Below are positions 1 to 64,000 of a stretch of 64,000 nucleotides of DNA, piece by piece. This DNA is from Calcarisporiella thermophila CBS 279.70 (taxonomy: Eukaryota; Fungi; Calcarisporiellomycota), in assembly GCF_041956535.1 (NCBI RefSeq), contig NW_027192195.1:412150-476149 (forward strand). The letters are read 5' to 3'. The notes under the pieces are model-generated. The model did no database searches. It was given only the letters and a program-made list of their open reading frames with translations, and was not told the origin of the DNA. The stretch's first letter is position 1, and the number at the start of each line of letters is the position of its first letter. The position numbers and the translations under genes were made by a program.

Positions 1-174
1 TTGGCGGGTGCATCCGACAGAATTCGGCCCGAGTTAGATGCAGGCTCTAAGTCAGTCATCTGAAATGGTAGAATTTGACCTAATGGATTGATAGAATTAT
101 CTCATTTTTTTGCCACTTGATTCAAGCATAGTGTGACATATCGACGTCACTAGAATTAAAGTTTGAAGATTTTT

Positions 175-219
175 ACGCGTTAACATAAACAAAAAAAATT
201 TACGGACGCGAAAACGCGT
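175..219 (+). promoter_or_regulatory. Cluster of MCB/SCB-like G1/S elements plus a forkhead-like site upstream of Wee1/Swe1
   Basis: ACGCGT at 175-180 and 214-219, ACGCGAAA at 206-213, ATAAACAA at about 185-192; all lie 100-150 bp upstream of the ATG at 324. Confidence 0.6.
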
Positions 220-275
220 CCCCAGGACCGATTCCCCGAATTTTTTTTTTCTTTTTTATTTCAGACTTAAGCAAT

Positions 276-306
<31 letters not shown>

Positions 307-323
307 CTATACAAGATCATCTA

Positions 324-2015
324 ATGTCGCAACAACTAACTCCCACATTACCTCCGCCACCTTCAACTCCAATCTCCTTTGATTTTTCATCGCCGACTGC
401 TGCATCAGCTGCGCGCACCCCAGAGCATAATCCTCACGTTCAGAGAGTAAAGCCTCTTCAAACGGCGTTCATGTCCACCGGCCTCATCTCTAAACGTAAT
501 CGCGGTCAACATACCAAGCATAAGCATATCCCACCCGATACACCGTGCAAAAAACCCGCATATTACTTAACTACAGACGTTCCATCTTGTCTAGCGCTGA
601 CCCCACGTTTCGAGACTAAAAAATTGTTCGGCAAAGGAGAGAAGCGGAGGAACTCATTTCCCGATAAAATCACCCCAAATAAGCGTCTTCAGTTAATAGA
701 TCGATCATCTCTGACGAATTCTCGCGGATATTTGAATGTGCCACAACATCATGATGTCTTGGCTCCATACCCGCATTTCTTAAGGCCAGAATATTTCAAA
801 GATTATATGCGAATCGGTATGAAATCATTTCTTTTCTAGCTGTTCCAGATGATTATTGTTTATGATCAAAAATCACTTGGAGTGTTGATTAACTAATTTA
901 TTAATTACCTCTCTAGCCCCAAAATGGATGAGCCCATCATTTTTCAAAAAGCCCTCTCTGGATGACTCACCACTGAGTACCTCCACACAGGATTATTTTG
1001 ACTATCATTTCAAGCATATCTCAATAATTGGCCGCGGCGAGTTTTCAGAGGTGTCGAAGGTGCAAGATCGGACAACAGGAAAGCACTATGCAGTAAAAAA
1101 GACAAAGCTCCCCTTTATCAGTCCGAACGACCGGTATTACAATACATTGATTTTGCAGAGTTTTTTGCCATCGTCATTAGTAACCTCGCTCTTTTGCCTT
1201 TGTGTGCTAGTTTCGAGAAACTGCAAGAGGTAGCCATCATATGGTCACTAGAGTGTCACGACAACGTGATTCGGCTTGTCGATGCTTGGGAGCAGTTTGG
1301 GTATCTATACCTACAGATGGAGTTGTGCGAGAATGGAAGGTAAATATACGGGAATACATTTTGTTTTTCAGCATGATTAGTAATATATCCACATAATAGT
1401 TTATACTCGTATCTCGAGGACTGCGGGAGTAGAGAGCCGGTTGAAGAGCGACGGATATGGCGAATACTTGCCGATTTAGCCAAGGTATGTCTCTCAGCTG
1501 AAGTTATAGGAATCGTGGGATCACAGGCTAAAGTTATTTGACCCGCTCACCTCAATCTATTATAGGGACTAAAACATCTCCACAACTCCAACATCATTCA
1601 CCTAGATATCAAGCCCGCCAATATCCTAATACACAAAGACGGAAAGCTTAAAATAGCCGATTTTGGTATGGCGGCACGTCTTCCAGTTCGTAGCGGATCT
1701 GAGCATGAGGGCGATCGTGAATATCTGGCCCCCGAGATCCTTCATGGCCGCTACGACAAACCCGCGGATATCTTCAGCCTGGGGCTCATCATTCTCGAAA
1801 TGGCCGCCAACGTAATATTGCCGGAAAACGGTCCAATATGGCAGCGGCTTCGGCGAGGGGATCTGTCCGACTGCAAGGTTCAAAACTTTTCAAGTGAACT
1901 TGTACGATTAATCAGAGGCATGTTGAGCCCCGACCCAGCGGCACGGCCCACAGCAGAGCAGATTTTGTCACATCCCCTTGTGGTCGATGCTGAAAACCAC
2001 AGCTTGTTCTTGTGA
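324..2015 (+). CDS. wee1: Wee1/Swe1-family CDK-inhibitory kinase (multi-exon)
   Basis: N-terminal VKPLQTAFMSTGLISKRNR and PDTPCKK motifs; kinase motifs GRGEFS, AVKK, HLDIKPANI, DFGMA and the Wee1/Myt1-type EGDREYLAPE, split by GT-AG introns. Confidence 0.93.
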
Positions 2016-2466
2016 AGTCTTTTTTTGGTCTCTTTTACTTCTTGAATTACAATTATTATATAATACCATATTTTATACTCTATATTTTCCCTGCCAGTTT
2101 TGTAACTTTATTCCCTCTTTTCCTGTCTGTGCTTTTGTATTTTTTGCCCACCACTGTTCTTGAAATTCGTTTTCATCTTTGTCTTTGAATTCGCATTTTC
2201 TCTTTAAATATTTCTTCCCACTCCCCCCCCTTTTTTTTCTTTTGATAACATTTTTAGTAAATACTTTGCATGGATATTGAAGATTAACTCGACTCCATCG
2301 AAAATGCAAAATTGCTCCTATTGATTGAAGAATGCATCAAAAGGGTGTAAAGGGAGGTGTTATTCAACAATAGACAAAAATAAAAGAATTGTAAATGACC
2401 AAGTTGTCGAGTCCATTAAAGAAGAAAAAAAGGAGTTAAAGAAAAAAAAAGTTCTTGGATATCCAC

Positions 2467-4479
2467 TTAATCGCTGTCGTCATTAAATACAATCTTTGTA
2501 CTCTTCGCCTGCTGCATCGCCTTCTGCATAGCCTCTTTTTGCTGTTGCTTCGCAACCCAGGAGGGGTGAAGTTCTTCATCCACTTGTGGGGCAGCCTTCT
2601 TCTGCTCGCTAAATCTCTTGGCTTTGGGTTCGTGCTTGTGGCTCTGGTGTCGTTGGTCTGCACCTTTGGAGTTCGAACCACTGGTGCCTGCTCCCGCTCG
2701 ATGTGGTCCATTTTTGGATCGCTCATCTTTGTTCCCTCGGCGCTGTTGGCTCTTCTGGACATGCTTTGCATTTTTGCCGTATTTCTTTTCCCAGAGCCTA
2801 AAATATAGGGCAAACCTAAGTGAATAGCCATCCTCAGGGGGACAAGGGCAGAAGTCTGAACTTACTGTCGCCGCGCTCGCTGTCCCATTCTATTCTTCTT
2901 CAGACTCTTTCCCTCTGCTTCTTGACGCTCCCAAGGCTCCATCTCCCCATCAATAAATCCGCTCTGCAGCGAGTCAATAAATAAGCTTCCTGTATCGTTT
3001 GCTCTCCTTGCGCCGCTTCTTTTAGCGGATCCATCAATTGGCTCTCCATCAGAGTCATACCCGTCAGCATAGGGCATGCCCTCCTCGTCCTCGTCCTCTT
3101 CTCCTCTCCTCTCCCAATTCTCCCCCTCGTCCGATGCCTCCTCCTCATCAATATCTTCAAAGCTATTTCCATGCACCCTATCCTCTATTTCTCCATCGGA
3201 GTTGGAGGCTGGAGGCTGGGACTGTGCAATTTCATCGTCATCATTATCGGTGGATATATGGGAAAAATCGGTAGCCCCGCTAATCTCAACATCGCCTTCA
3301 AACCCTGTTTCCTGCTCATCGGAAACTCCTTGACTATTTTTACTTGACAGCTTCAATTTTTTCGCAACGGTTGTCTGTTAAATTATATATACAATGTTAT
3401 CAAACAATTGGCCAAGAAGAAAATATAATCTCCTCGAAAATCAGAGGCTTACACTTATGTTGTCCATTACCTCGCTCTTACTCCCCTCACCTCTCTTGCG
3501 CTTCTCAGATGTGGAGATGGTTGTGATGCTTGTCTTACCGAACAAAATAACCTCCAATCCTTTGAAAATTCTTTCAAATACTTCCTTGACGGTGTTTCGG
3601 CCCAATAATCGCGCCTCAATGGTTCGTACATGTGCATTGACATCCACCAGGGTGGCTGCGATGCTCGAAGTTTGAGGCGGAGGCGTACCTTTCTCTTCTA
3701 CTACGGTGTCGATGTACTGCTGCATAAGGGGATGTGACTTGAGAGTGGGATGCTTCGAGAGTTTTGTTCGGAGTAGTTTGTCGACAAGACGGTCGAGGTC
3801 GAGGCGTTTGACAATATCAAGATCGGCCTCGTACCTTTTCACATCCGCATCAAGCTCCTGCTCCGTTTTGGATTTCTCAGCAGTTTTCCCAGCAGTTTTT
3901 TCATCGGAGGTTTCCCCTGTCTCGACTTGGTTCCGTATCCTACATGCACAAAGCAGAGTTATTCCAATTCATCCATTCATACGGAGTCACAAGGACAGTA
4001 CATACTGTGCTAGTTGCACTCTTGCATTCCGTAGCCGCTTCACCAGCCGCTGCGTCTCAAATACCTTAGCTTTTTTGAGACCTTTCTTCAGCTCTTTCTT
4101 CTCATGGAACTATAAAAGTACAAAAATGGGTCACTCCAATCCATTAGGACTAATGGATGTCAACTGGCATTTGATAACCAAAAAAAGAAACTTACAAGTT
4201 TTCTGCTAATCTTCTCTCCTCTTAGTTGCATAAGTAATTTCTCGTCATCAGCTCCTTCTTTGGCGTCCTCCGTTGTCTTGTGGTCCTTCGATTTGCGCAC
4301 TGCAGCTTTGGCGCGTTGAATGGAAGGCTCCAACCCACACTATAGCAAAAGCGATTTGAGCATCAAGTCTCACAAGGACAATGAGGAAATAAATTAGAAA
4401 CCTTAGCCTCTAAAAGATTTATTTGCCATTTCAAATTTTCCTTTTTCTTTTTATGTGATGTCGCCTTTTGGTCGCTCAT
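2467..4479 (-). CDS. BUD22: Bud22/SRFBP1 ribosome biogenesis factor (multi-exon)
   Basis: KKNRMGQRARRQ motif, acidic middle region and C-terminal EELHPSWVAK...TKIVFNDDSD*; start ATG inferred at 4479. Confidence 0.88.
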
Positions 4480-4759
4480 TTTCTGGAGCTATTCTACAAA
4501 AAAAAGTTTGGGAACAAAATACAAAAGGCTCCTTTTTGTGGCAGTCACGCAATTTGTTTACGAACCGCTAAATGAAAATATTTCCTCTAAAAAGAATGTC
4601 CAGGCGGCTAACCGCATTCATGAGAGGCAAGCAGCCGAGGGCCATTCTTAACTAATATATGAGATTTTTATTCAGGTTTTAAGTCGCCAAACACGGCCGC
4701 AATAAAAGTGTAAAGAAAAGAAAATAAAAGTAGAAACAAAAGTGCCAAAATTTACGAAT

Positions 4760-5864
4760 TTAGACAGACTCGAGAGGTGCGGGCTCGACAAAGTCCTTGG
4801 ACTTAACCTTGGCACCGGTGTCCTCGCCAGCGTCGCCGTGGAGCTCGAGAAGCTTGGAGATGTCGAACTTAGGCGATTTGAGGATCTTGGCCTTGTGGAC
4901 GTACACGTTCTGCAAGGGATAGATGCCCTGGCATGCCTTCTCGATCTTGTGTCCGATGGACTCGGGGATGAACTTGGCAACCAGTTCCTTGAGGTCACAT
5001 GTGGAGGCTTCCTTTTGGATGATGTCGAAAATCTTCTTGCGGATCTGGCGGATCTGCGACGACTGGGCATAGGTCGTCTTCTTCAGCTGGTTGTAGCGGC
5101 GCTTGGTGAAGGCAATCACGAAGAGGCGCATAAGGTAGCCGTCAGTGGTCTTGACATCATAGTGGGCCTCGATGAGAGTCTGCCACTTGCGCACAAGCGA
5201 GCGAAGCTTGTCCGAGGTCATGCTCATGCCATGGAAGTTGGTCAAGCAGTTGCGACCCTGGATTTCATCAACGCGGAGCTTGATCTTACGGAAGGATTTC
5301 TCCTCATCCTTGTTCAGGTCACCGAGCGACATCTCGAACACACGGCCCTTGAGCGCATCATTGACATTCTCTGTATAAGACGATTAATAAAATTAATGAG
5401 ATTATGGGAGGAAATATGGGATGGATCAGCCAACTTACTCAAACCCTGGGTACGATTGGCCAGAGTCTTGCCAAAGTTGCGAACCTCGAACATGGAGGGA
5501 GCCTTAACATCGTACCAGTCCTTGCGGGAGAAGGGATCGACGCTAGATTGAAAAAACCATTAATCAATCCACAGATCGTATAGGGGGATAACAATTAGAG
5601 GGATCGAGATCTACTTACATCTTCTTCTTGAGACCCTTTTTACCTTTAGAGAGACGCCTAGATGATAGTAGGGGACAAAATTAGTATCAGTCAATGCCCG
5701 AGTTCTTAATCCATGCCATCCATGATCAAGAAACGGATTTCTTACTTGTTTTTACCGACGGCTATGAACCAAGAGAAAAAAAATTAAAAAAACACATTAG
5801 ATATCATCCTTTAGTCCATCCATCCATCCATCACAGTTGCTGCTAAAGACGGCTACATACCCAT
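4760..5864 (-). CDS. RPS1: 40S ribosomal protein eS1 (S3Ae/Rps1), 5 exons
   Basis: Exons 5861-5864, 5746-5761, 5619-5657, 5439-5542 and 4760-5370 splice to [35 protein letters not shown]...LTNFHGM...[16 protein letters not shown]. Confidence 0.98.
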
Positions 5865-6042
5865 CTTCGAGTCAAATCCTTTATATGTGTTCTCGAGAGA
5901 AGCTGAAAGAGAGGGAATCCAATTCTTTGATTTAGACAGACTTTTTGACCTCCCCGACAATAAAATAAGCCACAGCAATTTTGTGACAATACAAAGTTGG
6001 GCAGTCTCCCAAAGACACTCCCCCCCCCCCCCGAGCCCACCT

Positions 6043-8056
6043 ATGGCTGGCGAAGACGCGACATCTCCACCCCCCTTAAAAAAGCAAAGGACAGAAGAGG
6101 GCGAAATCACAAGTAATGCTCAGTCTCTTTTCCCGTTTGAAAAAACTCTATAAACCTCCCATTCTCAATTCACCCTACTCAATTGTGCTATCTCTACCTC
6201 GACAAGGACACGCAACATTAACCTCTCGCCTCCTGGAATCGGCCCCCAACGAGCTCCTACGCCTCAAGGAGCCTGATATATCTGAATGCCAATATTGTCC
6301 TCGGTGTTTCCTACGTTTAGCTGGGATTGAAGATGTGGGATTTTATTTAATGGAAGAGGAGGTAAATTTTTGATTCAACCAGAAAATTCGTTTCCTTTAT
6401 AATGACATCCCATTCGGCTCCATTAGGAATCTAGACTGGCTCTATCTAGACCTCTGCTCTCCTCTCCCTGTACATTGTGTTTGGGCATCCTCTCGTCCTT
6501 CGACACTATTGTAGAGAAAATTCAAACTCATTGGAACAGTGAGAAATACGACCTGAATCCAGACACTTCTCTCGGGCTCACGGTGTCCCTTCCGCAAGGA
6601 ACTCTGGTGCGGAGTCACGCTGCAAATATATACTTCTCGAGGCTGTCAAAGTAATTAGCGTGTTCAGTATTTTGTTATGTTTTGAAGAATATAGCTCGCT
6701 GAAGGTATATTGGTACTTTTCAACAGAGAGAATGGATGGAGATTCAACCGAAGAGATGTAGTGGATTTGAAGGAAATCGTCCGCCAGTGCATTGGGCAAA
6801 AGCTGAAGGATGTGCTTGGCGTTGGGCTTGATCTCCAGGGTGGAGCTCTGAAATTGATGCTCGAGTTTGAACACCAGGAGACGCAGAGTGACCACATGTT
6901 CCTCGCCGAGATAGAAGGGGGCGGAATTAGCGTGCGTAAAGTTCGCGAGAAGGTAACGCGAGGATTCTTCTTCAAGAGATCGAAATCACACTCATGGGAT
7001 CCTGCTGTTAGGGAAAAGAAAAGATAGTCGGTGACTCTCGACAGAATATAGTAGCTGCTCTATCGAAGCTGCCGGACAGCGAGTTTATCAAGTCAGTGTA
7101 GCATTTTGCTTCGAGTTTCCTCAGTACATACTGAGATCCTCGTTTACTCCTACTATAGGTCCGTCCCATTCCCACCCAAACCCATCACTACCACCAGCTT
7201 ACTGCGGCAGATAAAATTCAAGCACGATTCGATCTTCTTAGGAGGTAGGATACTATGTGAAAGCTTTTGGGGCGTATTTCATGATCGTGACTTCCATTTG
7301 ACCCAAATAGGCCGCTATCTCAAATACTCCAGGACCGTGAGTCAAACACCTTGGGCTCCCGATGGAGTCCGACTAACAGAGACCTCGGTGTCCGAGATTA
7401 TTGGAGACCACCTCAAGGAAGCGTATCGTGCCGATGAGTACAAGTTTGTGTCGGCGGGCCGCGAAGATGCCAATGTGCGAATGTTAGGCTCCGGCCGTCC
7501 TTTTTACATGGAGATCATCAACCCTCGTCAAATCCGGCAACAAGAAAATACTGCCTCGCTGGCAGACAAAATCAATGCCGCGCACCCGGACCTGGTGGGG
7601 GTACGTGATTTCACCCGTATTGGGGCCAGCGATGTGACGGAAATGAAGGAGGGCGAGGAGAATAAGTCCAAGACTTACAGTGCTCTGGTTTGGAGTTCCC
7701 ACCCGGTCACGGCCCCACAACTGGAGAAGCTGGAGCAGAAGTACTCAACAGGCTTTGTGGTGGATCAACGGACACCCCTTCGAGTGCTTCAACGGCGCGC
7801 TCCTCTTGTGCGACCTAAGCGGATCCACGCTCTGCAGTTTAAAACTACCGAAAACCCTCACTATTTCATTGCTAGATTCAAAACAGAGGCGGGCACCTAC
7901 ATCAAGGAGCTTGTCCACGGGGATTTGGGACGCACACGACCCAACATCGCGGAAATGATTGGTGAGGCTTGCGATCGACCTGGAGAGTGCGAGGCTGATT
8001 TAATAGAGTTGGATGTGGTAGAAGTCGATCTTGAGTGGCCACCCAAAAGACCATGA
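6043..8056 (+). CDS. PUS10: tRNA pseudouridine synthase Pus10 (multi-exon)
   Basis: N-terminal CPRC and C-x-x-C zinc ligands; GRYLKYSRTVSQTPW, AGREDANVRMLGSGRPF, QRTPLRVLQRR, AGTYIKELVHGDLGRTRP and ELDV. Confidence 0.95.
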
Positions 8057-8482
8057 TAATGGGGATTTCATTTTTGATATCATACAAAATAATATATAAG
8101 CATATAGAACTTTGACCCCTTTGACAATGGTATCTGAATAGTCAAAGGCTATCGACACAGGAGGACTGAACTGAGTCACTTAGAATTCACGACAAACAAA
8201 TCCGCCTAGACTAGCTCTAACAAGGGGTAATACTTGCTGGGTAAAATATCCACGTTTAGCTACTCTGTGACAGAAGAAAAAGTGACCTCAATATTAACGG
8301 CATCATAATAAACTTTTACGAGGGATTTTTCCGGTTGCTATAGTAACTTGTTTAACGTTTTGCGTTTTTTTTTTATTTTTTATTTTTTGCTACCTTTGAG
8401 ACCCAATACGACAATAAAGTTGGACAGAGCAGAGTGAATGGATATAATGGCAAGAATAGCAGTCACCTCAATAAAAGTCAAA

Positions 8483-8493
8483 ACGCGACGCGA
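8483..8493 (+). promoter_or_regulatory. Tandem MCB-like ACGCGA elements upstream of DCC1
   Basis: Overlapping ACGCGACGCGA about 40 bp before the ATG at 8531 of an S-phase cohesion gene. Confidence 0.4.
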
Positions 8494-8530
8494 TGCGTGT
8501 ACATATAAAATATTAGAGAAGTTCGAAATT

Positions 8531-9890
8531 ATGTCAAATCTCCTGCCGCATACAGACATTCAATTACTATTAAACACCAATTTCCACCACACGCACCGAC
8601 TCATTGAGCTCCCGAAGGATGTGGAGGACGCTTTGGTGAACGGACAAGAGTACATTATCGGATCCTTTTCTAATTCAAATTAGCCAACTGCTAACTCTAT
8701 CTCTAGAATCTACATCAAAGGGAGTCCGGATGACGAGGCTGTCCTCTGCACCAACGACAAGACCTATGCACTTCGGGAAGTACACCTCTCCAATTCATTA
8801 CTTCTCACGCGCCCTACTGAACACCTAAACCCAACACACCCTCCTTCCCCATCCTATACCATATTCGATCGACTTGCCTCCACTCTTGAATTGATTCCCA
8901 CCCGTCCTCGTACCGAACGCCTCAGAACCGAGCTCGCTGTATACCAGGGGCCCGACAGAGAGCCCCTGGACGCGCCGGCTGGCAAAACTTTTCATGAATT
9001 GCTGGAGGTTGTCCAGGCATCGGAGGAGGAGCTTCGCTCGGGACTCAGAGAGTTGGGGGGAGTTGAGATAGAGGGAAGGTGGCGGACACTGGACAAAAAA
9101 TACGAGCATTTGGTCTTGGACCTTGTTCTCCAGACATGTATTGCAGAGGACTTGGGGCTTGATGCAGTGCGGAAGTCGGATGTGGTGCGTGTGATGGATG
9201 AGCCCGAGTTTGTGATCCAGCATGTGCTGGCGAGATATGCGGAGGTGGTGTCTGAGGGTGAGTCTGGGAACCCCATTTTGGATTGCTCGGGGAAAGAAAT
9301 AGTCAACACGATAACTCTCTATCCAAACAGGGGTATACAAACTGTCGAGAGAAAAGGTGGTCCGCTTCATGGGCCAGCAGCTTTTAAGATCCCAAAAGGT
9401 AAGCGCTCCATTCAGAGTAGAAGGCTTTGGCGTGGCAGTATCTTGATATAGGTTTTCATTGTTTCCCTTCTTTTCCCCCGCAGGACAAGCGGTGGCCTCT
9501 CGACGATTTCATGCTGCTATGGCAGAAGATGGTCCCGGACGAATTCACCGTCTCCCTTGATCTTTTAAAGGTTTGAGTTATCCCTTTGCTCGCATCCATA
9601 GGCACACGGTGCCAACCCTCTTCACTCCAACTCTACAGGGAGACTATTTGTTGGACACGGAGGTATTCCACCAGTATCTCAATTACTTCCCTCGGTCGGA
9701 GCTCCCGATCGAACCGGCAGAACGGTTCCGGGCCCTCTTCGCCGAGCGCGCTCGATGGGAGGCCGCCGAGCTGTTGCCGTACGTGGAGGATTTGGCGGCG
9801 GACAAGAAAAAGCTGGACGCGCTTTTGCTGAAGCATTGCCGCAGTTCAAAGGCAGACGGGAAAACCATCTATACCCACCGAGTGAAATAA
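8531..9890 (+). CDS. DCC1: Sister chromatid cohesion protein Dcc1 (Ctf18-RFC subunit), multi-exon
   Basis: RLIELP, IKGSPDDEAVLCTNDKTYALREVHLSNSLLL, VQASEEELRSGL, and LPIEPAERFRALFAERARW...LLLKHCR. Confidence 0.92.
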
Positions 9891-10416
9891 AACTCCTCCA
9901 CTGCCCCTATACTCTGAAGTAGTAAGTCGTTCCTGCCCGTCTCTGACGCTTGGGGCGCATTGAAGTACGAGCTTAACCTTAAGCTTGGCCTCCAATACGC
10001 CCTAGCCCCATAAACAAGACGAGAAGCCAATTTAATTGTCTTTTTGAAAACAAAAATGGAGATGTGCCATTATTGTGAAGGAATTAGCTATTTCCTTTTT
10101 GCAGTATCAATCATAAAAGAGCTACAGAGCAAATATATAAAGAAAGGGGGATGTACTCTAAAGGGGAGGAAAAAGAAAAAAGAATTGAAACTAAGCAAAA
10201 AAAAAAAAAATTAAATGGAAATTTTGAGGGAAAAAAAAAGGGAAATCCAAGAAAATTAGTATAATTAAAAAAAGAGAGAGAAAGAGGATAAAGTAATGAA
10301 TATGTACATCGCCATTTCAACCCAAAAAAAGGAAACTAGAGGATAAATTACACAAAAAAAAAGGAAACCAAAAAAAAGACAGCCGCTAACTATATCTATC
10401 GATCCTCTGGTTTAAA

Positions 10417-13400
10417 CTAGTTGCTGACCATTAGCATGTTTCTCCAAATTTTTCTCTTCCTCGGTTTCTCCCTTAGCAGGATCCACTTTTACCTCGCTTT
10501 CACCAGTCTCATGGATCTCCTGTGTTCCTTCCAGCTCCTCTTCATCATCTCCAGGAGTAGTGAGGCCGAGTTCGTCGGCCACCTGTTCATCCTCGATTCG
10601 AATAACCGGAGAAGCTTATGAGAAAAATTAACACAGGTTAGCAAGCAGAGACCACAAAACAGGGCTCCTTCTGATTCAATGATGGAGAACTCACCGGACA
10701 ATCGCTTCTCAAGGCCTACAATAGCGTCGGGCGCTCCGCCCATGTAATTCACACTATTCCGATTGCTCCGGGCGCTAGAGGTACGTTTTTTCTTTCGCTC
10801 TGCGCCTCCCTCATCGCCTCCATCCTTGGCGCCCTTGACCCCTTCATTTTCCGCGAGGGCAACGCCATTCTCTTCCCTGTCTCCGCCTTCACCGGCATCC
10901 TGTTGAGAAGCTTGCTCGTTTTCCTCCTCTTCTTCTTCCTCCTCCTCCTCTCCTTCCTCATCCTCCTCTCCCTCATCGCTCAACCGGCGCGGGGCACGCC
11001 CTCCCTCCTCATTAACGTAGAATATGTACTCAAATTCGGTCATCAACAGGCCCAGGATGCCGGCAGGAATTCCTAGCGTGGGGGCAAACACAATGCCAAC
11101 ATTTCGCATGGTCATCTTGTTGATATTCGAGTTTTGCACAATGCGAATGAGATGCGCGGTGAGAGCGCGGAGGAGGGTATAATTCGCGAGGGGCAACGCC
11201 GAGACGAGTCGGCCGAGTTCGCGGACGCGAGCCCGCCTGTCCATCAGATCGATGACGTGCAGGAAATCAAGGTGGAGCTCACGGGTAAGAACGCCCATGG
11301 GCAGCTCCCGTAAGTAGAGTTTGAGAAGCCCCGTGATGGCGTGCACGTCGTAGTAGTCGGGCTGCTGGAGCAGATTGACGTCGCCCTCTAAAAATGGAGA
11401 ATAAACCATAAAACACAAGAGCAGGTTAATCAGTTGAGCCTAGTTATCGCCAAACGCCGATGAAGGGAGGCAAAAACGATTGGCCATACCGTTATTGAAG
11501 CGCTCCTTCAGCATCTTGATTGTCGACGAGCTTCCCGACAGCCGGTATATTCCCTCCTCTTTTTCGGCCCCCTTCGCTTCTAGGTATTCAATGCACCGAT
11601 AAACAACCGCAGGCAGCTCGAATTCTTTCACTTTGGCCACACGGATTGCCTCCTCGAGCGGCACGCCAAAAACTTGCTGCCTTCTTGCCTCGCCGCCCCC
11701 GCCACCCGCCGTCTTTCCGGCCACGGCCGGTCCGCCGCCTCCACCCCCGAGCAACTGCCTGAACGTGGAGGGCTCCGACTGCCCGGTGGAGCTGTTGTCA
11801 GACCGGAACATTCTCGTGAAGGCAAAAGTCATCCTTGCACGCTGCTTCTTCTGTTGGGCGGTTTCCGGCTGAAGTTGCTGCTGTTGATGCTGCTGCTGTT
11901 GGTGTAGTTCGTGGTGGGGAATGTAGGGCGACACCGCCGCATCCATGGAATCAGCCCCGCGGGAGATGTTGGCCGAGTCGAGGGATGGGGTCGGGGACGC
12001 AGAGCGATCCCACCCCACTACATCCAGACTAGCTCTTTCGAGTGGGGAGCTCGTGGGAAGAGACGAGGACATTGGCGAGGCGACGGCGGGGCTAATGCTA
12101 CGAGCGGGGTGTCTCCACCCAACTCCAGGCCCAACGCTGCAGCTCAGCTCCTCGCTCTGCTTGGACATTGGGATTCGAATTGCGCCTGTGCTCGAGTCGG
12201 AGCTCACTTGCGAAGCAGCCATGGCATTGACGCCTATCATGGGGGGCGGAGGGACCAGATCCTCGGTGCCCGCGATTGGGTGCGCGGAGCCGGGCACGGT
12301 GCGAATCTCCTCCTTCGAGACCTTCCTGCCGCCTCCACCCGACGGGGCGGATGGGTCGGCAACACCGATCCAATGTCCCAGCACCTCCACCCATTCGTCG
12401 CGCTCCTCGTCCGTTTCCGCGCACAAAATGTGCCGTGTGATGGAGGAGGATCCGGGTTTTTTGGGCTCGAGGATAAGAAAGGCGTGCAGATAGTCCGCAT
12501 TATTGGAATTAGATGTGATGGAGTCTTGAGTCGTGGGCAAATGCCGTGCTAGCTGAGCATGCGTGAGCTTGATGCATCCCAGCCAGCTTCCATCTTTCTG
12601 TTGTTTTAAATAGAGCATCCGTTAGCCCATGAAACCAAGCAGAGGATGCAAAAGAGCACTCACGCTTTCATAATAGTCGAGGATGGGAGCGTTTTTCACC
12701 ACGAAATAGCGTTTTTTCCATCCTCCGAAACTCTTGCCCCTCTTCGTCAGATACCCTTCCTTCTGTCCAACCATCTATTCGTAGATGATTTTTAAAAAAA
12801 AAATTTAAGGTCAAACTAGTCTATTCCATGTGTTCGGGGGATTCGCCCTCTCCAACTCTACCTGAGGCTGCCGCTGCTGCTGCTCCACAACATCGCTGCT
12901 CAAAAACTCGCAAATGTCGCTCGAATCGCGCATGGGTAGCGAAATGATATGTTGCAGGTATTGCTCCAACAAAAACTAAACCAAACAGAAGCACGTCAAT
13001 ATGCAGTAGGTTATACGCAGGAAAAAAAAAAGCTCTTCGTGCTTCATAGAGGGCGCGAGAGGGTACCTTGCGCTGTTCGACAATCGTAGGCGCGTGCGTA
13101 CTAAACATGCTCTTGTCCGGAAGTTTTCCGATCCGGTTCAAAATGGCTTTGCTCTCCTGGCGTTTCAGCTTTGCATCGAGAGCTAAAAAGTCGGAGTAAA
13201 GCTTCTCGACCCTCCAGAGTTCCTCAGCCACGCCGGTGTCCTGCACCTTCAATACGCTGATGATAAAGGTCAACTTTTCTTTCCCGCGTTCGTACACGCG
13301 CACGTTGGTTCCAACCACTCGGACAGAAATGCCCGCGATGGAATCAAACATCCCACCGGAGGAGGTTCGAGAAACCGGCGGAGCGCCAGGGGCCGGTTTG

Positions 13401-14653
13401 GGTGGGGCTTGGAACCCTGGGGCGGCCTGTTTTTTGGGTGACATATCGCGAGGAGACAGGGGGCTGATGGGGCTCACCGGTGCTGGCTCGGCGCCTTCAG
13501 GCTGCGCCAACATTCGGGGTGAGATGGCCAGGTGATCGGGCGCAGGATACGTGCCCGAAGACTGCCTGGGCACGTCCGACTGAGCGTCCGCGGCAGCCAT
13601 CCATACCCCACTCTCGCGCTTGGACCGATTCCCGCTGCCCAGTACAGTCGGGATCCCAAGCAAAGAGCCGTTTCCATTCCCACTTTCGCCCCCACCCGCT
13701 TGCATCGAGCTCGCACGGGGAAGCGGCGGGGAAGGAGCACGCAAGCTGGGGTCGTGCTCTGGAATGAGGCGTGGCGGGGGAAGCATCGATTCTCGAGGCA
13801 GCGACGGCTTTTTCCGCACCACTCGGGCCTGCTCGACAGGGGGTGTGATGCTCAGTCCAGGCGCAGACAAAGACGAGTCCACCGGGGCCGAAGTGGCCTC
13901 GTTCGTCGCTTCAACACTGGTATTAAGGATGGGTAAAGTGCCTTGGGTGGTTGGTGCTAAGTCTGTTGCAGTGGCGGCCTCGGAATCAGAGATTTTGGCC
14001 TCATCTCGCGACGAGGGGGAGCGGAAAGGGGAGCGTGGCGGCGGTGCGGGTCTGGAGGCGTTGCTTATGGATACAGGGCTGACGTTGGACTGGGCCTGGG
14101 CAAGCTCGTCCATCTTTTCCTCTTTGACTTGATCCTCTCCGTCAAACTTGGCAGCAGGCTCATTGTCGGATGGCTGTGGTTCGAGCTCTGATTGAGGCAT
14201 TGGCGCCGAGGGCGCCTCATCCCTCTCAGGGTTACTCGAATCGTCCAGGGTCGGAGCGGCCGAAGGGGCCCATGTTTCCGGATGCAGCCCAGAGCCGTCA
14301 TCATTCCCCGCCGTAGAATCCTGTTCATCAGCGGCAGGGGGCTTTGCAGAAGATTTCTCTAAATCTCGTACCTTTTTCGCCAATCCATCGCGCTCAATGG
14401 CAATCTGCTCCTTCTCGTTTGTAATCCGCTGGATTTCCCGCTGCAAGTTTTGCAGAATGTTGCGCTGTTTTTCGATAATCTTCCACAAGGAATCATTCTG
14501 GGATCGTAGGGCCGTCTTTTCGCTAAGCAGCTGTTGCACCCGGGCGTCAGACTGGTCGGCGGAGGATGGCATGCTAGATGAGGAGGAGGGTGGGGTATTT
14601 GGAGGAGGCTGATGCGATGAGTCAGATGGCGAGGTTAATGGAGGATTAGGCAT
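10417..14653 (-). CDS. BEM3: Bem3-like RhoGAP with coiled-coil, PX, PH and RhoGAP domains
   Basis: LRSQNDSLWKIIEKQR coiled coil; PX (WRVEKLYSDFLALD); PH (KEGYLTKRGKSFGGWKKRYF...HILCAETDEERDEW); RhoGAP (VFGVPL, EEGIYRLSG, DVHAITGLLKLYLRELP, NKMTMRNVGIVFAPTL). Confidence 0.9.
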
Positions 14654-15383
14654 GGATTTTGTATGTTTACAGTTATTTTTTTCTATCTTGCTCCTTTGGG
14701 GTCAATCACAAGAATTAGAGGAAGAAGAAAGAGAAGATACTAGCAAGAGCAAAATCTAAGGGAGGGCGGGGGGAGGGGGGGAAGGGAGAACTGAATATCC
14801 GCTAATAGCAATATAACATTCAAGAGATGATATTAGGGAGACATTCACATGGGATCCTGGTCGATCACAGGGAGCAATCGCTTTACATAAATGCCCGTCG
14901 GTGGGGTTAGAGAGGCAGGCAATCTTGGGGATGGGGGGAAAAGCCGGAGGCTAGAAACACATCCAAATGATGGATCCGGAAAAAAAGCGAAGGGCTCAAA
15001 ACTGGAACAGCACCGAGCAACGCAAGAGGGAGAGACGCGGAACATGAAAAATCAATTTTACTCGAAACGGCCGGTGATTGGGCCCCAGCGAACTTTTTAA
15101 TAGAACTTAAGTTCTAGGGTGTTCATCACTGAACAGAGGCCGGCGTGCGGAGGGATCTTGTGTTTCAAGAGAGGGGAAGCCGCACAAAAAGGCAAGAGAA
15201 ATTTAGCAATATGGATATTCCTCCATCCAAAAATGATACCATTATAAGACACAAGACACAAGACACAAGAGCTGAGAAATGAAATAATACAACGCGAAAT
15301 TAATCCAATGTCGCCGAGCCGGACGAGACGGTCAACCGCCCTTCCCCTCTGCCCAACACGCCATCAGCCCGCGCCCCCCGATG

Positions 15384-16952
15384 TCATACCGCCGACCGTA
15401 GCGGAAACGACAGCGCCGACCCCACCACCAACCCTGCAATCAGGCACGTCACCATCATACTGCCTATCATATTTTGCTCGTGCGGCTTCACGCTCCCGAG
15501 ATTCGGGGCGGCCATCATGGCCAGCGATACGACCCAGCCATTGCTGAGCCCAAGCAGAACCACCAGGATGAAGTAGGCGGCATCGCTATTGATCACCGTG
15601 GGCATCTTCCGGCCGGGCGACATGACGTTGCACACCATAAACAGGGGCACAAAGGCCGTGCGAGCCAACGCGCCCACCACCAGCACCCAGGCACGGCGAG
15701 TGTACATCCATTGGAGGCCCGGGATGGCCCGCCCAAGCAGGTCGCCTACGTTAAATAGCAGGAAGTGGAAGGCAAGGAAGACGTCGTTCCGGTGGAACCG
15801 GGATGCCGAAGGGGTCACGGAGAGAATTTGGGTGGTGATGGAGGGGAAGACGGCAATCGTGACCAAGAAAGCATAGGCAGCCGCGAAGGCGTAGGGATAT
15901 ATTTTCTTGAAGACCGTGCGAAGGGTCGGAGGAACGGCCTCCGGGTCTAGCTTGTCGCGCACCGCTTTCTCTGAGGTGTAGTGCTAGCCCCAGATGAGGG
16001 GAAAGCGGGGAGGTGAGCATGGAGGCGAGAGGGAAGTGATTGGGCGCTCAGCTTACCTTGTAGAATGGGAGCCGGATCAGCACTAAATCCCCAATCAAGG
16101 ACGCAAACGCTATGGCGAATGCGATGATGAAGTACCAGAACGCACTCTGATCCAGATCCGCCTTTGTCAGACTGCTGCCCGAGCCTGCGCCTGCGGTGGT
16201 TGCGAGTTGCGCCAGGGCGATTCCTGCGCCTGCTACGCCTTGACCACTAAACAAAAAAGAGACAAGCAAGGAGGGGGAGAAGGAAATGAACGGTCATGCC
16301 CGTGCCGACCATGCTGAAAGAGAAACGGAGAATCGCTACCTCATGACCGCCTGGACATATATCTTGGGGAAATTGGAAACAAGCGCAAACACACCATTCT
16401 GGTACAGTGCCGAGGAAGCGCCGGTCACGGCAACCAACCCGAGCACGACCCGGAAGTAGAGTTCATCCTCCCCCAATGCAGCGGTGCGTGCAGAGAGTGC
16501 GAGCAGCATCATGACGACTACATTGATGGAGATAGCACAGAGGATGCGGCTCTGGAAAAAGCCGCGGTTGGTGAAGAGAAGGGCAAGGGTCAGGGATACA
16601 AGGTTGGGGATGTTGTAGGCGATGGAGAAGAAGTTCTGGAACGTCTTTGCGTAAGGGGTGGCCGCAAAGCGCTGCTCGAAGAAGCTAGAAGCTGTGACCA
16701 CCACTGGGGAAAAGTAAAGGCATGGAGATCAGAGGGATGACCCCCAAGCTTGGGCCAGGAAAGGGTGCCCCTACCGTTGAACTGCAATAGAATCGACACC
16801 CCATGCAGTAGAAAGATCCAGTAGACCAGCCGGCCCGCATCTCGCACCTGCTTGCGATCCCTCTCCCCGCACTCCACCTCCACCGTCGAGGCGGAGTGCT
16901 CGGTTTTTTCGTCGGAATGCATCGTCAATGACGGCACACGAGAGCTCTCCAT
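15384..16952 (-). CDS. Equilibrative nucleoside transporter (ENT/SLC29, Fun26-like)
   Basis: YWIFLLHGVSILLQFN, VVTASSFF, VMSGQGVAG, TIAVFPSIT, FNVGDLLGR and LLGLSNGW; many hydrophobic helices; GT-AG introns. Confidence 0.92.
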
Positions 16953-17453
16953 GATCACCTCTTCTCGCTTTCCTTTAGCTACGGCCGCTGGTGCTATTCG
17001 GTTAGTGGTCTCTTCGCCCCTCAGAGCTAAGGTAAATAGAGAGCAGGGAGAGTGTGAGGCGAGGAGAGTGGGGGAAGAGTAAGCGCACAAGGTGCACCTG
17101 TGCAAGCTTCCCGAATTAGAAATAAGCAATCTAAGCCGTGCCGGTCCGACTCGGAAAGACTCTGCTCAAGGGTAAGATTGGATGCTTGGTTCGCACGATT
17201 GCAGTGATTATAGCAATTTCACTTCTTATTCACAGAAACAGGCCGGGGGGGGGGGGGGGAAAACTAGGCCAGTTACAAAGAGGAGACAAAAAACAAGATG
17301 GATGGCTAGCATAAATCAAGACAAAAAGAAGAGAGAAGAGGAGATAAAAAGGGGCTGGAAGAGCATGCTTTATAGGAGAAGACAGGAGAAATAGTACATA
17401 TATCCAATGGGCAAGCAGCAAAATAAACAAGGAGAGATTCACGCAGGCCGTGT

Positions 17454-18751
17454 TTACTTGGCCGTCGCAAACCCAACGCGGTCGTTGCCCAGGTCATAAA
17501 CGGTATAGAATTTGCGCAGGAACACGTCGCCCACGATCCAGAGGGGCCCAGCGGGCGCGGGGATGTCCATTCCCATGAAGCCGCTCACGCACTGGCCTTG
17601 CACTTCGAGGATGTAATCCTTTCCGCTCAGGCAGAAATCCTTCTTGTTGAAGGTGAGGCAGAAGTCGGGCAGCGAGCCCACCACGCTACAGTCGAGAGTG
17701 TATTGTCCGCTCCAGTTCTTTTTGGCGCCGATTTGTTTGTTGATCAGGTCGGCCAGCATCGTCGGGACCGCAAACAGGGAGGAGCCGGTGTCGATGGCCG
17801 CGCCGACGGGTTCGATGTCGATGGACTCGCCGCCAAACTTCACGTCCTCCAGCTCCACCTCCCAGTAGCCCTTGCGGCGCACGGGGGCCCAGTGAATATC
17901 GCCGGTGTAGTGGTTCTTGTCAGTTCCCCCCAGCACCATCTCGCCGCCCTCGCCGCCCTCGCCGCTCTCGGACGCCCTGTTCAGCCAGAACGCAAACACG
18001 GGCTCATCGACGAGCTTCTTGTCGACCATGTTGTAAAACGGGGGGACCACGTGCTGCACGGAAATGCGATCGTACCCAAGCCCGAAGATACCATCGAAGC
18101 GCCCAAACGCAAACGTCAGCCCCGGTTCCTTGACGGACTCGCCAAAGTCTTGGCCTTGGACCTTGATGCCGCCGACGGTGAGCACGTCGTTCGAGATGAT
18201 GCCCTCGAGGGAGCCGGTGCCGTATCGGATGGCAAATTCGGTGCCGTTTTCCTTGAACGTCTTGGAGAGCTGCGAATCATATCGGTTGTGTAGGAAGCAG
18301 GCGATCGAGTTGCAGTGGGTGGAAGGAACCCACAAGTTTGACGATCCGGTATCAAATACGACGGTGAACTTCTGGGGCGGCGTCCCTAGCCCAATCTCCC
18401 CAAAGTACTGCGCGTCCATGAAGTTCGAGAGGGGGACACCATGGTCAGCGCTGCCGTCCGCGTTGAGCGCGATCACCTCACCGGAATTGCGCGAATAGCG
18501 CCGGGTGCCAAAATATTTTTGGGTGAGATATTCACCCGTACGCGAGAGAGACTCGAGGCGCTGGCCGGGGGATTGCTTAAGTTTCTTGAGCTGGATCCTA
18601 ATGAGACAAAGATTAGTCAGGTGAACATGGTAAAATGGGAAAAAAAAAGGAAGAGAAGAAAAAGCAGTCGAGCAAATTACTTTTGGACATCCGCATCCAC
18701 GGTCAAGCTCAGTAGAGCTGTTAGAGCGATGGAGACAAGAGCAAATTTCAT
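17454..18751 (-). CDS. PEP4: Vacuolar aspartyl protease (saccharopepsin/proteinase A)
   Basis: Signal peptide MKFALVSIALTALL; HGVPLSNFMDAQYFGEI, FDTGSSNLWVPS, AIDTGSSL and WIVGDVFLRKFYTVYDLG. Confidence 0.96.
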
Positions 18752-19165
18752 TACTAAAGCTAACAGTAACGTGTGGAAAAAGAAATAATCAATCCGGAAA
18801 TATATAATAAAAAAAAACGGGCTGAATAAGAGAGATTGTAAAAGAACGCCCCCAAGAGAAAGAATGTCGGAGATTTCATAACCTAACCTAGACTAATTGA
18901 ATAATCGATGGTTCGATTTCTCTCATTAGCCTGTCCACCCTCTCCTTGAACGTAAATTGAGGTGGGGGTACCGAATCATCGGCCACCGACCCGTTTAGGT
19001 AGGGATTCCATGCACAACCTCGGAATACAATACCAAAAGCGATCATAATTATGTTTTCCTCTCTAGTCACCCCATTTGATTCATGTCTACGCTAGTTTTT
19101 GTGATGCGGTAGGATGTTCTTTTCCACATTTAAAGGCCACAGTTTGAATTATGTAAAACCTCTCT

Positions 19166-21687
19166 CTATTTTCCTTTTTCATGGTCCCCTTGCTGAAGAA
19201 GTTCACGCACACGGTTGAGGCCGTCCATCAACATCCAAAGCTTCATTTGCTGCTCCGGGTCTGTCGGCTGTTCAAGGAGGTCCTGGATACGGATGCCAAC
19301 TGGCTCTAGAAATTCTCGACGCATCCAGTGCTGGGTAGAGGATTCCCAGATACCAGTCTAGGGTAGAGATGGGAGGAGCGGGAGAGTTAAGACTCACACA
19401 AAGTTATCAGAGTAACAGCGGTTAGAAAAACAAGGGAATACCTGATTATCCTTGTCTCGCACAAGGATAAAGATCCAAAAATTCACCACCTGCAAAAGGG
19501 TTCCCCACCATTCCCAAAAGCCATCCACGGTCGCCATCATGTCCCTCTTCCTCTCCTCCTCCACCTCATCCTCCTTGTCATCCAGTTCCTGCATCTCTTC
19601 GACTCCCTTGATGCTTCCACTTTCGACTTTGATCCTAAATATATCTCGCCACAGCTCCCCTAAAAATTTCCCACTGAAGACTCCGCCCTCCATGACCCAG
19701 TCCTTCACGAGGGAAATCGCCCCGGCCCGTGCAGGTTGCAGGGGACTCCGAAGAAGCTCCTTAGCAACCACAGCGCGAGCTTCAGGGCGGAAGGAGAGGG
19801 TGTAGCGCTTCAGCGCCTCGAATGCTAGAAAGCGAAAAGTGGGATTCGGGTTTGTGCATGAAAATAGGGCCATCTCCTCGACGAACTTTAAAGGCTTGAG
19901 CTGGAAGGGATAAGTGGTCACACTGAGTTCATCGATACCAAATAGCCCGGGATCCAGGCGCTCGACCGTGTATAATAGGACGGAGAGGGCTGGGTCGAAG
20001 ACACCGGGTTGGCTGGATGCAGAAGCTAGTGAATTGTATGCGAGGGGAAGCGCGACACGAAAGAGCCATCCATGCGAGAGAGGCTGAGGCAATGGGTGGT
20101 GAGAAGCATGAAGACACGAGAGAATCGAAAACCCGAGCATGATTGAAATGCCATTGGGTGGAAGAGGGAGGGTTCTCTCGGTTGCTTCACCCTCCTTCTC
20201 CTCTTCACCTGGTGTCGAGGTAGAAACGAAATCTTGAAAACGAGGATCAGTGCCCACATGACTCCACGTCAAAGGAATAACCAATATCTACATACCCTCG
20301 CCAACGTTGCATTCAACATAATATACCAGGTCCTCAAAACCTAAACGCAATGAGCTTGCCAGCCTCTTGGGTAAATATTAGCATAAAACAAGCCTGGACT
20401 TGATGTTCCATATGAAAAGTCTATCCCACCCTGATTCTGTCGACGGTTTGAAGAGTCTCTTTCTTTGGCTCGCCAACATCCAACGCACTACCCTTAAAGT
20501 TATACCGGGAATGTAGTCTAGAATAATAGGCGGCGCCGATGTGGAGCTCACGCCGGGCAAAGTACGCGTCCACCCAGGTAAGTAGTATGAAGACGAAGAG
20601 ATATCGTAGCGATTCCGTTTCGTCCTCACTATTTAGACGCAAAAAAAGTGGAAACTCCTAAACCGAAATAAAAAACACGAGTGATATAAGCCGTTTGCTA
20701 CAACAAAGTCTCTTTATGGCAAATGGGATTGCAGCTTACCTCCTCCGCAATCTGTATATGGACCGACATTTTCTCCAAGAAAGACAGAAAAAATTCAGCC
20801 AACGCATCCACCCCCTGCTCAGAATCGGTTGGACTAGGAGAGTCTTCCAGGGCGAGCCGTTTCAGTGAATGTAGCGCGGGCAAGAACAGTTTCACAACGC
20901 TTAGTAGAAAGGTGGAGAGCCGTTTGGTTTTGATGCGTGGTAGCACTATCCACCATTTGCGCATTAGAAATGCAGAGCTTTATAATACAATACAAAAATA
21001 AAGTTAGGCTATTACCCTGCAAGAGCCCGCTCCCCAGGTGGGTAAAAACCACGATCCTGTCCCTAAGTAGATGGCTCGCGTCCACATTCCAATCCAGGGC
21101 TCCCAAATGATTTAAAATCATAAGATATACTTCGCGGGGGTTGCCGTGCATGGATATGGTGTCTAACAACGTCGAAGTAGAGGTGAGGATATCCGGGGCC
21201 TGGTCAGCTCCCGTGGGCGAGGAATAGGTGAGAAAGGGTAACAAATATCCATAGATATCCCAACCGGAATGCTCTAACATTTTGATCTTGGTTAATGGGA
21301 GAAACATGGCAACGTTAAATATGGTGAGAATAAAGTCCAACTGCAGCACAACAACTAAATTACTTTGTACCGTCTAATGGGTTCACTCTCGCTCTCGGTG
21401 GGCACCAAGACCTTTTTAACCGTGAGCAAGAGGCTAAACACTTGGCTTGGCGTATACTTTTCCAAAGCATTGGCAAGATGAAGTTCTAAAAGAGTCGAGA
21501 ATGCGATGTAAGGCTCCGGGTGGATTTGAGCCTCCTAGAGTGCGACACGATCTTAGCATCCATCCCAATAATAAAATAGGCGGAAGAGAGAAATGGGGAG
21601 CGGAAACCCTGCTTTTACCCTTAGACACGTTGCAAAGCCTTCCTCAATAGCCTCTATCGATTCCAAACAATCCTGTTGATCGTCCAT
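19166..21687 (-). CDS. Glomulin/ALF4/Ybp1-family protein (multi-exon; start uncertain)
   Basis: GWDIYGYLLP, HGNPREVYL, RAGAISLVKD and C-terminal ILVRDKDNQ|TGIW, matching the glomulin-family DK.N.TG.W motif. Confidence 0.7.
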
Positions 21688-22197
21688 GATGTCGGCCTTC
21701 CTCTAGATCTGGATGCCACTATTTGAGCTTTTATTAGCGTGAAACGGAGTTTGAAAATGTAATCAAAGGGGGGGGGGGGAGTGGCCACCCGAAAGACAAT
21801 CGCAGGCTGGCCCAACCCCATGGTCGAGAGACTACTGTTCCGAACAGAGCCTGCGCGGCTACCCTATCGGTAGCAGACAGCTCTGCGTGTTCGGACGCAA
21901 TATTTGCGACGGATATAGGTTGACTTTATTGTTCGATTTATTTTTTTAAGTATACATGTATATTGGAGAGGGGAGGAAAATTGAGTGGAGAGAAACAAAA
22001 AAAGAGAAACAACTATTCTAGACCTATGTGATATGAAATAAGACAACCTAAGGAAAAGAAAAGCAATAAAGAGGCTATGTACAAAGTGAGGTTTTTGCAT
22101 GGGATTTTTGTGAGTATATATGTATGAAGTCGAGTTTTGCGCTCTGGGAAGAGCAAGTATGTCGAGCTGCTAGATTGGAGACCAGCTCACGTCATGC

Positions 22198-22770
22198 TTA
22201 TATTGACCCCTGGGCGCCCTTGACTCTTTTGCTTTGGTAGTCTCGAATGGCACTTTTGATGGCATCCTCGGCCAACATCGAGCAGTGCAGCTTAACAGGC
22301 GGTAGAGAGAGCTCCTTTGCAATCTCCGTATTCTTGATGGTACCAGCTTCATCCAGGCTCAGACCTTTTACACGCTCCGAGACCAGGCTTGAGGAGGCAA
22401 TGGCCGATCCGCACCCAAAGGTTTTGAATTTGACCTCGGTGATCTTGCCCGTTGCCTCATCAACGCGGATCTGAAGTTTCATTACATCACCGCAGGCGGG
22501 CGCGCCCACTAAACCGGTGCCGACATCGGGATCGAGTTTATTGAGAGAGCCTACATTCCTGGGATGTTCATAGTGGTCGATCACCTACGCAAACGAAAAA
22601 TAAAAAGAGTTTAGAACTGATAACATGAACCAGCATTAGGGGGAGTAGGGGGGGGGGGAGAATGCAAAGTCCACCTTTGGGTGATAGCTTCTCCGGGCAG
22701 TTGCAGTAAAAGCCGGGTTAATCCGAGCAGAGGCGCGCTTGAAATTAGAAATCAATGTAAAGCGAAGCAT
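22198..22770 (-). CDS. ISU1: Mitochondrial Fe-S cluster scaffold Isu1/IscU
   Basis: Exons 22675-22770 (Arg-rich presequence) and 22198-22584; YHPKVIDHYEHPRNVG, GAPACGDVM, KTFGCGSAIASSS and LPPVKLHCSMLAEDAIK. Confidence 0.98.
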
Positions 22771-22856
22771 TTCGATAAGGTAGTGGCCGAATTGGATCAA
22801 AGAAAGAAGAAAAATGAAAACGGGCATTTCTCTGGATCGAGGGATCAGAATAAAAA

Positions 22857-23384
22857 ATCAGATTACTGCGGAGCCGTCCGCAGCAAGATTACTCAGAGGG
22901 GGCCTGGTCTAAATCGGATAAGGATGAAATTCGATGGAGTAGCTAAATCGGGTTTAAAGCGAAGATAGCTTTCTCCCTAGTATCGCAGCATTTTTCGCTT
23001 TTCTCTCGTCAAAAGGCCCTGTCCCTCTCCCCTTCAATGTCACTCAGAAATGTTCCACTTCTTGGGACCTCTTTTAGTCTAGAGGGAGGCCACCGAGCCA
23101 TCTGTCAAACCCCTTCTTGTTTCTTCTTAGAAGAGCAAAATATATTTTTGGGAAGAGGTCATGGTCTCTTATGGCGCTTTATCATAGAAACTCAGAAATC
23201 CCCCAGTGTTAAGCTGGTGTTCCAAAAAAAAAGAGGTGAGGATAGAAGAACCAATGTTTCGCACCGCCTTCTAGTAGGATGCGTCCGGGGAGATTTCAAC
23301 GATAATGGATTCGCCTATCTCCCTGGCAGCTATCTCATTATTTTTTGTGGGGGGGGGGGGAACAAGTTCTGAAGAATCAGATAG
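22857..23384. promoter_or_regulatory. Extended GATA motifs resembling iron-GATA repressor sites upstream of ISU1
   Basis: ATCAGATTA 22857-22865, ATCGGATAA 22913-22921 and ATCAGATAG 23376-23384, each one mismatch from ATCWGATAA. Confidence 0.35.
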
Positions 23385-24110
23385 GACAATTTACCAAGAT
23401 AATGACCCAAGTACAAGACTGGAATCCTTTATTTACAATCGAAATCAGCGACCCATATCAGGCAAGAAAAAAGAAGGGCTCTCCCTCTCTATCTATGGGC
23501 GCGCGACGGGTATCCAGTTCGCGGCTGGGGAAAACCACAAATATATCGGACCATACGTAATCGTGTCTTGGCGGGTGACTAATAATGAATGTTAGTTTCA
23601 TATGGTGGTCCATGGTGATTCTAAGATGGATCGCTCCCTACCTCCTCGCGCGCAATGGCGTGCATGACCAGCAGAGACTCTAGCTGCAGAGTGTCGGCGG
23701 CAGACTGGCGTAGCTCATTGAGCTCGAGATCGTTGCGCTGAGCGCGTGTGACGGGAGGAAGCACAGGGCTGGTGGAGCTGGAAAACGGGGGCATGGCTTC
23801 CTAGCTAACCATGCGGAGCTCAGGATCACCTGTTCGCAGGTTGAAACCTTGGTTCGAATTCGGCGTGATTTTGAGCGGGCCAAGCCACGGATGATGTCGA
23901 ACAATTTCACCGGGGTGAGGGGGGGGGGGATTGGCGAAGGGATGGTTTTGTTGCGGAGATACGTTGAAGCGAAATTAACATGAGAATAATTAATAATAAA
24001 CAGATAGCTTTGGCCAAGCTAAGAAACTGAGCTTGACAGGAGGATACCGTATTGTGCAAAGGTGGGGGGGACACAGCGGAAGAGGAGGCCTGCTGGGCCT
24101 GAATTTGCTC

Positions 24111-24172
24111 AGATAAAGAGATAAAAAAAGCGGCTCTTTTGGTTTATCTATCTTCGTGCGCCGGTCTTATCT
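24111..24172. promoter_or_regulatory. Dense cluster of five HGATAR sites
   Basis: AGATAA 24111 and 24119; TTATCT 24144, CTATCT 24148 and TTATCT 24167. Confidence 0.5.
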
Positions 24173-25232
24173 CTTAGCGACCGCGAGGACTTTTTCAGAG
24201 TCCTCCACTGCACACGCAAACAGGGTTGGGCAAAAGCAAAGGCGGCCGGGACGTGACAGCTCTAAACATTCGGAGCCGCCAACACAAGCCCTGCCCCAGA
24301 GCCGGCCTTCCATATCGGCCGCAAATGCCCAAAACGAGGAGCGCGGCCGAACAATTCGGGCTAGAGTGGGGGAGGGGGGAGGCGGGATGGTTATTGGACC
24401 AGTCCCCCGCGTCCATGTTCTACATTTGCGAGGGCCTCGGGGGGCTGATATCTCTGGAACAGGGAGGTGGGCGTGGCGAGGGCGAGGGAGGGGGGGGGCG
24501 GCCGTGGTGTTGCCCGATTCATGTGAAAGACAGCAGAGTCAGAAAAGGCCTTCTTGAAACAGATCCCTTAAATTTTTCGCAATCGATAAACCAATCGCCC
24601 CATGTTTTTGCTCCAGAAGTTGAAGATCCGACCGGGAAGGAGCAGGCGCGATTTCCGGTGGAGTGGAGAAGGCGGGGACTGAGGCCAGCCCGCCAAAACC
24701 AACCAATGTGGCGGGGCCCGCAATCAAGCCCGGCAGAAAATGAGAAATCGATAACACCAACACCGGAGTCGTATTAACTGCGCAAATATCCCGTTTTCAT
24801 TTTCCATGCATGCTCATAGGGACGCAGAGATTCGCCATCTCACACAACGATGCACACAATTGCACGTGCATGAGGGGGGCGAGCAGGGAGGGGGCGGATA
24901 GCTGACTTATTCGGAAGCAATGAGGGACTTCCCGATAACGGCAAAAACTACATGCTGCTGTCTTTATATAATAATATATTACATATCCGTTAGCAAAAGT
25001 TTCCGAAACATTTGGAACCCTTGGATTTGGCGATATAAATAACCGGCCCTCCCCCCCGCTGCGTGGCCTCTTTTCTCTTCCTGTATCGAGCCCCTCTCCT
25101 CTTGGCCCACCACCGCAATTCCTACGCCCCTCATCTCCCCACCGCTGCTCAACCCTTCGCCGCTCCGGCTTCTTACTCGAGTCTCGACCCGCGCCGTTCC
25201 ACCAAGCTCAGCTAGTGATTGTCGCCCACACC

Positions 25233-26027
25233 ATGGCCTCATCGTTTGCCGCCGCCACCGGCCTGCTCCACCTCTCGCAATTGCCCTCGGCCTGCCAGGC
25301 CACGCCCTCCAAGCGAGGCGCCCCCTCGCGCAAGCACCCCTCGCCCGACCACGCACCCAACCGCCCGTACAAGTGTAGCGTCTGCGACAAGGCATTCGTC
25401 CGCCTCGAGCACCAGACTCGGCACATGCGCACGCACACCGGCGAGAAACCCCACGCCTGCACCTTCCCCGGCTGCGAAAAGCGCTTCTCTCGCAGCGACG
25501 AGCTGACCCGCCACTCGCGCATCCACACCAACTCCAAGCGCCAGCGCCTCGGCCGGCCGCTGGAGGTCAGCTGGAAGCCCTACCCTTGCCCGTCGCCCGG
25601 CTGCGTGCGCTCCTTCTCCCGAGAGGGCCACCTGGCCCGCCACATGCGCACCCAGCACCCCACCGAGATCCCCACCCCCGACATGTCCCCCCGCGCCGAG
25701 TCCTCCTCCGACGACGAGATCGAGAGCGAGGAGGAGGAGATCATCACCCCGGACATCTCCCCCGTCCGCTCCCCCGAGCTCAAGCACAAATACCCCCCCG
25801 GAACAGGCTTCGGCGCCCGCCTCTCCGACATCCTCGACGACGACAGAACCCCCAGCGCTCGGGTCCTGCCGCTGCCCTCCCCGCTGGCCCCCCCCGCCCT
25901 CTCCTCCCCTTACCTGTACGCCTCTGGATCTCCATCGCGACACCCGCCCCTCCCTCCCCCGCCGCCCAAGGCCCCGGCTTCCCACGTCTCCCTGCCTCCC
26001 ATTAGAGATTTTCTGTATGCGCAATAA
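25233..26027 (+). CDS. creA: CreA/Mig1-like carbon catabolite repressor with three C2H2 fingers, intronless
   Basis: [55 protein letters not shown] is the CreA/Mig1 signature; C-terminal LPPIRDFL effector-like motif; TATAAATA at about 25034. Confidence 0.88.
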
Positions 26028-26835
26028 TGGCCGCCGTCTACCCCTCTCCCCCTATATCTCTCCCATATGGACAGCATTGAATGCTTAATCTTGTAATTAT
26101 TGGCATATAGTTCATTTTCTTTTCGTGTGTGTAATATTGTTCCCCCTCCATTTTCCTTTTCTTTGCATCTGTCTATTAGAGTTATTGTTTCTTATCCTTC
26201 CTATTGTTTTATTAGCTATTGCTAGAATGATGATAATTAGAACCCATATTCACTCTTCTCGTAATAACATAATGCATCTCTTTTTCTCCAATTTCGGCGG
26301 CCGGCAAACTTTGAGAGAGGGGGTGGAAAGTGAGGATGTCTCCACACAGATGCAATTAATGATCACAATGAGGGGGGGGTTGCCGCTGCGGGGGAGAGAG
26401 AGGGGACAGGTGTGGCAAACGTTAGAGGAAAGAAGGGGGATGATGGGCGACATAATGGAGGGGATCTGCAGTGCAGCGCAGAAAACCCAACGGTTTCCCC
26501 CAAAAGGAAGGATGATGTGATATTGGGTCAGCGGCACTTATTCGTTGTCCCGTTGGCCTGATTTTGCTAGCCCAGTCCCCCCAATGCCTTTTTTCGGCGG
26601 GACGGCCTCCGCTTTCTCCCTTTCCTCTCATGCACCCTAATGAACCCACTCTTTCCTTTTGCCTTCCGTTTTTAGAAATCGTGAAATAGGAATTAAGATA
26701 AAAAAGAGAAATAAACACACAATAATTATAATAAATACATAAAACGATAAAAAAAGCGGGCAACACAATAACTGCACGTACAAAGAAGAAGAAGAAAAGA
26801 TTTGCTTCATGATGAATAAAGATAGGAAGATTAAA

Positions 26836-28404
<1,569 letters not shown>

Positions 28405-28636
28405 GCCTCAGCGAAGTATATTAGGTTAAAGTATGTATTTTTTTTCGAATGTAAAATTCAGCTGGATACTTCTTCCCGAATCCCGAAGCCGACGACGAGG
28501 TTTTAGAGAAAGGGTCTTTGTGAATTGACCCTATTGTTAGAGAAGTTTGTGTGGCGCAATCCTGCTCGCCTGAAAATTCATTTTGGGGAATTTTTTTCAT
28601 GCTTTCGCGTTCCGCTCTTCATCAACTTGACATTAC

Positions 28637-30837
28637 ATGCCTCCCAAAGCTGACATGGAACCCGATTCGGACTATTATCTGCAGCCGGACTTTGATCCTA
28701 CAAGTCTGCGCATGGCAGAGCTGCGCGGGATCCTTTTGAAGCATGGGGTCGAGACAAAGGCCTCTGCCAAGAAAGGAGATCTCGTCGATCTATTTCGAGA
28801 GCATATTGGGCAAAAGGCACCATCCATCCTCAAAGAGCGACGAAAAGTGCGCCCCAGTGGTGCAGGCATAGTAAATATGCCTGGAAGCTCCCTGGAGGAA
28901 GCGCATGAAAAGCATGATTCGGCAGTAAGTGTCAAAATTACTCACTCTCACCTCAATGTCGAAGCTGTGATTCTTTTTGGAAAACTTCTTTGTGTTGAAA
29001 ACTTTGTACCATGTTAGATGTTTCAAGATTTTTCCCTTTGTTTTGTGTTGTTTCTTTTCGCGTTCGACTGGATTAAATTTAAAAGTCATACTAATTTACT
29101 GTTGCTGTCATAGGATGATTTTATTGCGCCTGCTCCGCCCCAAGCAACTCCAAGACAACGCGGTCGTCCTGCTAAAAAGAAGGTAACTATTCCAATGATC
29201 TTGTCCCTGTTGCAATATGATGGGGATGCTGACGGTATATGTACGCTTTTGCTTAATTATAGAGTCTCGTACCCGATGGTTCAGAATCAGAGACGAACGC
29301 GCATCCCAAGACTACTCCTGCACGACGGGGTAGGAAGAGCGAAATCCTGCAAACTCCGGTCGCTTCTGAGAGAGAAAGCAATGGAAAACATGCGTCGGAC
29401 CGTAGCCCATTTACCTTTGATAACCCGTTCCAGAGCGGCGGCGAATCCTCTCCCGATAAGACTAGGCGCCGCCGTACCATCGGCGATGCCAGGAGCCGCA
29501 GCCGAAGTAGAACGGGGCGGTCCTCTTCTGTTTCGCGTAAATATCGCGCCTCGATGCCCGGGGATCCCGATGGGTTGGCTCAACCCGCATCGCCTAAATT
29601 CACCCTATCACCCACAGCAGCGGGTTCGGATGGTGAGCACCCGATCAGACAGCGTCTAAGGGCCTCTTCGAGGGCGACCGATACTGGGCCCCTCCGCCGT
29701 CGCCGGAGTTCGCCGCTGGTAATCGAAAAGGAAGAGTACTCGCTCAGCTCTATCTGGTTGGTGGTGCTCTTCATCCTGCTAGCCTACGGCCTCTACTACC
29801 GCAATGCGCGCTTTGCAGCGGGCTACTGTGATAGTGACGTCGCCGGATCCACACCTCTGCAGGACCCCGTGAAAAACGATACGCTCCTGCACTCTATCTC
29901 GGCCCACCTCCGCCCGTCGTGTATACCCTGCCCAGAACATGCCACTTGCAGAGACGGCCATTTTGCTTGCGACGAGAATTTCGTAGAGAAGTCGCACCCC
30001 TTCTCTTTCGGGAAGCTGCTTCCACTTGCGCCGACTTGCGTGCCCGACATTACCAAGCAAATGTATGTCCAGTACATCGTGGATGTGGTGCGCGGAGAAC
30101 TAGCGAAGCACGCAGGGCAAGTGAAATGTGGGTACGTTCGACCCCCGAAGGAGGCCATCGACGCTGCAGAAGATATAGAGCAGAACTATGTATTACAGTA
30201 TGGAATTCCGGCTGAGACACTCCGAAAGACCATGCATGAGGTATTCAGCACCATGACTCCGGCTTTGAGCGAATTCGAGTTTGACAAATACTGGCGTCTG
30301 GCGATGCTGGATCTCTCCCAGCGACGCGATAAGGTGTCGGTGGGCTTGTTTGATGGCGAGAGATGGCTGGCAAGCCTCGAGCCGTCCCTTCCCTTCGCGT
30401 GCCGCGTGAAGTACGCATTTATCAATGCTCTGTTGGCGCACACCAATGCATTGCTCGGCACGTTGGGTGCCGTGATGGGGGTATTGATCCTACGGAAGGA
30501 GCTTGCAAGGCGGAGTCGAGACGCCCTGATCGTGAGAGGACTGGTTGAGAGCGCTTTCCGCCGGCTGGAGGAGCAGGAGCGCCTCCACTATGTGGACCCC
30601 GTACAGTATTCTCAGTCGGGACTTGCTGTGGCGCACCTGAGAGATGCCCTGCTTGCGGACGAGCACGATCCGAAGCGGCGCAACGCCCTCTGGACTCGGG
30701 TTCAGCGTATCGTGGAAGGCAACAGCAACGTTCGAGCCATCACCTCCGAGGTGCGAGGCGAGCAGCATCGAGTGTGGATGTGGGTGGGAGCCTTCCACGA
30801 CAAGATGGAACAGCCCATCTATCCCTCGTCACACTAG
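28637..30837 (+). CDS. SRC1: Inner nuclear membrane LEM/HeH protein Src1/Heh1 (Man1 family)
   Basis: HeH domain YYLQPDFDPTSLRMAELRGIL; FDNPFQSG; transmembrane helix followed by GYCD, CIPCPEHATC and PTCVPD; second TM; C-terminal winged helix LWTRVQRIVEGNSNVR...VRGEQHRVWMW. Confidence 0.93.
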
Positions 30838-31182
30838 ATAGATTTCTTGCACGATATTTGCCATGGTTTACCTTTTTCTTTTGCAATAGTTTCTAGTTTC
30901 TTTTCATCTTCATTTCATGACTGTTTAATTTAGCTTTTTTTTTGTGCGATATTACTTACATATTCTTGTTAATTATCTCCCTTCCCTTAATTCCCCCCTC
31001 CCATATTGCTCTTTCTTTTTAGTGCTATGTCTAGCCTTTAGTATTTATATATATATATATTTTTTTTTTCATTCTCCAACTCTTTTATTTTTTTTCTCTC
31101 TTTTTTCTCGTTTTTTCATATTCTCCAATAAAGTCAAACCTCATATAAATTAAATGAACGGTATCTTGCGCTTATCTACATG

Positions 31183-32271
31183 CTATCGACGTCGAGTCCC
31201 ACCATACCCGGTGGCCCTTCTAGTCGGGGTAGAGGAAAATGAGGACGAGCTCGTGCCTAGATCCTCGTGCATCCCCCCATACTGCCTCAGAAATTCTCTC
31301 TCTCTTCTCTCCTGCTGGTTGCGATGCCTACTCCCGAGGGCGTACCCAGCCATCCCGCCCAACCCTGCACCGGTCCAGAATCCGCTTCCGCTACCCATGC
31401 TTGGGCCATAGCTTGGTGGGGCACAGTAGTCAGAGGAGGGGTAGTATCCGCCGCCGCCGCCTCCTCCTCCCGGCCACCAGCCACCGCCGCCCCCACCGCC
31501 GCCTGGCCACCAGCCGCCCCAGAAGGAGGAGAAGCCCGGCGGCCTGGCCGGCTCAGGCATACGAGGACGCCGTAAACAGGAACTGAGTATGCTAAAGATG
31601 GTGATGCCAAAAATGCCAAACCATAGCCCATAGAACGCGTATTTCGCAGCCAGCGAAAGCAGGAAAGAGATCAAGCGGAATGAATTATTGCGGTACCGCC
31701 AAAAGCCGTGTCTTATGCCACCCAATCCATCAAAGGCATCCTTCCACCCCTGGGCTCCCCCCCTCAAGTTTTGCCAAGAGGAGTCGGAGCCCCACCCGCC
31801 ACCACTGTTATAGGAGGTATACTTTAGCTCGTACTCCAACCCACACGATCCCACAAGGATGTAGTCGTCATCGCTATAACTGTAGCCCTCACAACTCACA
31901 CTCAGCTCCCCAAATTTCACGTTGGTGGGGAGATCGGCTTCGCACTTCCACTGCACATCTTGCCCATCCCAACCCATATTTTTGCACTGAATCACGTCCG
32001 GGCTATACTGTCGGCATGCGGAGCCAATGCATGAGAGCTGGGGTATGGGGGTTGAGCGGCGCGCAGTGGTATATTCGCCCTACGCCCAACCGATAGGTAA
32101 AATTTAGCAGATCATTAGGACGATTGGGGGGTTGGCAAAACGTACCTTGCGAAGAGTAATGCTTTGTACATCGCGTAAGAGGACCTTTTTGTATTTGGAA
32201 TTACTGTACCAATCTGCTTTGGCAAGGCTTAGAAAAGAGAGGCCCAACAGTGAAGGCACCAGCAATTTCAT
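31183..32271 (-). CDS. SARAF: SARAF/TMEM66-family protein
   Basis: Signal peptide; KVLLRDVQSITL, TTARRSTPIPQLSC, DVIQCKNMGWDGQDVQWKCEADL, VSCEGYSYSDDDYILVGSCGLEY; TM; GFWTGAGLGG; C-terminal TGYGGTRRR. Confidence 0.92.
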
Positions 32272-32890
32272 AATTAGTATGAGCTCAACACGAGCCGTTT
32301 AGAGCTTTTGAATAAATATCCATTGATCCGCATATCCGCCAAGAATTTAAACTTGTCGAGCCACGATTTGCTCTCTGTGACTTGTGTACAAGCCACCCTC
32401 CAATTTGCCAGTCGTCCTCACCTTTATACCACGGGTTTGACCAAAATCGCGGCAGACTGAAAAATCCCTGGGCCCTGGGCTCGACTGTATGTTGCTCTAC
32501 TCAAGTTAAGCAATGCCATGTATGAACCCTCCTATAGGAGCCCATCATGCAATAGGTTTAATGATTGTGTGAGATGTTACGTCGTGTTGCAGCAGACATT
32601 CCGCTCCAGGGTTGTGTGCCGATTGCCCACCCTCGTGCCCATCATGCGAGTCCCTGCGGAATTATCTCAATGACTCTCCGGTAGGACGCATACTGCTTGA
32701 AGCCTGCTTGCTCACAGCCGCATAGCAGAATCAGAGCTGGATACTTTTCCCAGGGATGAATTATCCCAGACGGATATTCTCCACCACATTAGTCATCCTT
32801 CCATTTCGCACACCTTGCATGTTATCTTAAATAAGGGGCTGGTTTTCAAAATTTCCGGTCTCCGCCTCACATTTCCCCTCACAAACGGTG

Positions 32891-33951
32891 ATGATTGTTT
32901 TCGTTCTCGGTGCCACCGGCTTCGTCGGCGCATTTGTCGCCAAAAAATTTCGCCAACATGGCCACACGGTGTACGGTCTTTGTCGAAGCGAGAAGAATGC
33001 GGCCAGTCTGTCGCGCGATGAGGTGAGCATGCGAATTTCTCATTCTCTCCATGGCTTCTAATTGGCTTCATCTCGATGGTGGCTCCTTCTCCAGATTATC
33101 CCCATCGTCGGCTCAGCTGAGACCCCAGAGACCTGGAGATCGATCGCGAGCATAGCCCACGTGATTGTTGATGCCTCTGCGAACTGGGATGATCCCGTTC
33201 AACACTGCAGGGCTGTGCTCCGCGAGATTGAAGAGATTGGCAAGCAGCGCCCAGCTGGCTTAGTGTATATTTTCACGAGCGGTGTCTGGATATACGGACA
33301 TCGCCCCGGCGAGACTATTGATGAATGGAGCGCGCCAAAGCCCCCGAGACATGTGGCGTGGCGCGAAGAGGTGGAGAAGGAGGTGCTACGGAGCACGTCC
33401 ATCCACCCGATTGTTATCCGGCCCTCAATGGTGAGTTGGAAGCGAGAGCCAGCCTCTCGTAACATCCCATAGCTTGGGATGCTAAGCGACAATCCCCGTT
33501 GGAATTCATCCGCACCTCTCTTCTATGTTAGATTTACGGCGGCAGCGGCTCATGCTTTGCCTCGTTTTTCGAGGACGCGTCGAAAGGACGCCCGATCACG
33601 GTGTTTGGCGATGAAACCACGCGGTGGTCCACCATTCATGGCGACGACATGGCGGAGGCCTATGTCCTGGTGGCCGAGCAAGCCGCCCTCTTGAGCCGCC
33701 AGATTTTCGTCCTCGGAACCTGTGGCGAGAATGTGGCGGATATGGCGAGGGCCGCCGGGCGTGCGGCGGGCCGCGACAACGCCGAGATAAAATTCACCAA
33801 GCCCACCACGTCTTACGACGAGTGCCTTGCGCTGACGTGCCCCACCTCATCGCGCAAGGCGGAGCGAGTTCTGGGGTGGCGGCCGAAGCATGTGGGATTC
33901 GTGGAGGAGGTCGACTCCTTGTACGCCTCTTGGAAAGGTTTCCACCTCTGA
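32891..33951 (+). CDS. NAD(P)-binding Rossmann protein (NAD-dependent epimerase/dehydratase-like, atypical SDR)
   Basis: MIVFVLGATGFVG, YIFTSGVWIYG, IVIRPSM|IYG, WSTIHGDDMAEAY and KAERVLGWRPKH; two introns. Confidence 0.85.
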
Positions 33952-34276
33952 CTACGCATTTCGTAGGTTTTGTGACTGATCACGTGAGGGAGCGGCGACT
34001 CAAATTATCTCTAGCGGGATCGCTTATCTTAATACTGATCTCTGTTTGCTTTTTAATTTTAGTATTTTTAAAAAACGGTGGGAAGTTTCCATAGGGGTGC
34101 GTTCTTCTTCCTTAACCTTTTCTTACTTGGCTCTTTTCTTTTTTCTAATTCCATTAATTAGTTTTCTTGTTCCCTGCCCTTTTTCCACTCTCTCCCACCC
34201 TCTTCCATCCCTCTCCCTTGTATTCTCCTCTTTTCTACAGTAAAACCCCATATATAAAGAAGCACACATTGTAATT

Positions 34277-36040
34277 ATGACGACCTTTGACATTTCAGAG
34301 CAGCGTGAGGAGTGCTTCCAGCATTCCGCCTCCGGCTCTGACGAGCATCCCGCTGTCAAGCGCTTTAGAGAGTATCTTCGCATCCGCACCGATCATCCCT
34401 CGCCCGACTATGCCGCCTGCACCTGCTTCCTCAAGCAGTGGGCCGCGGACCTCGGGCTCCAGGCGCGTAGCTTTGAGCTTGCCGCCGGCAAGCCCATCGT
34501 GCTCCTGACATGGGAGGGCACTGATCCGTCGCTGAAATCCCTCCTGCTGAACTCCCACACCGATGTGGTACCGGTTTTTCCTGTGAGTATTTTTAGTCTC
34601 ATTTTAGTTATTTAGAGTTGAGTGGTGCTGGAGTTTAACCTTACATAACGAACTGTTCTCCGAATGTAGGAACATTGGTCCTGCCCTCCCTTTGAGGCCC
34701 ATAAGTTCCGTAATGGCGACATTGTTGCCCGAGGCTCTCAAGGTAATTATACTGCATTGGATGGGGAGGGTGGGGCGTTGGGAGAATTCGGCTTGGCTTC
34801 ATCCCATTCCCACCCACATGCCCTCCCTCCCCCCATTCATCCCCATGGAACAATCCCCTCTCAATGATGTTTTCTAATCTCTCTTGTTGATCTCTAACCT
34901 CTACGCATTCCGATGTCTTTTTTGTAGATATGAAATGCGTGGGAGCGTGGTAAGTTTGTCTAGCATCCTCCCCCCACCTTGGATATCTTTCTCTCTTCTA
35001 TCTTGGCTAACTAAAGAGATCTTGTCGATTACCCTTGTCTTGCAGGTATATGGAGGCCATTGCTAACATGAAGGCCCAGGGAAAACAGCCGCTGCGCACC
35101 ATCCACATCCTGTTCGTTCCAGGTATTTCTTATATCCTTTCTCAGGCGACTGCTTTTGAATGGGGTTCTCACCGTGTGTATGTTAGACGAGGAGATCGGC
35201 GGAGTGGACGGGATGAAAGCTTTCACGACCCGCTTTTTAGACCAATTCCGGGAGCTGAACGTTGGATTCGCTCTCGATGAGGGTATCGCCAACCCTGAGG
35301 ATGCCCTCAAGGTGTTCTACGGCGAGCGCCTAACCTGGTGGGTGCGTGTCACGGCAAACGGTACTACGGGCCACGGCTCACAGTTTATTCCAGGGACGGC
35401 GACACGTAAATTGGTACGACCCTGCTTGGCTAAAAGCTTAGCCTTGGTTTGAAGCAGTGGCGCTAACCTCCCCCTTCTTTGCGTTTAGACCAACGTCCTG
35501 CAGAAGTTCTTCAAGTTCCGCGACGAGCAGGAAAAACTGCTCCACTCCAGCGGCGCCAAGCTGGGGGACGTGACCACGGTCAACCTCACCATGTTGAACG
35601 GGGGCGTGCAGCCCAATGTGGTGCCGCAGGACGCCTCCGCTGTGTTTGATATTCGGGTGACGCCTCGCACGAATTTGAACGAGTTCCGCAAGATGATCCA
35701 CGACTTCTGCAGCAGCGAGGAGGGCGTCTCCTACGAGTTCCTGCAGTATTCGGGGAACAACCAGATTACGCAGCTGGACGGCAACCCGTGGTGGGCCGCC
35801 TTCCAGGAGGTGTGCCGCGATCTGGGCGTGAAGACCAGCCCCGAGATCTTCCCCGCCGCGACGGACTCGCGCTACATTCGTGCGCTTGGGATTCCTGCGC
35901 TGGGCGTGTCGTACCTGAAGAACATGCCGGTGCTGCTCCATTGCCACAACGAGTACCTCAACGAGCACGACTACCTGGAGGGCGTCGAGTTCTACACGTG
36001 CCTGGTCGACAAACTGGCCGGCGTGAGGGAGGAGTTTTAG
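34277..36040 (+). CDS. ACY1: Aminoacylase-1 (peptidase M20A)
   Basis: FREYLRIRT, LLNSHTDVVP, ARGSQ|DMKCVGAW (22-nt microexon 34928-34949), PDEEIGG, FALDEG, GHGS, TTVNLT, FPAATDSRY and LLHCHNEYL. Confidence 0.95.
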
Positions 36041-37624
36041 GGGGGGGGGGGGAGCGCAGCACGAGGAAAATGGGGCGGGGTGGGCGATGGTGGGTGGCGG
36101 CGAGCGCGCGTATGTGAGGTCTTATATTATTTATCTGACATCACCATAAACTTGCATTTTATTATAATTGGGTGAATTAGTTTGTGCTCTGGCTTTCTCA
36201 TTTGTTTTTTTTTCCTCCTTCTTCCTTCTCTCTGTCTTTGTACACGATCTCCTTTGGTCACCATTGTTTTTTTATGATTGTTACTCCTTTCCCTTTTGTA
36301 CTTTCGTGTACATTTGCTAGACCGTTTGGTTTGACCCGTGGTTGTCCCGGGGAGTGAGGTGAAAGTGCTATTAATACCAGTTGTTTTTGTGTGTGGTAAC
36401 CTGTGTACAGTAGCGGTAGAGCGGCCGGCCTCCCCCTTAGCTAGAGGTGATCCTCCGAAAGGAATTCGGACCTCACCTGCTCGTTCATAGCGAGGGTGGA
36501 GTTTTGCACGCTGGCCAACGTCAAAGGTTGATCTTCCCATCCTTTTAGTGCCGTAGCTCAGCTTCTTTTTCTCTTGTAACTATTCTATTCTCAGAAAACT
36601 ATTCTCAGAAAAATGGAATTTCTTTCTCCCCTCTCCCTCCTCTTACTTCACTCTTGAGACAAGACTCTCTCCACATATCGCCGTGCGAGGGCTCTATTCT
36701 GCAAAAAGGTTGACACGGTCCAGGTCGAAAGGGGGGTTGGATAATTCTTAGACGAGCCGCCCCAGAGCGTGCACAGATGGCTTAGAAGCCTTGATTGGGT
36801 TGTGAACCTGAACACGAGAGGAAAATGCTCGGGGTTGCAGAGAATGCTTTCGTTCATCGTGGTGGGGACCTCGGCTGGGATTATCACCCAACCTCCTGAA
36901 TCTGTGTGAAACCTCGCCGTCCGGCTACAGTGGCCTTGAGTGCATCATACCATGTTCATTCTAGTGGCTGGTTGGTTTCTTCATAGGCCATTTAAACTTT
37001 TTTTCCATTTCTATACCAAATTGAGATGAGGCACAGCATTTGAGTCGGGGGGGGTGGCCATTTTTGAGGCTCACCTGCATAGCAAGGTTTCCTAGCATGG
37101 TCTCCTCTGCGCATGCTTCCTGAACAAAAGACAGAAAACAAAACAAAACAAAATCGCAGCTGTCCGTGGCCGCTGGTATTCAATAAGGCGATCTCAGCCA
37201 AGCACTTTAATTTCTTTTAGCCCTAATTCGGTAGGGGGTACAGCTGAGGAAGAAGTCACGCACACCTTGTTTGAATGTGAGTGGGAGGAGTGCAGAAGTG
37301 GCCAAGCAAGCAAGTGTCAATTGGGGAGGTTGGTAAAATCACACTGGAGAGAGGCCCTCTTTAGACCATTCCTCCTCCCGACAAGCCCCCTCCCGATTTG
37401 AGGAGCGACTTCGTTTGTCGTCCATGCCATAATCTTTATCATGTGCGACCCTACACGGCTTAAAGTTACCGAATGCGATAATACATGCACTGTTGTCACA
37501 ATCCTACGCGCCTTCTTTTAATTTTTTTTTTCTATCTCCTCTTCTCTCTCCACTCTCCCTCCCCCCCTCCACCATAGAAGCTTTTCTATAGAGAATCAAG
37601 TTATCTGTCAGTTATACACTTACA

Positions 37625-39116
37625 ATGCGACTTCCCGTGGTTGTTCTGGTTGGGTTCTCCCTCGTTGCTGGCACCCCCCTTTGCCTCGACGACCCCTTTC
37701 CCCTCCATCCCGAGCGCCGCGTCATTGTACCTTGCCCCCTATCCCAGAATCCCCCCATTCGGAGACAACAGTTCAACACGTCCCAGGCGTTCATCTTTGA
37801 TTTCCAATGCAAGGTGGAGCCCACCCTCTGTGACAAGGCCCGCGAGGGTCTCCGGAAGAGCGGCGAGATCCTGTCGAGCTACCTTGAGTTTAGCGAGCCG
37901 GTGCGAGTGAACGCCACCTTTCACCGCTTCTGTCAGGACGGCGAGACTCAGCTGATGGACCCCGGCTGCGAAAAGAGGGGCTACTCCATTGTGGTTGGTG
38001 AGTGGTTCAGTGGCGATCTAGCATCGCCTCTTGTGTGTGCATACCAATATGAAATGACCCCCCATGGGGATGAATATCCAGGATTGGCCAGGCCCACGCG
38101 GCTGATGTTGCTGGAAGACGACGACCAAATCGTGCGATTCTACCCCCAGCCACTGGTCAAGCAGCTCACCTTCTCACCGCGCCCCGCCTACGCCACATAC
38201 GACATCACGGCCGAATTCAATGCTGAGCATGACTGGCATTTCTGGGTAAGCTAACTCTTACTGGGAGAGAGGGGCACTTGGCATGGATGAACCCCTCTCC
38301 TTGCGTTCGGAGCCGCCCCCACTCCTCACTTTCCCACTCCTAACCACGAGAGCATACTAACTGGATTCCACTTTTTCGGGTTGCCCATTGGGGGGGGGAC
38401 CCTTCAAGGCTGACGGCCCTGACTTGGGGGCTGCGAATCGGACGGACTTTGAGGAAACGGTCATTCACGAGCTAATCCACGGCCTGGGCTTTTTGTCGAT
38501 GTGGGTGGAGCTGCCGGGGGCGCCCTCGGCCCTCGTTCCTCCGGGATTTTTGCTGAACGCGGAGGACGAAAGGATTGCCACCGTCACAACCGATTATTTC
38601 ATCGAGACGGCCCTAGACCGCTATCTGGTGAGCGTGGAGCCGCCGAATACGATCCGCGCCAGCGAGTACGCGAAGCAGCTCAACCAGGCCGCGAGGGCGG
38701 CGTTTAAACAGCCGCCCACTCTGGAGGAGCTGACCTTGGCGCTGGAGACCAGCCCGGAGTTTGCGCCCGCGCGAGCCATGATGCGCCAGGCCACCGCCAA
38801 CAACACCCTGGCCCTGCTGCCGCTGGGGGCCCAGCCCGATGACTTCACCTGGCTTGAAACCGGGCTGAATCCCTTCCGCTCTGGCTCCTCCGTCTCGCAT
38901 GTCTCGCTCAAGGACTATCGGGACACCAGCGAGCGCCTCATGACGTACAAGTCCGACCGGCCCTTGTCCCTCTACCAGTCCATCCAGCAGTACGGAGGGC
39001 CCATTGGGCCTCGCCTGCAGCGCTGCATGGCCAGCATCGGCTACAAGACGAGGCCCAGTCTCCCTGCTCCAAACCCCCCGCGAGTGCCCGCTTCTCTGCC
39101 CCCCTCCAAACCATAG
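37625..39116 (+). CDS. Secreted zincin-like metalloprotease (HExxH), uncharacterised family
   Basis: Signal peptide MRLPVVVLVGFSLVAG; FYPQPLVKQL, YDITAEFN, DFEETVIHELIHGLGF, ETGLNPFRSGSSVSHV and LMTY; introns 37998-38081 and about 38246-38408. Confidence 0.75.
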
Positions 39117-40340
39117 ACGTATACCCAACCAGGGCCGTGTTTTCTTTGTCCTCTATAGTATTTAACCAAATGGGCAACTGCTCCCTCTCCCTTGTATGTA
39201 TTGCTATTGCTATTTCCGCCTCTGTTCTGTATATCGTCCCATGCCCTTGTTTGTACTACGCGTCTCCTCTTTCCCTTTCTCCTTGTCTTTGCACGCAGGA
39301 ATGATATGACATTTAGACTACAAGCTCTTATTAGGACTAGAGAAAGAGATTGGAGAGGGCCTTCTAGGTCAAGGGACAACCGCGACAAAACCAGGAAATT
39401 TCGGGGGGAGGGGGGGGTAGGCGAGCCTCCAATCCTCCCCGCTTCCCCACCTTCGTCCTTGCAACAAAGTTAATTAGTCAGGGCGGACCAAATTACCCAC
39501 GAAGAAACTCAATTTGTATTCCGGCAAAAAAGAAGAAGCAAGAAGAACGTTCATGAAACGGAGCGCCCTTCCTGAAGTAGAAATACAGCGCACCAAAAAC
39601 GGCCGGCATGGAAAGGTTAAGCTTCACAAGTCTAAAAGCCATGTGCCGTCGCCCGGTGTCCCACATGCCAGACCAGCGGTGCGGGAGCCAAATGGGTGTG
39701 TGCTCCGGCAAGGAGGCGAGTAGCATTGAGGAAAATCTGTGTACACGGATAAATAAAAGAGCCTCTCCCGGGTTACACACCGCCACCAACGTAAAGTTCA
39801 AGATGGAGATGGGAGGCGAGAGGCGGCAAGGAGGAGGCAAGTAGAAGGGGGAGGGCCGTCTTGTGTGTGCACCCGCGGTGTAGTTCCGAGGGATTTGCGC
39901 GGCGGGATAGACACGGTTTGAGAGTAACACATGGCACCCTATGTGCACCGAAGACAGTCCGAGGGATTTTCCAGCTCGGTGACTCAGCCCCCGCGTGAAG
40001 CGGGGCCTGTGGAGGCGGACGGAAGGAGCAAGGGGAGTGGAGAGGAGGGGAGAGAGTGGCTTTCCTCCCGCAAGATTGGATCACCGATGGGTCCCCTCGC
40101 GGGCGGGCGAGGCAGGAATACCGTGGCTAGCCTCCCGCCGTCAAAAGGGTGGGAAAAAATCTTGTTTCCACCTATATCCCTCTATATGGGAGAATGAGCG
40201 GAGGAGGGGAGGGGGAGGGGGAAGCGTTTGAATCTATGTATCTATTACTGAAACGAAGTTATACAACACTCTTATTTCATGTCGCCTTCTGTATCCTCTA
40301 AGAAAGATGGAGCAAGAAATGTAAAAAGAAAAAAGGTGAA

Positions 40341-40363
40341 AGAGAGAGAGAGAGAGAGAGAGA
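40341..40363. repeat. (AG)n microsatellite
   Basis: About 11 AG units downstream of the homeobox gene. Confidence 0.9.
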
Positions 40364-40617
40364 AGAAAGTGGAAACCAAAACAAAAAAGAGGTGTGGGTA
40401 TGATACAGAAGGAGTAGAAAGAGAGAGAAAAAAAGAGAAGAAATAGAAAATAAAAAATAAAGAAATAGGGGAAATAGGTCCCTAGGGGGGGGGGGGGAGG
40501 GGAAATCAGAAAAAGCTACAATATAAAAAAGGGGCCTGTTTTTTACAACAAAATAAATATCTCTTTCATAAAGTCAAAGTCAAATAAATATCCAAAAATA
40601 TATATAATCCAACTATT

Positions 40618-41975
40618 TCACCAAGGTCTCCATCGAGAGGGGGAGCCACTCCGGTTCTCCGCTTTTTGTGACGATTGCACCGGTTCACCACTCTCGCCTC
40701 CGGCAATGGAGGCGGAGGAAGAGGATGCCGAAGAAGAGGAAGAGGAGGATGCCGAGGAACCCGAAGGAGAGGGGGTTTCCGGCACGTCCATTCGCGCGCG
40801 ATCCAGCGCAGCCATGGCAAGAATATCCAGCGGCTGGTCATGCTCCTTGACCTGCATTTGAGGCTCAGACTGGGCCATGAGCTTGGGATTGCTCGAGTTG
40901 TGCCAGGAGGGAGGAGGCCAATTCCGGATTGGCATCGTCATCATGTAGGATTTCATCGGGGGCGTGGGACCCTGCGATGGGGCCTCTGAATACCGTTGGA
41001 ACGACATATTGGGCAGGGCGGAGGCGGGGGTGGGAAGGGACGCCGGCGGAGTCACGTTTCGCTCCACCTTGACCTCATGGGGGGAAGGATGGCCAGGCGG
41101 AAGCTCCTCCCGCTGCCCTTGCACTATGGTCACGTTGTGGAAGAAGGTACCCTGCTGCTGGTGCTGCTGGTGCTGGTGGTGGTGGGGCGCCTCCTTGTTC
41201 GCCTCGGCGGCCCCTCTTCCCTCGGGGGGCACGTGATTCCGCTGCGCAGCCTGCCGCGACTTCTCTTTCTGCCGCCGGTTCTGATACCATATCTGCACGG
41301 TGCGCGGGCTCATGTTCAGCGCCTCAGCGAGCATTCGGCGCATCTGGGTGGAGGGGAATGCGGTCAGCGCAAGCACTTTGCGCAGCACGCGGGTCTGGTA
41401 CGGCGTGGTGATCGTACGGGTGCGCTTGCGACGGGCCCGCGATAGCAGCTCCATGCTGAGCGGGTTGGACTCGTTCACGGGGAAGATGTTGACCTCGCCA
41501 ATATCCTCTGGAGGAAAGGGAGGCAGCCCACATCCAACCAAAAATATACAAAGAGACAAAATGGGGTTGCATTAGTACGACTCTCCCCAAAAATGGGCCA
41601 TCGGAGGAAAGAGAGGGGGGACCCAAGAATTCGAGCATTACCATCACTAAAGTCGTCGTCCACCGGCCTAGTGTGCCGTGCGTCCGTCGAGGGCACATTT
41701 CCGGCCGCCAGCTCGTCCCGGCGGGCCTCCTCGAGAATCTGCTCCAAGCACAGCAATTCTGCGTTGACCCCATTGGTCGGGTCGTTGGCCAGAATCCGAC
41801 GGCGACCCTTGGGGGGCCGATCACCGTCGGCCGTTTGCGAGCGCTTGCGGCCTCTAGCGCCGCGAAGCTGCGGGGAGGAGTCGGCATCCTCGGTCTCCGG
41901 GGGAGGGGCGGAGCCGGGTCGAGAGACGGAGTCGGAGGAGGAGGGCGAGTGGACAAGGGGGAGGGGATCTGTCAT
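40618..41975 (-). CDS. Homeodomain transcription factor ending in WRPW
   Basis: Exon 1 from ATG 41975 to about 41642, then a GT-AG intron; homeodomain RRKRTRTITTPYQTRVLRKVLALTAFPSTQMRRMLAEALNMSPRTVQIWYQNRRQKEK; the C-terminus is SRWRPW*. Confidence 0.9.
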
Positions 41976-44654
41976 TAGCTTCTGATGGATGTGAATGGGA
42001 GCAATGGGGAGGGGATGATGAGGATCAATCTTGGACAGGGGTGATGGGGGTGATAGGGGATGGTTACCTCGAACACTTGGGAAGATTGAGAAGGATGGGC
42101 CGTGATGATGGATGGGGGGCGGTTGAGTAGGAATATTTGTAAATACAAACTCTGATTACTAAATTCGTTGAGAGATGATAAACCAAATCAGCAGCTCTGG
42201 CTTATCGGCGGAGGGAGGGGAGGGGTGAGGGTGGAGGGTGGCAGAGGGGGATGGCAGGGAGGAAATACAACAGAGATGTTTAGAAATGGCGGCCACCACA
42301 ATAGCAATAACAAGAACAACAGAGCGAAGGAAATGAAACGAGATGCCCAGGGGAGTGAGACCGAAAAGCGCAAAAAGGGGAAAAAAAAAATATATCCGGG
42401 TGTGCTGAAATCAGAAAAATTAAGCAGTGACTTCATTTTTCCTTTCCTTTCTTTTTGGCGGTTATGTTTTTTTTTTCTCGGTCAGGACCAAACGGAATGC
42501 TTAGAGGAGCGGCCCCTCCACAAATGGGAGCAACGGAAATCGAGCGTCAATAAAAGAAAATTTCCTATATTTCGACTATTTTCATCTCATAAATAAAAGT
42601 ACACATAATTGCTCAAAGAAGAGGTATTAATAAGCATCATAAAAAAATAAGTTTTCATTTGCGCTGGAAAAAGGCTATTTTTCATTACTATTGGCCGCGA
42701 AAGTCTGTGCGTCATCATGCCGTCTCCCAATCACAGCACGCCTCCCGTTATTGATACACACACACCCCCTCCTCGCCTCACGGATGTAAATAGAGTCAGG
42801 GATAGAAGCGCACCTTGCGTTTCTCCACCACAGCCACTCCACCGGCGGCGCGGTGGTGCCGCTCGTGGATGACGGAGGCTCGACGGGCAAACGTCACCCG
42901 CTTTTCGTGCTTGCGCTTGGAGTGGGCGAGGCAGGTGCGCCTAGGGAGAGGGGGAGGATGCACGGGGGCCGAGGGAGCAGGGCCGAGCGAGAGCGAGGGG
43001 ACCGCGGAGAGCAGCGGGTACAGGCGGGTGAGGGCGGTTTTGGGGGGCGGCGGGTAGAGGAGGGCGGAGGCGGTGGAGGTTTGGACCGCTATGGAGGGGA
43101 CGGTTGTGTTTGGAACTCTGTATAGAAACATGGGCGATATCGGGATCAGCGAGGGGGGATAGAGCCAGGGTTATTTACACAAGAGGGGGGGGGGATTAGA
43201 TTAATGTCGGTACATTATGAAGCTAGAAACAAAAAACTAAGAGACAAATGGACATCAGAATCGGCGCAAGCCAAATGGAATGAGCAGAGGAGACAAGTGT
43301 GCTAGGAAACCGGGCGAGCGAGGGGGAGAAGACGAGGAGAGAGAGCGAGAGCGAGAAAGAAGCACAAGACGGCAAAACGTGACTTTGGTGAGAGCGAGGC
43401 GCCCTTCTCAGTTCGTGCGGGCGCGAGTCCATAAAAAGGGCTCCAAGCCATTCATGCGCGTGATCTTCAGCATCGCCCAAAACAAGGTTGACATTCAAAT
43501 GGTGGAACGTCATAACCTATCGTCATGAGCCTCGACGTGGTACTCACCCGCGCGGCCAAAATAGCGGCGAATCGAGGGCCAAGGAGCCGACTTCAGTGTC
43601 AAACGACGGCCAAAGCAAGGGATGGCCCGCTGGCCCTTTGGTGCTCAGCTCCATTGACACCGCGCCTGCCCGCCTGGAGAAATGAAAGGATTCCAGAGAG
43701 CGGAGCAGAGCCAGCCCTTGTAGAACGAGGAGCTGGCCAGCTTCGTTGTCAGCCCGTGGTTGGATTCCACAGAGTGCGGAGATTGGCCAAACACGGCAGG
43801 CGATATCACTCGGCTATCTAAGCCGAGCCTTCCGACTCTTTCCTGTGGACCAATGGGCGAGGCCGAGCCAGGGGAAGGGAACCCGGGGATGCATAGACTG
43901 CGGCTCGGTGCGGAGGGGCAAGGCGGATGGTTTCTCCAGCGAGCACAGGCGAGGTCACTTGCACACACAGAGTTGGGCGGTAGCACTGGGCTGTGGAGGC
44001 GAGCATTGAGCAAGGCGCAAGGCAAAAGATTAAAGGTTAAAGTAAGCCTCCCATACCACGGGCGAGGGAGAGAGAGGGCCGGGGGGAAGCGGTGGCCTAT
44101 CAGCGTGAGCCGGGACTTGGGGGCCTAGAACACGAAGGGAAATCCAGAGACTCTAGACTCCTCTGCTCCTCCCCCCCCCCCCCCGTCTAGGCTCCTCCCT
44201 CATTGGCGAGGCCCTCGTGGGCTCCGACCGGGGGAGAAGTTGGGGGATGGGCAATGTGATCGTGGAGGGAGCAGGATGGAATATACAAGCATAACGAAGA
44301 GATTGGGTCTGTGTGGGGAAACGGGGAGTGAATGAAGACAGGGCGGCGAGGATGATCAGTGTGCGGGTGCTGGGAGAAGCCGGGGCCGAGAGCGAGCGGT
44401 GATAGGAGAGGGCAGGCGTGCAGAGGGTTTTTGGAAGGCGGCCAAGCAAAGAGTAATACAACTCATCCCAGCAAAGTACAGCCCAATAGCATTGCTAACA
44501 AACAAAAACAGTGTCCGAGCGGTTGACACTGTGGCCCGGGGAGGGGAAGGCAGACAGCGCACCGCGAGGTCAGCCGCGCGCAGGGCGCGGCCGTAGGGCA
44601 AGGAAACAGGAAGAGGCGGCGTTCGCGGCGGCGGGGGGAGGAGATGCGAGCGAG

Positions 44655-44886
44655 ATTGGCCGTTACGTAACGACATATCCACTGACTCATTTGGGAAGTC
44701 GTAAATAAAAATCCGTTGCGGTGGTATCTCCTAAATCTCTCATACACGATCATGCCAGAACCTTAATCTAGGGGGAAATAAGTTTAGGGCCGGCCTGGCC
44801 TCACAGAGGAGCTTTCGCGCGCGCGGATTGGTGGGGTGCCACTCACACGACCAAGCGCTGTGCTGTGATTGGGCCGAATTGACTCA
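44655..44886. promoter_or_regulatory. bZIP/CCAAT site module in the divergent homeobox/C2H2 intergenic region
   Basis: 12-bp palindrome CGTTACGTAACG 44661-44672; TGACTCA at 44683 and 44880; ATTGG at 44655, 44827 and 44868. Confidence 0.45.
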
Positions 44887-46146
44887 AGCGCATTTTAGCC
44901 TCCCACCTCCGATCTTCTGTGAAAAATTAGCCCCATTTTACTGACCACCTGGAGCCAACCCTATTGAGCGGCCCTGGGGAGGGGAGGGGAGCTGGGCGGG
45001 CCCGCGCCCGAAGAAGCTTGCGGCCCGCGCTTTTTTTTTTCGCTTGAATTGCAAGCAGTGCTGCTGTCAGTTTTATTTTGGTTGCAAGGGTTTAGTTGCC
45101 CTGCTTGTTATAAAAAGCGGAAGCTGGTCAAATGCCCTGTTGTAGTGCAAGAAAAAACCAGAGCACAAGAGAGACAAGAAAGCGGTGACGGCATGTCATC
45201 ACTTGCGCCGCTTTGTAAGAGAGATGGATGAGGGTAACGGGAACACAAAGTTATTTTAGTGGTTCCTCTCTGTTTTCCTTTATGCACCCATCCAACTATA
45301 GAGAAAGTATAACATTCGCCCCTGCCCGCTAGCGGCCCTCCTCCCCCTCCCTCCGCCCCCTCCGCCCAGCCCACCCGGAGCCCGCGCGGCCGTACCCCTC
45401 CCTCCTCGCCCGCGCGCTCCCGCGGCCAGCGCCCTCGCCTCGCAGTCGGCTGCTCCCTGCTCGACCGTTTTGGACGCCTGCAACGTCATTGTGCCCGCGC
45501 GAGATTGTTCCAAGAATATCTCAGACAGAAAATACAAAATAAACTCCACACGAGTCTAATCGGAGTTCACTTTCAGGAAGAAGGTTTTGAGCACAAGATC
45601 ACATATTAATCCTCTGTTTTATCACTGTTGTTTGTGTTCCTTGCCCGCCTTCCAAAAAAACGGTCGAACTCGGCTCTCGGCTCTGGCAGTCGGTGGGACC
45701 GGCACCAAGAGAAACCGGGGGGCTCCTCAAGGAAGCTGGAGAGGGGAGGGCAAGGGAGAGTGAATTGAAACCACAAGGAACCCACACACAAAAAAAAAAG
45801 TTCGGAAAAGAATTTTATATGCTCCCGAGCGGAATATATAAAACGAGTAATTTTCCCACCACAACCACGACGCTCTTTTTCTTACGCTGTTTTCTCTGAT
45901 TCTCTTTTATTTGTTTGTCCGTGCCGTCTGATTGTTTTCCTTTTTCCTTTTCCTTTTCTGCTCTCGACCCCCCGGTGTATATATATAGTATATATACTTC
46001 GTCGCACTCAGACTCCCCTTCCCATTCCCGGTTGACGTGAGCACTGCCTCCCCTCCACGCGGACCCACACACCACCCCCCCCCCCACCCAGGAACAGCTG
46101 CCGCCGCCGCCGCCATTGCCGCCATTACCATCGCGATTCATCCGCC

Positions 46147-47100
46147 ATGACGCTCCATTATCCCCTGACAAAGGATGAGCCGAATTCCTATTCCGACCTG
46201 CTCTTCCCCTACCAGGTCCCCGTCAATCCCCTCGCGCACCACTACTACTACCAGCAGCAGCAGAGCTACCACGACTCCCCAATAAGCCTCTATTCACATC
46301 CCGAGCCCGCTCATCCCCACACAAATAGCAGCCTCCCCGGGCCCGACTTCTCAGATCACTGCTGGTCCTATAGCTCGCCCGAACTCGCCTACTTCGAGAG
46401 CATCGACGCTGAATGGTCCCATACAAGCGGTGCCCATCATACCCACCCCGCCAGCCAGCACCAGCATGTCGCCCATGCCCCCGCTGCCGTCGCCGCGGTG
46501 GCCAATGCATCCGCATCGCCGATGATGCGCGTCGATGTCGAGGCCCTGACCCAGCACATCGACCCCGGCTCCTTCTTCACCCCCGCGCCCACCCCCACCT
46601 CGACCCTCAGCACCACCCCGATACCCACCCCCACCCTTACCCCCTCCTCTGCATTGCTCACCCCGCTGCTCTCCCCGCCCGACCTCCTCTCGCAAGACCT
46701 CCTCCCCTCCGAATCCAGGCCCGCAGCCGCCACCCCTGCATCCAAGCCTTCCTCCACCGTCACCCCAGCATCCGCATCATCCCCCGACTCCGCCGCCTCC
46801 GCCAACCCCGTCTCCAAGCGCCGGAGACGGCTCATCGGCCACTTCCCATGCCCGCATCCTGGCTGCGAGAAGGTGTTCCATAGACCTTACAACCTCAAAT
46901 CCCATATGCGCACGCACACCTCCGAGCGCCCCTACGTGTGTGGTATCGACGGGTGCACAAAGTCCTTCGCCCGGAGACACGACCGAAATCGTCACTGCAA
47001 GCAGGTGCATTTCCGGAAATGCAACGTCTGCGGGGTGAAGATGCCTCGTCTTGAGGCCCTCAATAGACACCTTGCCGAGTGTGGCGGTGCAAAAAAGTAA
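46147..47100 (+). CDS. C2H2 zinc-finger transcription factor with a Crz1-like DNA-binding domain, intronless
   Basis: [54 protein letters not shown] plus a C2HC third finger CNVC...[11 protein letters not shown]; Pro/Ser/Thr-rich N-terminus. Confidence 0.88.
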
Positions 47101-47903
47101 ACCCTTTTGTGTGCTTTATTCGTCCTCTCACCATTCCCTCCCCCCCCATCCCCTATTTAATTGTAGATTTGTTTCCTCTTCCTCCTCTTCCTCTTCTTCT
47201 TTTCTCTCCTATTTCTCTATTTTTCGATACTTGGCTGTACATTAGTTTCTCTTTCTCTTACTTTTATATAATCATGAACATTCTTCTTTTTTTTTCCTTT
47301 TTATTGGGCTTTTGAGGAGTGCAGGGAGATAGGCGCCTTTGTATTATTTTTTTTTTCTTCTTTGTTTCGCTCAGAAATGGAAGGGAAAAAAAAAATCAAA
47401 ACAAAAACAAAAATACACCATTATTTATCTTCATATCTATCTATCCTCTATCCCCCTATTTCTGTCTCTGTTTCTATATCCCTATATTTATAAATCTACT
47501 TTTTTTAATTGTGTCAGGTCTGGGTTGGAAAACACCCATCCAAACGAGGTTGTAACGTAGAGTTTATTATGGTTAAAGAGTTACCGACAATTGAACTGAA
47601 ATGGTATGCATATTGGAATTTCCATATTCGCCTGAAGATCTCCTGCCTATTCGTTTTCGAAACCCTTTTTTTTTTAAAGTTCTGCACGCGAGATCGTGAC
47701 TGCGGTGGCAAGGCTACGTCACCAGTTGGGGGGGCGGTGATGAGAAGGGCGTAACCCACGTACTGAATTTTTTATTTTTCGCTATTTCCGCCGGCTGCTT
47801 CCCACTGGCCTTGTATCTCTCATCATTTTCCCTAATTGTCCTAGTATTCCTGTTCTGGGCCGCGCATTCCGCATCCTCGCATTCATCACCACTCACGAAC
47901 ACC

Positions 47904-50325
47904 ATGGGCGAGCTGTCTATCCACCATTTCCAGAGGGTCGATCCTGCGCTCTCGCTCTCCTATCGCCCCTCTGAACGGGAGGACGATGCCTCGGCCACCC
48001 AGGCCTTGAACGGAACCATCTCGCCCTCACAGCCATTCCAAAACACCGACCTCGTTCTGACCTATGAGGTCACCAGCCTCAACCCCTCCACGCTCCTCCT
48101 CTCCCTCCAGGCGCAGGTCACCACCCGTCCGCTCCGCATCAATGCCCTCCAGGCCGACTTCCCCGCCTCCCTCGAGGGCCGGCGCATGCTCGTCAACGGG
48201 TTCCAGTCCTGGAGCCAGACTCGCGAGTTGGGCGCGGAGGACAAGCTGAAGGACATTGCAAAGCCCGCCATGTGGCTGGGGAAAATGGAGCTCCAGGGCG
48301 ACTACGGCATCTTCGACTATTCCAACAAGGCAGGCGAGCTGCACTCGAACGAATTCACCCTCTTTCGCCTGGAGAACAGCGCGCACCACGACAGCGATCC
48401 CGTCGTCTTCCTCGGCTCCGTCTCCCATTCCGCGGGATACACCTACTTCAAGGCATTTTTCAAGCACCACCGCCTTAGCATCGTCAAGGACATCGACATC
48501 GTGCTGAAGCCCGGGGAGAAGCGCGAGTTGCTGCGTGTGCTCGTGGCGGAGGGGTCCGATGTGGCGGTGTTCCAGGAGTATGCAAAGCATTTCGAGGACA
48601 AGCGGGTGTCGAGCGAGCATGTGACCGGGTGGACCAGCTGGTACAATTGGTACGAGGACGTGACGGAGCAGGTGGTGCTCTCCAACTTGGAGGCCATGAA
48701 GAAGCACGGCTATCCCATCGATATTTTCCAGATCGATGACGGGTTTGAGAACGCGGTTGGCGATGTAAGTACCGAGTGCTTTTGTGTTACCACCATGAAA
48801 GAACGGGTCCCCCGCCCCCTCTCCTTTTTGAATAAAAAAAAACAATACACGAGGGAGGCCGGGGGAGCGAGAAGTAACACGCCCATTCCCCCAGTGGCAA
48901 GTCAGTATGGAGTACTAATGGAGTATTGTTCTTGTTTGTTTCAAGTGGCTTGAATTGAACCCGAAAAAGTTCCCCAACGGGTTCACGCCCATCGTCTCGA
49001 AGATCAAGGCCGCCAACTTTAAACCAGGCCTGTGGCTCGCCCCGTTCGCGGCCGCTAAGCACTCCAACTTGGTTAAACAGCACCCAGACTGGGTGCTCAC
49101 CGACTCCCAGGGGGACATGGTCCTGGCCGGGTCGAACTGGGGAGGCTTTTACGCGCTCGACTTCTACAACGACAACGTGCGCGACTACCTGCGGCGGGTG
49201 TTCGACACCGTGCTCAACGAGTGGGGCTTCGACATGGTCAAGCTCGACTTCTTGTTTGCGGCGGCCATGATCCCCGCCCACGGCAAATCCCGCGGCGAGA
49301 TCATGTACGAGTCGATGCAGTTCCTGCGCGAGCTGGTTGGCAAGGACCGGCTGCTGCTCGGGTGCGGGGTCCCTCTGGCGAGCGGCTTCGGGCTGATGGA
49401 CTACTGCCGGATCGGGAGCGACGTCGCCACCTTCTGGGACTCGACGGTGCATCGCGGCATGAACGTGCGGGAGCGGGTTTCGACCCTCAACTCGCTCTAC
49501 TCGACCCTGCACCGCTGGCAGCTCAACCACCTCTTCGGAAACGATCCGGACGTGGTCATGCTGCGGACGACGAACTGCTCGCTCTCGCCCGAGGAGAAGC
49601 ACACGCTCCTGGTGTGCAACAACGTGCTCGGCTCCCTCGTCTTCATCTCCGACAACGTGGACGAGTACACGGCCGCGCAGCACCGCGCCTACAGCGCCAC
49701 GTTCCCCAAGGTGCGGCCGTCCATCGAGCGGGTCGTGCCCGTGCGGCGGGACGAGGACGTGTACGCCCTCCACTATACCGTGGCGGGGCGGCACTACACC
49801 ACCTACGTGAACCTCGGCAAGCACTCCCCTCAGATCCCCCTGCCGTTCTCGCCCAAGAACGGCCCCGCAGTGCTTGGCTACTTCCGGGCGCGCGCCTTCG
49901 ATGACGAAAGCGAGGAGAGCGAGGCTGCGCGAATTGGGTTGGGCGGATGCCTGGATGTCCTCCGCAAGCGCCTGCACGTCCCCGGGGAGAACATCCGGCT
50001 CCGTCCGCATCAGACCCGCACCTTCATGCGCATCGACCAACCCCTCTCCAGCCCCGTCGTCGGCTCGCTGACCCACATCGTACCCGGCACCGAGCTCGCG
50101 GCGGTCGAGAACGTCACCACGGACCCGTCCGCGGCTTTGCAGCTGGCCGTGAAGTGGGAGAAGTTGCGGCATGGCCATGGGCATGTGTTCCTAAGGGTGG
50201 CGGGGGAAAAGCCCTCGTCCCCCACCGCGCAGGGGCCCAAGGTGGTGGTGAACGGGAAGGAGAGCGTGGCGAGGTGGATCGCGATCGAGGGCCAGGGGAT
50301 GTGGTGTGTGGAGGTGGTGGATTGA
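47904..50325 (+). CDS. Alpha-galactosidase, glycoside hydrolase family 36 (bacterial-like subgroup)
   Basis: NGFQSWS, TGWTSWYNWY, FQIDDGF...GD|W, PGLWLAPF, KLDFL (nucleophile), LLGCGVPL, RIGSD (acid/base) and NDPDV; single intron 48765-48945. Confidence 0.92.
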
Positions 50326-51537
50326 GCACGAGGCGGCTTCCCCCGCCCCTCCCTCCACTCCCAAAACCAACAAAATGTCTCCGATATCTTCTCCATCTAT
50401 CCATCCATTATTCATATATGTAATCAGAATTATCTATACAATATGTACATACTGAATATAGTTCCGGTGGCATGTTTACGGATGAAAGCACCATGTTGCC
50501 TATTTCTTCCGGCATAAAATTGGTTTGGTTTCGGACGGTTGGGAGGAAGGAGGTGATACAGCTTGATTAGCCCACCTTGCTCCCTGTTCTTCTTGGGGGA
50601 CGGTGGTGTATAAGAAATAAATGAAATGAGAAGCCACGAAAACCTCCTCCATTCCGACCATCGGGTGGCAGAGCACACGTGCAGGCCCTCGCGCGAGTTA
50701 TACGAAAAAGGTCTTTCCGCAGAATACTTTGGTCCTATTTGGCCGCCCCCCTGTTTCGCTCTGGGATTCCGATTTTGAGTTTTCGAGGCTTTCCTTTTTA
50801 TATACTTATTCCTGCCATCAAGGTTCACCACCGGGCAAATCCAGCCGGGACATTTGAACCAAACCGGAAGAAATAGATGGATAATGTGGGGTAGAGAATG
50901 AGCACTTATCCTCAGGGACTGGAACGAGTGCGCCAAAATGAAAACAAAAAAGAGAGAATCATCAAATAAACGTGGTCGCGGAACCGGCTAATTTATCAGT
51001 GACCGGACGTGCTCTTCAGGATCGCGTGGCAACTTGATCATGTTTGATGCTCTGGCCTAGGGCTAATACCTCCCCGTCGCCTTCCCCTTCGTTCTAGCAC
51101 CCTGTCATCCCTCGACGTTTTTCGCATTTCTTCACGTGGAGGATCGCAGTCATTGGAGCCAGCTAAGATTCACATTTCCAAGGCGGTGGTGGTTTCCAAA
51201 AATCACCCTCTTTTCATCAATTACTCTTCATTTTTATCCCGTAATAGGGTCAATCTGGGGACTCTTGTGTGCAACCGCGGGAAAGAAGCACGGGAACTAA
51301 GTTCGCTTCCAAGCTCTATAAAAAAATTCTCTCCCCACACGATGTTTTTTTAAGATTTCTATTTCTCCCGCCTCGGTTTCTCCTCTACCTCTCCCCCTTT
51401 TTTCCCAGACTACCGCTCTTTCCCTCCCTTGTTTGAAAGTTCAAAGCGGACTGTTTTGCTGACAGCTTTCTTCCTTGATTCAATCTCGTAGCAGGAAACT
51501 AAAGAGAAGAGAGCAGAGAAAAAAAAAATTCCAGGAA

Positions 51538-53130
<1,593 letters not shown>

Positions 53131-53733
53131 CGTTCTCTCTCTCTTTCTTGTTCTTTTCTCTATTTTTTTTTTTGGTTCTCTCCTCTTAATTTGTACGGAT
53201 ATGCCATGAGTCTGGATGTATCTTTTACATGCTCTGCTAATCTCTATACCTATTCCTCTTAATTTCATCTGTTTTTTTATTGCTATATCTCTCTCTATAA
53301 ATATAACTAATATGATAAAGATATGCTCAACCTCAGCTCGAACAGTAAGACACACTTCGCCCTAACCCAAATATGAAATGGATAGAGCATCAAGCTGGCT
53401 TAGCACGTTGACCGTTTTTTTTTCTCTTGAGAATCTCAAGCGCGCGTCTTCATCGCCAAACTCCGGATTCCGGATTAAAGACACGGTCATTTTTCATCGA
53501 GGGAGCCTCTCCCCCCTTCAATGCCTTGGGCCAATCCTTCCGTTCCCGTGCATTTCACAGTGCGCTGCAGCTTGCATTTTTGCTGTTCCTTTTAAAGAAG
53601 GAAAAAAATTTTGCTTCTCGAAACATATTCAAACCCAGGCTCAACCTTGTGTTGCTCGATTTTTCTAGGCGCGTTATTAGGAGATCTTGCCTGCCATTCG
53701 TTTCTCTTCATCATTCGCAAAGACTCCAACAAG

Positions 53734-55132
53734 ATGGCGAGCACAGGGAGTGAAGGCGGGCCAAAGACAAAGAAGCCTGCTAGTATGGTTTCCATCTCCG
53801 CATGTCCACCGGCTTTGCTCTGACTAATTTGCTTCCCCCTCTCCTAGACACTGCATTCAAGCAGCAGCGATTAAGAGCGTGGCAGCCGCTTCTGACACCC
53901 AAGGCGGTGCTGCCAACCCTGTTCATCGTGGGCATCATTTTTGCGCCCATCGGAGGCCTCCTGCTCTATGGCAGTAGCACGGTAAGTGGACCGTGGTTGC
54001 TGAAGATGATGTTCGGAAGACTTCACGATCCTCAATCCACAAAATAGGTAGCAGCCCTCACCATCGATTACACCAACTGCATGGATTCCATTGGGAATTT
54101 CCAGCCAATATCGTCGTATTCCTTCCGCCGCTCATTTTTCGCATCCGATTTGCCCGAGCCCCCCCAATACATGGGCACCCCCGACCAGCCACCCCTTTCC
54201 CCCAAATTCCCGCCCAACCTGAAAGTCTCGCGCTGCACCATCGATTTCGTCCTTCCCGCCGACATCAAGGCTCCCGTCTTTCTCTACTACCGCCTTTCCA
54301 ATTTCTACCAGAATCACCGGCGCTACGTCAAGAGCATCGATCTCAACCAGCTGAAGGGCGACCCCGTGCCCGTGACGACCCTCGAGAAGACATGCGTGCA
54401 GGTTGCAAAGTCCCCAGACAACAAGCCATACTATCCCTGTGGGCTGATTGCGAACTCCATGTTCAACGACACCATTGGCGATTTCACGCTGGCTCCTCAG
54501 ACGAGCATCCAATCCAACACAACCTACCGGTTCAGCAGCAAAAATATCGCCTGGCCCTCCGATATCAGGCGCTATGGAAACACAGGATACTCTCCGGATG
54601 CGTGTGTTCCGCCCCCGAACTGGTCCTTGCGCTACCCCGGAGGTGTCTATTCAAGCGCATTCCCCCCGCCCAACATCACGGAGGACGAGCACTTTATCGT
54701 CTGGATCCGCACAGCCCCGTTCCCCACGTTTCGCAAGCTCTATGGCCGCAATGATGCGGAGGATATGGTGGCGGGAAGGTACCGGGTGCAAATTGATATG
54801 AGTAAGTGTGACCTGGCTTGGCTTTCCCCACACATGTTCATTTGACCCCCTCTTTCTCCCTGCTAGACTATGATGTGAGAAAATACGGGGCTACCAAGTC
54901 TATTGTCATTGCCAGTGTCAACGTTCTCGGCGGGCGTAATATATTCATCGGATTCGCCTATCTCGCGGTGGGAATCATCTGCGTTGTTCTGGGCCTTCTC
55001 CTAACCGTGCGCCACTGTATCAAGCCTAGAAAACTCGGCGATCACGCCCAGCTCGCCTGGAAGGGCACCCCGACAGTACCGGTCCAGCTGGTGGCGCCTG
55101 AGGAGCGCTCTAAATCCTGGTTTAAGCGCTAG
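53734..55132 (+). CDS. CDC50: Cdc50/Lem3 P4-ATPase flippase beta-subunit
   Basis: [77 protein letters not shown] and KPRKLGD. Confidence 0.96.
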
Positions 55133-55876
55133 CGAACGAATAGAGCATGGATCTAGTTATTTATTCGAATAGCATCAATTTCTAATTTCTGGGTTGTCGT
55201 TGCTATTTCTTACATTGTTCGTTGTTTTTTTTGCTTTTTTCCTAAACGATCTTCAGGTTTGTCATTTGCGGTTTCTTTTATTGTCTATTATTTTCTTCTT
55301 GTGTTTTTGTTTCATTATTCCCTGATATCTCGTTTTACGTTGTGTGTCCACCCCTTGTATTTATTCACCCGTCTTTTCTAAAGCGCACTTAAGAGATTTC
55401 TGAAATCCCAAAAGTTACATAAACATCGTCCTGAGACATGTCATTTGAGCAGGGAGGGGCAGAGACTGGCTGAACTGGGGAAAGCAGGGAAAGGCGGCCC
55501 GCCAAAATCGAGCGCCTGGAGGGCGGGCGGGTGGTCAGGGGCGCAAAAAGCGAAGTAGGATGAGTGGCGTGAAACCGGGCATATTGTGTTGATGCAATAC
55601 TACGTACTTTTCAAACTCAGGGCCACACCTTGAAAAACGTGCCCTCGAGTCGTTCAATCAGTTTGGGCCAAAGCCGGGCGGTGATTGGGCGTGCGGCAGG
55701 GAGAGATTCTGGTAAAGACAAGAGGTCTTTTTTTATCATGCTCTCCGCAGGGCAGGCCTCCCGGTTCCTTCGCACACTCAGCGCTCCTTTGCATGCTGCT
55801 TTCGCCATTGCTGCTTCCCTCTTCCCTCTGGGCCCCTCTACCCGGTTTTCATTCATCGCCCTAATCCCATGGTGTC

Positions 55877-58800
55877 ATGACCTCCATTGTTCCTCTTATT
55901 TCGATGGGGCTCTTGAGGCTCTGGTTTCTGGCTCTCTTTTCGTGCTGTGTGGTGTGCTATGGTAGAGGTGAGGACGGCCATATTGGGCCCGGGGAGGGTG
56001 TAGAGCTCCGGTATGGGTGATTAACATGATGTTCTTGGTTTATGCATATACCCTAGACCATGTGTCGAAGCGTGCCCAGCGGGTTGGAGACAATATGACA
56101 CGGGTGCTGGGCGTCGGCGGGAGTTTCCCCCTTAGCATATACAACCTGTGGGCCGTCTCATACAACCAGCAGCGGAAAAATGAGGGTGTGGAGGTTCGCT
56201 ACGACGCCCGAGGCAGCGTGGCCGGAATCGAGGCCATTCTCGAGCCTGGCATCGTGGAGTTCGCTGGGAGCGAGTCCATGCTGAACGAGTCGAGCTACAC
56301 AGCCGGCGGCGATCTGCAGATGTTGCCGGTGCTTGCGGGTGCAGTCACCATTGCATATAACGTCCCCGAGATGATAAGCGCCAACTACCAACTGCAATTA
56401 TCGCGGGAGGCCATTGTTGGCATCTTTAACGGGACCATCCTCAGCTGGTCGCATCCAATGATACAACAGGCCAATCCTACATTCAAGGTATGTTACTTCA
56501 TGCGGCAACTCGAGTGTTTATTTTTTTTCCCTCCTGTCTACACATTGATTCATCATTCGTTCGACTAAACAATTTTCCATGGATGCGTTTTTTGCACCTT
56601 CACATCTGTATACGATAGCTTCCCGACCAGCCCATCCGACTGGTTGCTCGCAAGGACTCCAGTGGAACAACAAAGCTCTTCACTGCAGCGCTGTCTTCCT
56701 TTTCTCCCGACTGGGCCAGGACGATCGGCTCGAACGAGCTCCCCAAATGGCCACGCATCGACATCACGGCCCCCCTGAACAGCGGGGTTGCAAAATTCAT
56801 CTATGCGCTCAACTACTCCATCGGGTATCTGGACGACGCCGACTCCCATGAAAACGGCCTCTCCCACGCGATGGTCATCAACCGCCAGGGCCGCCCCACT
56901 TGGCCCAACAACACAAGCATCAGCAGCGCGATGAACGACTTCCAAGAGGCCCTCTACCAGTCTCCCACCTTCACCACCAGCTTGATCGATGGCCCGGGCG
57001 AGGCGTCCTACCCCATCTGTGGATTCACCTACTACATCATGCACCGGCGCAACTGGACCACCGAGGAGATCGCTCGCATGACCCTGCGCTACATCTGGTG
57101 GACCTACACCGACCCCTATGCGTTGCAGGTGGTCCAGCAGAGCCGGTTCGTGGGCCCGGTCCCCCAGATAAGAGAGCGGGTGCTCGAGATCCTGCGCACC
57201 GATTTTACGTTCGGCGGCCAACCCCTCTATGGGCGCTCGCCCTGCGACACCGGCTGTGCCAACGGAAATTGCCTTACCGACGGCGCATTTCATGCGCCCA
57301 GCGAGCAGTGCGTGTGTCCGAGCCAGTTCGAAAATGTCCTGTCCGGGGACTGCTCCGAGCCGGTGACCCCAGTGACGATTGAGTATGGATCGGTGGCGGG
57401 GGTGGTGTTCATCGTGTTGACCCTGCTTGTATTTTGTGCGGTGGCCGGGCTCATGGCCGTAATATGGCGGTTCAGGGAGCACCTGGTCGTGCGTTCCTCG
57501 AGCCCGTTGTTCATGGGACTGATGGCGCTGGGGCTGATGCTGGCGCTGACCAACGTGTTCTTCTACATGGGCCAGCTAAGTCCCTGGAAATGCATCGTGC
57601 TGCCCTATGTCTTGTCCTGTTCCTTTGGGCTGGTGTTTGGGATGCTGCTTGCAAAAACCTATCGGATATACGAGATCTTTGGTAGGTGAATGCGATGCTG
57701 CATTGGAAAGCTATGGGCTTCTGGTGGATGGTGCCGTGCGACTCACCCCCTCCCTTCTCTTTACCTTCTGATAGAAAACCCGCTGCTTATCAACAAGGCC
57801 ATCCCCGACAAGAACCTACTGATGTTTGGTGGTACGATTCTGGCGTTTGAAATCGTGAGTCTATCAACTTTTATCTGCTCTATGGGCCGAAGGGTTGACG
57901 GAAGATTGGGCTAACGATGGCCACTGATAGGTCCTCGTAACGATATGGATGGCGGTCGATTATCCGAAGCCGTCCATGATCACGACCGCTGCCGGGGAGC
58001 ATTCCCAGGTGTGCAATTCGGCCTCATCGCCCTTGCAAATCACCATGCTCACCCTGCTCTATGGATTCAATGCGCTTCTGTTGGTGTGCTGCATCTATCT
58101 TGCGTGGAAAACCCGTGGGGTCCACTCCTTCTTTAATGAGAGCCGCATCATTTCCTTCTGTGTGTATCTAGTCTCCATCCCCACGATCATCCTGCTGCCC
58201 GTCGTCTACATCCCCAATATTGGCGTTTATGCCCAGTTTTCCTTGCGCACCACCGTCGTCTTGATCTGCGTCGTGGCCACCACACTGCTCCTCTTTGTCA
58301 CTAAAGTGAGGCTCCTCCTATGGCCGCCCCGGGATCCTGAAGGGTCGACTACGTCGGGCCGTGTGTCAGACAGCTTAATGCTGTTTGAGGATCCTAACGA
58401 TCCTGCAAGTAGGTTCATCTTCTCAGAGGGCACCAGGGTAAACACTGCAACGGGCAGTTTGGCGGAGCTGCACCTTCCCACAGCAGCAACTCCCCGGGAG
58501 CAGTCTCCAAAGCAGAGTCCCGTGGACCAGCGGTGGACAAAGAACGTACAGGTAAGGGTTGGGAATGGTGGAGAGCAATTGGAGAAACTGCATGCGCTTT
58601 TAATCTCTGATCAACTCGCTAACGTCCCGATGTCCCCACCAGCTGTCTAGGTGGAATTTCCTCATGAAACGGTGCAGGCCCTTCTTTCCATGGAGACGGG
58701 TCTGCTTTATGCTGCTCAAGGAATACGATGTGCTGATGATACTACGTAGGATGCCGGATGGATCGGCTAAATGCATGCATATATTCCACGCATCCGCCCT

Positions 58801-59426
58801 CTCCTTTCATATGACAGATGATCCTTGCAGAGGGGTGTTGAAATCACAAGCGGGGACGTGGTTCCTCGAGACGAAAAGACGTGAGGATATCGCCGCATTT
58901 CTACAAATCTTTTCCGATAGAAACAGAGGGCTTGATGGAGGTAGCTGCATCGTTTTTTGTTGACTCTACCTCTTCCTCCCGCGGATTGGAACTGACCCTC
59001 GTGTCCATGCATTTTCTAGAGAACCGTCCGTTGGATGGCCAGACATCCAAGCCCTCTACTACTCCGGGAGTCACAGCGGCCGATGGCCGAGCCTCATATT
59101 CGGATCACTTTTCACCGACCTCCACCTTGAACGCCCCTTTCATGCTCTCTCAAAGTCGCGCCTCACCCTCGTCGCCCTTTATTCTAAACCGCCAATTACA
59201 GAGACTTGCCTCTGCCCCTGGCAATCTCAGCCACTCCCCCTCTTCCTCGAATCTCCAGGGATCCCCCGAGGGCTTTGGCAGCCAACGCCGCAAGAAAATG
59301 GCGGATATCTTGGAGATGGATATACTCAGTGATGATGAAGACTCTCACGGGGGAAGTAGACGCAAATCAACCGCCAACGCTCGGGCAGGTCCAGCCAACA
59401 GTAGGCCGGAATCAGAAAAGCACTAA
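55877..59426 (+). CDS. PstS phosphate-binding domain / EGF-like / class C (7tm_3) GPCR fusion with a probable C-terminal PH domain
   Basis: Seven exons (55877-55967, 56057-56487, 56619-57681, 57775-57854, 57931-58551, 58643-58940, 59020-59426) give a continuous 996-aa frame. PstS motifs: GGSFP, GSVAG, FAGSE, GAVTIAYNVP, RKDSSGTT, SIGY, SYPI. Class C 7TM motifs: RSSSPLF, LLAKTYRIYEIF, LAWKTR, FNESR. Confidence 0.9.
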
Positions 59427-60338
59427 CATCTCCGTCGTATCGAATCCCAATTAGAATAGATGTGTATATATTAGACCTAACTTTTAATTTATTTTTGTGA
59501 TATACTGCTTTTGTTGGCTTTTTTTTAAAAAAAATTTTTTTTTTAGATCTCTATTTACCTTTCCTCATTCCCTCTTCTATTTAACTCTCTAGCTATCTTA
59601 TTCATACTTTATTGGTTATTTTTTCCTATTTGACCTCTTTCTATATATCAGGCCGCACTTTCTTTTATTTCTTAATTCCCGGGATGCTGCAGCCATAATG
59701 TCTCTAGCATATTTGCCAACGGCCCACTAGGCTGTTTGGGCAACAGTGTGAATGTTTTCTGTCAAGAAATGCAGGAGGTTATTCAGGTGCTGATGCAGCA
59801 AATATCAAGAGGGCGGTCCATTTGCCGCGTTGTGCTGAATCTTTATCATGCAGCAACCAAGCCTTAGGACGGGGTCAAGCCTCCCCGGGTGGGCGAGTAG
59901 GGCGGAGAAGCCCGGAGAGGGAGATGGGAGGATTGGGCGAGAGAGCCGGCCCATGGGAGAAGGATGATGCAAGCATCTTAACAAATGCGTCCTTGACACG
60001 CTTGCTTCCCTTCCTGATTGAGTAATATTGCCCTAGCCTGCTCAACCTCATCGAAAAAAAAAAATCCAAAAATTAAACGGTGGCCGAGTCAGCTGTCACG
60101 CGCAATGAATCTCAAAAAGTTTATGTCCTCGCCCGCTTCATTTGTTGGGGAGGAACGGCAATGTTTGGTCTCAGTTTTTTCCTCTTCTCTTAGCTCTTTG
60201 TCTCCGGTATTTCCTGGCCATTAATGCTGCCATTCGGCCTTGACTAGCAGGATTGGTTCCCTTGGCTTTCTGTCGCCTGCTCCTTCTCTCCGCAAAAAGT
60301 GGACATCCCCCCCACGGACGATATTGTTGCATCTTTTT

Positions 60339-60342
<4 letters not shown>

Positions 60343-60370
<28 letters not shown>
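60343..60370. repeat. (AT)n microsatellite
   Basis: About 14 AT units roughly 180 bp upstream of the Spt23/Mga2-like ATG. Confidence 0.9.
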
Positions 60371-60374
<4 letters not shown>

Positions 60375-60549
60375 ATACGCAAGGCATTTATAGTGTTGCC
60401 ACCAAAATCGGAGCGATCCTAAACTACTCAGCCGTTAGGGAGAGATAAACAATCCCTCCCCAAATAATCAGGATCCATTGTCAGAGCATAGGGACCGTGG
60501 TTTGGATCAAGCGGGCTACGCGTTCGTTCCTGGAGGGATTCCTATATCA

Positions 60550-63500
60550 ATGGATCCCTTATCAGCATTCCTCGATGAGCACTATTCTTCCGGCGTCAAC
60601 GATGACGCCAAAACCCCACAGCTCTATGATTTAAGCGGGCCGTCTTCACCTGAAGAAAACAGCTGCGACTCTCCGACCTCCTCTGGAGAACGCCCCACCG
60701 CCAACATGACATTTCAGGGCTTCACCATGCAGTCATATGAAGAGGAGAACTTGTTTATTGAAGGGGCTAAACTAGATGCATTTTCATCATTGGATGAACG
60801 AATTCTCTATATGGAGTGCGAAGATACACGGGTGAAGGATGAGGATATAATTGGATTCGGCGAGGACGAGGACGAAGAAGAGGAGGAATTTATGGATGAC
60901 GGAAATGGGGACGGGCAAGGAACACAATATCTCTTATCGGGTTTTCCATCTAGAGTGTAAGGATATTCTTCTTTTAACTAATTTTTTTTTTGAATCTGCA
61001 CCTTCACACTGTTTCTTTCTCGTTATGACCAACACCGTAGTGTACACAAAGGCCTTATAACCCCGCCACAACAATATGAAGGCCTCTCTATTCGCGTATG
61101 CAATATCCCTCAAACAGGGGCTCGCTCACGCGTCGAAACCCAGATCAAACTGTGCCTTCAGCTAATGGATGGGGATGAGAAAGTGGTGAGAACGTGGAGT
61201 TATGTCCGACTTCCTTATGAATTGGTCTCCAAAGAAAAGACAAGAAAAACGCAAAAAAACGGTATGCCTTCATCGAAGATAAAGTTTCTCCTCCTTTACC
61301 CTTTGATTGACTTTTTTTATTGCCACCTCACTCTCTTCCGATTCAAGTGGAGATTACAGATCTCGATGAATTCACTGTGCTTAATCTGGAGGTGACGGTA
61401 GTATGCGCGAACGATCCAAACAGACGAGTTATTGCCTGTACTAGCTGTGTGAAACGTGAGGTAGCGTATTCCTGCCATATTCCCTAACCATTGGAGGCAC
61501 TTGATTAATGTGATGCCCATTCTCTCTCTCCTGTGTAGCGGAAACGATTGCAGAGGAAAAAAGATGGAAAAATCAAGAACGGCTCGATTCCTTCTTCCCC
61601 ACTTTCCTCCCCTACCACCACCACCACCACTGAGAGCGATAGCAGTAATAACATGAAGCTGAGCGACGAGCAGCTCATGCTTCTCGAACAAAATCGAATC
61701 ATCATTTTCAACTGTCCCGAGCTGGTCGAGTTCGACTCGGGAGATGCTACGATTCCGGCCAGGATAACCTGCTACTGTAGGCACCATAATGAAAAAATTG
61801 GATTTTTGTAATTATCTTTTCCTTTGAATACTCCGAGTAGTGTTCTTATCTAATTTCACTGGAGAATCTAACACGCCATATTTTCATTTGCTTACTTCGG
61901 AGTAGACTTGTTTTCTGTCTCCGCGATAGATGGGGACGAACGGTGGCGATGGGGCGCTCCCCTCCAATTATGATTACCGACGACCACAAGTCAACCAAAG
62001 CCAAGGCAAGTCGCCAACGCAACCAGCCCGATAGCCTGCCCTCTCTGTCGCGGGAGCTCTCCAAGTTTTCCGACATGAAATCACCTCAGTACTCATATCG
62101 TGATGCTCTCCCCATCTCGCCCCTATCTCCCCGCTCGGTGCTCGACGAGGAGCACACGACCTCCCCGCCCAGCACCCATCCCGGCGAGGCCAAAACATCG
62201 CCCTACTCACTAGCAGAGAGTGCTTCGCTGAGCACCCCCCTCCCAGGCAGTCGTCGTGAACGTCGTCAATCGGCTCAACAGCAGCCGCTTGGACGATCCG
62301 TTCCCTATGTGACCACCGTGGGGGAAAGCCAAAATCAGCCCTCGCAGCAAAAATCGCAGCAGACAAGCCCGCGCCAGGTGCTTGGCCAGCGTCGCCTTTC
62401 GCACCGGAAACAACAGGTTCTCTCGTTGCAGAGACGCGAGTCTGCCCCCGAGGTCACCTCGTTGTTCAATACGCAGGCGCAATTGGACTGGCGAACCACA
62501 ACACGCCCTGTTCTGCGCCGGGTGATCCCGGTGGAGGGCCCGCTTTTTGGAGGAATCGAGGTGTCTGTTTTGGGCACCGGCTTCTACGAGGGCCTTACGG
62601 TCATGTTTGGGGACATCCCCACGCTCGCCACTCAATTCTGGTCGTCGAGCGCCCTTATTTGCGTGCTGCCTCCGTCGCCTACCCCCGGCCCGGTTCAGGT
62701 GACCTTCAAGGAGTCGCCCGTGGACGAGCATGAGCAGGAGCCCGTGTACTTTGTGTATAAAGATGAGAAGATTGACTATCATCTAATGGAGCTCGCTCTC
62801 CAGTGCTTGAACATGAAGTTGACGGGCGATGTGGAGAGTGCACGAGACATAGCGTTGCGAATCGTGAACAGTGCACAGGCGGCGAATCAAGACAACAGCT
62901 CATCAGGCTTTCCTGCCTCTGGTGGCGACGCGGTGGGGCGTATCCAATTTTCAGAGAATGCGGTGCTGCGAGTGCTTGCCCATGCCGAGAGAGGCGGCCG
63001 GGGGGGTGTAGACATGTCGCTCCGGCATGCACAAACCCGACATACCATGCTGCACTTTGCAGCCCTGCTTGGGTACGCCCGCCTTACCCACCGGCTCGCC
63101 GAGCTTGGCTGCGACCTCAATGCTTGCGATCGCAGCGGCTTCACTGCGCTGCATTTTGCGGCTTGGATCGGAAACGTGGACGTGGTGAGGGCTCTGCTGG
63201 CCCATGGGGCCCGCACAGATTTGAGGGCATGCGGGCGAAGCGCAGTCGATCTCTCTCGCTCTCGTTACTTCCATGAAATTACCAGACTGTTGCGCGAGGG
63301 TTCCCTTCCCGCCCTCAACTGGTCCCTTCCAGAAAGGGAATACAGCCCGACGGAATTGCATGAAGAACAGGATGAGGATGGGGACGATTACCAGGACATG
63401 GGGGAGACCGAAGACGAGAGAATGCCAAGGGGCGAGGTGGTAGCGGAAGTAAACTCTATAGCGCCCGGCGCCGCCCGTGCCACCCCAATTCCTCCTGATG

Positions 63501-64000
63501 GAGAAGATTCTGCCACCGGCTATCTGCGCAAAAAAATCCAGCGTTTTCTGACAGCTGCGGCCTCCGTAGGCAACCATGACATCCCTTTTCTCAAAAGTTT
63601 GCCTTACCCTCACGTGCCACATGTCGCGATGCCTTCACTGGACGTCCACGAGTATATGCAATATCTACGGTATCTTGAAAATTTCATACCGCCCAAGTTT
63701 CGCCGTGTGACACCGCCCGCGCAAGACGATATCAAGTATGAATGGCAAGAGATGGGGTATCGAGATGCGGCCCCCGCTACTGCTGTCCCAGCTCCCACAG
63801 GCTCCATGACGGGCAAGGACCCATTGGCGAACATGTGGAATGAGGGAATGCCCGCCCAACCCGTGGCTTCAAAATTAGACTCTTCCTCCCCTGTGGCCCC
63901 CATTCAGCACTGGTATTGGTCCATGATAGGATACCCTGCTTGGCTTTCGGCGTCCCATCCTGTCGCCGAAGCCACGGCTGCTAAAGCGGCCGCCGCCACG
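60550..64000 (+). CDS. Spt23/Mga2-family IPT/TIG-ankyrin transcription factor (runs off the window end)
   Basis: RSRVETQIKL, ACTSCVKRE, RIIIFNC, PARITCYCRHHNEKIGF and SPPIMITDDHK; IPT domain RRVIPVEGPLFGGIEVSVLGTGF; ankyrin repeats TMLHFAA and GFTALHFAA; the final exon is open to 64000. Confidence 0.93.

What the first reader, a model, noticed from the sequence alone, without database searches (positions are those of the whole stretch)
55877..59426. Candidate extracellular phosphate-sensing GPCR: a bacterial PstS domain replaces the Venus flytrap of a class C receptor
Seen in sequence: one spliced 996-aa frame with a signal peptide, a KR site, a complete PstS-like domain, a 6-Cys module, seven hydrophobic helices with class C signatures (RSSSPLF, LLAKTYRIY, FNESR) and a cytoplasmic tail. 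Established: animal class C GPCRs use a type I Venus-flytrap domain, whereas PstS is the type II phosphate-binding subunit of the bacterial Pst ABC transporter. Known fungal phosphate sensing works through the PHO pathway, SPX domains and transceptors, not GPCRs. Inference: this is a cell-surface receptor that couples external phosphate (or a related oxyanion) to G proteins, built from a prokaryote-type binding protein that has gained introns. Class C receptors with solute-binding-protein ectodomains are known from early-diverging fungi, so the novelty lies in the PstS-type ectodomain and must be checked.
Basis: partly seen in the sequence, partly recalled or inferred. Interest (0 to 1): 0.95.

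Follow-up and report, generated by a model that had tools for sequence, protein, structure and literature searches.

The report
Fungal receptor with phosphate-binding sensor domain
This fungal gene encodes a cell-surface signalling receptor whose outer part is a bacterial-type phosphate-binding protein with its pocket nearly intact, so it is a strong but untested candidate for sensing phosphate outside the cell; its relatives are old and widespread, and the domain pairing was listed once in 2012 without this reading.

Summary
Seven GT-AG exons give a 996-aa protein: signal peptide, PstS-type domain, EGF-like 6-Cys linker, class C 7TM and, new here, a cytoplasmic PH domain. Exon 3 alone carries half of PstS through TM3, so the fusion is no gene-model artefact.

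Seven of eight E. coli phosphate-contact positions are kept (Thr10 as Ser). The selectivity residue Asp56 is Glu here and in a paralogue, but Asp in 93% of family members.

The genome matches Calcarisporiella thermophila. The same architecture occurs in Endogone, blastoclads, chytrids and aphelids, with related fusions in a nucleariid and Plasmodiophora. Their PstS domains form one eukaryotic clade, so this is ancient, not a recent transfer. That clade also supplies the ectodomain of mollusc and nemertean receptor guanylyl cyclases.

Novelty is partial: Krishnan 2012 listed PBP_like_2 on a Spizellomyces class C receptor, and type II binding domains on fungal class C GPCRs are known. I found no paper reading them as phosphate sensors. 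The scan flagged the paralogue separately (s1-593801). Binding, G-protein coupling and expression are untested.

Best reading: an extracellular phosphate or close-oxyanion GPCR, about 0.6.

The parts
55877..55963 (+). Start codon and predicted signal peptide (aa 1 to about 29), exon 1 (55877-55967)
   Evidence: Hydropathy peak aa 8-26; exon map of the public record. No dedicated signal-peptide predictor was run.
55968..56056 (+). Intron 1, 89 nt, GTGAGG..TAG
56068..56073 (+). KR dibasic site (aa 35-36); not conserved, probably incidental
   Evidence: Absent in the paralogue and in four fungal or aphelid homologues
56101..57191 (+). PstS-type (type II solute-binding) ectodomain, aa about 46-365, split by intron 2
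   Evidence: PF12849, TIGR00975 and PDB PstS hits; paralogue model matches PstS with TM-score 0.90-0.93 by target
56122..56127 (+). Ser53-Phe54 = E. coli PstS Thr10-Phe11 (phosphate contacts)
56215..56217 (+). Ser84 = E. coli Ser38 (phosphate contact)
56272..56274 (+). Glu103 at the position of E. coli Asp56 (selectivity residue); derived change shared with the paralogue
   Evidence: Asp in Endogone and in 80 of 80 prokaryotic loci
56488..56618 (+). Intron 2, 131 nt, inside the PstS domain
56649..56669 (+). Arg185-x-Asp187-x-Ser189-Gly190-Thr191 = E. coli Arg135, Asp137, Ser139, Gly140, Thr141
57243..57353 (+). EGF-like six-cysteine linker (aa 383-419) in place of the nine-cysteine domain
   Evidence: Pattern shared with fungal and aphelid homologues; the shorter versions in two homologues hit EGF_2 at 2.1e-5 and 3e-3; the window's own segment gives no EGF hit
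57387..58311 (+). Class C seven-helix domain (aa about 431-682) with Cys499 and Cys583, Lys520/Arg523 in TM3, Glu625 in FNESR; TM7 reads FVTK (Thr679 where most members have Pro). Introns 3 (57682-57774) and 4 (57855-57930) lie inside
   Evidence: PF00003; motif table; coordinates
58312..58551 (+). Ser/Pro/Thr-rich cytoplasmic linker
58643..58924 (+). Cytoplasmic PH domain (aa 763-856) in exon 6 (58643-58940)
   Evidence: AlphaFold2 pLDDT 90, seven strands and a C-terminal helix; Foldseek hits are PH domains, probability 1.0; conserved in the paralogue (E=3.6e-8), Endogone and an aphelid
59020..59426 (+). Exon 7: Ser/Pro-rich low-complexity C-terminal tail and stop codon
   Evidence: No Pfam hit; composition

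Best explanation
A plasma-membrane class C-type GPCR that reports extracellular inorganic phosphate or a close tetrahedral oxyanion. Shown by sequence and models: a PstS-fold clamshell with a nearly intact phosphate pocket, an EGF-like linker, a class C seven-helix bundle and a cytoplasmic PH domain on one polypeptide. Inferred: phosphate closes the two lobes; the disulfide-held linker passes that movement to the helices, probably within a dimer (homodimer or with the paralogue); the bundle switches a heterotrimeric G protein; the PH domain binds phosphoinositides or G-protein subunits. Bacterial PstS binds phosphate very tightly (own knowledge), so Asp56->Glu in the two Calcarisporiella copies may retune affinity or pH dependence rather than abolish binding. 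The sign of the signal (phosphate as agonist or antagonist) is unknown.
For: Seven of eight phosphate-contact positions kept. Pocket columns are selectively conserved in 28 family members: 0.89 against a random mean of 0.46, reached in none of 100,000 draws; 21 of 28 keep S38, D56, R135, S139 and S/T141 together. The paralogue model matches PstS first; the first non-phosphate binder (ModA) ranks 50th. No PstC/PstA-type permease was found in the genome while all 14 controls ring, so a transporter role is unlikely. About 13 G-alpha loci are present. PstS and 7TM trees agree, pointing to a stable old fusion. Deposited structures show phosphate bound to D56N and D137N/T/G mutants (entry titles), so changes at these positions are tolerated. 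Two homologues are uninterrupted 3.3-3.5 kb reading frames on contigs of about the same size.
Against: No binding, signalling or expression data; no RNA run was listed. Asp56 is Asp in 80 of 80 prokaryotic loci and 12 of 12 animal cyclases but Glu here; the two Glu-bearing prokaryotic proteins checked are not beside pst permeases. TM7 has Thr for the usual Pro. A 2026 review says fungal Glutamate-class GPCRs still lack experimental validation (PMC13308352). Part of the pocket conservation could be structural.
Confidence: 0.6

Rival explanations
1. A receptor for another anion or a phosphorylated compound (phosphite, arsenate, sulfate, a small phosphoester or a polyphosphate end). The family may sense phosphate while Asp56->Glu has shifted the Calcarisporiella copies.
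For: Glu at position 56 is derived in both paralogues. Glu-bearing prokaryotic homologues sit next to sensor-type genes rather than pstCAB.
Against: Glu keeps the carboxylate that accepts the proton of phosphate and should still repel fully ionised sulfate (own knowledge of PstS selectivity). All other contacts are intact.
Confidence: 0.17
2. It binds phosphate but does not signal through G proteins. Output runs through the PH domain and the Ser/Pro-rich tail as a scaffold, or the protein is the ligand-binding subunit of an obligate heterodimer in the manner of GABA-B1.
For: A conserved PH domain, which animal class C receptors lack. TM7 Pro->Thr. A close paralogue and three flytrap-type class C genes could be partners. 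One relative carries an RGS domain instead (P0127).
Against: The TM3 Lys/Arg, the FNES Glu and the Cys499/Cys583 pair are kept; G-alpha genes are plentiful.
Confidence: 0.15
3. The PstS domain is only a scaffold, or holds phosphate permanently as a structural cofactor, and the real signal acts elsewhere (the helical pocket, or a peptide or protein ligand, as for GPR158/179-type receptors).
For: Weak similarity of the linker and TM1-3 to GPR179 (E about 1e-3). Second PstS copies in some relatives are degenerate. A tight binder could be saturated at ambient phosphate.
Against: Single-domain members keep the pocket across aphelids, chytrids, blastoclads and Mucoromycota.
Confidence: 0.07
4. An artefact: bacterial contamination, misassembly, or two genes merged by annotation.
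For: No RNA run was listed for this locus.
Against: Exon 3 holds PstS, linker and TM1-3 in one open frame. An intron lies inside PstS. The neighbours are CDC50 and CRAL-TRIO genes. A paralogue lies on another contig and about 30 homologues share the architecture.
Confidence: 0.01

Closest known systems
Spizellomyces punctatus SPPG_06488, class C GPCR with PBP_like_2 (Krishnan et al. 2012, PMC3251606)
   Same: Same family and architecture: PF12849 plus 7tm_3, six-Cys linker, conserved tail domain. NCBI names the record 'phosphate ABC transporter, phosphate-binding protein PstS'.
   Different: The paper gives a domain label on one sequence, with no phosphate reading, pocket analysis, PH domain or distribution. 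SPPG_06488 keeps Asp56 and has Pro at 137; this protein has Glu56 and keeps Asp137.
Gut-fungal class C GPCRs with type II solute-binding domains (Seppala et al. 2016, PMC5168858)
   Same: A type II binding domain replaces the flytrap in about half of them; EGF-like modules in some.
   Different: Read as carbohydrate-binding; 'phosphate' and 'PstS' do not occur in the text.
Bacterial PstS (E. coli PstS, TIGR00975)
   Same: Fold (TM-score 0.90-0.93 for the paralogue) and seven of eight phosphate contacts.
   Different: Fused to a receptor, glycosylation sites, Asp56->Glu, no permease partner found in the genome, separate eukaryotic clade.
Animal class C GPCRs: mGlu, GABA-B, CaSR, GPR158/179
   Same: 7tm_3 domain with TM3 and TM6 signatures. 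CaSR is inhibited by extracellular phosphate through Arg62 (PMC6795806).
   Different: No type I flytrap and no nine-cysteine domain. Phosphate would be the primary ligand rather than a non-competitive antagonist. PH domain in the tail.
PstS-ectodomain receptor guanylyl cyclases of molluscs and nemerteans (e.g. XP_074655677.1)
   Same: Ectodomain from the same eukaryotic PstS clade with an intact pocket.
   Different: Single transmembrane helix, kinase-like and cyclase domains; annotated only as generic cyclases; no paper found.

Membership tests
Class C (Glutamate) GPCR | 7tm_3 domain above the curated cut-off | tested here: met
   64.1 and 55.6 bits in two exons against a cut-off of 33.5
Class C (Glutamate) GPCR | Seven hydrophobic helices after an extracellular N-terminus | tested here: met
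   Hydropathy peaks starting at 433, 471, 500, 543, 592, 628, 663; topology inferred
Class C (Glutamate) GPCR | TM3 Lys/Arg, TM6-side Glu, TM3-loop disulfide cysteines | tested here: met
   Lys520, Arg523, Glu625, Cys499, Cys583; roles from own knowledge
Class C (Glutamate) GPCR | TM7 xPK motif | tested here: not met
   FVTK; Pro is present in most homologues
Canonical animal class C GPCR | Type I Venus flytrap (ANF_receptor) and nine-cysteine domain | tested here: not met
   PBP_like_2 and a six-Cys module instead; three other genes of this genome do carry ANF_receptor
Class C (Glutamate) GPCR | Dimerisation and G-protein activation | not testable with these tools
   G-alpha genes are present; no functional data
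PstS (TIGR00975) | Type II fold closest to PstS | tested here: met
   Sequence hits for this gene; fold search of the paralogue
PstS (TIGR00975) | Score above the equivalog cut-off (205 bits) | tested here: inconclusive
   Exons score 85.9 and 95.0 apart; the joined protein was not searched; the paralogue scores 203 and Endogone 183.7, both below
PstS (TIGR00975) | Phosphate contacts Thr10, Phe11, Ser38, Arg135, Ser139, Gly140, Thr141 | tested here: met
   Ser53, Phe54, Ser84, Arg185, Ser189, Gly190, Thr191
PstS (TIGR00975) | Asp56 | tested here: not met
   Glu103
PstS (TIGR00975) | Subunit of a PstSCAB transporter | tested here: not met
   No BPD_transp_1 match in the genome; fused to a 7TM
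PstS (TIGR00975) | Measured phosphate binding | not testable with these tools
   Needs purified protein
PBP_like_2 + 7tm_3 receptors (SPPG_06488 type) | PF12849, six-Cys linker, 7tm_3 and tail domain in order, grouping with the fungal members | tested here: met
EGF-like domain | Six cysteines with C-x-C before the last, and a profile match | tested here: inconclusive
   Pattern met; profile hit only in two homologues
PH domain | Seven-strand sandwich with C-terminal helix | tested here: met
   no Pfam hit

The most novel reading that the evidence does not exclude
An ancient eukaryotic PstS lineage serves as a dedicated extracellular phosphate sensor plugged into several signalling outputs: class C GPCRs with a PH tail in early-diverging fungi and aphelids, related GPCRs in a nucleariid and Rhizaria, and receptor guanylyl cyclases in molluscs and nemerteans. 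These would be cell-surface receptors whose primary ligand is inorganic phosphate, lost from or unrecognised in yeasts and vertebrates.
Probability: 0.5. Interest if true: 0.88.

Novelty: new variant of a known kind. Interest (0 to 1): 0.68.

Why it matters
How eukaryotes read outside phosphate directly is largely open. Yeast relies on transporters and internal SPX signals (own knowledge), and the animal CaSR senses phosphate only as a side input (PMC6795806). Fungal class C GPCRs have no validated ligand (PMC13308352). This family comes with a specific ligand prediction and named pocket residues, so one binding assay and one reporter assay can test it. Its presence in Mucoromycota close to plant-associated Endogone, and the parallel guanylyl cyclases in shell-forming molluscs, would open phosphate signalling in groups where none is described. 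The same design suggests a natural template for phosphate biosensors.

Tried and rejected
RNA evidence: no run was listed. An alternative 72-nt in-frame intron at 58746-58817 (972 aa) was rejected because it removes a PH strand that aligns in homologues. The nearby TAG acceptor at 58650 was rejected as the main form because it shifts the frame off the conserved PH domain. The KR site as a conserved processing signal was rejected. Recent bacterial transfer was rejected: one eukaryotic clade, support 99, and GC3 equal in PstS and 7TM exons, 0.79 and 0.75. A tungstate or molybdate binder was rejected by ranking. Looking for natural Glu56 PstS in pst operons found none. A 7TM-only homologue search returned only its query. 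One locus scan failed on a too-diverse alignment and one Pfam call on a frame slip. One CACGTK site upstream (55636) is not above chance expectation and was not pursued. Ten literature searches found no phosphate reading of this architecture; most subscription journals are not covered. As the operators asked, the joined spliced protein was not used as a query in any database search or fold job; it was searched exon by exon, and the public record P0001 was used only in local alignments, profile scans and trees.

Full report
Observation. The gene is real. Seven exons (55877-55967, 56057-56487, 56619-57681, 57775-57854, 57931-58551, 58643-58940, 59020-59426) are joined by six GT..AG introns of 76-131 nt and give 996 aa, identical to a public record returned by the representative search. 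Searched exon by exon, exons 2 and 3 hit PBP_like_2 and exons 3 and 5 hit 7tm_3, all above the Pfam cut-offs. The best solved relatives of exons 2 and 3 are PstS proteins, and TIGR00975 agrees. Exon 3 runs in one open frame from the second half of PstS through the cysteine module into TM3, so the fusion does not depend on any splice call. No RNA run was listed, so the single transcript is inferred.

Organism and paralogues. A second PstS plus 7tm_3 gene lies on contig C8. Its public record is from Calcarisporiella thermophila, maps exactly onto that locus, and comes from a contig of the same length, 1,236,294 bp, which identifies the genome as this Mucoromycota fungus. Three more class C genes carry an ordinary ANF_receptor flytrap. 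About 13 G-alpha loci and several SPX genes are present. No PstC/PstA-type permease was found, while all 14 control genomes match.

Anatomy beyond the finding's text. The six-cysteine module has EGF-like spacing and recurs in fungal and aphelid homologues. Shorter versions in two homologues hit EGF profiles; the window's own does not. Exon 6 folds with pLDDT 90 into seven strands and a helix, and its structural matches are PH domains. This PH domain is shared with the paralogue, Endogone and an aphelid, and aligns with chytrid and blastoclad tails. The 7TM keeps Lys520 and Arg523 in TM3, Glu625 and the Cys499/Cys583 pair, but has Thr for the usual TM7 Pro. The KR site is not conserved.

The pocket. 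E. coli PstS holds phosphate with Thr10, Phe11, Ser38, Asp56, Arg135, Ser139, Gly140 and Thr141 (PMC6549937). The matching residues here are Ser53, Phe54, Ser84, Glu103, Arg185, Ser189, Gly190 and Thr191, and Asp137 is kept as Asp187. In 28 receptor-linked domains these eight columns average 0.89 conservation against a median of 0.39, and 21 keep the five key side chains together. The model of the paralogue's ectodomain (pLDDT 94.6) matches PstS structures first, with TM-scores of 0.90-0.93 by target; the first non-phosphate binder ranks 50th. The weak point is Glu103. That position is Asp in 80 of 80 prokaryotic loci, in Endogone and in 93% of the family, and Glu in both Calcarisporiella copies. 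Deposited structures show that D56N still binds phosphate (entry title), but I found no data on D56E, and two prokaryotic Glu variants lie outside pst operons.

Distribution and origin. About 30 of the top 150 hits have both domains. Named ones come from Endogone, Paraphysoderma, Amoeboaphelidium, Spizellomyces and many other chytrids, with related fusions in Parvularia (plus RGS) and Plasmodiophora (two PstS copies). In a quick maximum-likelihood tree, 44 eukaryotic or unassigned receptor ectodomains fall on one side of a branch with support 99, apart from 55 prokaryotic PstS. Caveats: a short search, some long branches, no topology test, and a prokaryotic sample chosen by similarity. Within fungi the PstS and 7TM trees recover the same groups (Calcarisporiella pair with Endogone, Paraphysoderma, most chytrids), and the flytrap-type 7TMs of this genome group apart. 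The simplest reading is an old fusion inherited vertically in fungi and aphelids. Whether the protist fusions share that origin is unresolved.

An unexpected parallel. The same PstS clade forms the ectodomain of single-pass receptor guanylyl cyclases in nemerteans and molluscs, several on chromosome-scale contigs. Their pocket is intact, with Asp56, Arg135, Ser38 and Ser139 in 12 of 12. I found no paper on them.

Mechanism. Shown: the domain order, the folds and the pocket residues. Inferred: phosphate closes the clamshell, the linker moves the helices, probably in a dimer, and a G protein is switched, with the PH domain binding lipids or G-protein subunits. I put this at 0.6. The rivals are another anion or phosphoester (0.17), phosphate binding with non-G-protein or heterodimer output (0.15), a scaffold-only domain (0.07) and artefact (0.01).

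Prior work. Krishnan et al. 2012 list PBP_like_2 on the class C receptor SPPG_06488 (PMC3251606). Its supplementary sequence starts like P0157, a member of this family. Seppala et al. [quoted passage not shown] CaSR is a class C receptor inhibited by phosphate at Arg62 of its flytrap (PMC6795806). A 2026 review says fungal Glutamate-class receptors still need experimental validation (PMC13308352). So the domain pairing is on record as a label. The phosphate-pocket reading, the EGF and PH modules, the distribution and the animal cyclases were not found in the searched library, which lacks most subscription journals. The scan's own notes flagged the paralogue and three sub-features; I had derived these before looking.

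Verdict. A real and well-supported candidate phosphate receptor, a new variant of a known kind, with a specific and cheap test. Interest 0.68.

Noticed in passing
P0035 (XP_074655677.1, Tubulanus), P0179-P0185, P0066, P0082: Receptor guanylyl cyclases of nemerteans and molluscs carry a PstS ectodomain with an intact phosphate pocket in place of the flytrap; annotated only as generic cyclases; no paper found. A candidate animal phosphate receptor.
   Followed up: partly
G000:C8 about 418400-421630, minus strand (L015): Paralogue with the same architecture and the same Asp56->Glu. Its public record (518 aa) stops early by reading into an intron after TM3; the rest of the 7TM and the PH domain follow downstream.
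   Followed up: yes
G000:C2 about 971.5-974k, C22 about 570.5-573.5k, C6 about 169-172k (L016-L018): Three class C GPCR genes with an ordinary ANF_receptor flytrap; possible relatives of the candidate trisporic acid receptors of PMC5705715, not tested.
   Followed up: partly
P0127 (Parvularia atlantis): PstS + 7tm_3 + RGS on one chain.
   Followed up: partly
P0006 (Chromosphaera perkinsii), P0012, P0019, P0014, P0015: Eukaryotic or unassigned proteins with two to four tandem PstS domains and other outputs: WWE/PARP (P0012), ANF_receptor plus many helices (P0019). Later copies are often degenerate.
   Followed up: partly
P0147 (L102-L104) and P0126 (L105-L106): Prokaryotic PstS-like proteins with Glu at position 56 lie beside a sensor kinase and response regulator (once near PhoX) or a HAMP protein, not pstCAB.
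   Followed up: partly
window about 53800-55132, + strand: Upstream neighbour is an ordinary CDC50/LEM3 flippase subunit gene (E=1.2e-65); a CRAL-TRIO gene lies at about 51475-53020.
   Followed up: partly
G000, whole genome: About 13 G-alpha loci in a 28-Mb fungal genome against only five class C receptors found.
   Followed up: no
window 55636: One CACGTK (Pho4-like) site about 240 nt upstream of the start codon; a single match, not above chance.
   Followed up: no

Follow-up and report, generated by a model that had tools for sequence, protein, structure and literature searches.

The bacterial phosphate-binding protein PstS, which serves the PstSCAB importer, holds phosphate with about 12 hydrogen bonds, and Asp56 is the single acceptor among them, its short, low-barrier bond taking the phosphate proton (Luecke and Quiocho 1990, via PMC6549937, PMC5381212 and PMC13614923). 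This short bond explains why sulfate is excluded approximately 10^5-fold and arsenate approximately 10^3-fold (PMC6549937, PMC5381212, PMC13614923). When it is suppressed by mutation, arsenate discrimination falls to 50-75-fold (PMC5381212, PMC13614923). Nature has also produced variants without the canonical Asp and its bond, such as PBP-1 of C. perfringens and SphX of Synechocystis, which have lower affinity or arsenate discrimination; natural proteins of this Ser type bind phosphate about 26-fold more weakly (PMC5381212, PMC13614923). Weak binding of phosphite or organophosphates is also seen in some PstS proteins (PMC13614923, PMC12421899). A classification of PstS proteins from 2026 recognizes the Asp type and the Ser type only (PMC13614923).

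PstS-like domains are not restricted to free periplasmic proteins. An architecture that joins the Pfam domain PBP_like_2 to the seven-helix domain 7tm_3 of class C G-protein-coupled receptors (GPCRs) was listed in 2012 for Spizellomyces SPPG_06488 (Krishnan et al., PMC3251606) and again in 2016 for Plasmodiophora, where it was interpreted as a transporter (Rolfe et al., PMC4815078). In the literature that we searched, no paper offers a functional characterization of any PstS-7tm_3 receptor, and no description of a PstS site with Glu in place of Asp was found. Likewise, our search returned no phosphate-binding protein in which this Asp had been mutated to Glu (D56E, D62E or D65E), including in the SAR11 PstS paper. 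The fusion architecture is therefore already known, and what is new in the present study is a Glu-type natural variant of its ligand site.

This variant is found in VTP21DRAFT_9284, a gene of the fungus Calcarisporiella thermophila that lies in the window examined here, by which we mean the entire 64,000-nucleotide stretch of DNA that was analysed. The encoded protein consists of a signal peptide, a PstS domain, a Cys-rich linker, a 7tm_3 domain and a long tail, in that order (Table 1). A single polypeptide thus combines a signal peptide with PBP_like_2 ahead of 7tm_3, and the same order of the two domains occurs in about 30 cluster representatives of PstS-7tm_3 fusions that we found among chytrids, an aphelid, a blastoclad, Endogonales and metagenomic sources. 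When the protein is mapped back onto the window, its frame is intact over the seven exons and the splice borders are canonical GT..AG. Residues 1-760 correspond to the exon reading that was made by hand from the window sequence, and a query with exon 3 against a library of 1.84 billion proteins returned the full-length protein.

Table 1. Coordinates of VTP21DRAFT_9284 and its parts within the window, with the evidence for each where available
Feature	Position	Strand	Evidence
Whole gene VTP21DRAFT_9284, Calcarisporiella thermophila; 996 aa, seven exons	55877..59426	+	Window exons 100% identical to public protein P0001
Exon 2, encoding the N-lobe half of PstS; matches PBP_like_2 profile positions 8-126	56057..56487	+	Pfam, TIGR00975 and PDB PstS matches
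Codons of Ser53 (56122-56124) and Phe54 (56125-56127), equivalent to E. coli PstS Thr10 and Phe11	56122..56127	+	
Ser84 codon, equivalent to E. coli PstS Ser38	56215..56217	+	
Glu103 codon (GAG) at the Asp56 position, the proton-accepting carboxylate	56272..56274	+	
Intron 2, 131 nt, GTATGT..TAG, phase 0; parts the two ligand-bearing halves of the PstS domain	56488..56618	+	
Exon 3, encoding the C-lobe half of PstS, then the Cys-rich linker and TM1-TM3	56619..57681	+	Pfam, TIGR00975 and PDB matches
Codons of Arg185-Lys-Asp187-Ser-Ser189-Gly190-Thr191 (Arg185 at 56649-56651), equivalent to Arg135, Asp137, Ser139, Gly140 and Thr141	56649..56669	+	
Cys-rich linker (within exon 3)	57243..57353	+	
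Class C (7tm_3) seven-helix domain, residues 426-695	57372..58350	+	Pfam, jackhmmer, exon map
Introns inside the 7tm_3 domain	57682-57774, 57855-57930	+	

The exons were queried separately for domain assignments. The PBP_like_2 profile (PF12849) scores 51.2 bits on exon 2 and 37.8 bits on exon 3, where the Pfam cut-off is 27, and 7tm_3 (PF00003) scores 63.1 bits on exon 3 (profile positions 2-101) and 59.8 bits on exon 5 (131-251), where the cut-off is 33.5. The seven-helix region also gives weak PDB matches to CaSR, mGluR and GABA-B. These metazoan class C GPCRs resemble VTP21DRAFT_9284 in joining an extracellular flytrap to 7tm_3 via a Cys-rich segment, but their flytrap is of the ANF_receptor type, whereas that of the fungal protein is of the class II PstS type. 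Specifically, Pfam searches of the fungal protein at E-values up to 0.1 yield neither ANF_receptor nor NCD3G, and in their place are the PstS domain and a short Cys-rich linker. As for the promoter of the gene, it lacks CACGTG, and a Pho4-like motif, CACGTTTT, located 236 bp upstream of the ATG was rejected as a candidate, given that it occurs at chance frequency (2 in the window versus 1.5 expected).

Among NCBIfam families, the best match to the PstS domain is TIGR00975, the equivalog of Asp-type PstS. This profile gives 85.9 bits on exon 2 and 95 bits on exon 3, and residues 31-395 together score 200 bits, which is 5 bits short of the trusted cut-off of 205. Related proteins yield comparable values, with 204.6 bits for the paralogue VTP21DRAFT_11006 and 201.1 bits for the Jimgerdemannia protein. 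TIGR02136, the subfamily of the Ser-type proteins, reaches merely 34 bits on the same domain. Ser-type proteins also differ from VTP21DRAFT_9284 in that they carry Ser in place of the carboxylate, and use a different proton acceptor, whereas the fungal domain has a carboxylate.

To map the ligand residues, the exons were compared with PDB chains by phmmer, and residue pairs were counted along the printed alignments. Exon 2 aligns to the Yersinia and E. coli PstS proteins (E = 5e-13), and exon 3 aligns to E. coli PstS 1ixh/1ixi (E = 1e-19). The reference for the residues in exon 2 was Y. pestis PstS (2z22), whose mature numbering is the same as that of the E. coli protein. By this count, Thr10, Phe11, Ser38 and Asp56 of E. 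coli PstS correspond to Ser53, Phe54, Ser84 and Glu103, and Arg135, Asp137, Ser139, Gly140 and Thr141 correspond to Arg185, Asp187, Ser189, Gly190 and Thr191. Seven of the nine positions are identical in proteins whose overall identity is only about 27%, for which the binomial probability is 0.002. The original prediction had been built on a manual alignment of four motifs, and these HMMER alignments to the E. coli and Yersinia proteins place all nine positions as it claimed; the coordinates that it gave for the codons of the motif equivalent to RADGSGT are exact.

The comparison with E. coli and Yersinia PstS (1IXH, 2Z22) thus reveals a common fold, a common best-scoring family and common ligands at Phe11, Ser38, Arg135, Asp137, Ser139, Gly140 and Thr141. 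The differences are Glu for Asp56, Ser for Thr10, one extra residue in the turn that precedes the Glu-bearing strand, a eukaryotic signal peptide, introns, and the tethering of what is otherwise a free periplasmic domain to a seven-helix receptor. The canonical Asp is therefore absent from the selectivity position, where Glu103 still provides a carboxylate, and all the rest of the ligand set is present, namely Thr/Ser10, Phe11, Ser38, Arg135, Ser139, Gly140 and Thr141, together with the salt link of Asp137. The pocket is complete with respect to its helix N-termini, its Ser/Thr hydroxyls, Arg185 and its partner Asp187, and its carboxylate. Intron 2 sits between the ligands of the N-lobe and those of the C-lobe.

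Predicted structure is consistent with this assignment. An AlphaFold2 model of residues 38-392, computed from an input alignment of 73 rows, has a mean pLDDT of 94.8 and a pTM of 0.91. When it is searched against the PDB with Foldseek, the best 20 matches are all PstS proteins, with TM-scores up to 0.83/0.92 and rmsd values of 2.2-2.7 Å. Against phosphate-bound E. coli PstS, the TM-score is 0.81 when normalized by the query and 0.89 when normalized by the target (rmsd 2.4-2.5 Å). The domain is therefore predicted to adopt the two-lobe class II periplasmic-binding fold and to superpose on solved PstS structures. In the model, the ligand set (model residues 16-17, 47, 66 and 148-154) occupies the C-termini of strands and the N-termini of helices, as expected for the anion site of PstS. 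Comparison with phosphate-bound PstS had been suggested as a check on the original prediction, and on this evidence both the fold and the placement of the ligand residues agree with expectation.

The same columns were also followed in the wider family. We counted residues in an alignment of 73 full-length PstS domains, all taken from the top 150 matches. Ser139 is Ser in all 73, and the expected residue is nearly as constant at Ser38 (72 Ser), Arg135 (71 Arg), Gly140 (70 Gly) and Thr141 (68 Thr), such that the ligand columns other than Asp56 are 93-100% conserved. The Thr10 column holds 45 Ser and 26 Thr. Here, the original prediction was correct in reading Ser at this position, with the correction that Thr10 to Ser is no departure, since Ser is the commoner residue in this column. 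The Asp56 column contains 67 Asp and 6 Glu and no other residue, which argues from sequence comparison that the carboxylate, rather than Asp as such, is the conserved feature of this position.

The claim that conservation across two exons argues for a functional site is borne out, since the intron is real and the columns on both sides of it are nearly invariant in the 73 domains. We regard the predicted site as well supported because its residues map to the PstS anion site, the model places them accordingly, conservation extends to both sides of the intron, and the columns barely vary among the domains compared. These same observations bear on the prospect that the flytrap is a relic that binds nothing, in which case the receptor would be constitutive, ligand-independent or decaying. 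Every family member carries the annotation of a hypothetical protein, as might be anticipated for such a relic. However, no break in the frame interrupts the seven exons, whose splice sites are canonical, the ligand columns are nearly invariant across long-diverged fungi, and the two gene copies of C. thermophila keep all nine positions even though they are only about 55-56% identical overall. We therefore judge a dead site to be extremely improbable.

The second of these copies is informative in other respects. The C. thermophila genome has exactly two PBP_like_2 genes, and the paralogue, VTP21DRAFT_11006, resides on a different contig and encodes a full seven-helix domain. It lacks an intron at the position of intron 2 in VTP21DRAFT_9284, and its selectivity position is again Glu, specified by the same GAG codon. 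Since both paralogues are present, it is possible that their products form a heterodimer. The closest orthologues found in public data are three proteins with 41-50% identity, from Endogone sp. FLAS-F59071 (recovered with a four-sequence profile) and from two strains of Jimgerdemannia flammicorona, and all have Asp. Conservation of Glu in orthologues had been put forward as a further check; it fails for these three proteins and holds for the paralogue within the genome.

A maximum-likelihood tree of the domains, built with the selectivity column itself left out, places the four Mucoromycota domains (the two Calcarisporiella copies and the Endogone and Jimgerdemannia fusions) in one clade with SH-aLRT support of 100. 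Within it, the two Calcarisporiella copies, both with Glu, are sisters (SH-aLRT 91), and their Endogonales sisters have Asp. On these relationships, Glu had a single origin on the branch leading to Calcarisporiella, by one third-base change from GAY to GAG that predates the duplication, and both copies have retained it. More broadly, among the aligned domains that are fused to 7tm_3 (the named set comprises chytrids, an aphelid, a blastoclad and Endogonales), 22 of 24 have Asp, and the only two with Glu are the Calcarisporiella copies. Given this distribution and the Asp of the closest orthologues, Glu is best viewed as a derived, lineage-specific state of Calcarisporiella and not as a property of the sensor architecture. 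Another difference lies in the salt-link partner Asp137, which many chytrid members replace with Pro, Gly, Lys, Val or Ala, whereas Calcarisporiella has Asp.

It seems appropriate to ask whether Glu103 nevertheless represents an adaptive retuning of the site. With the longer side chain, the short bond might be lost or distorted, with affinity shifted from sub-micromolar to micromolar or higher to suit the sensing of ambient phosphate, or arsenate discrimination might be relaxed. Both paralogues retain Glu after approximately one substitution per site of divergence, though one base change would revert it, and Ser-type proteins and mutants in which the short bond is lost are known to have reduced affinity and selectivity (PMC13614923, PMC5381212). 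Retention in both copies, however, is equally expected if the carboxylate is constrained yet the two acidic residues are functionally equivalent. Moreover, the other receptor-fused domains are sensors by architecture and have Asp, as do the closest orthologues from Endogone and Jimgerdemannia. Family comparison thus lends no support to the earlier suggestion that Glu lowers affinity into a sensing range, and a general role of Glu as a sensing adaptation seems unlikely from these sequences. For the Calcarisporiella proteins themselves, we consider retuning unlikely.

Glu at this position has at least three origins over the tree. It is present in both domains of a Fabomonas protein and in a protein of Naegleria lovaniensis, the three grouping together, and it also occurs in a Pseudomonas PstS and in a Nitrososphaerota PstS. 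In 121 genomes of the class to which the latter belongs, Nitrososphaeria, a search gave 35 homologues; this protein is the sole one of the Glu type, and the remaining 34 have Asp. Its gene is flanked by genes for a dCache histidine kinase and for a response regulator and has PhoX close by. That genome also has an Asp-type PstS copy, beside which the contig ends. A search for related loci returned just the protein itself. The context of this archaeal gene is suggestive of a signalling role and would fit with retuning, but it is a single anecdote. In addition, the independent Glu lineages have no consistent second-shell substitution in common, which likewise counts against retuning.

A bolder proposal is that the Glu type constitutes a third natural solution to phosphate recognition beside the Asp and Ser types, one that has arisen repeatedly (in the Calcarisporiella receptors, in Fabomonas and Naegleria, in the Nitrososphaerota PstS encoded next to a two-component system, and in the Pseudomonas PstS) and whose affinity or phosphate/arsenate selectivity is measurably different in a manner that suits signalling over scavenging. 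We offer this as a speculation and would rate it as doubtful.

Another concern is that the substituted position is precisely the one that sets selectivity (PMC5381212, PMC13614923), and the ligand itself might have changed. Given that weak binding of phosphite and organophosphates has precedent in some PstS proteins (PMC13614923, PMC12421899), the pocket could conceivably be devoted to arsenate, phosphite, sulfate, pyrophosphate, a phosphoester or the like instead of orthophosphate. Against this stand the phosphate-type residues at all other ligand positions and the retained carboxylate, which by the established logic of the site still repels fully ionized sulfate. Furthermore, there is no indication that the pocket is enlarged, and the predicted fold matches closed, phosphate-bound PstS. 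We therefore believe that a switch to another ligand is very unlikely.

The explanation we favour, and consider probable, is that VTP21DRAFT_9284 is a class C GPCR whose extracellular flytrap, a PstS domain of Asp-type lineage, has a functional anion pocket for phosphate, and that Glu103 is a conservative replacement that still acts as the proton acceptor. The two-lobe domain would close on inorganic phosphate, Glu103 would take up the proton of the ligand in the way that Asp56 of the E. coli protein does, and sulfate, which has no proton to donate, would still be shut out by the carboxylate. Closure would then be relayed via the Cys-rich linker to the seven-helix domain. Because Glu keeps the acceptor, we propose that phosphate binding and sulfate exclusion should persist, and the invariance of a carboxylate across the family speaks for selection on the acceptor role. 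The exchange of Asp for Glu would accordingly be a tolerated, conservative swap and not what makes the protein a sensor, with at most a moderate effect on affinity or arsenate discrimination.

A weakness of this explanation is that one added methylene could break the geometry of the short hydrogen bond that underlies arsenate discrimination. The bond may or may not survive this lengthening of the side chain, and affinity and arsenate discrimination might be unchanged or moderately reduced as a result.

The rest of the genome speaks against a role in an importer. A search for the permease PstC (TIGR02138) gave no match in C. thermophila, whereas all 14 of 14 control genomes were matched. Therefore, the domain is not the binding protein of an ABC importer, and we propose that it signals instead via its own seven-helix domain.

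The manner in which eukaryotic cells sense extracellular phosphate is poorly understood, and a GPCR whose flytrap has a near-perfect PstS pocket is a testable candidate for such a receptor. Given that the pocket is intact, phosphate is the first ligand to test. Since Glu is no hallmark of receptor-fused PstS domains, it should not be taken as an adaptation that converts a scavenger to a sensor. The sole change among the contact residues, if Ser at the Thr10 position is not counted because it is the majority state, is the exchange of Asp for Glu exactly where the short hydrogen bond sets selectivity. Thus, a single fungal clade that has natural Asp in Endogone and Jimgerdemannia and natural Glu in the two Calcarisporiella copies provides a natural experiment on the effect of one methylene on this bond.

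The pocket of PstS-7tm_3 receptors also varies away from the Asp56 position (E. coli PstS numbering), at which VTP21DRAFT_9284 carries a glutamate. In the chytrid proteins of this architecture listed below, Asp56 is retained and Asp137, the salt-link partner of Arg135, is replaced by proline, glycine, lysine or valine. Judged from the sequences, this replacement is a separate recurrent change within the same pocket as the exchange of Asp56 for glutamate.

Seven residues ahead of that glutamate, a helix-to-strand turn has one extra residue in both Calcarisporiella copies, relative to the Endogonales orthologues and to E. coli PstS. The second copy, VTP21DRAFT_11006, is a full PstS-7tm_3 gene whose public model ends at 518 aa. 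The intron at window positions 56488-56618 is missing from this copy, which has a different intron after residues SDDL. Because the genome holds two PstS-7tm_3 copies, a class C heterodimer of the two is possible. One copy of CACGTTTT, the core sequence of the Pho4 site UASp1 of yeast PHO5, lies upstream of the VTP21DRAFT_9284 start codon; the motif occurs at chance level when counted over the whole window.

Positions and members of the features discussed (L, genomic locus; G000, the window's genome; P, public protein from homologue searches)
Feature	Location or members	Strand	Remarks
One-residue insertion, Glu94-Pro95-Gly96 of VTP21DRAFT_9284	window 56245-56253		aligned against Endogonales orthologues and E. 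coli PstS
CACGTTTT	window 55634-55641	-	236 bp upstream of VTP21DRAFT_9284 start codon
Paralogue VTP21DRAFT_11006	G000:C8:419066-421407	-	loci L002/L005
Glu-type PstS entry, Nitrososphaerota MAGs	L007 4370-5677 and neighbours		also L008, L009
Chytrid PstS-7tm_3, Asp137 replaced	P0009, P0016, P0025, P0028, P0029, P0031, P0033, P0034, P0064, P0075, P0080		

Among Nitrososphaeria homologues, a PstS with glutamate at the Asp56 position is found once in 35. The Nitrososphaerota gene has a dCache/HisKA histidine kinase on one side and a response regulator on the other; PhoX is close by, and the same genome encodes a second PstS of the Asp type.

PstS domains are also found in other protein architectures. 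Several long eukaryotic or metagenomic proteins (P0006, of 2386 aa, P0014, P0015, P0018 and P0037) carry two to four in tandem, some with degenerate ligand sets. In a bacterial protein of Planctomycetia (P0152, 828 aa), protein kinase domains are combined with a PstS domain that lies at the C-terminus and has an Asp-type site. In a mollusc protein of 1053 aa (P0164, Littorina saxatilis), named 'atrial natriuretic peptide receptor 1-like', a PstS domain with a complete Asp-type ligand set precedes a kinase-like and a guanylate cyclase domain. Given this domain order, receptor guanylyl cyclases, too, may have recruited the PstS flytrap.
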